Made by a program: the position numbers and the translations under genes
Shown here: positions 1-37,863 of the stretch, piece by piece
Position numbering within the stretch: position 1 is the first letter of the stretch
Layout of the letters: each line of letters begins with the position of its first letter
Assembly (NCBI GenBank): GCA_030691775.1
Contig: JAUYDN010000240.1
Location: 1-37,863, forward strand
Direction: 5' to 3'
DNA: 37,863 nt
DNA from: Dehalococcoidia bacterium
GTDB taxonomy: Bacteria > Chloroflexota > Dehalococcoidia > Dehalococcoidales > Fen-1064
The notes under the pieces: model-generated
Told to the model about the DNA's origin: nothing
The model's input: the letters and a program-made list of their open reading frames with translations, nothing else
The model's database searches: none

Positions 1-22
1 ACACAACGCCCCATCCCTTGGT

Positions 23-54
23 CCCTTCCCGCGGGGAAGGGAGTTGGTTTTCTT
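23..54 (+). terminator. Hairpin plus partly T-rich tail; possible intrinsic terminator of a gene lying upstream of the window
   Basis: 23-30 cccttccc pairs with 34-41 gggaaggg (3-nt loop), followed by agttggttttctt. A second 8-bp hairpin tgaggggg/ccccctca follows at 54-74. Confidence 0.3.
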
Positions 55-279
55 GAGGGGGCTGCGCCCCCTCATACCCCTGCTATCCACAAACCTTGGA
101 CCCTGAATTGGGTGAGAAGTACTTAGTGCTCTACGTAATAACTGGTAAATGACAACCGAGCACTGATAGCTGATGCTGATTACAGTCTGCTATCATCGTC
201 TTGCGCAATTCCTGAAGACAGTGGTATGCTGATTGTTATTCGTACGTGACGCATTTTTTAATAATCAGGAGGATTAATA

Positions 280-2217
280 ATGTCAGACCAGTTTAAGCTA
301 CTCTTCAGTCCCTTACAGATAGGTCCGATGACGGTACCCAACCGTATCGTTGTGCCCGGGCACTACCCCAGTTTCAATGACCCGGATGGGCTTCCGGGAG
401 ACCGTCACATCGCCTACTGGGAATCGAAGGCGAAGGGTGGAGTAGGTATGATATGCACGGGCGTCACCCCGGTACATTCGAGCGTGGGTGCAGCGGTTAT
501 GCTTTTCCCCCATGCCGTTGAAAAAATGCGGAAAGCCGCGCAGGCAATCCAGAAGCACGGCACCAAATTCCTGGTACAGCTCTGGCATGGCGGTGTATCC
601 ACTGCCAACGATACGGCCGGCAGGCAAGCATGGGCGCCTTCAGCCATTTCCCGCGGCGCCGGAATGGTCGCCCACGAGATGACCAGGGACGAGATACAGG
701 ATGTTATCCGCGGATTTGCGATGAGTGCCGCCGCCTGTAAAAAAGCCGGTTGTGACGGCATCGAACTGCATGGCGCTCATAATTACCTCATCTGCCAGTT
801 TATGTCTCCCCTCTCCAATCACCGTACCGATGAGTACGGAGGTTCGCTGGAAAAACGCATGCACTTCCCGCTGGAGCTTATCGAAGCCGTGCGGAATGCC
901 GTGGGTAAGGACTTCGTAGTCGGCATCCGGTTTAACGGCGATGAATTCCAGCCGGGCGGCTACACCATCGAAGATATGAAAATCATGGCAAAGATGATGG
1001 CGAATACCGGGAAACTCGATTACCTCAATGTAAGCACCGGTTACCTGCTGACTATCGCCCCGATGTATTTCCCGCCCGGACACTCGGTCTACCTGGCGGC
1101 GCAGATTAAGGAGGTGGTCGATATACCGGTGTGCTGTATCGGCCGTATCAACGACCCCGTCCAGGCGGAAAAAATCCTGGAAAGTCATCAGGCGGACCTC
1201 GTCGCTATGAACCGCGCTACGATATGCGACCCGGAACTGCCCAGGAAAGCGAAAGAGGGCAGACTGGAAGAAATCCGCAAGTGCCTGGCGTGCTCCGAGG
1301 GTTGCTGGCAGAGGGTCAGTTCCCAGCACACACTCGGCGCTACCTGTGCCTATAACCCCGTTGTCGGTAAGGAAAATATTCCCGGCTGGCTCGACCTGAT
1401 ACCTACACCCAATCCCAAAAAAGTGATGGTAATTGGCGGAGGACCGGCGGGAATGGAAGCCGCCAGAGTCGCTGCGTCCCGGGGTCACAAGGTCTCGCTG
1501 TGGGAGAAAGGTCCAGAACTGGGCGGACTTTTACTGACCGCCGCCAAAGCACCGGGTCGAAGTGACCTGCTGGAAGTACCCCGCTACCAGAAACACCAGA
1601 TGAAAATCCTCAACGTGGATGTGCATCTCGATACCGAAGTCACGCCGGAAATGGTGCTGGAACAGAAACCGAATGTCGTCATCGTGGCGACGGGTTCTTT
1701 CCCCCGAAAGCCTTTCGATATCATCGGTACCGACCAGCCTAATGTCGTCGATGTAAGAGACGTCCTCAACGAAACGGTGGAAGTCGGACAAAACGTGCTC
1801 ATCGTCGATTCACAGCGCTTTCTGCACGGTCTGACGGTAGCGGATTTCCTGGCGGAAAAAGGCAAGACCGTAGAAGTGATTTTCTCCGACCTGGAACCCG
1901 CTTCCGACGCGGAAAACATCACCAAAATGGCATTGCTCCAGCGACTTTATAATGCCGGCGTCAAACTCACTCCCAGCACCCGCCTCAAGAGAATAGAAGG
2001 CAATACCGTGACCGTCGCGCTAGTCTACACGGAAGCGGAGCGCATCATCGAAAACGTGGATACGATAGTGCTTTCTTTTGGCGGCGTTGAAAACAATAAG
2101 CTCTACTACGCTCTACGCGGCAAAGTCCCTGAGTTGTACTCTATCGGCGATTGTAAAGGTGTCAGAAAACTGCTCTGGGCGTCCAGCGATGGCGCTACAA
2201 TCGGGCGGATGATTTAG
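280..2217 (+). CDS. NADH:flavin oxidoreductase of the 2,4-dienoyl-CoA reductase type (OYE-like FMN barrel + Fe-S Cys cluster + FAD/NAD(P) Rossmann domain)
   Basis: 645-aa ORF with HGAHNYLICQF (OYE active-site region), a CLACSEGCWQ...C cysteine cluster and the VMVIGGGPAGMEAA dinucleotide fold. AGGAGG lies 7 nt upstream of ATG 280. Confidence 0.85.
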   Translation: MSDQFKLLFSPLQIGPMTVPNRIVVPGHYPSFNDPDGLPGDRHIAYWESKAKGGVGMICTGVTPVHSSVGAAVMLFPHAVEKMRKAAQAIQKHGTKFLVQLWHGGVSTANDTAGRQAWAPSAISRGAGMVAHEMTRDEIQDVIRGFAMSAAACKKAGCDGIELHGAHNYLICQFMSPLSNHRTDEYGGSLEKRMHFPLELIEAVRNAVGKDFVVGIRFNGDEFQPGGYTIEDMKIMAKMMANTGKLDYLNVSTGYLLTIAPMYFPPGHSVYLAAQIKEVVDIPVCCIGRINDPVQAEKILESHQADLVAMNRATICDPELPRKAKEGRLEEIRKCLACSEGCWQRVSSQHTLGATCAYNPVVGKENIPGWLDLIPTPNPKKVMVIGGGPAGMEAARVAASRGHKVSLWEKGPELGGLLLTAAKAPGRSDLLEVPRYQKHQMKILNVDVHLDTEVTPEMVLEQKPNVVIVATGSFPRKPFDIIGTDQPNVVDVRDVLNETVEVGQNVLIVDSQRFLHGLTVADFLAEKGKTVEVIFSDLEPASDAENITKMALLQRLYNAGVKLTPSTRLKRIEGNTVTVALVYTEAERIIENVDTIVLSFGGVENNKLYYALRGKVPELYSIGDCKGVRKLLWASSDGATIGRMI

Positions 2218-2233
2218 CGCAGGGGTTAATAGA

Positions 2234-2282
2234 AATCAGCGCTCAGCCGTCAACTTATCCTGACTACTGATAGCTTCTTCAT
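2234..2282. repeat. Degenerate heptanucleotide tandem array
   Basis: Reads in register as AATCAGC GCTCAGC CGTCAAC TTATCCT GACTACT GATAGCT TCTTCAT. Confidence 0.45.
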
Positions 2283-2392
2283 CAGGGGTTCAATATCATT
2301 GCTGTCCAGGATAATTTGATTTGAGGGTTTTGGACGGGTTTTGCGGGTTTGAGAGATGGCTGATGGTAAGATTTTCTCTTCCCACCCCACTT

Positions 2393-2419
2393 GTCATTCC
2401 CGCCTCCGAGCGGGAATCC
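2393..2419 (+). repeat. GTCATTCCCG...CGGGAATC hairpin element (family copy 1)
   Basis: gtcattcccgc-ctccga-gcgggaatcc with a 7-bp stem ttcccgc/gcgggaa. It is nested in an outer cccacccc...ggtgggtgg inverted pair. A TCCCGAT-gta-ATCGGGA hairpin follows at 2461-2477. Confidence 0.5.
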
Positions 2420-2620
2420 AGTAGCGAATGCCGTCCGAAACGATACAAGGGTGGGTGGAGTCCCGATGTAATCGGGATAACCTGATTTGGGAATTCGCTT
2501 TGAAACGTGATAACAGACAAGTGATTTATCCCGGCCGTGTCGGGACGAAACCCACCCTTACTTAAAACCTATTTTGGACAAGATTGACTAAAAATCCAAT
2601 ATTCGTGATTAAGAAAGAAG

Positions 2621-3136
2621 ATGTCCCATACTATCCACATAAGGAAAGCACAACCCGAAGATATTCCCGCCATTACCGAAATCTATAACGAAGCTATCCT
2701 GACGACGGATGCTACCTTTGACACGCAGGTCAAAACCACCGCTGAGCAGAAAGCCTGGTTCGACGACCACGGCGAGAAGAACCCCATCCTGGTAGCAGTA
2801 GTCGATGGCTCGGTGCAGGGCTGGGCATCCCTGAGTAAATGGTCCACCCGTTGTGCTTACACAAATACCGCCGAGATTTCTGTCTATGTGAAACAGGAGT
2901 ACCGCGGTCGCGACATCGGCAAGCGGTTGATGAATGAAATCCTGGCACGGGGAGAAAGACTGGGTCTTCATACCGTCCTCTCCCGTATTACCAGCGGAAA
3001 TGCCATCAGCATCCGCCTGCACGAAAAGCTCGGGTTCGAGCACATCGGCGTGATGAAAGAAGTGGGAGTAAAATTCGATAAATTGCTGGATGTGGTGATG
3101 ATGCAAAAAATATACAGGAGGAAGATTAACGAATGA
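2621..3136 (+). CDS. GNAT N-acetyltransferase, phosphinothricin/methionine-sulfoximine acetyltransferase-like
   Basis: 171 aa. The pattern IYNEAI...ATFDT...WF...CAYTNTAEISVYV...GIG..L...SIRLHEKLGFEHIGVMKEVGVKFDKLLDVVMMQ is typical of the PAT subfamily. Its stop overlaps the next gene's start (ATGA). Confidence 0.8.
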   Translation: MSHTIHIRKAQPEDIPAITEIYNEAILTTDATFDTQVKTTAEQKAWFDDHGEKNPILVAVVDGSVQGWASLSKWSTRCAYTNTAEISVYVKQEYRGRDIGKRLMNEILARGERLGLHTVLSRITSGNAISIRLHEKLGFEHIGVMKEVGVKFDKLLDVVMMQKIYRRKINE

Positions 3137-4005
3137 GGATACCCAGTTTATCACTTGCAGGACAGACGGCACTGGTCACAGGAGGCCGGCGCGGTATCGG
3201 TAAAGACACGGCGCTGGTACTGGCGGAAGCAGGCGCGGATGTAGCTGTCTGCGACCTGGTAACAGAGACCGGTGAGTTGAGCGGCGTCGCCGAAGAAATC
3301 AAACAGTTGGGGCGCCATTCACTGGCTTGCCAGGTTGATGTCAAAAACCGGCAGAGCGTCGCTGAAATGATGAAAAAGGTCGTCGACACCTTCGGCAAAA
3401 TAGATATCCTGGTGAATAATGCCGGTATCGGCAGTCCGGAAGGACCCACGGACCCGGAGAGATGGGCTGAGCGTGAAAAGCAAATGATGGAAAGAATGGC
3501 GCTCAGGATGGATAAACCCATGGTGAGCCTGTTTAACGAAGAAGGCTGGGATGCCGTCTTGAGTACCAATCTCAGGAGCGTTATCCTCTGTTCACAGGCG
3601 GTCTGCGACACGATGATAAAGAACGGGCGCGGGGCGATTGTGAATGTCGCTTCCGTGATGGCGTATTCACGCGGCGGCAGTGCTTTCTCCCCGTATAGCA
3701 TTTCCAAGCGGGGTATTGTCATGGTTACGGAAGGGCTGGCGGTCGACCTTGCCAGGTATAATATCCGGGTCAACGCCATCGCGCCTGGGGCAATCGAGAC
3801 AGAAATGATGCGTTATGTATGGCACTACCCTGAACGGCTAAAAATGCTGGAATCCAGGGTTCTTCTCGGGGGTAAACTGCTCAAGCCCCTCGACTGCGCT
3901 CACCTGATTCTGTTCCTGGTCTCTGACCTTGCTAAGTATATTACCGGGCAGACGGTCGTGGTTGACGGCGGGCTTACCCTGGCACCCGGCGGTATGACAG
4001 GTTAA
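3133..4005 (+). CDS. Short-chain dehydrogenase/reductase (SDR) family oxidoreductase
   Basis: TGGRRGIG cofactor motif, NNAG, and catalytic S...YSISK (YxxxK). Carries an extra ~25-aa segment (PEGPTDPERWAEREKQMMERMALRMDKPMVS) after NNAG. Confidence 0.85.
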   Translation: MRIPSLSLAGQTALVTGGRRGIGKDTALVLAEAGADVAVCDLVTETGELSGVAEEIKQLGRHSLACQVDVKNRQSVAEMMKKVVDTFGKIDILVNNAGIGSPEGPTDPERWAEREKQMMERMALRMDKPMVSLFNEEGWDAVLSTNLRSVILCSQAVCDTMIKNGRGAIVNVASVMAYSRGGSAFSPYSISKRGIVMVTEGLAVDLARYNIRVNAIAPGAIETEMMRYVWHYPERLKMLESRVLLGGKLLKPLDCAHLILFLVSDLAKYITGQTVVVDGGLTLAPGGMTG

Positions 4006-4045
4006 AGTTATTCACGGTAACCAGACCAATATGAGGAACACGGTT

Positions 4046-4726
4046 TTATCCGCTAACTGGCGTATCGGTGTCTTTATGTAAAGATATTTCGTATTTTGCT
4101 ATTTTATCCAGCAACCAGTCTCTTAACTGTATGAGTAACTCACCGTGTGCTTCCCGCAGGAAGTGTCCGTTGTCTTTAAGAATGTATAGCTCCTTCGGCT
4201 CATTAGCCCATTTATAGATGAGACTGGAACACTCGGCCGACAGATTGCGGTCACGCTCCCCATGGATAAGCAAGAGCGGTCGCGGTGATAATATGGCGAC
4301 GTTCTGAGCGCCATAAGTCTGGCTGGAGAGTCCAACTACCGCTTTGACGTTTTGACTCATTGTTCCTGCCTGTATCGCCACCGCCCCACCAAAAGAGTGT
4401 CCCACCAGCGCCACGTTGTTGACTCCCCTCTCCCGGAGAAAATCTATACCCGCAAGCACATCTTGAACACAGTCCTCGAAGTTTCCCGGATGACGGTAGT
4501 GCAAGCGAAGGGAGCTGAACCCGTCCGCAACCATCTGTTGGCTCAAAATCCGGAAAATGCCGAAAGAAGGCCCGTCCAATCCACCCAGCGCGCCGCATAA
4601 CCAGATGATGCCCTTATCTCTCCCGGCGCTGTGGAAAATACATTCGATATCACCGTCAGGCAGTGAGATTATCACCTTTTCCCGGCTACCCTCAAGTTTT
4701 TCGATATGGACAGTTGCCTGTTTCAT
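4046..4726 (-). CDS. Alpha/beta hydrolase (dienelactone-hydrolase-like)
   Basis: 226 aa with the GHSFGG nucleophile elbow and later D and H (NGHF). Its start overlaps the stop of the upstream MFS gene by 4 nt. Confidence 0.75.
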   Translation of the reverse strand: MKQATVHIEKLEGSREKVIISLPDGDIECIFHSAGRDKGIIWLCGALGGLDGPSFGIFRILSQQMVADGFSSLRLHYRHPGNFEDCVQDVLAGIDFLRERGVNNVALVGHSFGGAVAIQAGTMSQNVKAVVGLSSQTYGAQNVAILSPRPLLLIHGERDRNLSAECSSLIYKWANEPKELYILKDNGHFLREAHGELLIQLRDWLLDKIAKYEISLHKDTDTPVSG

Positions 4727-6180
4727 TTTTCGGTGCTCGTTACGGGTTGATTAATCGATTGCGGTAATGCCTTACCGCGTAACATCGACGTAAAAATAGC
4801 GGCCACACAGACGATTGCGGCGATTACCAGAGTGTCCTGGTAGCTGGCTATGAGCGCCAGACGATTGGTCGGAATGGATGCCTGACTCGTTTGAGGAAGT
4901 GACGCAAGATAGACAACCTGGCGGCTGGTGAAAATTGCGCCGGCAATCGCTGTCCCGCTGGAAATACCGATTTGCCTCATCGTGGCAATCATCGCCGAAC
5001 CGGTGCTCAGTCTGTCTACAGGTATAACTCCCATAATCGAACTATTGTTAGGGGAGGAAAAGAGACCGGTGCCGATACCCACCATCATGAGCCGCGGGAT
5101 GATACCGGTGATGCTCGCACCTGCTCCCAGCCGGCTTAACCAGAATAATCCACCGGCTATCAACGCGATACCGGACGTACATAAGAGACGGTAGCCAATT
5201 TTGTCTGAAAGCCAGCCGCTGACCGGTCCAATAATCAGCGCGGACATCGAAACCACAGCGAAAAGCATCCCTGCCTGTGAAGCCGGCAGCGCCAGTCCTT
5301 CGATGAGATAAAACGGCATAAGAAAAGTGTTGGCGGTAAGGCCGATAAACATTATGACAAGCGACACGTTTCCAGCGGCAAATAGCCGGTTACGGAACAG
5401 GTTAAGGTCCAGGATAGGAAACTTTACCCGCTTTTCCAGGATAATAAACGAACCAATCAATATCACTGCTCCGGCCGCAAGGGATAGTACCGGAGCGGTA
5501 CCAAAACCGTTCTTCCCACCGATGTTGAAGAAGAGCAAGAAACAAGCGAGCGCGCCGGAGAGCGTAAGTGCCCCTGCCCAATCGAACCGGAAGCCGGCTA
5601 ACGTGGCTTTTTGCTCCCTGAGAAGTATTGCCGCCATCACCAGCCCTGCTATGCTCACCGGAATACGGACATAGAAAATGGATTGCCAGTCCAGCAAATC
5701 CACCAGCAGTCCGCCGAGCACAGGACCGGATAGAAGTCCTGCGGACACCACGGCTCCAAGGATACCAAGCGCTTTGCCCCGTTCATGGCTCGGAAATGCG
5801 CCGGTCACAATCGCCGTGCTCAAAGAGACCACCATCGCCGAGCCTACCGCCTGGACGACACGCGCCAGGATAAGCTGGACGATGCTCTGGGAAAGGGAGC
5901 AAAGGGTCAACCCAACTGTAAATACCGCAAACCCGATGACGTAGTTACGCTTCCTGCCCAGCATATCGCCGAGTTTACCGAAACTGAACATCAGGCTCAC
6001 ACTGATGAGTAAATAAATAACCGAAACCCATAGTACCGTTGAAGCATCCGTCTGAAAAACCTTCGCCAGCCTCGGTAATGATATGTTAACGATACTCGCA
6101 TCCAGCGTGCCCATATAGGTGCCGATGGAAACGGTGATGAGAGCCAGCCATTTATAAGGGATGCCTTTTTTCTCTGCCAC
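4723..6180 (-). CDS. MFS transporter, DHA2/EmrB-like (14-TMS type)
   Basis: Long hydrophobic ORF containing LDASIVNISLPRL and GKLGDMLGRKR motifs. I prefer GTG 6180, which is preceded by AGGAGG (6185-6190). Alternative starts are ATG 6207 and TTG 6240 (the ORF-track start). Confidence 0.8.
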   Translation of the reverse strand: MAEKKGIPYKWLALITVSIGTYMGTLDASIVNISLPRLAKVFQTDASTVLWVSVIYLLISVSLMFSFGKLGDMLGRKRNYVIGFAVFTVGLTLCSLSQSIVQLILARVVQAVGSAMVVSLSTAIVTGAFPSHERGKALGILGAVVSAGLLSGPVLGGLLVDLLDWQSIFYVRIPVSIAGLVMAAILLREQKATLAGFRFDWAGALTLSGALACFLLFFNIGGKNGFGTAPVLSLAAGAVILIGSFIILEKRVKFPILDLNLFRNRLFAAGNVSLVIMFIGLTANTFLMPFYLIEGLALPASQAGMLFAVVSMSALIIGPVSGWLSDKIGYRLLCTSGIALIAGGLFWLSRLGAGASITGIIPRLMMVGIGTGLFSSPNNSSIMGVIPVDRLSTGSAMIATMRQIGISSGTAIAGAIFTSRQVVYLASLPQTSQASIPTNRLALIASYQDTLVIAAIVCVAAIFTSMLRGKALPQSINQPVTSTEK

Positions 6181-6263
6181 CAGTCCTCCTGGACAGAAAA
6201 TACTCATTTTACTGTGCTTTACCAGCAGAAACTTTGTCAAGTTTATTTGTTTTTTCCGTTTTG

Positions 6264-6272
6264 TGCTATAAT
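6264..6272 (+). promoter_or_regulatory. Possible extended -10 promoter (TGcTATAAT) for the hotdog-dehydratase pair
   Basis: tgctataat at 6264-6272, about 40 nt upstream of AAAGGAGG and ATG 6311. No good -35 is present. Confidence 0.3.
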
Positions 6273-6310
6273 GTCAACGAAATTTACGCTAATCCAAAAA
6301 GGAGGAGATT

Positions 6311-6781
6311 ATGACGCAGGGTTCAGTCATTACCGACGAGATGCGAAAAGCCATCGGAGTCGAATCCGAACCGACTATCTTACAGATTGAAAAGGAACCT
6401 ATCCGTCGGTTCGCGGAAGCCATCGGCGACCCCAACCCGGTTTATCACGACGAGGAGTATGCTAAAAAACTCGGTTACCGGAGCGTTATCGCCCCGCCCG
6501 GCTTCCATCCCCAGTACTCTTTTCCGCTGAAAAAACCCTCCAGACCAGCGGGCCCGCGTTTCCGCTCACCATTCACGAGAATGCTTAACGGCGGTAACGA
6601 ATATGAATTTTCACAGCCTATCCAGGCGGGTGATATTCTCAGCATGACCAGCCGGCTCGCGGATATCTATGAGAGACCGGGCAGAATGGGGCCGATGCTG
6701 TTCACTATCAGCGAGGAAATTTTCCGCAACCAGAAGGGTGAAACCGTGCTCATCATGCGGCACACGGGTATCAGCTATTAA
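6311..6781 (+). CDS. MaoC-family hotdog protein, N-terminal-half type (FAS1-like dehydratase subunit)
   Basis: 156 aa with the FAEAIGDPNPVYHDEEYA hydratase-2-like motif, a strong SD (AAAGGAGG), and pairing with the next gene. Confidence 0.7.
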   Translation: MTQGSVITDEMRKAIGVESEPTILQIEKEPIRRFAEAIGDPNPVYHDEEYAKKLGYRSVIAPPGFHPQYSFPLKKPSRPAGPRFRSPFTRMLNGGNEYEFSQPIQAGDILSMTSRLADIYERPGRMGPMLFTISEEIFRNQKGETVLIMRHTGISY

Positions 6782-6803
6782 AAGAGGATATAAGGAGAAT
6801 AGA

Positions 6804-7235
6804 ATGGCTAATCAGCTTTTCTGGGAAGATATTGAAGCAGGCGCGAGCGTTCCACCACTGGTGAAGAAACCGACGCCACGACAACTTGTACAGTGGGCGG
6901 CTGCCTCCGGTGATTATTACGAGATTCATTACGATAAAGATTATGCCCTGAGCAACCGCCTGCCGGGTATCATCGTTCACGGCGCGCTCAAAGGCTCCTG
7001 GCTGGGAGAATTGCTCTCGAACTGGGTAGGTGATAAGGGCAAGATTAAGAAATACGGTTGTTCTTACCGCGGCATGGACATCCCCGGCGATACTCTGACC
7101 TGTAAAGGCACCGTCACCAAGAAATATACCGATGGCGCAGACCATGTCGTCGAGGCGGAAATCTGGCTGGAGAACGGTAAGGGGGAGAAGACCACCCCGG
7201 GCACGGCAGTGGTAGTTTTCCCATCGAAAAAATAG
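6804..7235 (+). CDS. MaoC-like (R)-specific enoyl-CoA hydratase/dehydratase hotdog subunit
   Basis: The ORF-track ORF 6669-7235 overlaps the upstream gene. ATG 6804 is preceded by AAGGAG (6792-6797). Motifs: WAAASGDYYEIHYDKDYA and GIIVHG. Confidence 0.75.
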   Translation: MANQLFWEDIEAGASVPPLVKKPTPRQLVQWAAASGDYYEIHYDKDYALSNRLPGIIVHGALKGSWLGELLSNWVGDKGKIKKYGCSYRGMDIPGDTLTCKGTVTKKYTDGADHVVEAEIWLENGKGEKTTPGTAVVVFPSKK

Positions 7236-7280
7236 AGTTTCCTCTCTCCCTTGAGGGGTCTTGCCTCAAAAGTCGAGTGA

Positions 7281-7385
7281 CCCTGTCACCCTGACCCCGA
7301 TGAAAATCGGGGGAAGGGTCTCCCTGCCTGCTGAGTAGCGTCGGAGATTCTTCGTTCGCCCGACTCCGTCGGACTCCTCAGAATC
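7281..7385 (-). repeat. Composite intergenic repeat (GTCATTCTGAG / GAAGAATCTC family), copy left of plsY
   Basis: Aligns over about 105 nt with the reverse complement of 8471-8586. The shared string is ...tcgggggaagggtctcc.tgcct.ctgagtag...ggagattcttcgtt. Confidence 0.6.
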
Positions 7386-7440
7386 TCGTATGTCTCGTGC
7401 CAAAGAACACCACGAAGTATGAAAAACCCTGCCTTTCTTT

Positions 7441-7490
7441 GTCATTCCCGCCCCCGTATCCAGTACGGGGCAAGCTCCGAGCGGGAATCC
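7441..7490 (+). repeat. GTCATTCCCG...CGGGAATC hairpin element (family copy 2)
   Basis: gtcattcccgc + ccccgta-tccag-tacgggg hairpin + ...gagcgggaatcc, preceded by CACCACGAAGTATGAAAAA (7408-7426). Its translation gives the VIPAKAGIQ-type pseudo-peptide seen in ORF 7266-7688. Confidence 0.5.
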
Positions 7491-7688
7491 AGGCGCATTC
7501 CCCACCCTCTGGATACCAGCCTTCGCTGGTATGACATTTGGGGGAGCTCCCTTTTTTTCATAGTAATCCTCCATGCCTGTTTTACAAAGGGCACCACGAA
7601 GGATGAAATTAGCGTATTTTCGGGGTAATGACACCTGGGGCAACACCCCTTGATGAGAGAGGCAGGGGGGTGAGGGTGTTAAAGTCAA

Positions 7689-8315
7689 TCAGAACCGCTC
7701 ACTGACGTTCTTGCGCTGAAAGACGCGACGCCAGTTACCCGCCTTATCCTTCATCTCTTTGATGCGCGGGATGTAGCGGAGCAGAGGTATGACGACCATG
7801 ACCGCGGAATAAACCGCCCAATCCCAACGGTCGAACATCAGCACCGCGATAAACGGGTAACAGATAAAGGCGAGACTATAGCTGATGGTCGCCGCGCGTG
7901 TGATAGCGAAGAAGATGGCAAAAAGCCCGGCGTCGATAAAAATCGCCCACGGCTTCATCAGGTAGGCAAGCACGCCGATGGCAGTGGCGCCACCCTTTCC
8001 TCCCTTGAAACCGAGAAATACCGGGAAGCTATGTCCCAGCACCGCCACCATACCGGAAAGTAAGTAAATAATTTCATTAACGCCCAGGGTCTCCGAGAGC
8101 GCCATTGCCGCCGCTCCCTTGCCGATATCCACCAACAGCACGATAACTCCCCACCAGAACCCTACTTCGTAAAAAATGTTCATGGCGCCCATGTTGCGCG
8201 TGCCGATTTTACGGATATCCGTCTTCTTTTTAATCCGGCCGACGATATACGCAGTGGGAATACTACCCAGAAGGTAGGCACTGGCTAACGCAATGGCGAT
8301 GTTGAGCTCGTTCAT
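7689..8315 (-). CDS. plsY: Glycerol-3-phosphate acyltransferase PlsY
   Basis: 208 aa. YLLGSIPTAYIVGR, GTRNMGAMN and FKGGKGGAT are hallmark PlsY motifs in a multi-TM profile. Confidence 0.9.
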   Translation of the reverse strand: MNELNIAIALASAYLLGSIPTAYIVGRIKKKTDIRKIGTRNMGAMNIFYEVGFWWGVIVLLVDIGKGAAAMALSETLGVNEIIYLLSGMVAVLGHSFPVFLGFKGGKGGATAIGVLAYLMKPWAIFIDAGLFAIFFAITRAATISYSLAFICYPFIAVLMFDRWDWAVYSAVMVVIPLLRYIPRIKEMKDKAGNWRRVFQRKNVSERF

Positions 8316-8470
8316 ACAGTATATCCGGGAAAACGATGTTGATAGTTGAGAATAAAATATTCTGCAAATTCTGTCAATGGCATTCTTATCGGGGCATCCG
8401 CGAAACTAAAATAAACGCAGGGAAAAGTCCCTCCAGCCCCCGTTCAGGGTAAACCGGCGTTGCCTCAAAT

Positions 8471-8586
8471 GTCATTCTGAGTCCCGATGCTTCGGTACGA
8501 AGCATCGGGAGAACGAAGAATCTCCAGCACCTACTCAGTAGGCACGGAGACCCTCCCCCGACAGGTCGGGGCTCAGGTTGACAAGG
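8471..8586 (+). repeat. Composite intergenic repeat (GTCATTCTGAG / GAAGAATCTC family), copy right of plsY
   Basis: gtcattctgag + a perfect 13-bp hairpin tcccgatgcttcg-gta-cgaagcatcggga + gaacgaagaatctcc + ...ccccgac-ag-gtcgggg. It is an inverted homologue of 7281-7385. Confidence 0.6.
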
Positions 8587-8602
8587 ATACATTGGAGTTT
8601 TA

Positions 8603-9289
8603 GTGCAAAGCCCAAATGGGGGACAAGAGGGGGTTTTTGACGTGTTACTCAACATCTACGAACGCCTTTTTGCCCTCTACGGTCCCCAGCACTGGTGGCC
8701 CGGTGATTCTCCCTTCGAGGTAATGGTCGGCGCAATACTGACGCAATCAGCCGCGTGGCAGAACGTGGAAAAAGCCATCCGCAACCTGAAAACAGCCGGC
8801 ACACTTTCCCCACAAGCCCTGAGTCAGTTACCTGTTGAAGAAATCGCCCGGCTCATCTATCCGAGCGGCTACTACAATGCCAAGGCGCGCAAGCTCAAGG
8901 CGCTGGTAGAGTGGCTGGGAGAGGCGTGCGGTGATGACATTGGTAAACTCTCGGGGATAGAAACTGATGAACTGCGGAGGCAACTGCTTGCCGTCCACGG
9001 GGTGGGACCGGAAACCGCCGATTCCATCCTGCTTTACGCTCTCGGTAAGCCCGTATTTGTAATCGATGCCTACACCCGGCGCATCATGTTCCGGCTCGGG
9101 CTGGTGGGAGAAAAAACCAGCTACGAAAAGCTACAGAAATTGTTCATGGACAATCTTCAACCGGACGTACAGTCGTTCAACGAATACCATGCCCTGCTCG
9201 TCCGGCTGGGGAAGACGGTCTGCCGCAAGCAACCCCTGTGCCGGGAGTGCCCTTTGTTTGACATCTGCCCATCCAATGAGGCAAGATAG
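8603..9289 (+). CDS. Endonuclease III-related HhH-GPD domain protein with C-terminal Fe-S cluster loop
   Basis: YGPQHWWPGDSPFEVMVGAILTQSAAWQNVEKAI, HGVGPETADSILLYA (HhH) and CRKQPLCRECPLFDIC. The start is uncertain (GTG 8603). Confidence 0.75.
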   Translation: MQSPNGGQEGVFDVLLNIYERLFALYGPQHWWPGDSPFEVMVGAILTQSAAWQNVEKAIRNLKTAGTLSPQALSQLPVEEIARLIYPSGYYNAKARKLKALVEWLGEACGDDIGKLSGIETDELRRQLLAVHGVGPETADSILLYALGKPVFVIDAYTRRIMFRLGLVGEKTSYEKLQKLFMDNLQPDVQSFNEYHALLVRLGKTVCRKQPLCRECPLFDICPSNEAR

Positions 9290-9296
9290 GATAATA

Positions 9297-9833
9297 ATGT
9301 TTATCGGTCTCGTCTCGGATACACACATCGCCTGGCCTGAGCAGTCCTGGCCCCCTCAAATCAAAGAAAAACTCCGCGGAGTCGACCTGATTCTCCACGC
9401 GGGTGATATCTGGATTTCCTGGGTTCTCGATGAGCTATCCACCATCGCGCCGGTGCTTGCCGCCCAAGGCGATGATGACATGGAAGCGGACATCGGCAAC
9501 GACCCGCGTATTGTCAAGCGGCAAGTCCTCTCCTACGAGGGCGTCAACCTGTGGGTCCAGCATATCAAGCCGCGCTACGGACAAATTAACCCGGCATATC
9601 AGGTGAACTATTACACAACCCAGAACCGGCAAGCACCCACCGAACCAGCGGAGGTGCCGGATGTGGTTGTGTTCGGGCACAGCCATTTCGCGGAAATCGA
9701 AGACTTCAAAGGCATCACCCTCATCAATCCGGGCAGTCCCACCCTGCCTCAATATCTCCCCAGGCTGGGAACGGTTGGTTTGCTCACCCTGAAAGACGGC
9801 AAAGTAGACGCCAGACTGATTCCGCTGGAATAG
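9297..9833 (+). CDS. Metallophosphoesterase, YfcE/MJ0936 family
   Basis: MFIGLVSDTHI, ILHAGDI, VVFGHSH and INPGSPT motifs. ATG 9297 lies 8 nt after the upstream stop. The ORF-track extension to 9066 overlaps the previous gene. Confidence 0.8.
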   Translation: MFIGLVSDTHIAWPEQSWPPQIKEKLRGVDLILHAGDIWISWVLDELSTIAPVLAAQGDDDMEADIGNDPRIVKRQVLSYEGVNLWVQHIKPRYGQINPAYQVNYYTTQNRQAPTEPAEVPDVVVFGHSHFAEIEDFKGITLINPGSPTLPQYLPRLGTVGLLTLKDGKVDARLIPLE

Positions 9834-9945
9834 TTTTCAGTTTACAGTCAACAGCTCACAGTTTCCAGAAGCTCTCTGGTTGTTTTCTACTGATAACTTA
9901 TTACTGTTTACTATTTACTGATGACTGTCTACTATCTACTGCCCT
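9834..9945. repeat. Heptanucleotide tandem arrays (16 consecutive 7-nt units)
   Basis: TTTTCAG TTTACAG TCAACAG CTCACAG TTTCCAG AAGCTCT CTGGTTG TTTTCTA CTGATAA CTTATTA CTGTTTA CTATTTA CTGATGA CTGTCTA CTATCTA CTGCCCT, all in register. Confidence 0.75.
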
Positions 9946-9987
9946 CCCCCCTTGCACAAACACCCCGAATCAAGTAAAGTCACTGGT

Positions 9988-11343
9988 ATGGAAAAATCGC
10001 GTACCGTTTTTGTTTGTGAGTGCGGCTACCGCAGTGTCTTCGAGCTGGGGCGCTGTCCCCAGTGCCACCAATGGCATAAATTTACCCGGCAGGTAGAAAT
10101 AGAACCCACATCGCCGGCACGACCGCGCACCTCTACAAGTGGTCCTGAAGAGCTTTCACAGGTCAGTCTCCAGGCCGCCGAACGCTTTCCCGTAGCGATG
10201 TCCGAGTTCAACCGCGTGCTCGGCGGCGGGATTGTACCCGGTTCACTGGTGCTTATCGGTGGGGAGCCGGGGATTGGCAAATCGACTCTGCTTTTACAGG
10301 TCGCGGCGCTTGTGGCGCAGGCGCGGGGTAATGTCGTTTACGTTTCCGGGGAAGAGACCGCCGCCCAGATTAAACTGCGCGCCAACCGGCTCGGCGTCCG
10401 CGGTGAAAGTCTTTACCTGCTCTCCGAGACCGATATCGCCGCGATGCTGGAACACATGGAAAGCATGGAGCCGGGCTTGCTCATTATCGATTCTATCCAG
10501 ACCACCCATACCCCGGAAGATGACGGCGCGCCAGGTTCTATTACCCAGGTGCGTGAATCGGCGCAGAGACTAATGCGCTGGGCAAAGTCGACAGGCGTGC
10601 CGGTATTCATCACGGGACATGTTACCAAAGAGGGTAATATCGCCGGTCCCCGTATGCTCGAGCATATCGTCGATGTCGTTCTCTACCTGGAGGGCGAACA
10701 GTTCAGTGCCTATCGCTTGCTTCGCTGTGTCAAGAACCGCTTCGGCTCCACCAACGAGGTTGGCATATTCGAAATGAAAGAGAAGGGGCTAATCGAGGTG
10801 GAGAACCCCTCGAAGGCATTTATTTCGCAAAGGGAAGGGGGGCTGGTTGGTTCGGTGGTGGTACCGGTGATTGAAGGGAGCCGCCCTCTTCTCGTGGAAA
10901 TCCAGGCGCTTACCAACCCGACGAGCTTCGGGATGCCGCGCCGCACTGCCAACGGCGTTGATTTCAACCGTCTGCTGATGATTATTGCCGTGTTGCAGAG
11001 ACGGTTAGGCTTAAAGCTGGGCAACCAGGACGTGATGGTGAACGTCACCGGCGGGCTGAAGATTGACGAGCCGGCGGCAGACCTGGGCATTGCCCTGGCA
11101 ATTGCCTCGAGCTGTCAGGATGCGCCTGTGGATGTGGGGCTGGTGGCGGTAGGTGAGATTGGTTTGAGCGGCGAACTGCGGTCGGTGGCACAGATAGACA
11201 GGCGGGTGACGGAAGCGGCGCGGATGGGCTTCACACGATGCCTGGTGCCTTCGGCGGGAGAAAAAGTCACAGCCCCGAAGGGCATTGAAGTCAACGCGGT
11301 GAGCAGTGTGCGGGGGGCGGTGGAGCAGGGGTTGAAGAAATAA
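9988..11343 (+). CDS. radA: DNA repair protein RadA/Sms
   Basis: N-terminal Zn finger CECGYRSVFELGRCPQCHQW, Walker A GGEPGIGKST, KNRFG motif and a Lon-like C-terminal domain. ATG 9988 gives the canonical N-terminus (the ORF-track start is TTG 9952). Confidence 0.9.
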   Translation: MEKSRTVFVCECGYRSVFELGRCPQCHQWHKFTRQVEIEPTSPARPRTSTSGPEELSQVSLQAAERFPVAMSEFNRVLGGGIVPGSLVLIGGEPGIGKSTLLLQVAALVAQARGNVVYVSGEETAAQIKLRANRLGVRGESLYLLSETDIAAMLEHMESMEPGLLIIDSIQTTHTPEDDGAPGSITQVRESAQRLMRWAKSTGVPVFITGHVTKEGNIAGPRMLEHIVDVVLYLEGEQFSAYRLLRCVKNRFGSTNEVGIFEMKEKGLIEVENPSKAFISQREGGLVGSVVVPVIEGSRPLLVEIQALTNPTSFGMPRRTANGVDFNRLLMIIAVLQRRLGLKLGNQDVMVNVTGGLKIDEPAADLGIALAIASSCQDAPVDVGLVAVGEIGLSGELRSVAQIDRRVTEAARMGFTRCLVPSAGEKVTAPKGIEVNAVSSVRGAVEQGLKK

Positions 11344-11375
11344 ACTACCCTACGCACGTAACTGGTGAAGGAATC

Positions 11376-11567
11376 TCACTGCCGCTCCAGCACGAAATCA
11401 TAGTTGGAGATATTCTGCGATTGCCACAACCTTTCGTTATCGGTCAGGTCGCCAGGGACGGTCTGCAAACAGGAAGTGAGCGTGAGGAAAAGACCAGCCA
11501 GCGCCACAGTAAAACACGCTAGCCGGCGGGTTATTTTGCCGGGTGCCTCGCGGTTGCCCTGGTCCAT
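11376..11567 (-). CDS. Small putative lipoprotein, or remnant of one
   Basis: 63 aa with a signal-like ACFTVALAGLFLTLTSC (lipobox-like LTSC). It overlaps the queF 3' end by 37 nt and stops 32 nt from the convergent radA stop, so it may be a truncated fragment. Confidence 0.3.
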   Translation of the reverse strand: MDQGNREAPGKITRRLACFTVALAGLFLTLTSCLQTVPGDLTDNERLWQSQNISNYDFVLERQ

Positions 11568-11932
11568 ATCCCACCCCTCTCCTTGTAGTCGGCGGTTACG
11601 GCCATAGACACAGGCTTGATGAGCTTGACGAGGTCTTTGAGGATACGGTTAACGGCGTGCTCCTGGATGATGCCCACATTGCGGAAAGAGAGCAGGTAGT
11701 ATTTCAGCGATTTCAGCTCGACGAGCTTTTTGCCGGGGACGTAGCTGATGGTCAGCGTGCCGAAGTCCGGCAAGCCGCTCCACGGACAGACGCAGGTGAA
11801 CTCGTCTGTCTCATAAAGCACTTCGGTATCGGTACCTGCGTAATCGAACGGTATTACCTCCAGGATAGCGACATCGATGGCATCCTCACCCTGGATATCG
11901 AAGCGTTTGCTGGCGTACTTATCTTCGGGCAT
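11531..11932 (-). CDS. queF: NADPH-dependent 7-cyano-7-deazaguanine reductase (type I QueF)
   Basis: EFTCVCPWSGLPDFGTLTISYVP and LKYYLLSFRNVGIIQEHAVNRI are hallmark QueF motifs. ATG 11932 (MPEDKY...) is preferred over the ORF-track start at 11977. Confidence 0.9.
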   Translation of the reverse strand: MPEDKYASKRFDIQGEDAIDVAILEVIPFDYAGTDTEVLYETDEFTCVCPWSGLPDFGTLTISYVPGKKLVELKSLKYYLLSFRNVGIIQEHAVNRILKDLVKLIKPVSMAVTADYKERGGIWTRATARHPAK

Positions 11933-12081
11933 GGTAGTTTCATAATAGAGGACAAAACGACAAGTATCAAGTAACAAGCGTCAATTAAAAAATTACGGTG
12001 TTCTACTATAAAGACCCCCAGGAACACAATTGCCCAATAGAGATTCGTCGCGCTTCGCTCGTGATGACAGTAGGAAGAGAT

Positions 12082-12130
12082 GTCATTCCCGGCCCCGCAA
12101 CTAGTGCGGGGCAGGCTTTGAACGGGAATC
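12082..12130 (+). repeat. GTCATTCCCG...CGGGAATC hairpin element (family copy 3)
   Basis: gtcattcccg + gccccgca-actag-tgcggggc hairpin + aggctttgaacgggaatc. Further nested hairpins follow to about 12220 (attccagc...gctggaat, ccccgta-ctctga-tacgggg, gccgat-tac-atcggc). Confidence 0.5.
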
Positions 12131-12242
12131 TACATACATCCTTCTACTTCTGGATTCCAGCCGGAGTTTACCCCGTACTCTGATACGGGGCTGGAATCGG
12201 TCATGCCGATTACATCGGCACCACGAAATATAAAAATCGGGG

Positions 12243-12397
12243 TTGTCATTCTGGAGCCCTTCATAATCGCTCAGGGTAAACTCCGCGAAGAATCTCAGAG
12301 AGGGGTAGGCGACCCCATGATTCAACTCCCCTCCTCCAGATTCTTCGTCGTCCCGATAAGGAATAAAGGAATTATCGGGACTTCTCCAGAATGACAA
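12243..12397. repeat. MITE-like palindromic element, 155 bp, terminal inverted repeats TTGTCATTCTGGAG / CTCCAGAATGACAA
   Basis: Perfect 14-nt TIRs at 12243-12256 and 12384-12397, an internal GAAGAATCT / AGATTCTTC inverted pair, and a 10-bp hairpin gtcccgataa/ttatcgggac. Same family as 19164-19275. Confidence 0.65.
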
Positions 12398-12473
12398 TGA
12401 ACGGTATTTTCATAGTAATGACAAACTGTGGATGGAGCGAGCTTTCCATGATAATAGCAATTGTATGACCCCC

Positions 12474-12506
12474 ATCAAAAGAAAAGGGGAGCGTTTTCCG
12501 CTCCCC
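12474..12506 (-). terminator. Rho-independent terminator after rpsI (end of the r-protein superoperon)
   Basis: 8-bp GC-rich stem (12486-12493 ggggagcg / 12499-12506 cgctcccc) with a 5-nt loop. On the minus strand it is followed by TTTTCTTTTG. The plus-strand side is also T-rich, so it may be bidirectional. Confidence 0.6.
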
Positions 12507-12523
12507 CGTCTTTCGTTTGTTCT

Positions 12524-12579
12524 ATTTTATGTTTAGTTATTGTTTCGGATTTCGATATTGGTGATTCGGATTTCGTGCC
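12524..12579. repeat. Degenerate heptanucleotide tandem array
   Basis: ATTTTAT GTTTAGT TATTGTT TCGGATT TCGATAT TGGTGAT TCGGATT TCGTGCC. Confidence 0.55.
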
Positions 12580-12633
12580 ACACACGGAACGCGCTGGCGT
12601 TATGACCCGAAAGAGATAAAAACCCAGCCTTGC

Positions 12634-13029
12634 CTAACGCTTCGTATATTGCGGTGCCTTGCGGGCTTTTCTCAATCCAGCCTTCTTGCGCTCCTTGGCG
12701 CGCGAATCACGGGTCAATAGTCCGCTCTGGCGCAGTTTCAGTTTGTTCTCCTCGTTTGCCTGCAGGAGGGCACGCGCGATGCCATGAGAAATAGCCGCCG
12801 CCCAGCCGGTACTGCCACCCCCCGTCACATTCGCCACAACGTTATACTTGTTCAAGCTATCTGTCACGATAAGGGGCTTGGTGATTGTTTTGCGGTACTC
12901 GATACGCGTGAAAAGCTCTTCATAAGGTGTGCCGTTGATAACAATCACTCCCTTGCCTGCCAGAAGCCTTACGCGTGCAACCGCTGTCTTGCGCCTGCCA
13001 GTCCCGTAAAAATAATGTTCCTCCAAGGA
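12634..13029 (-). CDS. rpsI: 30S ribosomal protein S9
   Basis: ...HYFYGTGRRKTAVARV...KARKAPQYTKR. I place the start at TTG 13029, preceded by GGGAGGA with a 4-nt spacer. The ORF-track start TTG 13047 has no SD. Confidence 0.9.
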   Translation of the reverse strand, partial: SLEEHYFYGTGRRKTAVARVRLLAGKGVIVINGTPYEELFTRIEYRKTITKPLIVTDSLNKYNVVANVTGGGSTGWAAAISHGIARALLQANEENKLKLRQSGLLTRDSRAKERKKAGLRKARKAPQYTKR

Positions 13030-13061
13030 ATCCTCCCTTTTTAGCAAACTGCCGGTAATGA

Positions 13062-13124
13062 GTTAACAGTTAACAGTTTTTGGTTATTCGATATTAGGTA
13101 TTCGATATTAGACATTAGATATTT
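13062..13124. repeat. Heptanucleotide tandem array (9 units) running into the last codons of rplM
   Basis: GTTAACA GTTAACA GTTTTTG GTTATTC GATATTA GGTATTC GATATTA GACATTA GATATTT. It contains the 20-mer GATATTAGACATTAGATATT, which is identical to 22916-22935. Confidence 0.7.
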
Positions 13125-13527
13125 TCTTCGGATAGGGATGGTCCGCGCCGGCAAAAATCCGGAGCCTTTTCATCATGCTGGCATTCAACCGGTTCCGTGG
13201 CAACATGCCCTTGACCGCATGCTCGATAACACGCTCCGGAGTCTGTTCCATTTGCTTTTCCAGGCTCACCTGCTTGAGGCCGCCCGGGTACTGCGAATGC
13301 CGGTAGTACATCTTCTGCACCGCTTTTTTGCCGGTGAAGCGTACCTTGCCCGCGTTGATAATCACTACAAAATCACCGACATCCATATTGCGGACGAACA
13401 TCGGCTTGTGTTTGCCGGAAAGCAGTGTGGCGGCACGGGTCGCCACTTTACCCAGGATTTCATCTCCGGCATCGATTACATGCCATTCACGTTTGATATC
13501 GCTTGCTTTGACACTATAGGTTTTCAT
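13108..13527 (-). CDS. rplM: 50S ribosomal protein L13
   Basis: MKTYSVKASDIKREWHVIDAG... is a canonical L13 N-terminus. The ATG overlaps the truA stop by 1 nt. Confidence 0.95.
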   Translation of the reverse strand: MKTYSVKASDIKREWHVIDAGDEILGKVATRAATLLSGKHKPMFVRNMDVGDFVVIINAGKVRFTGKKAVQKMYYRHSQYPGGLKQVSLEKQMEQTPERVIEHAVKGMLPRNRLNASMMKRLRIFAGADHPYPKKISNV

Positions 13528-14345
13528 TATCTCATTTCCTCAATTGCACAGGGGTAGTTTACCCGCACCAGGCAGAGTCCACAGGCAGGCAGGAGCGGTC
13601 CCGCCAGACCGGGTTGTTTTGCATCCAGCAGTTGGGAGAACTCTTCCAGGCTCATTTTACTCAGCCCCACCTGCACCAGCGCTCCCGCCATACTGCGTAC
13701 CTGATGACGCAGGAAGGCATTTGCCGTGAAACTTAAAACAACTGAATCGTAATTCTTCACAACACCTGCCTCATGCAAATGACGGGTGGTACTCTTCTCC
13801 GGTTCACCACTAAGCTCGCTGGCGAAGGATGCGAAATCGTGCAGACCTACCAGTATCTTGCTGGCACGGTCCATCACCCCGATATCGAGAACAGCCGGTA
13901 CACGGTGGGCAAACCGCGCTGTCAAAGGTGAGCGTGTGGCACGGTTAAGAACCGTGTAGGTATACTCGCGGCTGACTGCCATCCGCCGGGGGTCGAAGGA
14001 AAGCGCCGCCCGGTGTGCGGAGAGCACGGCGATGTCATCCGGGAGGTGGTGGTTTAATCCGTGGACATAAGCCTCCAGAGTTAGCGCCGAAGTGGTTTTA
14101 AAGCTTACCACCTGACCGCGGGCATGAACGCCGGCATCGGTGCGGCTGGCTAATGCCACCCGGACCTGCTCACCCGTCAGGTTTTCCAACGCCTTTTCCA
14201 GTTCCGATTGGATGGTAGGCAAGTCTGCCTGAAGCTGACTGCCGTAATAGGCGGTGCCATCATACTCGACCACGAGCGCGATACGCGTGGTTAAAGCCAC
14301 ATCCGCTTCTTTGCCTATTCCGGGTTGTACCATAGCGCCGAGCAT
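13527..14345 (-). CDS. truA: tRNA pseudouridine(38-40) synthase TruA
   Basis: RIALVVEYDGTAYYGSQ, the catalytic region SRTDAGVHARGQV, and HQVRSMAG. TAATG overlaps join it to rplQ and rplM. Confidence 0.9.
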   Translation of the reverse strand: MLGAMVQPGIGKEADVALTTRIALVVEYDGTAYYGSQLQADLPTIQSELEKALENLTGEQVRVALASRTDAGVHARGQVVSFKTTSALTLEAYVHGLNHHLPDDIAVLSAHRAALSFDPRRMAVSREYTYTVLNRATRSPLTARFAHRVPAVLDIGVMDRASKILVGLHDFASFASELSGEPEKSTTRHLHEAGVVKNYDSVVLSFTANAFLRHQVRSMAGALVQVGLSKMSLEEFSQLLDAKQPGLAGPLLPACGLCLVRVNYPCAIEEMR

Positions 14346-14701
14346 TATTTCACCAGCTCCAGTTGTACCATTGGGGCGCCATCGCCCTGCCGCTGTCCGA
14401 GTTTAACCAGCCGGGTATACCCGCCCTTGCGCTCTGCATAGCGGGTCGCCAGCTCGTCGAATACCTTAGCCGCCACCTTCTCATCGAAGATAACGGAGAG
14501 TGCCCGACGGCGGGCGGGGACGCCACCCTTCTTACCCAGGGTAATCATTTTTTCCGCCAGACCGCGCACCCCTTTGGCTTTGGCTTCCGTTGTTTTAATG
14601 TGTTCGTGATTCAGGAGGTCGGTGACCAGGTTACGGTCGAGCGCCTTGCGGTACCCTGACGACCTCGATAATCTTCTACCGTGTAGTAGTTTCTTTCCCA
14701 T
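14345..14701 (-). CDS. rplQ: 50S ribosomal protein L17
   Basis: [33 protein letters not shown]... is canonical L17. Confidence 0.95.
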
Positions 14702-14719
14702 ATTCCACCTTAAGTAATT

Positions 14720-14789
14720 GGCAGTTAGCCTTCAGCTTTCAGCAGTCAGAGATTATTTGATTACCGATAGCTGACGGCTAGCAGACGAT
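14720..14789. repeat. Degenerate heptanucleotide tandem array in the rpoA-rplQ spacer
   Basis: GGCAGTT AGCCTTC AGCTTTC AGCAGTC AGAGATT ATTTGAT TACCGAT AGCTGAC GGCTAGC AGACGAT. Confidence 0.55.
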
Positions 14790-14795
14790 AACTTT

Positions 14796-15800
14796 TTATA
14801 CTACTTCTGACCCGGGACCGGGTGTTTCACTCTCACCGGCGACCGGCGTAGCTTCAAGGTCTTCACCCTGCCTGTCTGGAGACCTCAGTGTAAAGCCGAG
14901 CTCACTCAGCCGTTCTTCGAGCTCCTGAAGTGATTTGATACCAAAGTTCCGCAGTGTCATCAACCCTTTTTCTCCCTTGCTGATGACCTCGCCAACGGTG
15001 GCGATGTTCCCCCGGCGCAGGCAGTTCATGGTGCGGACGGAGAGATTAAGCTGTTCAACAGGCATGTTGAACAGCTCCTGCGGAATAGCCAGTCCAACCG
15101 CTTCTTTTTCGGCCCTGATTTCTGTCATCTTGCCGTAGCTAGCGAAGGGAGTTAAAAGGTCCATGAGTATCGTGGCGCTCTTACTGAGTGCGTCCGATGG
15201 TTCCAAGGTGCCATCCGTCCAGATTTCCAGGTAGAGCCTTTCCAGGCTCGTCTCCCGGCCGACATGCACCGGCTCGATAATGAAGTTTACCTTGCGGGTC
15301 GGCGTGAAAATAGCATCGATGGGAATCACTCCGACCGGTAAGTTGTCTGTTGACTCTGCCTGCTTAAATCCGATACCGAGCTCGACATCTAACTCAGCGT
15401 AAAGTCGCGCGTCCGCGGAATCCATCGTCGCCAGGTAAAGTTCAGGATTAACGATTTCAAAGTCAGCGGACGGTTTTATATCTGCCGCAGTTACTATTCC
15501 CTCACCGGCGATATCCAGGATGAGTTTTCCAGGACGGTCGGTGAGCGTCTTGATACGGATAGCTTTTACGTTGAGCAGGAACTCGATGACGTCTTCTTTC
15601 GCGTGGGGGATAGAGGAGAACTCGTGATGAACGCCATCGATTTTCACGCGGGCAACCGCCGCTCCAGGCAGATAGCCCAGCATAACGCGCCGTAATGAGT
15701 TTCCGAGCGTAACCCCGAACCCCTTCTCGAGCGGTTCAGCCATGAAACGCCCGAAGTTTTCCCGGCTTTCAACTAACTGAATTTTAGGTATTGCCGACAA
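14796..15800 (-). CDS. rpoA: DNA-directed RNA polymerase subunit alpha
   Basis: FMAEPLEKGFGVTLGNSLRRVML plus the C-terminal domain LNLSVRTMNCLRRGNIATVGE. The TTG start at 15800 is supported by AAGGAGG upstream. Confidence 0.95.
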   Translation of the reverse strand: MSAIPKIQLVESRENFGRFMAEPLEKGFGVTLGNSLRRVMLGYLPGAAVARVKIDGVHHEFSSIPHAKEDVIEFLLNVKAIRIKTLTDRPGKLILDIAGEGIVTAADIKPSADFEIVNPELYLATMDSADARLYAELDVELGIGFKQAESTDNLPVGVIPIDAIFTPTRKVNFIIEPVHVGRETSLERLYLEIWTDGTLEPSDALSKSATILMDLLTPFASYGKMTEIRAEKEAVGLAIPQELFNMPVEQLNLSVRTMNCLRRGNIATVGEVISKGEKGLMTLRNFGIKSLQELEERLSELGFTLRSPDRQGEDLEATPVAGESETPGPGSEVV

Positions 15801-15811
15801 TCCCTGCCTCC

Positions 15812-16435
15812 TTACCGCGAGTAGTATTCTACGATGGTTTTACCATCGAACTTGAAGCTGGCTTCATCAAGGATGGGTTGTGACACCACCTGCGCCACCA
15901 GCTTCACCCTGTCCAGGCTTAACCAGGCGGGTACGGTCTTCGCTTTAATTTCTTCGAGAACACGCTTAAAATACTCGGTGCGCATGCTGGTTTCTTTGAC
16001 AGCAACAATGTCACCCTCCTTAACGAGTCGTGATGGGACACTTGCCCGGCGCCCGTTAAGAGTAATGTGCCTGTGGAGGACAAGCTGACGTGCCTGGGCA
16101 CGGGAGTCCCCGAATCCCAGACGGTAAACCACATTGTCCAACCTCTTTTCCAGCATAACTTTCAGGTTATCGCCGGTGACGCCAGGCTGACGTTCCGCTT
16201 CTGCAAAAAAGCGCCGGAACTGCCGCTCCATCATCCCATAAGAGAAGCGGGCTTTCTGTTTTTCCACCAGCTGTAAGCCGCGGTCGGAAACTCTCCGCCG
16301 CCGCCCCCTGCCGATTTTTACGCGCCGCTTATGCTCCATTGTACATTTGGGCGTCTGGCACCGGCCTCCCTTGAGCATAAGCTTATCGCCAACGCGGCGA
16401 CAGAGGTGACAGACGGAACCGATATATCTTGCCAT
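15812..16435 (-). CDS. rpsD: 30S ribosomal protein S4
   Basis: MARYIGSVCHLCRR... with a C4 zinc-knuckle-type N-terminus and an S4 RNA-binding domain. Confidence 0.95.
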   Translation of the reverse strand: MARYIGSVCHLCRRVGDKLMLKGGRCQTPKCTMEHKRRVKIGRGRRRRVSDRGLQLVEKQKARFSYGMMERQFRRFFAEAERQPGVTGDNLKVMLEKRLDNVVYRLGFGDSRAQARQLVLHRHITLNGRRASVPSRLVKEGDIVAVKETSMRTEYFKRVLEEIKAKTVPAWLSLDRVKLVAQVVSQPILDEASFKFDGKTIVEYYSR

Positions 16436-16445
16436 AAAACCTTCC

Positions 16446-16838
16446 TTACACCCTTCTCCGTTTGGGTGGACGGCAACCGTTATGCGGGATGGGCGTGACG
16501 TCCTTGATACTGGTCACTGCCAGCCCCGATGCCTGAAGCGCGCGGATTGCCGCTTCCCGTCCACTGCCCGGTCCCTTCACAAATACTTCTACGGACCGCA
16601 ATCCATAGGCTTGCGATTTTTTAACGGCATCCTGCGCGGCAAGCTGGGCGGCATATGGCGTCCCTTTACGTGACCCCTTAAATCCCACCGTCCCACTGCT
16701 TCCCCAGCTCAGGACATTGCCCTGTGGGTCGGTAATGGTGACGATGGTATTGTTAAAAGACGATTGTACATAAGCCTTCCCCACCGGGATTATCCGGCGT
16801 TCTTTTCTTTTGGCTCTGCTCTTTTTTGGTCCTGCCAT
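16446..16838 (-). CDS. rpsK: 30S ribosomal protein S11
   Basis: [28 protein letters not shown]...[14 protein letters not shown] is canonical S11. Confidence 0.95.
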
Positions 16839-16861
16839 TTTACCTCCTGGAGTTACCGGTA

Positions 16862-17251
16862 TTACTTCTTTGAGGTGCCGCGCTTCTTACCTCTGCCGGC
16901 AACGGTCTTGCGGGTGCCACGCCGTGTGCGTGCGTTAGTGCGCGTCCGCTGACCCCTGACCGGTAGATTGCGGCGGTGACGCATTCCTTTATATGAACCG
17001 ATTTCAATAAGACGCTTGATGTTAAGGGTAACCTCTTTACGAAGCTCGCCCTCAACCGTATATTCCTTATCGATAAGGTCGCGGATTTTTGTAAGCTCAC
17101 CCTCAGTGAGGCTATCGGCTTTTGTTTCCGGGCTGATACCAGCCCGGTCTAATATCTTCTCGCTCGTGGCTGGTCCAATCCCGTATATATATTGCAACGA
17201 TACCCAGACCTGTTTTTCTCTCGGTATGTCTACACCGGCAATACGTGGCAT
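16862..17251 (-). CDS. rpsM: 30S ribosomal protein S13
   Basis: [26 protein letters not shown]... is canonical S13. Confidence 0.95.
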
Positions 17252-17271
17252 ATTTCCCTCCTCGCCCGAGA

Positions 17272-17385
17272 CTAGCCCTGTCTCTGCTTGTGCTTGGGCC
17301 GCGTGCAGATTATCCTGACGACCCCGTGCCGCCGGATAACCTTACAGTTTTCGCATCTTGGTTTAACCGAAGCCCTGACTCTCAT
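17272..17385 (-). CDS. rpmJ: 50S ribosomal protein L36 (zinc-binding C+ form)
   Basis: Not in the ORF track. Hand translation of the minus strand gives [37 protein letters not shown] (37 aa), lying between infA and rpsM as expected. Confidence 0.9.
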
Positions 17386-17396
17386 TGGTTCCCTCT

Positions 17397-17615
17397 TTAC
17401 TTGAACCGGTAGGTGACTCTGCCCCGACCTAAATCATACGGGGACAGCTCGATAAGTACCCTGTCTCCCGGCAAAATCCTGATGTAATTAACCCTCATTT
17501 TCCCCGAAATATGCGCCAGCACTTTGTGCCCGGTCGGAAGCTCCACGCGGAACATGGCGTTGGGCAGTGATTCAACCACAACCCCTTCGACCTCGATTGT
17601 CTCCTTTTTCGCCAT
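17397..17615 (-). CDS. infA: Translation initiation factor IF-1
   Basis: [38 protein letters not shown]...IRILPGD.V is canonical IF-1. Confidence 0.95.
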
Positions 17616-17626
17616 ACCTTCCTTGC

Positions 17627-18394
17627 CTAAATGCTGGTAAGCACTTCAGCTTCACCCTCGGTAATCGCTATGGTATCTTCAAAATGGGCGGACAGGCTCC
17701 CATCACGAGTGCGTACCGTCCACATGTTATCATCCAGTTTTGTCTCCCAGCTACCGATATTCAACATCGGTTCCAGCGCCAGGGTCATCCCTTTTTTCAG
17801 CACCGGACCGACGCCCCGGCTCAAACCCAGCACCGACCTGGTGCTGTTGGGCACCTGCGGGTCTTCGTGCATCTGCCGCCCGATTCCGTGACCCGTATAT
17901 TCCCTGACCACCGCACACCCGCGGGACTCGGCGTATTCCTCGATAGCGGCGGTAACATCCCCGAGCCTGGCTCCAGGACGCGCCGCTTTGATACCCGCCT
18001 GTAACGCCCCCGCTGTTGTCTCCAGCAAACATTTCGCTTTCTCGCTAACGACTCCAGCGGGCACCGTCCGTGCCGAATCACCCTGAAAACCCTTGTATAC
18101 CACTCCAAAATCTATGGAGACAATATCCCCCTCTTTTATTATCCTTTTACCCGGAATTCCATGCACAATCTCATCGTTCACGGAAACGCACAGGTTTGCC
18201 GGGTACCCCCTGTACCCTTTGAACGAAGGCTTTGCCCCGTATAGCTTTGCTTCTCTTTCCGCGATTTCATCCAGCTCGGCTGTTGTCATCCCCGGTTTTA
18301 CCGCGGCGGTTAATACATTCAATACCCTGGCTGTTATCCGGCACGCCTCCCGCATTAAGGCAATTTCTTCATCGGACTTGATGATGATGCCCAT
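17627..18394 (-). CDS. map: Type I methionine aminopeptidase
   Basis: [16 protein letters not shown], the VHGIP and [12 protein letters not shown] metal ligands, and YTGHGIG. Confidence 0.95.
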
Positions 18395-18395
18395 G

Positions 18396-19058
18396 CTATT
18401 TGCGCCCTGCGGCCTCTCTTCTCAGGGCAGTTAGAGTCCCTTTCCGTACATTATCCACCGAGCCTACGCCATTCACCTCAACGAGCTTTCCGGTCCTGGT
18501 GTAATAATCGATAAGTGGCGCTGTCTGCGCGAAGAACACCTTCAACCGCTCGCTGATGGTGGCTGGTTTATCATCATCCCGCTGGTAAAGCTCCCCGCCG
18601 CACCGGTCGCATTTGCCCTCGACTTTGGGCGGCGATGTAATTTTGTGGTAAGGCGACTGGCACTGCCGGCAAATCCAGCGTCCGCTCAGCCGTTTCATCA
18701 GCTCTTCATCAGCCACCTTTATGTAGACGACTTCATCAATCGCTTTACCCTGTTTTTCCAGCGCCTTATCTAACGCCTCTGCCTGGGCGAGTGTCCGCGG
18801 GAAGCCATCGAAGATGACCCCCTGCCGGCAATCGGGTTTGCTGATTCTTTCCAACAGCATCGCTACCGTAATCTCATCCGGCACGAGCTTACCTTTTTCC
18901 ATATACTCCCTGGCTTTCAAACCCAGCGCCGTGCCCTGTTTCTGCGCCTCACGGAACATATCGCCCGTGGCAATATGCGCCAGCTTGAGTTCCCGGGCGA
19001 CTTCCACTGCCTGTGTGCCTTTGCCCGCGCCCGGAGCACCTAATAAAATTATATACAT
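18396..19058 (-). CDS. adk: Adenylate kinase (Zn-lid form)
   Basis: MYIILLGAPGAGKGTQ P-loop, with lid CRQCQSPYH...CDRCGG (4 Cys). Confidence 0.95.
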   Translation of the reverse strand: MYIILLGAPGAGKGTQAVEVARELKLAHIATGDMFREAQKQGTALGLKAREYMEKGKLVPDEITVAMLLERISKPDCRQGVIFDGFPRTLAQAEALDKALEKQGKAIDEVVYIKVADEELMKRLSGRWICRQCQSPYHKITSPPKVEGKCDRCGGELYQRDDDKPATISERLKVFFAQTAPLIDYYTRTGKLVEVNGVGSVDNVRKGTLTALRREAAGRK

Positions 19059-19079
19059 ATTTTCCCTAAGTCATAACCT

Positions 19080-19121
19080 CGATAAATCCGAAGCACGAAT
19101 GTCGAATTTCGAAAAAATTTG
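19080..19121. repeat. Degenerate heptanucleotide tandem array
   Basis: CGATAAA TCCGAAG CACGAAT GTCGAAT TTCGAAA AAATTTG. Confidence 0.5.
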
Positions 19122-19163
19122 TCACGGCGCCGTGGCGCCGCCCACGAACAATGAAAATGGAGG

Positions 19164-19275
19164 TGTCATTCTGGAGCGAAGCGAAGAATCTCAGGGAAGG
19201 GCTATTTTCCCCCGCCACCAGATTCTTCGTCGTCCCGATAAAGTACAGGAGGGTCGGGACTCCTCCAGAATGACA
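19164..19275. repeat. MITE-like palindromic element, 112 bp, TIRs TGTCATTCTGGAG / CTCCAGAATGACA, inside the secY-adk spacer
   Basis: Perfect 13-nt TIRs, an internal GCGAAGAATCTCAG / CCAGATTCTTCG inverted pair, and the hairpin gtcccga...tcgggac. It is preceded by CCACGAACAATGAAAATGG. Same family as 12243-12397. Confidence 0.65.
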
Positions 19276-19297
19276 AGATAGAATCCATTTTCTACGT

Positions 19298-19381
19298 AAA
19301 TTCCAAAATCCAATTAACAAATGTTTCAAGCCTTTAGATTTACCTAATTTTTTCATTACTTCGGATTTCGAACTTGACTCC
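19298..19381. repeat. Degenerate heptanucleotide tandem array
   Basis: AAATTCC AAAATCC AATTAAC AAATGTT TCAAGCC TTTAGAT TTACCTA ATTTTTT CATTACT TCGGATT TCGAACT TGACTCC. Confidence 0.5.
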
Positions 19382-19413
19382 CCGTTATATGATTTGGAGT
19401 CAGTAAAAGTATT

Positions 19414-20733
19414 TTACTTAATAAACCCTTCATAGCGGCGCATGGTCAACTGCGCTTCCAGTTGTTTCATGGTATCCAGTATCACGCCTACCATGATGAG
19501 AAGACCTATGCTGGAGAGCTGGATTACCTGGACGTTGGTGATACTGCTCGCCAGGAAGGGGATGACCGCAATGAGCGCCAGGAAGAGTGCCCCTGTCAGG
19601 GTTATCTTGGTGATGATATTGTTAAGGAACGATTCTGTATTCTTACCCGGCCTGATGCCCGGGACGAAACCACCCTGTCGCTGGAGCATGCCGGGCAGGT
19701 CCTGCTGTTGAAAGATAACCATAGTGTAAAAGAAGGTAAAGAACAGCGTGAGCAGGAAATATGCCGCCCAGTATACCAGCCCGAGCGGTAAAGACGTATC
19801 CGGGCTGAAAATGTTAACAATCTGGTTAGCCAGGTTCGGCTCGGCGCCCTGCGGATTGGCAAAATAGCTGGCAATCATGCCCGGGAACAGGACCAGGGAC
19901 ATGGCGAAGATAAGCGGAATCATACCGGCGGAGTTCACCCGCAAAGGTATGTGCGTGCCACCGCCTGAGCGGTACATACGACCACCCCGGAATTGAGTGC
20001 GCGCGTACTGCACGGGAATGCGGCGGTGCGCTTCCGTGAAAACGATAATCATGACAATCGTTGCCAGCATAATCAAAGCAAACACAAAAAGCCCGATGAA
20101 CTGCTGTCCCGCCACGAGCACGCCCTGCCCGATCATGGTCGGGTACCCGGTGACAATGCCGGCAAAAATGATAATGGAGACGCCATTGCCGATGCCGTAC
20201 TCCGTAATCAATTCGCCCATCCATACCAGGAACATCGTGCCTGCTACCATGGCGGAAATCATTGAAACCAGGGATAGCGGGTCGGGTGTGGCGACGACAC
20301 CGGCACGCTGGAGTATTATCAGTTGCCCGTAGCCGGAGACAGCCGCCAGGGGGACGGTAAGCCAGTGGCTGATGCGGTTCATGGTGTTCCGGCCGGCTTC
20401 ACCTTCCTGTGATAACTGCTGGAGGCGAGGGATTACCGGCGTCATCAACTGCAGGATGATGGTAGAGGTAATATAAGGGTAGACGCCCATTGCTGCTACG
20501 CTGAAGTTCCTCATTGCACCACCGCTGAACAGGTCCAGCATGCCGAGTAAAGCGTTCTCGGAAAAGAGGTCACGCAGTTTCGCCGCGTCCACACCCGGAA
20601 GAGGAACGTGCGCAATGAACCGGAAGGCAACCAGGATACCCAGAGTAATAAGAATCCTCAGCCGCAGGTCGGGCAGACGGAAGGCATCGAGCATCGCCTG
20701 GATAAGTCTGGGCATCGTGGTCCGCTGGCGCAT
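19414..20733 (-). CDS. secY: Preprotein translocase subunit SecY
   Basis: 439 aa with 10-TM-type hydrophobicity, LRLRILITLGILVAFR and GMGVYPYITSTIILQL. The start could also be the Met 6 codons downstream. Confidence 0.95.
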   Translation of the reverse strand: MRQRTTMPRLIQAMLDAFRLPDLRLRILITLGILVAFRFIAHVPLPGVDAAKLRDLFSENALLGMLDLFSGGAMRNFSVAAMGVYPYITSTIILQLMTPVIPRLQQLSQEGEAGRNTMNRISHWLTVPLAAVSGYGQLIILQRAGVVATPDPLSLVSMISAMVAGTMFLVWMGELITEYGIGNGVSIIIFAGIVTGYPTMIGQGVLVAGQQFIGLFVFALIMLATIVMIIVFTEAHRRIPVQYARTQFRGGRMYRSGGGTHIPLRVNSAGMIPLIFAMSLVLFPGMIASYFANPQGAEPNLANQIVNIFSPDTSLPLGLVYWAAYFLLTLFFTFFYTMVIFQQQDLPGMLQRQGGFVPGIRPGKNTESFLNNIITKITLTGALFLALIAVIPFLASSITNVQVIQLSSIGLLIMVGVILDTMKQLEAQLTMRRYEGFIK

Positions 20734-21182
20734 TAGCTGACCTCCTCCGCTTTACCGCCCGCCGCTTCGATTTTGCTTTTAGCGCTGGCGGAGAATTTAC
20801 TGGCTTTCACGGTAAGCGCCCTGGATACCTCTCCGGTACCGAGAACCTTCACAGGCTTTTGCGTGGTTTTTATAATTCCAGCCTTGACCAGCTCTTCGCT
20901 GGTGATTACGGAACCTGCTTCAAAGCCAGCCAGGTCGGTCAGGTTAACCACGGAATATTCTGTCTTGAATATATTGGTGAAACCGCGCTTGCTGGGGAGG
21001 CGTTTCACGATGGGCAGTTGCCCGCCTTCGAAGCCGGGCTTCATCCTGTACCCACTGCGTGATTTCTGGCCCTTACAACCGCGTCCGGAATAACTGCCTT
21101 TATGGCTACCATCGCCCCGCCCCACCCGCTTGCGGTCTTTACGGGCGCCGGGCGCCGCAGAGAGCGTATCCAGCCTTATCAA
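20733..21182 (-). CDS. rplO: 50S ribosomal protein L15
   Basis: [32 protein letters not shown] is canonical L15. Confidence 0.95.
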
Positions 21183-21361
21183 TTTGCTTCCTCCACCCTG
21201 ACGAGATGTCTTACTTTTTGAATCATACCCCTGAGAGAGAGCGAGTCCTCGCGGGTAACGCTCTGGTTAAGACGGTGGAACCCCAGTGATTGGAGGGTCG
21301 CCTTCTGGTCTTTACTGTAACCGATGCCGCTTTTAACCCAGGTAACCTTTAATTTAGCCAC
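21179..21361 (-). CDS. rpmD: 50S ribosomal protein L30
   Basis: GTG 21361 gives (M)[57 protein letters not shown], 60 aa. The ORF-track N-terminal extension runs through the rpsE 3' end. Confidence 0.9.
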
Positions 21362-21881
21362 CTTTAGCCGCCTCTCCAGCCTCCGCGACCGCTTGTTTCC
21401 GTTCGCGGACCACATCCGCGGGGTACCGTAGCCTGCGTAATGCCTCAACCGTCGCCCGGGCTACGTTTGTCTTATTGGAGGTGCCCAGCGATTTGGTGAG
21501 GATATCTTTCACCCCGGCTGCTTCCAGCACGGCGCGCACACTGCCGCCGGCGATGATACCGGTGCCCGGCGCCGCGGGCTTGAGTAGTATCTTTGCCGCA
21601 CCCATCTTTAGCTCGATTTGGTGGGGGATGGTACCACCGGCGAGAGGCACGGTAATGAGGCTCTTACGCGCTGTAGCACCTGCTTTGTTGATTGCTACCG
21701 GGACCTCATTGGCTTTACCCATGCCCACACCCACATGCCCATTGCCATCCCCGGTCACCACCAGGGCACTGAAGCTGAGGCGTTTGCCACCCTTCACTAC
21801 CTTGGCAACGCGGTTAATATATATCAGTTTATCGGTCAGGGTCAATTCAGATGGGTCGATTTTACTTGTGCCAAATGCCAT
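21354..21881 (-). CDS. rpsE: 30S ribosomal protein S5
   Basis: [39 protein letters not shown] is canonical S5. Confidence 0.95.
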
Positions 21882-21905
21882 AGCTTTTATCCTGTCGTCG
21901 TATTT

Positions 21906-22271
21906 CTAAAATTTAAGCCCGGCTTTACGCGCCGCTTCACCGAGGGCTTTGACGCGCCCGTGATAACGGTAGCCGCCGCGGTCAAAAGCTACCTGGGTTA
22001 CGCCTTTTTCCAGTGCGCGCTTTGCAACCGCGGTACCTACCAGCTCGGAGACTTCACCCTTCTTTTTCCCATCTACCTGTTCTTTAATATCCTTATCAAT
22101 GGACGATGCCATTACCAGTGTGTTCCCTTTGACATCATCGATGACCTGGGCATAAACATGGTTCAAGCTCCGGAACACACAGAGGCGGGGACGCTCCGCG
22201 GTGCCGCTCAGTTTTGCCCGGATGCGAACGTGCCGCTTGGCGCGGGCGAGCTTGCGATTAAACACTGCCAT
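21906..22271 (-). CDS. rplR: 50S ribosomal protein L18
   Basis: [34 protein letters not shown]...[20 protein letters not shown] is canonical L18. Confidence 0.95.
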
Positions 22272-22823
22272 CTATTTTCTCCCTATTGCCTTTCCAGCTT
22301 TACCCGGTTTGAGACGCACCGGCACGCCGGCTAAGCGCAACCCTTTGCCCTTGTACGGGTCGTGCGGTTTAATAGCTAAAATCTTCGCGGTCACTTCGCC
22401 CACCAGCTCCTTATCGATGCCAGCGATTTTGAGGCGGTTGACGCCTTCGACGTTGAACGTCACGCCCGCCACCGGTTTCAGTTCCACCGGGTGCGAGTAG
22501 CCAACGTTCAGCACAATTTTATCCCCGGTCTTCTGGGCGCGGTAACCAACGCCGACAATCTCCAGCGTCTTCTCGAAACCCTTGTTGACACCCTCCACCA
22601 TATTCGCCAGCAGGGCGCGACTGAGACCGTGCAGTGCGCGTGCTTCACCGGTATCATTGGCACGGGTGACGACGAGGCGGTCGTCCTCCAGTTTCACCGT
22701 GATAACATCGACAAAACGCCGGCTCAGCTCGCCCCTGGGACCTTTCACGGTCACCGAGCTATCTTCAACCTTGACGGATACCCCTTTAGGTACCGGTATT
22801 GGCAAACGCCCGACTCGAGACAT
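22272..22823 (-). CDS. rplF: 50S ribosomal protein L6
   Basis: MSRVGRLPIPVPKGVSVKV...VTVKGPRGEL is canonical L6. Confidence 0.95.
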   Translation of the reverse strand: MSRVGRLPIPVPKGVSVKVEDSSVTVKGPRGELSRRFVDVITVKLEDDRLVVTRANDTGEARALHGLSRALLANMVEGVNKGFEKTLEIVGVGYRAQKTGDKIVLNVGYSHPVELKPVAGVTFNVEGVNRLKIAGIDKELVGEVTAKILAIKPHDPYKGKGLRLAGVPVRLKPGKAGKAIGRK

Positions 22824-22834
22824 AACTTTAATAA

Positions 22835-22942
22835 AATCCTAAATTCTAAACTCTAAATCCTGAACAAACTCAAAACGTTTATAGTATCTCAGGTTTCGGA
22901 TTTTGATATTGTTTAGATATTAGACATTAGATATTAGAATTT
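22835..22942. repeat. Two heptanucleotide tandem arrays in the rpsH-rplF spacer
   Basis: 22835-22876 reads AATCCTA AATTCTA AACTCTA AATCCTG AACAAAC TCAAAAC. 22894-22942 ends ...AGATATT AGACATT AGATATT AGAATTT. It contains the 20-mer shared with 13104-13123. Confidence 0.7.
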
Positions 22943-22960
22943 ACCCCTTTCCTCGCTTTT

Positions 22961-23359
22961 TTACCAGATGTAACAGATTAGCTCTCCGCCGATTCCCTGC
23001 TTCCAGGCTTTTTGCCCGGTCATCAACCCTTTGGGAGTGGAGAGGATAGCGACGCCGAGCCCGCTATAGACACGCGGAATTTCTTTTTTCTGGACGAAAA
23101 TCCTCAATCCCGGCTTGCTGACACGCTCCAGACCGGTCAGGACCGACTGGTGCCGTTCCTGGTATCGGAGTTGGATTTTAATCACCTTTTGAGGTTTGCC
23201 TCGGACAACCTCATAGTCCTTGATAAAGCCTTCTTCCTTAAGAATTTTGGCGATTGCCAGCTTCATTTTAGAAGAAGGCACGAGTACCGAATCGTGCCGT
23301 GCGAGCACGGCGTTCCGTATTCGGGTCAGCATATCTGCAACTGGGTCTGATATTGTCAC
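22961..23359 (-). CDS. rpsH: 30S ribosomal protein S8
   Basis: [17 protein letters not shown]... is canonical S8. Confidence 0.95.
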
Positions 23360-23387
23360 CCTTGCGCCCCCTTTGACCGTAGTGTCC

Positions 23388-23573
23388 TTACCAGCTTGAT
23401 TTCCTCACGCCGGGAATTTTACCCGAGAGCGAAAGCTCCCGGAAACAAATGCGGCACAGGCCAAACCGCCGCATATAAGCGCGTGGTCTACCGCAGGTCT
23501 GACAGCGGTTGTGCTGTTGTACCTTGAACTTGGGCGGACGTTTCCATTTTGCTATCTCAGATTTTTTAGCCAT
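23388..23573 (-). CDS. rpsZ: 30S ribosomal protein S14, type Z (zinc-binding, 61 aa)
   Basis: [23 protein letters not shown] gives CxxC...CxxC, and the 61-aa length is typical of the short form. Confidence 0.95.
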
Positions 23574-23583
23574 TAGACTCCAA

Positions 23584-24126
23584 TCAATCCTTACTGAAGG
23601 GTACGCCCATCAGTTCCAGCAAGAGACGGCCGTCTTCATCCGTGCGGGCAGTGGTGACGATAGTTACTTCCAGCCCGCGTACCTTATCGATTTTATCGAA
23701 CTCGATTTCCGGAAAGATGGTCTGTTCTTTGAAACCGAGAGAATAGTTCCCGCGCCCATCAAAAGAATTGCGGGGAATACCGTGGAATTCGCGGATACGC
23801 GGTAAAACCACGTTTACCAACCGCTCGATGAAATCGTACATACGCCCGCGGCGTAACGTTACCTTCATACCTATTGGCATGCCTTCCCTCAGCTTGAAGT
23901 TGGCTATCGACCGCTTGCTCCGGGTAATGATGGGCTTTTGCCCGGTGATAATGGGCAGGTCCTTCTCGGCGCCTTCCAGCGCTTTGGCGTTGGCAATCGC
24001 TTCCCCGAGACCGATGCTGACGATGACCTTCTCCACGCGGGGTACTTCCATAATGTTCTTGTAGCCCCTCATCTCCATCAGCCTGGGCACAATCTCTTGT
24101 TTGTATCTTTCTTTCAAACCAGCCAT
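23584..24126 (-). CDS. rplE: 50S ribosomal protein L5
   Basis: [40 protein letters not shown] is canonical L5. Confidence 0.95.
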
Positions 24127-24127
24127 A

Positions 24128-24439
24128 TTAATCTATCGCCTCTTTACAACTGCGGCAGATACGTACCTTGCGGCCGTCTTCCAGCGTTTTAGCTCCGACC
24201 CGTGCGGGTTTATTACAGCGGGTGCAAACGAGCATGACGTTGGAGATGGCGATGGGTGATTCACGCTCGATGAGCCCTGCCTGCCTGACCTGCGCTCTGG
24301 CTCTGCTGTGTGTTTTTATCATATTCACGCCTTCGATGAGCACCCGGTTTTCCTTTGTGTACACGAAGCGGATTTTTCCTTTTTTACCTTTGTCCTTACC
24401 TGCGATGACAAGGACCATATCCTCTTTGTGAATCTTCAT
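24128..24439 (-). CDS. rplX: 50S ribosomal protein L24 (with CxxC...CxxC in the C-terminal part)
   Basis: KOW region [16 protein letters not shown], with C-terminal [27 protein letters not shown]. Confidence 0.95.
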
Positions 24440-24448
24440 ACGTTTTCC

Positions 24449-24817
24449 TTAAAGCACCTCCGGCGCCAGCGAAAGAATCTTGGTGAACAGCTTATCGCGC
24501 AGTTCCCTGGCAACCGGTCCGAAGATGCGGGTACCCTTGGGGTTGTTTTTTTCTGTCAGAATCACAGCGGCGTTGTCATCGAACCGGATGTAAGTACCAT
24601 CGGGGCGCCGTTTCGGTTTTTTAGTGCGGATAACTACGGCGCGGACCACATCGCCCTCTTTCACCGAGCCACCCGGGATGGCTTTCTTGACTGCCGCCAC
24701 GATGACATCTCCCACGTGGGCGTAACGGCGTCCACTGCCGCCGAGGACGTTGATGCACATTATCTGTCTCGCCCCGGTATTATCAGCCACTTTCAGCCTG
24801 GTGTAAATCTGAATCAC
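24449..24817 (-). CDS. rplN: 50S ribosomal protein L14
   Basis: [17 protein letters not shown]... is canonical L14. Confidence 0.95.
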
Positions 24818-24835
24818 GTTAATCCACCCTAATTA

Positions 24836-24898
24836 CAGTTATCAGTTATTAGTTATTAGACATTAGACATTGGATATTAATATTGTTATTGTTATTTG
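24836..24898. repeat. Heptanucleotide tandem array (9 units) in the rpsQ-rplN spacer, overlapping the rpsQ stop
   Basis: CAGTTAT CAGTTAT TAGTTAT TAGACAT TAGACAT TGGATAT TAATATT GTTATTG TTATTTG. Confidence 0.75.
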
Positions 24899-25242
24899 TC
24901 TTCTACCGGTGCCGCGGCTACCGGTTCGACCTCCACCTTCGGTTCTGCTTTAATCAATTTGGGTTCGATTTCTTCCGGTTTGACTTCAATTGCGGCCGCC
25001 TTCACCAGGATTTCACTCACGCGCCAGCGTTTCTCCCGGGAAAGCGGACGTGTCTCCACGATGCGTACCCTATCCCCGATGGCACACTCGTTCTTTTCGT
25101 CGTGCGCCTTGTATTTCACAACGTTCCGGATAGTCTTCTTATAAACGGAGTGGTGGCGGTACGCTTCAACCCGGACAACCACAGTTTTGTGCATTTTATT
25201 ACTCAGCACCTGCCCCACCTTGGTCTTTTTCATCGCTGGCAT
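24892..25242 (-). CDS. rpsQ: 30S ribosomal protein S17 with ~35-aa acidic/Pro-rich C-terminal tail
   Basis: [18 protein letters not shown]...KYKAHDE.N....GD.V.I.E.RPLS..K.W core, then [35 protein letters not shown]. Confidence 0.9.
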
Positions 25243-25257
25243 AGATATCTCCCCTTC

Positions 25258-25467
25258 TTACGCCGATTGCTCCTGGCTTTCCAGCGCTCTCTCCCTCAAT
25301 ATCGTTTGTATCATGGCAATCTGTCTTCTGACACGCGGAATCTCGCGGTGATTCACCAACTGCCGGGTGTTGACTTTGAGATGCAGGTCGAACAACTGCT
25401 GGTAAGTCACCTGGAGATGTTTGGTAACTTCATCCGTGCTCAATGCACGTAGTTCATTAGCTTTCAA
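25258..25467 (-). CDS. rpmC: 50S ribosomal protein L29
   Basis: [18 protein letters not shown]...LFDLHLKV is canonical L29. Confidence 0.9.
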
Positions 25468-25915
25468 CGGTCGCTAGCTCCTTGCTTTTTGCTGTCCCGA
25501 AGAGGGAAGCTTTACGGATGACAAACCTGGTGGGCACAGGCAATTTGTTGGAGGCAAGCCGCATGGCTTCCTTTGCCAATGCCTCGTCTACACCACCCAT
25601 CTCGAACATAATCCGGCCGCGCTTGACCACGGCAACCCAGTGGTCGGGTGCGCCTTTACCGGAGCCCATACGGGTTTCTGCCGGTTTCTTGGTCACGGAC
25701 CTGTCCGGGAAAACGCGTATCCAGACCTTACCGCCACGGCGGATATGATGGGTGATGGCGCGTCGTGCCGCCTCAATCTGGCGGGCGGTCAGCCACACAG
25801 ACTCCAATGCCTGCAATCCGTAGTCCCCAAACGCCACGGTATCGCCGGAATGCGCGGCACCCTTACGCCGTCCCTTATGAAATTTCCTGAATTTAACACG
25901 TTTAGGTTGTAGCAT
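25457..25915 (-). CDS. rplP: 50S ribosomal protein L16
   Basis: [19 protein letters not shown]... is canonical L16. Confidence 0.95.
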
Positions 25916-27083
25916 TGCCTTCTCCCTGCTTCGCTGCAGTTTCAGCTGTTGCCACCGGTTTTTCTGCGGTCTCCTCCGCCTTTGGTTTAGCCGCTGCCGG
26001 GCGGGTTACTCTGCGCGCGGGTGCTTTTGGTTTTTCCTCACCGGTTCCTTCAGCCGTAGCTTCACCGGCAGGTTTAGCGCGGGTCACCCGGTGTGCGGGT
26101 GCTTTTGGTTTCTCTTCCGCCGCGTGTGCCGGAGCCGTTTCGCTTGCCTTCGGAGCTTCTACCGTCGTCCGTGGACGCGGTGCTCTCCTTACCGGCTTTG
26201 GTTTTTCTTCTGCCGCAAGTGCCGTAGCCGTTTCGCCTGCCTTCGGAGCTTCTACCGTCGTCCGTGGACGCGGTGCTCTCCTTACCGGCTCTGGTTTTTC
26301 TTGTGCGGCTGGTGCGGCGACAGGCTGTTCTCCCACCGGCTTTGCTTCCACTGGTGGGGTTTCCGTAACCGCGATTGCTACTGCAGGGGCGGCTGTTTCC
26401 GCGGCAGGAGTGGATATTGCCTGTGGTGCCGGGGTAGCCGTTTCTACCTCTTCCTTCTCCGGCAGAATGTCACCTTTGTAAACCCAGACTTTCACGCCGA
26501 TGCGTCCCATAACGGTGCGTGCTTCTGTAAACCCGTAATCGATATCGGCGCGGATGGTATGCAGTGGCACACGCCCTTCGTGCATAATAACGCGGCGGGC
26601 GATTTCCGCCCCATCGAGGCGGCCGGCACAGCGGATTCTCATCCCCTTGGCGCCTGCCTGGATGGTGCGTTGCATCGATTGTTTCATCGCGCGGCGGTAG
26701 GCAACACGGCGTTCCATCTGGTCCGCCACCGAGCGGGCTACCAGAAAAGCATCTAGCTCCGGTTGCTGGATTTCCCTTATGTTAAGTTGAATTCGCTTGC
26801 CGATAAGCTTTTCCAGTTTAGAGCGCATTTCATCAACCCGCTGGCCGCCACGCCCGATAAGTATGCCGGGCCGCGCGGTATGGATGGTGAGGGTAACATT
26901 ATTAGCCTGGCGGTCAATCTCTACCTGGGAAACCCCGGCTTCCGGATACATCGACCGGAGAGTCTTGCGGATTTTCAGGTCCTCCTGGAGATAGGCGACA
27001 AAATGTTTATCCGCATACCACTTGGCGTCCCACGGCTTGATGATGCCAACCCTGAAACCAACGGGGTGAACCTTATGTCCCAT
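25902..27083 (-). CDS. rpsC: 30S ribosomal protein S3 with ~183-aa repeat-containing A/P/E/K-rich C-terminal extension
   Basis: [24 protein letters not shown]..., KH domain ILIGRGG. The conserved core ends near residue 210 (DNA ~26453); the tail runs to 25905. Confidence 0.95.
26134..26319. repeat. 93-bp tandem duplication inside the rpsC tail (31-aa protein repeat)
   Basis: Copies 26134-26226 and 26227-26319 share about 80 nt with only 3-4 mismatches. They encode EKP(E/K)[17 protein letters not shown](G/S)ETA... twice. A second, looser ~78-bp repeat (EEKPKAPA[HR]RVTR) lies at about 26014-26125. Confidence 0.85.
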
Positions 27084-27421
27084 TAAGCCTCCTGCTCACC
27101 GACGATGACGGTAATATGACTGGAACGTCTGTGTATGCTGCTGGCACGGCCGCGAGAGCGCGCCCGGTAGCGGCGCAGTGTGGTGGCTACGTCCGCGTGG
27201 ATTTTCACCACCTTCAGATTATCCAGGGCGATGCTATGGACCTTTTCCGCGTCTGAAGCCGCCGCTTTTACAACTTTAGCGACAATCCTGGCATGTGGCG
27301 AGGGTGTGAATTTGAGGATGGTCAACGCATCGTTCACTTTCTTGCCTCTCACCAGGTCAACGATAGCCCGCATTTTGCGTGCTGATATTCCGGTGTTTTT
27401 AGATACGGATTTTACTTCCAT
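27083..27421 (-). CDS. rplV: 50S ribosomal protein L22
   Basis: ISARKMRAIVDLVRGKKVNDALTILKFTP is canonical L22. Confidence 0.95.
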   Translation of the reverse strand: MEVKSVSKNTGISARKMRAIVDLVRGKKVNDALTILKFTPSPHARIVAKVVKAAASDAEKVHSIALDNLKVVKIHADVATTLRRYRARSRGRASSIHRRSSHITVIVGEQEA

Positions 27422-27429
27422 GTATCTCC

Positions 27430-27729
27430 CTATGCGGCGGCCTCGGGTTTCTTAACCGGGGCGGCTGCCTCCTTCATGGTGTGTCCCCTGAAGGTACGGG
27501 TGGGGGCAAATTCGCCCAGGCGGTGCCCGACCATATTCTCTGTAATGTAAATAGGGACGTGGCGTCTACCATCGTGGACGCCGATTGTCAAACCGACCAT
27601 CTCCGGTAGTATCGTGCACCAGCGCGACCATGTCTTGATGACTGTTTTTTCACTGGTGCGGCTTACCGCCAGTACTTTCTTCAGTAACTTCTGGTCTACT
27701 GCCGGTCCTTTTTTTGTTGACCTTGACAT
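27430..27729 (-). CDS. rpsS: 30S ribosomal protein S19
   Basis: [19 protein letters not shown]...[35 protein letters not shown] is canonical S19. Confidence 0.95.
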
Positions 27730-27732
27730 AGT

Positions 27733-28563
27733 TTACTTCTTCCCCCGACGCCGTATAATCAGCCTATCGGAATGCTTCTTTGCCCGGGTTTTGTGCCCGA
27801 GGGCAGGTTTACCCCACGGGGTCTTGGGTCCGGGCATCCCTATTGGAGTCTTGCCTTCACCGCCACCGTGCGGATGGTCGCGCGGGGACATCGCTGAGCC
27901 TCTGACAGCCGGACGCCAGCCCATGTTGCGCTTCCTGCCTGCCTTGCCCAGACTGATGGTGGCATGTTCCAGGTTGCCCACCTGCCCGATTGTCGCCGTG
28001 CATTCGGCGTGGACAAGGCGCATTTCCCCGGAAGGTAGACGGACGTGCACATATTCGCCTTCCTTGGCGAGTAGCTGTGCCGTATTTCCGGCACTCCTCA
28101 CCAGCTTGCCGCCCTTGCCCTTAGTCAACTCGATATTGTGTATCATCGTGCCGGTGGGAATCAGGCGCATCGGCAGGGTATTGCCGGGTCGTATCTCTGC
28201 CTGCTCCCCGGACATAATGGTGTCTTTCACACTCAAACCGATTGGCGCCAGAATATAGCGTTTTTCACCATCGGCATAAAACACGAGTGCGATACGCGCC
28301 GTCCGGTTGGGGTCGTATTCGATAGCGGCTATCTTGCCCGGGACACCAATCTTATCCCGTTTGAAATCGATTACGCGGACAAGACGCTTGGCACCGCCGC
28401 CGTGATGCCGTACCGTAATCCTACCCTGGTTATTACGGCCCGCCCGGTTCTTCTTGAAGATAAGCAGAGATTTTTCCGGTTTATTTTTCGTGATTTCATC
28501 AAAGGTATAGCCACTCTTTGCTCTCTGTCCGGGCGAAGTCGGGCGGTATATTTTTAGTGCCAT
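27733..28563 (-). CDS. rplB: 50S ribosomal protein L2
   Basis: [14 protein letters not shown]...[17 protein letters not shown] is canonical L2. Confidence 0.95.
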
Positions 28564-28577
28564 TGAAGTCCCCTTGC

Positions 28578-28865
28578 CTACTGAACGTTCTCGAACAGGT
28601 CTATTTTGTCACCGGATTTAAGGGTGACCAACGCTTTCTTCCAGGTAGGGCTATAGACCATACGTCTGCCCACCCTTTTGCTTTTGCTGGGCATATTCAT
28701 CACATTGACGCCGGTCACGGTTACCTTGAACGCGGTCTCCACAGCGCTCTTGATTTGTGTCTTGTTGGCATCCCTGCCAACTTCAAAGGCATATTTGCCA
28801 GCCGCCTGAAGGACAGCGTTCTTCTCCGTCACCAGCAGGCGTTTTATTACTTCATGCAGTTGCAT
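28578..28865 (-). CDS. rplW: 50S ribosomal protein L23
   Basis: [11 protein letters not shown]...YAFEV...[16 protein letters not shown] is canonical L23. Confidence 0.95.
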
Positions 28866-29508
28866 CGGCCTTTTCTCCAGGCATATCCTTACCCCAGAGC
28901 TCTTCTGCTTTGCGGATAGCTTCGACTTCCATCACCAGCACCTTGTGGGAAAGGATATCCAGAACATTGAGCAAGTTTGCAGGCAGGGTCTTGATACCCG
29001 GGAGATTGCGCGCCGACCTGACCACATTAGCTTCGGCAGTGGTGGTCACTACCAGCGCGGTGTCAGCTACCTGCAGGGCATCCAGGACGCCTGCCATCTG
29101 TTTTGTTTTTGGCTCGTTAAATTTCAGGGATTCCAGTATCTTCAATGCGCCGTCGGTTACCTTGGCGGAAAGTGCACATCGCACGGCGAGCTGGCGCATT
29201 TTCTTCGGCATCGCCTGGTGGTAGTCCCTGGGGTGAGGCCCGAAGACAACGCCACCGCCACGCCGGAGCGGTGATTTGATACTGCCGGCGCGGGCTTTAC
29301 CCGTGCCCTTTTGCCGGTACAGTTTACGCGTACTGCCCCTGACATTGGCGCGGGTCTTTGTACTTGCTGTTCCATGGCGCGCATTCGCCTGCTGGCGAAG
29401 TACCGCCTGGTGCACAACGCCGGCGTTGAACGGCACGGCAAACACCTTATCGCTTATCTCGATGGTCCCGGTAACTTCTCCGGCCAGATTATAGACTTGT
29501 GCCTGCAT
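28852..29508 (-). CDS. rplD: 50S ribosomal protein L4
   Basis: ATG 29508 gives MQAQVYNLAGEVTGTIEISDKVF...KGTGKARAGSIKSPLRRGGG. The ORF-track extension to 29562 overlaps rplC. Confidence 0.93.
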   Translation of the reverse strand: MQAQVYNLAGEVTGTIEISDKVFAVPFNAGVVHQAVLRQQANARHGTASTKTRANVRGSTRKLYRQKGTGKARAGSIKSPLRRGGGVVFGPHPRDYHQAMPKKMRQLAVRCALSAKVTDGALKILESLKFNEPKTKQMAGVLDALQVADTALVVTTTAEANVVRSARNLPGIKTLPANLLNVLDILSHKVLVMEVEAIRKAEELWGKDMPGEKADATA

Positions 29509-29512
29509 GTGA

Positions 29513-30145
29513 CTACTTCCTCTTTGTCGTCTTACTGATGATGAGCAGACCGTTCCGGACACCCGGTACGGCGCCTTTGACCAGGAGGAGGTTTTTCTCC
29601 GGGTCGGACTTGATTACTTCCAGCCGGCGCACCGTCACCCGTTCGTCGCCCATGTGTCCCGCCATACGCATACCCTTGAGCACATGACCCGGCGTGGTGG
29701 TGGAGCCGATAGCTCCGGGGGCGCGGGTCCTGTCGGACTGGCCGTGGGTCTTCTTACCGCCTTTGAAATGATGACGCTTCACGACCCCGGCAAATCCTTT
29801 TCCCTTGGAAATCCCGCAGACATTTACAACCTCGCCTGCCTGAAAGGCGCTGACATCTACCTTGTCTCCGACCTTCACAGAGGCAGGGTCGGCGACCCTG
29901 AACTCGCGGAGGTACTTGAATTTCCCCAGCTCTTTGGTATGCCCCTGTTCCGCTTTGCTGATTTTCCTGGCGTTGCCAAAACCAAGCTGGACGGCACTGT
30001 AGCCCTCTTTGCCCGTGCTCTTTACCTGTGTAATAGTGCAGGGTCCGGCCTCGATGACGGTAACAGCTTCCATCTTGCCGTTGTCCCTGAAGACCTGGGT
30101 CATGCCCACTTTTTTGCCAATAATTCCTGGAACCATCTCATTCAT
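29513..30145 (-). CDS. rplC: 50S ribosomal protein L3
   Basis: GIIGKKVGMTQVF...GKGFAGVVKRHHFKGG..THG is canonical L3. Confidence 0.95.
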   Translation of the reverse strand: MNEMVPGIIGKKVGMTQVFRDNGKMEAVTVIEAGPCTITQVKSTGKEGYSAVQLGFGNARKISKAEQGHTKELGKFKYLREFRVADPASVKVGDKVDVSAFQAGEVVNVCGISKGKGFAGVVKRHHFKGGKKTHGQSDRTRAPGAIGSTTTPGHVLKGMRMAGHMGDERVTVRRLEVIKSDPEKNLLLVKGAVPGVRNGLLIISKTTKRK

Positions 30146-30151
30146 CCTGAT

Positions 30152-30460
30152 TTACAGTTTAATATTCAGCTCGACCCCTGACGGCAGGTTTAGTTTAGTC
30201 AACGAGTCGATGGTCTTAGAGGTGGTCTCCACAATATCGATGAGGCGTTTGTGGGTGCGCACCTCGAACTGCTCCTGCGAGTTCTTATCGATAAAGCTCG
30301 CGCGGATGACGCTGAATTTTTCGATGCGTGTGGGCAAGGGTATAGGTCCCACGACGACCGCACCCGTCTGCTCGACCGTCTCCACAATCTGTCGCGCCGA
30401 TTGGTCGACCACCTTGTGGTCGAACCCCTTGATTGTGATGCGAATCTTTTGTTTAGGCAT
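30152..30460 (-). CDS. rpsJ: 30S ribosomal protein S10
   Basis: [28 protein letters not shown]...GPIPLPT is canonical S10. The start overlaps the fusA stop by 8 nt. Confidence 0.95.
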
Positions 30461-32540
30461 ACTTAGCCATTCCTGCTTTCTCTATTACCTCTTTGGCCAG
30501 TGAAGCCGTGATTTCCTGGTAGCTATTGAACTCCAGGGTATGTCCTGCCCTTCCCTGCGTCTGCGACCGGAGCGTGGTAGCATAACCGAAGGTCTCCGAC
30601 AGGGGGATGAGCGCCTGGATGATACAGATTTCGCCGTGTGTCTCGATTGACTCGATGTGACTGCGGCGGCCGGTGATATCGCCGATAATATCGCCCATAA
30701 ACTCTTTGGGGGTGACCACTTCCATCTTCATAATCGGTTCGAGCAACACCGGGTTTGCTTTTTTCACCCCGTTCCTGAGGGCAATGGAGCCAGCCATCTT
30801 GAAGGCAAGCTCGGAGGAGTCCACCTCGTGGTAACTGCCATCATACACGGTTACCTTGATATCGACGAGCGGGTAGCCGGCAACGACGCCGTCAGCCAGC
30901 GCCTCGCGGACGCCCGCTTCAATGGGCGGGATAAACTGCCGGGGAATGGCGCCACCCTTGACATGTTCGATAAACTCAAAGCCTCCGCCCAGCCCCGCCG
31001 GCTCAATCGCCAGCCAGACGTGGCCATATTGCCCGTGGCCACCGCTCTGCCTGATAAACCTGCCTTCCGCCTGGACCGCGGTGGTAATGGTTTCCTTGTA
31101 AGCGACCCGCGGTCTGCCCACCTTGGCGCTGACACCGAACTCGCTGAGCAAGCGCTGGACGATGATTTCCAGGTGAAGCTCGCCCATGCCGGCAATGACA
31201 ATCTGGCCGGTTTCTTCATTGTAGGTGACTTTGAAAGTGGGGTCTTCTTCAGTGAGCTTTCTGAGGGCTTCGCCCAACTTGTCTTGGTCGACGCGGGTGC
31301 GAGGCTCGATGGCGATGGAGATGACAGGTTCCGGGAAGCGGATGGAATCGAGGAGCACCGGCTGGGTCTGACTGCACAGCGTATCGCCGGTGAAGGTGTT
31401 CTTGAGACCGAGCGTGGAAACGATACTGCCGGTATCGGCGCACTCGATCTCGTCACGCTTATTAGCACGCATCAGGAACAAACGCCCGATACGCTCACTC
31501 TTACCGCGTGTCGGGTTGAATACCTGGTCGCCGGCTCTCACCTCGCCGGAGTAGACGCGGAAGTAGACAAGCCTGCCCACGAACGGGTCGGTGACCACCT
31601 TGAACGCCAGCGCCGTAAACGGGGCATTATCTTTCGCCTCACGGATAATCGGGCTGTTGTCTTTGATATCGATGGCGCGCACGGGCGGCATATCAGAGGG
31701 TGAGGGTAAGTAATCAATCACGGCATCGAGCAGGAGACGGACACCGCGGTTGCTGAGAGCACTGCCGCAAAGCACAGGTACGGCTTTATTGGCGAGGGTA
31801 ATGCGTCGTAATGCGGCTTTAATATCCTCTGTGGCAATCTCCGTGCCTTCCAGGTAGGCGTTCAACATCTGGTCGTCAAGCTCCGCCATCTGTTCGATGA
31901 GCTTGTGGCGCTGTTCTTCTACCTTTGGTTTTTCATTTTCCGGGACGGGGATTTCCTCCACTGTCTTAGCACGGTCGCCGTCAGCGGCATAGGCGCGTCT
32001 TTCGATAAGGTCGATGATGCCCTGGAACTTGTCTTCGGCGCCGATGGGCATCTGGATGGCGAGCGGTTTAGCGTGGAGCCGGTCGACAATCATATTAAGG
32101 GTATTCTGGAAATCCGCGCCAACCCGTTCCATCTTGTTGACGAAGCAGATGCGCGGGACGTGGTAGCGGTCTGCCTGCCGCCAGACTGTCTCCGATTGTG
32201 CTTCCACACCCTGGACGGCATCGAACAGGACGACGCCGCCATCGAGCACGCGGAGACTGCGCTCTACCTCGGCGGTGAAATCCACATGCCCGGGTGTATC
32301 GATGATATTGACGCGGTGGTCGTGCCAATCGCACGAAATCGCGGCGGCGGTAATGGTGATGCCGCGCTTGCGCTCCTCTTCCATCCAGTCCATGACCGTA
32401 GTGCCTTCGTCAACCTCACCGATTTTGTAGGTGACGCCGGTATAATAGAGGATGCGCTCCGTCAACGTGGTCTTGCCCGCATCGATGTGAGCGATAATGC
32501 CAATATTCCTGACTTGTTCCAGAGGCAGATTTCTGGACAT
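30453..32540 (-). CDS. fusA: Translation elongation factor G
   Basis: [32 protein letters not shown] and NKMER G-motifs over about 695 aa. ATG 32540 is preceded by GAAGGA. The ORF-track start at 32567 is TTG. Confidence 0.95.
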
Positions 32541-32585
32541 AGTTTTATCCTTCAGACTGATAACCAAGTAAACTGAGACCTCCCC

Positions 32586-33059
32586 TTACCACCGGTAATG
32601 AGCGAAGGCGCGGTTTGCCTCCGCCATCTTGTGTGTGTCTTCGCGCTTTTTTACCGCTGAGCCCTGGCCCTTTGCGGCGTCACTCAATTCCGCCGCCAGT
32701 TTTTCCGCCATCGATTTTCCGCCACGCGAGCGCGCTGAATCGATAAGCCAGCGTAACGCCAGGCCCAGGCCGACTTCCGCGGTTACTTCAATGGGCACCT
32801 GGTAGGTGGCGCCCCCAACCCGGCGCGATTTCACTTTGAGTTGAGGGGTAACATTCTTGATTGCGGTTTCCATATCCGTGACAGGGTCTTTAGAACCCTG
32901 CTTGCTCATAATATCGAATGCCCCGTAGATTACATGCTCGGCGGTGCTTTTCTTGCCGCGCTTGAGAATACGGTTGGTGAACTTGGTCACCGTGATGCTC
33001 TGGTATTTAGCATCCGGGGCAATTTTGGGTCGTTTGAGAGCACGTGAACGCCGTGGCAT
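32586..33059 (-). CDS. rpsG: 30S ribosomal protein S7
   Basis: MPRRSRALKRPKIAPDAKY...ANRAFAHYRW is canonical S7. Confidence 0.95.
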   Translation of the reverse strand: MPRRSRALKRPKIAPDAKYQSITVTKFTNRILKRGKKSTAEHVIYGAFDIMSKQGSKDPVTDMETAIKNVTPQLKVKSRRVGGATYQVPIEVTAEVGLGLALRWLIDSARSRGGKSMAEKLAAELSDAAKGQGSAVKKREDTHKMAEANRAFAHYRW

Positions 33060-33068
33060 TGATTCCTC

Positions 33069-33500
33069 CTAAGCCTGTTCCGCCGTCGCCTTGGGACGCT
33101 TGGCGCCGTACTTACTGCGGCTCCTTTTACGGTTGGCGACGCCGGTTGAATCGAGCGCGCCGCGGACAATGTGATAGCGCACACCGGGCAGGTCCGGCAC
33201 CCGGCCGCCGCGGACCAGCACCACGGAGTGCTCCTGAAGCTCGTGGCCTTCGCCGGGAATATAGGCGGTGACCTCGATACCGTTGCTGAGGCGCACCCTG
33301 GCAATCTTGCGCAGGGCGGAGTTAGGCTTTTTGGGCGTCATGGTCTTTACCTGCGTGCAGACGCCGCGCTTCTGCGGGTTGCCCTCGCCCCAGTGTGTCC
33401 GGTTCTTCAAGGCGTTAAAGTTATAGTGCAGGGCGGGAGCCCGGGTCTTACTGCTCTTGCTCCGGCGTCCCTTGCGTATAAGCTGGTTAATGGTTGGCAA
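33069..33500 (-). CDS. rpsL: 30S ribosomal protein S12 (long form)
   Basis: TTG 33500 gives the canonical (M)[12 protein letters not shown]-terminus, with AGGAGG 5 nt upstream. That SD lies inside the ORF-track extension (GTG 33518). [10 protein letters not shown] and [17 protein letters not shown] are present. Confidence 0.93.
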
Positions 33501-33630
33501 GTTGACCTCCTGTGCCACAAAAAATAAAGATGAGCTTTTATGCGCTCATCCCATCCGCAGTGCGTGCGTAAAATACCCCGCCGGGGTCAGGTTGTCCGCG
33601 CCATCGCCGAACAAGTGAGCACAAATAATA

Positions 33631-33660
33631 ATAATAGCAAAGAATTAAGATGAATGTCAA
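33631..33660 (-). promoter_or_regulatory. Predicted sigma70-type promoter of the rpsL (str) operon: TTGACA-18-TATTAT
   Basis: On the minus strand, -35 TTGACA is at 33655-33660 and -10 TATTAT at 33631-33636. This gives a leader of about 120 nt containing a 7-bp hairpin gatgagc/gctcatc (33529-33550). Confidence 0.45.
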
Positions 33661-33804
33661 CATTTAGAATGGGGGGTGTTGGATGGGGGGGACGGGTTTT
33701 AGTTTCTCAATAGTCCACGAAAACAAGAAAGTCACCTGAACATTAATTCAGCGTGGGCGGTTTGATACAAATCTACACATTTTGAAGTTTTTATATGGTA
33801 GGCG

Positions 33805-34269
33805 TTAAATTATCTTCTCCAATTTCTCAAATATGGCTTTACAGTGTCTATGGCAAGCCTTAATTTCGATTAAAGTCATATTGGAAGAGCTTCCATGAGC
33901 AACAGCGTTTTTATTTGTCACAATATTATTTAAACCCGTTTTAGCTTTGTAAGGGATTCTCTTATTCATAGCTACCACCCACTTTTTACTGAACCGTCCG
34001 AGTATTGTCGTCAGATTGTCCCAGTTCGGGTTTCTGAGTTGTAGATCCAGAGTTTTTTCAACAAATGTCTTAATCTCAATATCACCGCTCTTAGCCGCCC
34101 TTTTGTTAAGGAGATGCTCAAAGCAGTCCTCGTACGCTCCCGATATTAAAACCACCAGATATGACACAAGATCAGCAATTATTTTGCTGTCACCTTTAAA
34201 TCTTTCTATTCGATTGATAGTTTCCTTTATGAAAAGGAATTTGTCACGAACATATTGCTCTCGTATCAT
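33805..34269 (-). CDS. Small helical protein with HEPN-like (RNxxAH-type, Arg->Lys) motif; partner of the DUF262 gene
   Basis: 154 aa from ATG 34269, which lies 1 nt after the upstream stop (157 aa from TTG 34278, overlapping it by 8 nt). NKNAVAHG is encoded at 33895-33912 near the C-terminus. The coding sequence is AT-rich. Confidence 0.6.
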   Translation of the reverse strand: MIREQYVRDKFLFIKETINRIERFKGDSKIIADLVSYLVVLISGAYEDCFEHLLNKRAAKSGDIEIKTFVEKTLDLQLRNPNWDNLTTILGRFSKKWVVAMNKRIPYKAKTGLNNIVTNKNAVAHGSSSNMTLIEIKACHRHCKAIFEKLEKII

Positions 34270-34270
34270 T

Positions 34271-35317
34271 TCACCCAAACAACCCCTGTTGCGCTAACTT
34301 AATTCTTTGTTTAACCGTATCTACGTCTGTAGTTGAGCTAGAAACATATCTATCAAAGGAATCATTATTCAGTAATTTCCTATACTGTTCTCTGAGGTCT
34401 AACTTTCTATTAAGCAGATTGTGGTAGAATGCCACCATAACAGAATCGCAAATAGCGGCATTTAGACCACGCTGTCGGTGGAATGGTTTAGAGTCCAATG
34501 TTTCAACTACATAATTAACAGCGCCCTCGAAGTTGCTTCGGTATTTTTCAAAACGCTCTTTATTGTTTCGATTTTCTTTCATAAAATCCGTCAAAAAATC
34601 AGTCATTGGTTTATGATATCGATCGCCGTTCTCCGCTAATGCCAGTGTCCTCAGCACTAATTCCACATCTCTGTATCTCTTGTCCACTACAGCACTGCCT
34701 AGTATGACTCGCCAGTTCGGAATACTATTTAATTCCATTAGGAATTTACTAAATTCTCCATGGTATAAAGCATTTCTGATTTCCTGAGAATTTAAGGTAG
34801 TGCCTCCAGTATTAAGCCTTTTGAAGATGTGGTACATACTTGTGTTATCTTTAGGATCCAACTGTTCAATAATAATGGTCCTTAGCACCGCATCTCTAAG
34901 CCGTATCTTGTCGGCGCTATTTAACTGACTGAAAACAAGTCCCTCCCAGACCGCCTTAACCTTTCTAAGTGAAAATCTTTGGCGCGTGTCAGGAAATTCT
35001 TCTGCAAAGTATCCGAATACGCTTCGTAATCTTTGTTGTCCGTCGACCACAAGTAATCTCTGAGTATCGCTCTCTCTATAAAGGAACAAGGGAGGAACAG
35101 GGAGACCTAGGAGAAATGATTCGATAAGACTGCTAGCTTGGTTGATAGTCCATACAAAGCGTCTTTGAAACGGAGGAACGAATATTTCTTCCGATATCCA
35201 CTTATCATAAAGACCTTGGAGAGTATAATCAGCCGGATAAGCTGCTATCTTATAGCGCGATACATCTTCCTCTGCATCGTCTCTCTCAGACTTGATTTGC
35301 TCAATTTTAACTGTCAT
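34271..35317 (-). CDS. DUF262 (ParB/GmrS-like N-terminal domain) protein without a recognisable nuclease domain
   Basis: FQRRFVW, VVDGQQRLRS (DGQQR at 35030-35044) and FKRLNTGGTTLNSQEIRN motifs. ATG 35317 is preceded by GAGGTGA with a 5-nt spacer (the ORF-track start is GTG 35326). Confidence 0.8.
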   Translation of the reverse strand: MTVKIEQIKSERDDAEEDVSRYKIAAYPADYTLQGLYDKWISEEIFVPPFQRRFVWTINQASSLIESFLLGLPVPPLFLYRESDTQRLLVVDGQQRLRSVFGYFAEEFPDTRQRFSLRKVKAVWEGLVFSQLNSADKIRLRDAVLRTIIIEQLDPKDNTSMYHIFKRLNTGGTTLNSQEIRNALYHGEFSKFLMELNSIPNWRVILGSAVVDKRYRDVELVLRTLALAENGDRYHKPMTDFLTDFMKENRNNKERFEKYRSNFEGAVNYVVETLDSKPFHRQRGLNAAICDSVMVAFYHNLLNRKLDLREQYRKLLNNDSFDRYVSSSTTDVDTVKQRIKLAQQGLFG

Positions 35318-35348
35318 TGGACTCACCTCTCGTATCGGTCGCGATGCA

Positions 35349-35377
35349 ATATTATTTCATTTCAAGGGCTATTTCAA
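35349..35377 (-). promoter_or_regulatory. Predicted promoter of the DUF262/HEPN-like cassette: TTGAAA-17-TAATAT
   Basis: On the minus strand, -35 TTGAAA is at 35372-35377 and -10 TAATAT at 35349-35354, about 30 nt upstream of the ATG. Confidence 0.4.
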
Positions 35378-35396
35378 GCCGGGCGCAGAATAATTA

Positions 35397-35433
35397 TCCC
35401 CCCTCGACTTACCACCCCTTCTCCATAATAGCT
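35397..35433 (+). repeat. 37-bp direct repeat, copy A (decayed copy of the tRNA-Phe promoter region)
   Basis: 33/37 identical to 36826-36862, with a 21-nt perfect core caccccttctccataatagct (35413-35433 = 36842-36862). Confidence 0.7.
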
Positions 35434-35457
35434 CGCAAAAAGAAGCCCCGTCAGTCT

Positions 35458-36738
35458 CTACGCAATCAACCCCTGTTCCTTGAACCTGGCGATGTCTTCC
35501 CACGAGTAACCAGCCTCGACCAGCACCTCCTCGGTGTGTTGCCCGAACTCGGGGGCGGGCATCCTGACGGTGGCCGGTGTCCCGCTCAGGTTCACCGGGT
35601 TTGCCAGCGCCTCGATGCGCCCGTGTGCCGGATGGTCGTAGGCGACGAAACAGCCAGCCGCCCTCGCCTGCGGGTCATTAATCACTTCCTTCAGGTTCTG
35701 TAGCGGCGCATAGGGCATCCCCTCGAGCAATGGTACCCAGTCTGCGAGGGGCTTGCGCATAAAAGTCTGGCTGATTTCCTGCCGGAGCAACGTGCAGTGC
35801 TCAGCCCTGCCTTCGGTGGTCGAGTAGCGGGCATCCTTTGCCAGGTCCTCCCGCCCGATGCACTGGCAGAACTTGGTCCAGTACCGGTCCGGTTGTAGCG
35901 CGACGAAGACAACTATCCGGAAATCGCTAGTTACATACGCGCCAGATAAAGGATTGGTGGCTTTGTTGCCATAAAAAGCCATGACCTGCATATTAGCCAT
36001 CTGGGCTTGCGCCACGACCTCCGGTGGTGGATTCTCACGCCAGTCCTCGAAGTTCATCCCTGTCGCAAGCGCACCGGCGACATCGAACGAATTCTGGTAA
36101 AGCCCCATGTGCAGAAGCGAGGTATCCACTTCCTGTCCCAGGCCGGTTTTCTCCCGCGCGTAGAGCGCCAGCATTACGCCGAAGGCAAGCCCCAGCCCGG
36201 TGACGTTATCACCGATTCCCGGCCGGTAACCCATGCACGGTACTCCCGGATAAGAGAGCACGTAAGGGATTGCGGCGCGCGTCCAGTAGGCAGTCGTGTC
36301 ATAAGCGGGCAGGTTCTTGTCCGGACCTGTCTTGCCATAACCGCTGACATTGCCGCTGATGATTCTCGGGTTGATTTTGCGTAGAGTGGCGTGCTCCAGT
36401 CCGTAACGTTCCAGCTCGAATGCCCTGAGGTTACTGACGAACACATCCGTCTGCTCGATAAGCTTGTAGAGGATGTTGCGCCCGCCCTCTTTAGCGATAT
36501 CGAGGGTGAGGCTACGCTTGTTGCGGTTGTAATTCTCCCAGTTGTAGTTAATGGCTGAGGGCGCCGCCTGCCGGCCAGCCGCGGAGACATCTTGGAAGAT
36601 GCGCCACGAGTCCCCGGTGAGCGGGTTCTCCACGTGAATCACATCCGCCCCGAAATCTGCCAGGTGACGGGCGCATACCGGCACCGCCGCCACCTGAGAT
36701 ACATCGATGACTTTAATTCCCTCTAACGCCAGAGCCAT
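35458..36738 (-). CDS. Family III CoA-transferase (CaiB/BaiF-like)
   Basis: MALALEGIKVIDVSQVAAVPVCARHLADFGADVIHVE is the typical family III N-terminus, over 426 aa. AGGAGG lies 5 nt upstream of the ATG. Confidence 0.85.
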   Translation of the reverse strand: MALALEGIKVIDVSQVAAVPVCARHLADFGADVIHVENPLTGDSWRIFQDVSAAGRQAAPSAINYNWENYNRNKRSLTLDIAKEGGRNILYKLIEQTDVFVSNLRAFELERYGLEHATLRKINPRIISGNVSGYGKTGPDKNLPAYDTTAYWTRAAIPYVLSYPGVPCMGYRPGIGDNVTGLGLAFGVMLALYAREKTGLGQEVDTSLLHMGLYQNSFDVAGALATGMNFEDWRENPPPEVVAQAQMANMQVMAFYGNKATNPLSGAYVTSDFRIVVFVALQPDRYWTKFCQCIGREDLAKDARYSTTEGRAEHCTLLRQEISQTFMRKPLADWVPLLEGMPYAPLQNLKEVINDPQARAAGCFVAYDHPAHGRIEALANPVNLSGTPATVRMPAPEFGQHTEEVLVEAGYSWEDIARFKEQGLIA

Positions 36739-36825
36739 AAGCCGCCTCCTGTTGCGTACCCAATCGCACGCGAAAATATAGTGACAAGATTGTAGCTGGT
36801 AAGAAAGGTGATGTCAACGGAGATG

Positions 36826-36862
36826 TACCCCCTCGCCTTGACACCCCTTCTCCATAATAGCT
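36826..36862 (+). repeat. 37-bp direct repeat, copy B (overlaps the tRNA-Phe promoter)
   Basis: See copy A at 35397-35433. Confidence 0.7.
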
Positions 36863-36867
36863 ACAAT
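36838..36867 (+). promoter_or_regulatory. Predicted tRNA-Phe promoter TTGACA-18-TACAAT
   Basis: -35 at 36838-36843 and -10 at 36862-36867. The mature tRNA 5' end is 13 nt downstream. Confidence 0.45.
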
Positions 36868-36879
36868 ATCATTTGTCAC

Positions 36880-37751
<872 letters not shown>

Positions 37752-37863
37752 ACACGTCCTTTACGTTCGAGATTGCTTTCTGCCATTGTGCCACGAGCGT
37801 GGGTCACGGGTAAGGCATATCGGGCTTGTTCATATGACCCCGCAGGTCATTCCCGTGAGACGG

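Follow-up and report, generated by a model that had tools for sequence, protein, structure and literature searches.

Degenerate heptanucleotide arrays upstream of radA and in ribosomal-protein spacers of a Dehalococcoidales bacterium: a known repeat class in a new lineage

Heptanucleotide units repeated in tandem have been described in several groups of bacteria. In heterocystous cyanobacteria they are known as STRR1-3, with the units CCCCAGT, TTGGTCA and CAACAGT. TAACTGA direct repeats were reported from marine Beggiatoaceae, some Cyanobacteria and Bacteroidetes, where they are mostly aimed at a nearby start codon, are present inside ribosomal-protein operons and often replace the ribosome-binding site (MacGregor 2015, PMC4679880). 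In some species TAACTGA is mixed with related heptamers, and indels between Cyanothece strains come in 7-nt steps; the candidate binders named were S1, cold-shock proteins and CsrA, a multivalent binding role was proposed for the Beggiatoaceae repeats, and horizontal or mobile spread was raised by the same author (PMC4679880). Rehm et al. 2015 reported arrays of GGGAATC from Xanthomonas and of GGGGAYT from Nostoc, with inverted arrays and with large differences in length and sequence between close relatives (PMC4692102). As cited in that paper, and also by MacGregor 2015, Mrazek et al. 2007 noted a general excess of heptameric repeats in bacteria and hypothesized polymerase slippage over 7 nt (PMC4692102). 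In a Nostoc preprint, deletion of heptamer repeats near recO had modest effects on reporter expression. No paper treating Dehalococcoidia and heptamers together was found in the literature searched.

The DNA analyzed here, called the window, is a stretch of 37,863 nucleotides from a Dehalococcoidia genome. A gene map was built with open reading frames, Pfam matches and ribosomal-protein gene order, and it defined an intergenic set of 3658 nt. An autocorrelation with shuffled controls, of the kind suggested in the original prediction, revealed a lag-7 self-match of 32.1% (0.321) in the intergenic DNA vs 25.5% (0.255) in dinucleotide-preserving shuffles (z = 8.4), and lags 14 and 21 were raised as well (z = 4.1 and 3.3), whereas the coding DNA of the window had no lag-7 excess (match 0.245). 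Sliding 35-nt windows with a match of at least 0.6 numbered 162 at lag 7, 28 at lag 6 and 21 at lag 12, and there were none at lags 4, 5, 8, 9, 10 and 11; lag 7 is alone among lags 4 to 12 in this behavior. The segments delimited in this way were 9826-9959, 13049-13134, 14707-14759, 22823-22878, 22887-22962 and 24821-24891. Tandem Repeats Finder (TRF) assigned period 7 or 14 to nine of 12 non-redundant arrays in the window. A lag-7 segment at 4706-4750 was rejected as an array, since T-rich coding DNA where two genes meet accounts for it.

Eleven regions had been listed as period-7 arrays beforehand, and 7 was the best lag in all 11. Seven segments were strong against dinucleotide shuffles (p <= 0.001: 9834-9868, 9883-9945, 13062-13124, 14720-14789, 22835-22876, 22894-22942 and 24836-24898), and five, which had been picked by eye, were weak (p 0.005-0.02: 163-197, 2234-2282, 12524-12579, 19080-19121 and 19298-19381). 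The period-7 signal is thus genuine and far exceeds chance. The accompanying statement that such arrays cover most non-coding gaps longer than about 50 nt was too broad: arrays dominate five of the 15 gaps of at least 50 nt (56-96% of gap length), one further gap holds a borderline array and nine have none above threshold. All strong segments sit between genes, outside coding sequence. Long simple-sequence repeats (LSSRs) are built of head-to-tail units of 5-11 nt; with head-to-tail 7-nt units that are longer than chance and mainly noncoding, the arrays share these two properties with heptanucleotide LSSRs. A noncoding location is expected for these, since a 7-nt unit is no multiple of 3. The arrays belong to the same class as the cyanobacterial STRR, the Beggiatoaceae TAACTGA and the Xanthomonas GGGAATC repeats; they constitute a known repeat class in a new lineage and inside a ribosomal-protein operon, most likely as filler produced by slippage and unit turnover.

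The spacer in which the periodicity was first noticed separates a metallophosphoesterase gene from radA and contains the following features.

9834 to 9868, plus strand: distal array, units TTTTCAG TTTACAG TCAACAG CTCACAG TTTCCAG (lag-7 match 0.68, z 4.1)
9865 to 9885, plus strand: terminator-like hairpin CCAGAAGCTCTCTGG followed by a T-run, between the two arrays (consensus scan, a pattern match only)
9886 to 9943, plus strand: proximal array of about eight nnACTRn units (lag-7 match 0.62, z 4.7)
9952 to 9990, plus strand: radA promoter and start, with -35 TTGCAC at 9952-9957, a 17-nt spacer, -10 TAAAGT at 9975-9980, 7 nt and the ATG at 9988

The stretch from 9834 to 9945 reads in 7-nt register just as originally described. 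The distal array, to which TRF also gave period 7, is a reverse-type, CAG-anchored partner of the proximal array. The units of the latter are CTACTGA TAACTTA TTACTGT TTACTAT TTACTGA TGACTGT CTACTAT CTACTGC, a degenerate TAACTGA/CTGATAA array that stops at a C-run adjoining the radA -35 element. The layout TTGnnn-17-TAAAnT-6/7-ATG/GTG is present in all 23 of 23 Dehalococcoidales radA loci, and because of this conservation the radA mRNA is very probably leaderless, with a predicted transcription start. As the proximal array precedes the -35 element, it is outside the radA mRNA, barring transcription that reads through from upstream; it occupies the place of an UP element and would supply A/T-rich DNA there. 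An unstructured A/U-rich mRNA linker, one of the functions originally considered, is thus unfit for this locus.

The spacer differs between co-occurring strains. In the radA contig (L001) of a co-occurring strain in run SRR13727536, ten of 16 differences from the window fall in about 50 nt of array. All nine aligned differences of the metallophosphoesterase contig of this strain (L165) are inside the metallophosphoesterase/radA spacer, among them three substitutions in one distal-array unit that leave CAG untouched. The flanking genes are 99.7-100% identical between strains, and the spacer is hypervariable, turning over far faster than its surroundings. Within the proximal array, ACT is unchanged in 8/8 units and is avoided by 7/7 strain differences inside radA-array units. 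This invariance hints at constraint; no array showed a significantly uneven spread of mismatches over the seven unit columns (p 0.12-0.70; radA array 0.12), and no conserved core within the unit is claimed.

The remaining strong arrays are located between cistrons of the ribosomal-protein operon.

13048 to 13124, minus strand: L13>S9 array (lag-7 match 0.73, z 7.0; repeat family D1), sense strand AAATATC TAATGTC TAATATC GAATACC TAATATC GAATAAC CAAAAAC TGTTAAC TGTTAAC, overlapping the final 17 nt of rplM
14707 to 14789, minus strand: two oppositely oriented heptamer arrays in the RpoA>L17 spacer (lag-7 match 0.48, z 3.9), the proximal arm reading CTGACTG CTGAAAG CTGAAGG CTAACTG up to the Shine-Dalgarno sequence AAGGTGG
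22835 to 22876, minus strand: S8>L6 array on the side of the L6 start (lag-7 match 0.63, p 0.001), sense strand CAGGATT TAGAGTT TAGAATT TAGGATT, a complement-type partner of the distal array
22894 to 22942, minus strand: S8>L6 distal array (lag-7 match 0.64, z 4.1; families D1 and D5), sense strand AAATTCT AATATCT AATGTCT AATATCT AAACAAT, then a ATCAAAATCCGAAA unit of a second family
24836 to 24891, minus strand: S17>L14 array (lag-7 match 0.86, the maximum in the window; nine copies by TRF), sense strand CAATGT CTAATGT CTAATAA CTAATAA CTGATAA CTGTAAT, then the Shine-Dalgarno sequence AGGGTGGA

These spacers can be read as heptamers from the stop codon through to the Shine-Dalgarno sequence. 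The S17>L14 and RpoA>L17 arrays run forward and end within a few nucleotides of a retained Shine-Dalgarno sequence, the radA array is likewise forward but upstream of its -35 element, and the S8>L6 array nearest the start has the reversed orientation. Internal promoters were not in excess in the ribosomal spacers (15 consensus matches vs 10.6 ± 3.7 in shuffles); a TAAAGT adjoining the L6 start was rejected as a -10 element as it is too close. TAACTGA repeats resemble the arrays of the window in several respects: tandem 7-nt intergenic units, of which the CTGATAA of the window is a rotation and of which a related contig (L021) has five exact copies; a location in ribosomal-protein operons (L13>S9, RpoA>L17, S8>L6 and S17>L14); a sporadic phylogenetic distribution; and mixing with related heptamers. 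They differ in that Chloroflexota are absent from the published host list, that the arrays of the window are degenerate and mainly CTAATAT/CTAATGT in the ribosomal spacers, that Shine-Dalgarno sequences are mostly kept downstream of the arrays, and that the radA array precedes a promoter and does not adjoin a start codon. The only exact in-array TAACTGA of the window is in S17>L14 (24842, minus strand), where neighboring units carry one mismatch each; two or more exact tandem copies do not occur in the window.

The five weak stretches are found in other gaps.

163 to 197, plus strand: weak array CTGATAG CTGATGC TGATTAC AGTCTGC TATCATC (lag-7 match 0.46, p 0.022)
2234 to 2282, plus strand: weak mixed array 3' of the oxidoreductase stop codon (lag-7 match 0.43, p 0.016), below the sliding-window threshold
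12524 to 12579, minus strand: weak array in the S9 3' region with CGAAATC/CGAATCA-type sense units (lag-7 match 0.49, p 0.015; D5, D6)
19080 to 19121, minus strand: weak CGAAATC-family stretch in the 355-nt SecY>Adk spacer (lag-7 match 0.46, p 0.018; D5, D6)
19298 to 19381, minus strand: second weak stretch in the SecY>Adk spacer (lag-7 match 0.43, p 0.0045; D5, D6)

The first of these lies directly 5' of a promoter-like CTTGCG-N17-TATGCT, read from the sequence, ahead of a flavin oxidoreductase gene, and its sense consensus CTGATAC agrees with CTGATAA at six of seven positions. The array at 12524-12579 is located upstream of a strong terminator hairpin (12485-12507, consensus scan), and the middle of the SecY>Adk spacer is a palindromic repeat element.

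Unit sequences had originally been described as different and drifting from array to array; instead, several arrays have the same unit families. Family D1, with the sense units CTAATAT/CTAATGT/CTAATAA, is common to three ribosomal spacers (13078-13123, 22904-22949 and 24833-24878) in the same orientation throughout, and CTAATAT/CTAATGT dominate in the ribosomal spacers. Within it, 13104-13123 matches 22916-22935 exactly over 20 nt, and 24847-24878 is a related third copy. A second family (D5/D6), with the sense motif TCGAAATCCGAA (motif TTCGGATTTCGA), occurs at four places and is also present in two relatives (L007, L016). CTGATAA-type units, a rotation of the published TAACTGA repeat, are found upstream of radA, upstream of the oxidoreductase gene and in the S17>L14 array. 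An 18-nt motif, TGCTCTACGTAATAACTG, adjoins, in the window, the array 5' of the oxidoreductase gene and, in the co-occurring strain, the radA array. Pure slippage of arbitrary sequence fails to explain the common units of the three ribosomal spacers, their 20-nt match and their single orientation, and it leaves the recurrence of CTGATAA/TAACTGA in the window, in L021 and in unrelated phyla unexplained.

Because units are common to spacers and to phyla, two other explanations were kept open. In the first, which appears rather unlikely, the arrays would be a multivalent platform for a single-strand nucleic-acid-binding protein, where one cold-shock-domain protein per heptamer, or S1, tunes downstream translation or RNA stability. 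The shared unit families with one orientation relative to transcription, the invariant ACT core of the radA array and its avoidance by strain differences agree with such a platform, as do the G-poor sense strands of the radA, L13>S9, S17>L14 and S8>L6-distal arrays (G 4-11%) and the arrays that end a few nucleotides from a Shine-Dalgarno sequence in S17>L14 and RpoA>L17. The published TAACTGA repeats likewise occur in ribosomal-protein operons and are aimed at start codons (PMC4679880). However, the radA array is upstream of the -35 element of a leaderless promoter and so outside the radA mRNA, some arrays are oppositely oriented or lie in 3' regions, and the same spacers are array-free in close relatives, so that the regulation would not be conserved. 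Neither the column-constraint test nor the orientation test was significant: among 21 ribosomal-operon spacers, the start-proximal array had CTRA>TYAG orientation in nine and the reverse in five (p = 0.42), and the G/C skew of these spacers gave no signal. A strong forward bias seen by eye was therefore not established, and orientation bias and core constraint amount to hints only.

The second explanation, which we regard as improbable, is copy-and-paste spread, either of a tiny mobile or gene-conversion-driven element or of seeds that then expanded locally. It would account for the 20-nt exact match and its related copy, for the four places with the TTCGGATTTCGA motif and for the 18-nt motif that adjoins different arrays in the window and in the co-occurring strain, and MacGregor considered this type of spread for TAACTGA (PMC4679880). 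Terminal inverted repeats, target-site duplications and a transposase were not seen at the array borders, however, and a favored heptamer with one variable position can give long exact matches without transposition. Moreover, ribosomal spacers that are heptameric from stop codon to Shine-Dalgarno sequence are what in-place expansion predicts. A bolder proposal combines these ideas: TAACTGA/CTRATNN arrays would be a cross-phylum cis-element (Chloroflexota, Gammaproteobacteria, Cyanobacteria, Bacteroidota) that is read by OB-fold single-strand-binding proteins at one protein per 7 nt, spreads between spacers and tunes ribosomal operons, with inverted pairs looping on themselves and keeping the Shine-Dalgarno sequence near the start. 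This, too, is doubtful.

Inverted pairs of arrays are present in three spacers, RpoA>L17, S8>L6 and the radA spacer. The RpoA>L17 hairpin has a minimum free energy of -29.4 kcal/mol (z -3.66), and 0/200 shuffles were as good. The two S8>L6 arms (22835-22876 with 22908-22942) are predicted to pair in register, giving 5-bp helices with period 7; this fold is marginal against shuffles (z -1.8; -1.35 with flanks), as is that of the radA spacer (z -2.0). L13>S9 and S17>L14 showed no RNA structure (fold z about 0). The description of the arrays as unstructured linkers is at odds with the three spacers whose inverted pairs are predicted to form hairpins. Rfam 15 covariance models at gathering score matched no spacer, and their sole match in the window is a tRNA at 36880-36952.

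The S8 stop codon is directly followed in the S8>L6 spacer by an SD-like GAGGAAAGGGG, which leaves some 120 nt to the AUG of L6; relatives carry GAGGAG 8 nt upstream of this AUG. In phage T4 genes 25 and 38, a hairpin between the Shine-Dalgarno sequence and the start codon restores the spacing. By analogy, the predicted S8>L6 hairpin would return the displaced GAGGAAAGGGG to about 11 nt from the AUG, with the difference that here it is a prediction for one spacer with a fold that is unconvincing against shuffles. A further suggestion is that the inverted-array hairpin is itself the functional unit, acting in RNA processing, stabilization, termination or looping from Shine-Dalgarno sequence to start. 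Apart from the RpoA>L17 fold, the in-register S8>L6 helices, whose stem has the ancestral SD-like sequence immediately on its 5' side and is followed after about 10 nt by the AUG, speak for this suggestion, and inverted heptamer pairs recur in four other contigs (L099, L145, L150 and L159). Given that two of the three folds are marginal, that L13>S9 and S17>L14 are unstructured and that the hairpins are missing from relatives, it is nonetheless highly improbable.

An orthologous-spacer comparison, which had been proposed alongside the autocorrelation, was carried out with metagenome contigs. Eighty contigs with the ribosomal operon were retrieved through L5, the 30 closest having 64-88% L5 identity; an exact-protein look-up with L6 found no contig. 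Spacers in these related operons were mostly short.

S17>L14: 15-30 nt in the 30 closest related contigs, 74 nt in the window
S8>L6: 7-22 nt in 29 of 30 related contigs (78 nt in one), 137 nt in the window
SecY>Adk: 8-11 nt in 14 of 18 relatives (38-141 nt in four), 355 nt in the window
RpoA>L17: 33-39 nt in the three closest relatives covering the junction, 94 nt in the window

As the array-bearing spacers are short in relatives, the arrays are recent and lineage-specific and are not ancestral regulatory elements. The nearest radA loci among species-representative genomes all belong to Dehalococcoidales or Chloroflexota MAGs (83%, 80%, then 61-68% identity), and upstream of radA the number of units differs among them. 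The two closest have just two to three CTAAnnn units; L021 carries at the same position a near-perfect TAACTGA array with five exact copies and three near-copies, and the unit in L007 is another one, AGATTTA. In Dehalococcoidales radA loci, no tandem period is commoner than 7 (11/37 arrays); it is rare in Bacilli (4/43) and absent in high-GC Dehalococcoidia (0/48). In metagenome ribosomal operons, 17 of 159 spacers of at least 45 nt hold period-7 arrays vs 1.35 expected from shuffles; no other lag reaches such a count, and the arrays are concentrated in eight contigs. Heptamer arrays are plentiful in some genomes and missing from the others, a pattern that published surveys also describe.

The explanation that we favor, and consider probable, is that the arrays are simple-sequence repeats of 7-nt units which slippage and turnover produce, which are tolerated as filler of spacers and sometimes form hairpins, and which are recent in a Dehalococcoidales lineage. 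Slippage, also named in the original prediction, and unit turnover fit the short array-free related operons, the variable content upstream of radA and the concentration of strain differences in the radA spacer. Arrays would begin in originally short spacers, where slipped-strand mispairing at replication would duplicate a 7-nt unit, about 7 nt being the polymerase-favored length in the published hypothesis. Units would then be gained, lost, replaced and point-mutated, giving the appearance of a mutational walk among neighbors, and arrays would persist where spacer length is free: upstream of promoters, between cistrons before the Shine-Dalgarno sequence and in 3' regions. These unlike contexts (before a -35 element, intercistronic, 3' before a terminator) argue against one dedicated function, and we infer slippage as the generator and the absence of such a function. 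The arrays would have no single conserved function, and local consequences may follow secondarily: the radA promoter would gain A/T-rich DNA where an UP element belongs, some ribosome-binding sites would be preceded by RNA that is G-poor and unstructured, and hairpins would form wherever two arrays face opposite ways. Not every array is hypervariable: the L13>S9 and S17>L14 arrays are unchanged between strains that differ by 0.1-0.6% elsewhere. No direct case of unit-number polymorphism was seen at the ribosomal spacers, and clean variation in 7-nt steps was not observed.

Among described systems, the cyanobacterial STRR, originally offered as the only analogue, are of the same general kind, being tandem heptanucleotide arrays at many intergenic sites of one genome, yet the TAACTGA repeats and the general heptameric excess are closer. 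The host is one of the Dehalococcoidales and not a cyanobacterium, and the arrays are shorter and more degenerate than STRR. In the window, STRR1-3 units occur as isolated, non-tandem copies only, with zero copies of CAACAGT, and there are no HIP1 sites (GCGATCGC). A cyanobacterial origin, which the gene content had already seemed to contradict, is ruled out by these results and by the Dehalococcoidales/Chloroflexota relatives of radA. With heptameric LSSRs the arrays share a 7-nt excess in the intergenic DNA of particular lineages, a single favored unit in each genome, arrays paired in opposite orientation, strong divergence of close relatives in array length and sequence, and slippage as proposed origin; they differ in that their units are A/T-rich and unable to form G-quadruplexes and that they are inserted in an essential, normally compact operon. 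If the favored reading holds, heptamer arrays extend to the Dehalococcoidales (Chloroflexota), including TAACTGA-related units. The data further show that a normally compact, essential ribosomal-protein operon can take up 50-350 nt of repeats in one lineage, the spacers of relatives being about 20 nt long. Genes that carry arrays here and lack them in relatives offer a natural comparison of neutral slippage with a regulatory platform, as for STRR and TAACTGA.

Whether assembly or sequencing had produced the arrays as an artefact of this one contig was checked with Logan assemblies of runs SRR13727536 and SRR29054611, which reproduce the arrays of S17>L14, part of S8>L6, L13>S9, RpoA>L17 and the S9 3' region. 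A contig from the first run (L162) differs from the window at three of 3294 positions and is identical in the S17>L14 array and the covered part of S8>L6; one from the second (L163) differs at 16 of 2502 positions and is identical in the L13>S9 and S9 3' region arrays. The L13>S9 array is identical in contigs from both runs. With the arrays present in independent assemblies of two runs, and with comparable arrays in unrelated MAGs and metagenome contigs, an artefact is excluded and this explanation effectively refuted. In its favor could be cited that contigs L001, L162 and L165 tend to end in or beside arrays, which assemble poorly. As a practical consequence, short-read assemblies break at such arrays, and spurious ORFs can arise from them.

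A promoter-like TTGnnn-17-TAAAnT sequence, followed by an ATG or GTG after 6-7 nt, was found upstream of radA in 23 out of 23 Dehalococcoidales loci (9952-9990 in the window and loci L002-L023 of its relatives). This arrangement implies, as judged from sequence, that a leaderless radA mRNA is conserved across the Dehalococcoidales loci examined. Upstream of queF, the heptamers CTTGTTA CTTGATA CTTGTCG (11942-11978, minus strand) overlap a promoter-like TTGATA-17-TATTAT sequence and supply alternative -35 hexamers at 7-bp spacing. The 18-nt motif TGCTCTACGTAATAACTG is located directly upstream of the heptamer array preceding an oxidoreductase gene in the window (127-144) and directly upstream of the radA array on L001 (14-31), a contig of a co-occurring strain (run SRR13727536). 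Its presence at two different loci may reflect either a dispersed module or a rearrangement.

Intercistronic heptamer arrays were also detected in other ribosomal operons, namely on the metagenome contigs L144, L145, L150, L159, L099 and L114, whose L5 proteins are 60-69% identical to that of the window. These six contigs carry up to 5-6 arrays each, inverted pairs are frequent, and the start-proximal units include CTGATAG, CTGAACC, CTAAAGA and CAACTAA. In the window, the spacer between S8 and L6 (22824-22960, minus strand) contains an SD-like GAGGAAAGGGG immediately 3' of the S8 stop codon, approximately 120 nt from the L6 start, and no good Shine-Dalgarno sequence was found in this spacer close to the L6 AUG. 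A modeled hairpin of the two heptamer arrays in this spacer would restore the displaced SD-like sequence to a distance of approximately 11 nt. The spacer between SecY and Adk (19059-19413) measures 355 nt, as opposed to 8-11 nt in most relatives, and this insert in the middle of the ribosomal operon consists of one palindromic repeat element with heptamer-like stretches on both sides.

The long gaps of the window are taken up by palindromic, MITE-like repeat families, one of the form TGTCATTCC...GGGAATC and another of the form TGTCATTCTGGAG...CTCCAGAATGACA with AGATTCTTCGTCGTCCCGA. These repeats were mapped to the following positions:
2391-2482, palindromic, MITE-like repeat
7343-7608, palindromic, MITE-like repeat
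8504-8525, palindromic, MITE-like repeat
12080-12397, palindromic, MITE-like repeat
19154-19276, palindromic, MITE-like repeat

Four ORFs that overlap or adjoin these repeats lack any match in Pfam and are unlikely to be genes:
7266-7688, ORF
8386-8655, ORF
12101-12397, ORF
19066-19356, ORF

Ribosomal protein S3 (25902-27083, minus strand) comprises 393 amino acids and extends beyond its Pfam S3 domains, which stop near residue 201. The extension contains a 93-bp (31-aa) unit in 2.2 tandem copies together with related shorter repeats (26104-26306). A long S3 is also present in close relatives, and more distant relatives show approximately 210 aligned residues.

The ribosomal operon is flanked directly upstream of its S12 end by a defence-like pair of genes (33805-35326), one with a GmrSD_N domain and one of the RiboL-PSP HEPN type. 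The 3' end of a minus-strand ORF of the phage integrase family (36891-37751) lies within a plus-strand tRNA-Phe gene (36880-36954), and this overlap suggests the boundary of an integrated element at this site.

Follow-up and report, generated by a model that had tools for sequence, protein, structure and literature searches.

The question raised by this locus is whether a DUF262 gene followed directly by a small HEPN-like gene constitutes a defence or abortive-infection module that has so far escaped description, as the original prediction proposed, or whether it is a divergent version of a system that already has a name. Both genes lie on the minus strand of a 37,863-nucleotide stretch of Dehalococcoidia DNA (hereafter the window, meaning that whole stretch), and the answer reached below is that they probably form an anti-phage cassette of the PD-T4-2 type, two genes in length and acquired horizontally, that works in the manner we propose.

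Layout of the islet

The features on which the analysis draws are the following.

33600-35440, no strand assigned: low-GC islet of roughly 1.7 kb bearing the cassette, ~36-43% GC against ~55-63% in the flanks (composition profile)
35349-35377, minus strand: sigma-70-like promoter candidate TTGAAA-17-TAATAT upstream of gene 1 (consensus scan, 9/12 matches)
35323-35329, minus strand: Shine-Dalgarno sequence GAGGTGA, 5 nt upstream of the gene 1 ATG, read directly
34271-35317, minus strand: gene 1 (A subunit), ATG at 35317 to TGA at 34271, 348 aa, intact
35030-35044, minus strand: DGQQR, the motif for nucleotide binding in gene 1 (35030-35050 if the preceding VV is included)
34269-34273, minus strand: stop-start junction TGA-A-ATG with a 1-nt spacer, read from the sequence
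33805-34269, minus strand: gene 2 (B subunit), ATG at 34269 to TAA at 33805, 154 aa, intact
33895-33912, minus strand: K-N-A-V-A-H in gene 2, a Lys variant of the HEPN Rx4H motif (K120...H125)

The two reading frames, their TGA-A-ATG junction and the Shine-Dalgarno sequence ahead of gene 1 are all where they had been predicted to be; the pair spans 1513 bp in total, and the junction suggests translational coupling. The longest mechanical ORF for gene 1 begins at GTG 35326, within the Shine-Dalgarno sequence itself, whereas the homologues of gene 1 are 348 aa long and start with ATG. For gene 2 there is an alternative upstream start at TTG 34278, but its homologues begin with M-I-R-D after an identical 1-nt spacer, which favours the ATG at 34269 as the likely start. 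The sigma70-like promoter fared less well: the predicted hexamers were located, but the consensus scan found nine promoter-like sites around the cassette against 4.9 expected from shuffles, so the match is weak evidence that TTGAAA-17-TAATAT is the promoter of gene 1.

The islet is flanked by a CoA-transferase gene upstream of the cassette and by the rpsL operon downstream, and its low GC content (overall ~38-42%, where the flanks have ~57%) points to horizontal acquisition. The ORF list and a repeat search revealed no integrase, transposase or flanking repeats at its edges; the sole notable repeat, 18 nt with 16/18 identical, has one copy at the 3′ end of gene 1 and the other at that of the CoA-transferase gene, and these copies do not enclose the cassette. 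Within the window, the cassette is an ordinary small defence islet.

Two protein families and a lysine in the HEPN motif

Gene 1 matches the Pfam family GmrSD_N at 2.1e-25 (90 bits, gathering threshold 33), and the motifs by which it had been assigned to DUF262 were all confirmed, namely FQRRFVW (35150-35170), VVDGQQR and FKRLNTGGTTLNSQEIRN. QRxxxW, DGQQR and FxxxN are all found in the protein and are invariant across the gene 1 family alignment, as are residues D92, G93, Q95 and R96. Its AlphaFold2 model (pLDDT 88) is most similar in Foldseek searches to BrxU and SspE and then to the ParB/Noc/KorB CTPases, and by sequence only the N-terminus of BrxU was matched among solved structures. The prediction that the usual nuclease is missing also held, Pfam giving no match to DUF1524 or HNH even at E<=1. 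Gene 1 is a ParB-DUF262 NTPase domain followed by a helical, ParBDB-like C-terminal domain, without a nuclease domain. In the PADLOC collection it matches NsnA at 2.4e-69 (residues 8-343 on model positions 24-376 of 385) and PD-T4-2_A at 1e-48 (residues 42-344 on model positions 49-359 of 363).

Gene 2 had been proposed to adopt a HEPN fold of the RiboL-PSP or MAE_28990 kind, and Pfam bears this out, with HEPN_RiboL-PSP (PF18735) matched at 1.3e-10 (41.9 bits, gathering threshold 28.4) and HEPN_MAE_28990 as the second match at 0.02. The AlphaFold2 model is all-alpha (pLDDT 98, pTM 0.91), and its top seven matches in the PDB are all HEPN proteins, six of them HepT-type toxins. The likeness of the model to HEPN toxins is consistent across matches, with probabilities of 0.7-0.98 and TM scores of about 0.5, although the E-values are weak (0.1-0.4); sequence comparison with solved structures gave no significant match. 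Gene 2 is a RiboL-PSP-type HEPN protein, and its product is presumed to be an RNase effector. As judged from the sequence scores, the family assignments of both genes lie far above chance.

What sets gene 2 apart is its catalytic motif. The strict Rx4-6H form is replaced by Kx4H, and the lysine that had been noted in place of arginine is indeed there, at position 120. Such a change might be taken as the mark of a degenerate protein, but comparison with the family does not support that idea: among 167 sequences, 106 have K at position 120 and 59 have R, H125 is kept in 165 of 166, and 19 close relatives all retain both K120 and H125. Since most members of this branch carry Lys, it is clade-typical and no sign of decay.

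The lysine bears on a further reading of the pair, in which the HEPN protein would be a regulatory or adaptor subunit and the DUF262 protein the effector, acting for example by ParB-like DNA nicking or NTP depletion. The departure from the strict motif speaks for this; ParB-like domains have been described as possible DNases, and inactive HEPN domains are tabulated in other families (both Anantharaman 2013, PMC3710099). Yet H125, E47 and N121 are almost invariant, and the Lys is invariant in relatives of 63-73% identity, a pattern that fits a conserved active site and not decay. Moreover, a neighbour-joining tree of the gene 2 family requires at least 15 K/R switches at position 120, and no other column shows a compensating change, which suggests that K and R are equivalent there. 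Arg could be regained by one A-to-G substitution (AAA to AGA), and still the codon for Lys persists. We therefore regard a purely regulatory HEPN subunit as unlikely, and keep to the reading in which gene 2 is the presumed effector.

The literature yielded no published work showing an active HEPN protein of the Kx4H form. One tentative idea, which we consider unlikely, is that the Lys-type (KNxxAH) partners constitute a large, unremarked sub-branch of PD-T4-2-like systems that PADLOC models miss and in which the HEPN active site has been rebuilt. In such a site Arg79 of the strictly conserved F-R-N-P might supply the guanidinium that normally comes from the Arg of Rx4H; alternatively, the chemistry or the substrate might be unlike that of canonical HEPN RNases. 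The fact that most of the nearest relatives carry Lys where HEPN RNases normally carry Arg offers a concrete mutational test of mechanism.

The pair in other genomes and its relation to PD-T4-2

The original prediction turned on whether the two genes are neighbours elsewhere, and they are, in more than 100 loci from many phyla and on viral contigs too. Ten metagenomic loci share the same 348 + 154/156-aa layout and the same 1-nt spacer in surroundings that differ (type I R-M, Mrr, MazE/PIN). A genome scan with the gene 1 alignment as query placed a B family member directly downstream in 48 of the 54 GTDB loci that encode a close relative of A, and in 46 GTDB loci whose upstream A ORF is intact the gap between A and B runs from -17 to +12 nt. 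A more distant clade of A proteins has a RiboL-PSP HEPN gene downstream in all eight loci tested, and the pair was found on 24 of 40 viral contigs. Modules of DUF262 + RiboL-PSP-HEPN are thus distributed very broadly, their hosts including Chloroflexota, Acidobacteriota, Proteobacteria, Cyanobacteria, Bacteroidota, Actinobacteria and an archaeon.

The two subunits also diverge in step. In a set of 57 pairs, pairwise identity among the A proteins correlates with that among the B proteins (r=0.84, a value reached in none of 2000 Mantel permutations), and this co-evolution fits a physical complex of subunits. Mean pairwise identity is 22% for B and 43% for A; by this measure B evolves about twice as fast as A, which explains why HMMs miss gene 2.

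A published system has the same architecture. PD-T4-2 of E. coli ECOR65 is listed as 'DUF262, HEPN', two ORFs over 1540 bp, and protects E. coli against phage T4, the native strain included (Vassallo et al. 2022, PMC9519451). The best HHpred matches of its B protein are RiboL-PSP and then MAE_28990 (Table S3, PMC9519451), the order in which gene 2 matches these profiles, and its type is RCO39066.1 together with an adjacent unannotated ORF (QOYX01000002:338334-339873). An operon link of the same kind, 'Ribo L-PSP-HEPN ... operon with ParB', had been tabulated still earlier (Anantharaman et al. 2013, PMC3710099).

Our link to PD-T4-2 runs through the models of PADLOC, the domain table of the original paper and intermediates from E. 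coli rather than through the ECOR65 type sequences. On PD-T4-2_A, gene 1 scores much as the A proteins of E. coli and Klebsiella do, whereas gene 2 matches no PADLOC model at E<=1, the three PD-T4-2_B models included. The gap is bridged by two E. coli pairs, one on a plasmid (L011) and one in a P2-like prophage (L092), each of which matches both PD-T4-2_A and PD-T4-2_B and shows end-to-end homology to the products of gene 1 and gene 2. With the A protein of the prophage pair, gene 1 shares 33% identity along its entire length (E 2e-63); gene 2 is about 23% identical to the corresponding E. coli B protein, and its family profile aligns with the PD-T4-2_B-positive B protein of the prophage pair at 99.4% probability and E 2.4e-21 (hhalign). 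Within the gene 2 family, 18 of 122 members match PD-T4-2_B, and no PADLOC family ranks above it for the set. When E. coli genomes were searched by blastn, the Klebsiella pair gave no match, and the E. coli plasmid pair returned a related P2-prophage pair that is not demonstrably the PD-T4-2 type.

Against this background it is very unlikely that the pair is a genuinely undescribed system. There are grounds for having thought so, in that NCBIfam holds no model for either protein and the failure of gene 2 to match any PADLOC model means that automated tools would probably leave the pair without a name; for the same reason PADLOC 2.0.0 would not call it as a system. But the Pfam assignments and the architecture are those of PD-T4-2, the operon link dates from 2013, the E. 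coli pairs supply both profile-profile and full-length homology, and the misses are explained by the fast evolution of B. The claim of novelty is already largely refuted. What stands of the original proposal is that the two genes, coupled in translation, make up a compact cassette of defence type with DUF262 and HEPN products; its mapping onto a named system largely fits, except that gene 2 falls outside the PD-T4-2_B models. On sequence grounds we would place the window pair as a distant member of PD-T4-2, a named and tested system, and its unusual point is the conserved Lys. A fast-evolving B subunit that escapes PADLOC profiles also implies that the system is probably under-counted.

The same relatives bear on two other readings. 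The first is that the pair serves mainly for addiction, in the manner of a toxin-antitoxin module, and so stabilises mobile DNA, the HEPN protein being the toxin and the DUF262 protein the antitoxin. In structure, gene 2 comes closest to the HepT toxins of HEPN/MNT systems, the two genes are tightly coupled, and copies of the pair are found on E. coli plasmids of 3.9 kb, in prophages and on viral contigs. However, the order of the genes, the large one first and the small HEPN gene second, and a 348-aa NTPase as partner are unlike HEPN/MNT, Pfam finds no MNT domain, and the related E. coli system protects against T4 in its native strain too. The two roles are not mutually exclusive, but addiction as the main one seems improbable.

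The second is that the cassette is what remains of a Menshen (NsnABC) system after the loss of NsnB and NsnC, as might be thought from NsnA being the best PADLOC match of gene 1. The E. coli PD-T4-2-like A proteins likewise score higher on NsnA, which indicates that the NsnA model is simply broader, and nearly every locus of the gene 1 clade retains a HEPN partner. Gene 1 is followed by the HEPN gene and rpsL, with the CoA-transferase gene on its upstream side, and there is no ATPase or NsnC-like gene; with neither an NsnB ATPase nor an NsnC effector downstream, we reject this hardly credible origin on gene content.

A possible mechanism and comparison with known systems

What the sequence data show is which domains the two proteins have and that a nuclease is absent, that the genes stay together, co-evolve and are mobile, and that they are homologous to PD-T4-2-like pairs of E. 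coli. A mechanism may be envisioned beyond this; a search of the literature in full text found no published mechanism for PD-T4-2. The two products would form a complex in which the DUF262 subunit serves as a DNA-sensing, NTP-driven switch, as in GmrSD, BrxU and SspE. Phage DNA, possibly modified DNA, would be sensed by this subunit, upon which the HEPN partner would be released or activated, dimerise and, with Lys in place of Arg, cut RNA. Phage growth might then be stopped directly or by way of an arrest of cell growth.

Set beside known systems, gene 1 shares with GmrSD, BrxU and SspE the DUF262 NTPase domain, with its QRxxxW, DGQQR and FxxxN motifs, and a helical middle domain. It lacks their DUF1524 His-Me finger nuclease in cis and ends at residue 348, where BrxU and SspE extend to 560-590 aa; the effector would instead be a separate HEPN protein, presumably RNA-targeting. 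With the A subunit of Menshen it shares the ParB-DUF262 + ParBDB architecture, but a HEPN protein takes the place of the NsnB ATPase and the NsnC inPIN-nuclease effector. Later reviews group PD-T4-2, Menshen and Dazbog as DUF262 systems without DUF1524.

Gene 2, for its part, has the all-alpha fold and the conserved His of the x4H motif in common with the HepT toxins of HEPN/MNT systems and with HEPN defence RNases (DARNA/PD-T7-3, ApeA, Csm6), and these toxins and RNases are its best fold matches. Unlike them, it has no fused sensor, carries Lys for the catalytic Arg, and is paired with a DUF262 NTPase in place of the MNT nucleotidyltransferase. PD-T4-2 is the closest of all. Both it and the window pair consist of two adjacent, tightly spaced genes on the same strand, A then B, with a DUF262 protein without DUF1524 first and a small HEPN protein (~155-165 aa) second; their overall sizes are 1540 and 1513 bp, and both are carried on mobile DNA. 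They differ in host (E. coli against what the nearest relatives suggest is probably Chloroflexota), in that gene 1 matches the PD-T4-2_A model while gene 2 does not reach those for PD-T4-2_B, and in the motif, which is RNxxAH in the E. coli relatives and KNxxAH here.

Organisation and setting of the cassette

Two minus-strand genes make up the cassette, gene 1 encoding the A subunit (a DUF262 protein) and gene 2 the B subunit (a small HEPN protein).

ATG 35317 to TGA 34271, minus: gene 1, 348 aa
ATG 34269 to TAA 33805, minus: gene 2, 154 aa, starting 1 nt past the gene 1 stop
35323-35329, minus: SD GAGGTGA, 5 nt before the gene 1 ATG
35150-35170, minus: gene 1 motif FQRRFVW
35030-35044, minus: gene 1 motif DGQQR
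minus: gene 1 motif FKRLNTGGTTLNSQEIRN
33895-33912, minus: gene 2 motif KNAVAH
about 34027-34038, minus: gene 2 motif F-R79-N80-P81, residues 78-81

Both reading frames exist as originally predicted, and the first four motifs listed, on which that prediction drew, were all found. The mechanically longest gene 1 ORF starts at GTG 35326, which falls within the SD, and gene 1 homologues are 348 aa and start at the ATG. For gene 2, ATG 34269 is favoured over TTG 34278 because close homologues share an M-I-R-D N-terminus and the identical 1-nt spacer. The sigma70-like promoter proposed for the pair fared less well: a promoter scan does find TTGAAA-17-TAATAT, but with only 9/12 matches and in an AT-rich stretch (9 such sites versus 4.9 expected), so it is a plausible rather than a demonstrated cassette promoter.

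GC content drops to about 36-43% across the cassette, from about 55-63% on either side, making it a low-GC islet; its neighbours are a CoA-transferase gene (35458-36738) and the rpsL-rpsG-fusA operon. Neither a mobility gene belonging to the cassette nor a repeat bracketing it turned up among the window ORFs or in a repeat search. An 18-nt direct repeat (16/18 identical) links the 3′ end of gene 1 (34273-34290, QQGLFG*) to that of the CoA-transferase gene (35460-35477, EQGLIA*); its two copies do not enclose the cassette, and it reflects either chance or microhomology. On the other flank, a strong promoter-like site on the minus strand (TTGACA-18-TATTAT, 33660-33631; 11/12 matches, with TG) lies ~145 nt past the gene 2 stop, and a minus-strand hairpin with a T-run (33552-33527) sits just ahead of the rpsL GTG (33518); together they are probably the promoter and leader structure of the str operon. 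No clear terminator was found between gene 2 and this promoter-like site, and cassette transcription may therefore continue into rpsL. Beyond the CoA-transferase gene, a plus-strand tRNA-Phe (GAA) at 36880-36954 abuts a tyrosine-recombinase-like ORF (36891-37751, minus), whose mechanical frame crosses the tRNA antisense. The arrangement resembles the boundary of an integrative element running rightward past the window end, and the cassette, on the opposite side of the tRNA, seems to lie outside it.

The two proteins and the HEPN motif lysine

Gene 1 matches Pfam GmrSD_N/DUF262 (2.1e-25), and the three published DUF262 motifs (QRxxxW, DGxQR and FxxxN) are all present and invariant across its family. 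Its AlphaFold2 model (pLDDT 88) is nearest to BrxU and SspE, with the ParB/Noc/KorB CTPases next. GmrSD-type enzymes, however, run on into a nuclease where this protein stops, at residue 348, and no DUF1524- or HNH-like Pfam match appears even at E<=1; the prediction that the cis nuclease is missing was correct, and A, a protein of the DUF262 NTPase type, has a helical domain but lacks a nuclease. Among PADLOC models, gene 1 matches NsnA of Menshen (NsnABC) at 2.4e-69 and PD-T4-2_A at 1e-48, both nearly end to end. Li et al. 2025 describe ParBDB as the DNA-binding domain of NsnA, SspE and GmrSD, and the near end-to-end NsnA profile match suggests that the helical C-terminal half of gene 1 corresponds to it.

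The HEPN assignment of gene 2 holds: it scores 41.9 bits against Pfam HEPN_RiboL-PSP (gathering threshold 28.4), with HEPN_MAE_28990 second, and an AlphaFold2 model built from a 122-sequence alignment has seven helices (pLDDT 98, pTM 0.91). The seven best PDB matches of that model are all HEPN proteins, including the HepT toxins 6m6w, 6m6u, 7bxo, 7ae8 and 7ae6 as well as YutE, at probabilities of 0.7-0.98 and a TM of about 0.5, albeit with weak E-values of 0.1-0.4.

The substitution of Lys for Arg in the HEPN motif had been thought to put the activity of gene 2 in question. Lys is in fact the majority state at residue 120 (Lys 106, Arg 59 in 167 family sequences), and none of the 19 close relatives departs from K120 or H125. 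Across the family, H125 is conserved in 165/166 sequences, E47 in 165/168 and N121 in 128/166 (His in 21). A neighbour-joining tree requires at least 15 K/R changes at residue 120, and no other column of the family alignment switches along with them. Since the window codon, AAA, is a single transition from AGA (Arg), the retention of Lys points to selection, and we read Lys120, from these sequence patterns, as a functional alternative to Arg and not as decay. Lys-type sequences hold far more strictly to the F-R-N-P motif (R 90/106, P 104/106) than Arg-type ones do (R 30/59, P 35/59), and the Arg-type partner from E. coli reads M-N-P here; Arg79 might compensate for the absent motif Arg, or the pattern could stem from shared ancestry instead. 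No experiment with a Kx4H HEPN is known to us, and we infer an RNase-type activity for gene 2. The motif of B does keep its conserved His, and it is unlikely that the HEPN protein instead serves as an adaptor that does no catalysis while A acts as the effector.

Spread and co-inheritance of the pair

Co-occurrence elsewhere, proposed as a check, was found. Gene 2 has nineteen close homologues (63-73% identity), and in all ten loci inspected a 348-aa DUF262 gene lies directly upstream (truncated by the contig end in one, L003), with a 1-nt A-B spacer in 9/10. Their surroundings vary, and include a type I R-M system, Mrr, a MazE/PIN toxin-antitoxin pair and prmC/prfA. At L001 (4304-8423), where the pair directly follows a type I R-M system (HsdS, HsdR), an IS21-type element (IstA/IstB) is inserted between A and B and truncates the HEPN gene at its N-terminus. 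In four Dehalococcoidales loci (L004:477-5636, L005, L003 and L006) the cassette follows a 690-aa EF-G-like gene and faces prmC/prfA, with a tyrosine integrase just upstream; translation-apparatus genes adjoin it there and likewise in the window.

More broadly, an exhaustive HMM search with the gene 2 family returned 1088 clusters (50% identity) of stand-alone ~155-aa proteins at E<1e-3, and a gene 1-family scan of one genome per GTDB species gave 80 loci. Of the 54 GTDB loci whose A proteins are closest, 48 have a gene 2-family ORF immediately downstream; the gap is -17 to +12 nt in the 46 whose upstream A ORF is intact, and in the remaining two (L045, L054) that ORF is disrupted. In a more distant A clade the gene 2-family HMM missed the partner, yet Pfam places 8/8 tested ORFs downstream of A (174-189 aa) in RiboL-PSP HEPN above threshold. 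Hosts range over Dehalococcoidia and other Chloroflexota, Acidobacteriota, Klebsiella, Azotobacter, Stenotrophomonas, Streptomyces, cyanobacteria, Bacteroidota, Planctomycetota and an archaeon, and the partner is downstream in 24/40 IMG/VR viral contigs with an A relative. At one Vicinamibacterales locus (L019:3414-6328) a DUF262 gene of the close A type (476 bits) has a 4-nt overlap to a following gene for a 589-aa AIPR/AbiU-like protein (Pfam AIPR 3e-40, PADLOC AbiU 1e-44) in place of the HEPN gene, suggesting that a different effector has been joined to the same sensor.

Among 57 non-identical pairs, the pairwise identities of the A proteins track those of their B partners (r=0.84, a value reached in 0/2000 Mantel permutations), which fits a co-inherited pair whose products probably interact physically. 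B diverges about twice as fast (mean identity 22% versus 43% for A), which explains the failures of B profiles. The genes are tightly coupled, co-evolving and mobile, and relatives are found at prophage hotspots and next to further defence genes. It is improbable that the pair serves chiefly for addiction, in the manner of a toxin-antitoxin system. By analogy with GmrSD, BrxU and SspE, A may sense phage DNA, possibly modified DNA, and would switch through NTP binding or hydrolysis; the switch would release or activate a HEPN dimer, which might then cut RNA as other defence RNases of the HEPN type do, for example DARNA, a DNA-activated enzyme that cleaves tRNA.

Relation to PD-T4-2 and other DUF262 systems

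The original prediction was sound in its observation and in the identity of the parts but not in calling the system undescribed, since the DUF262 plus RiboL-PSP HEPN architecture is that of the published PD-T4-2, and Anantharaman et al. 2013 (PMC3710099) had already tabulated 'Ribo L-PSP-HEPN ... operon with ParB'. A truly new system is thus very improbable and essentially excluded. PD-T4-2 came from a functional selection in E. coli ECOR65 and protects against T4, and its deletion in the native strain raises T4 plaquing (PMC9519451); the homologous E. coli system blocks this phage. Reviews group it with Menshen and Dazbog as DUF262 systems without DUF1524. The higher NsnA score of gene 1 is not specific to the window, because E. 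coli and Klebsiella A proteins also rank NsnA above PD-T4-2_A; with no NsnB or NsnC gene present, Menshen was rejected, and a Menshen remnant, the least probable reading of all, is essentially excluded.

Gene 2 matched none of the three PADLOC PD-T4-2_B models, so PADLOC with its current profiles would miss the window cassette. PD-T4-2_B is nonetheless the PADLOC family matched most often by the gene 2 family (18, 14 and 3 of 122 diverse members on the three models). In the distant clade (L066-L089) the PADLOC 2.0.0 PD-T4-2_B models miss 7/8 of the Pfam-detected RiboL-PSP HEPN partners, and PD-T4-2-like systems are therefore probably under-counted by PADLOC.

Two E. coli pairs match both PD-T4-2_A (4e-50, 2e-55) and PD-T4-2_B (8.5e-4, 1.4e-8). 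One (L011, NZ_AP027804.1) is carried on 3.9-kb non-mobilizable plasmids along with a VbhA-family antitoxin gene, and the other (L092, NZ_CP025859.1:4583524-4585294) belongs to a P2-like prophage, where the genes for the cI repressor and the integrase flank it. The prophage A protein occurs on 533 contigs. Gene 1 shares 33% identity with it over its full length (E 2e-63), and the gene 2 family profile matches the prophage B protein at 99.4% probability (E 2.4e-21) over about 150 columns that include the xNxxAHG motif.

In the supplementary tables PD-T4-2 is listed as 'DUF262, HEPN', two ORFs in 1540 bp; its A protein matches DUF262, and its B protein, of about 163 aa, has HEPN_RiboL-PSP (97.8%) and then HEPN_MAE_28990 (96.9%) as best HHpred hits (PMC9519451). 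The window pair spans 1513 bp, and gene 2 matches the same two HEPN families in identical order. Linked through the gene 2 family matches and the E. coli intermediate pairs, the cassette most probably belongs to the PD-T4-2 (DUF262 plus RiboL-PSP HEPN) family as a divergent member of the Lys type.
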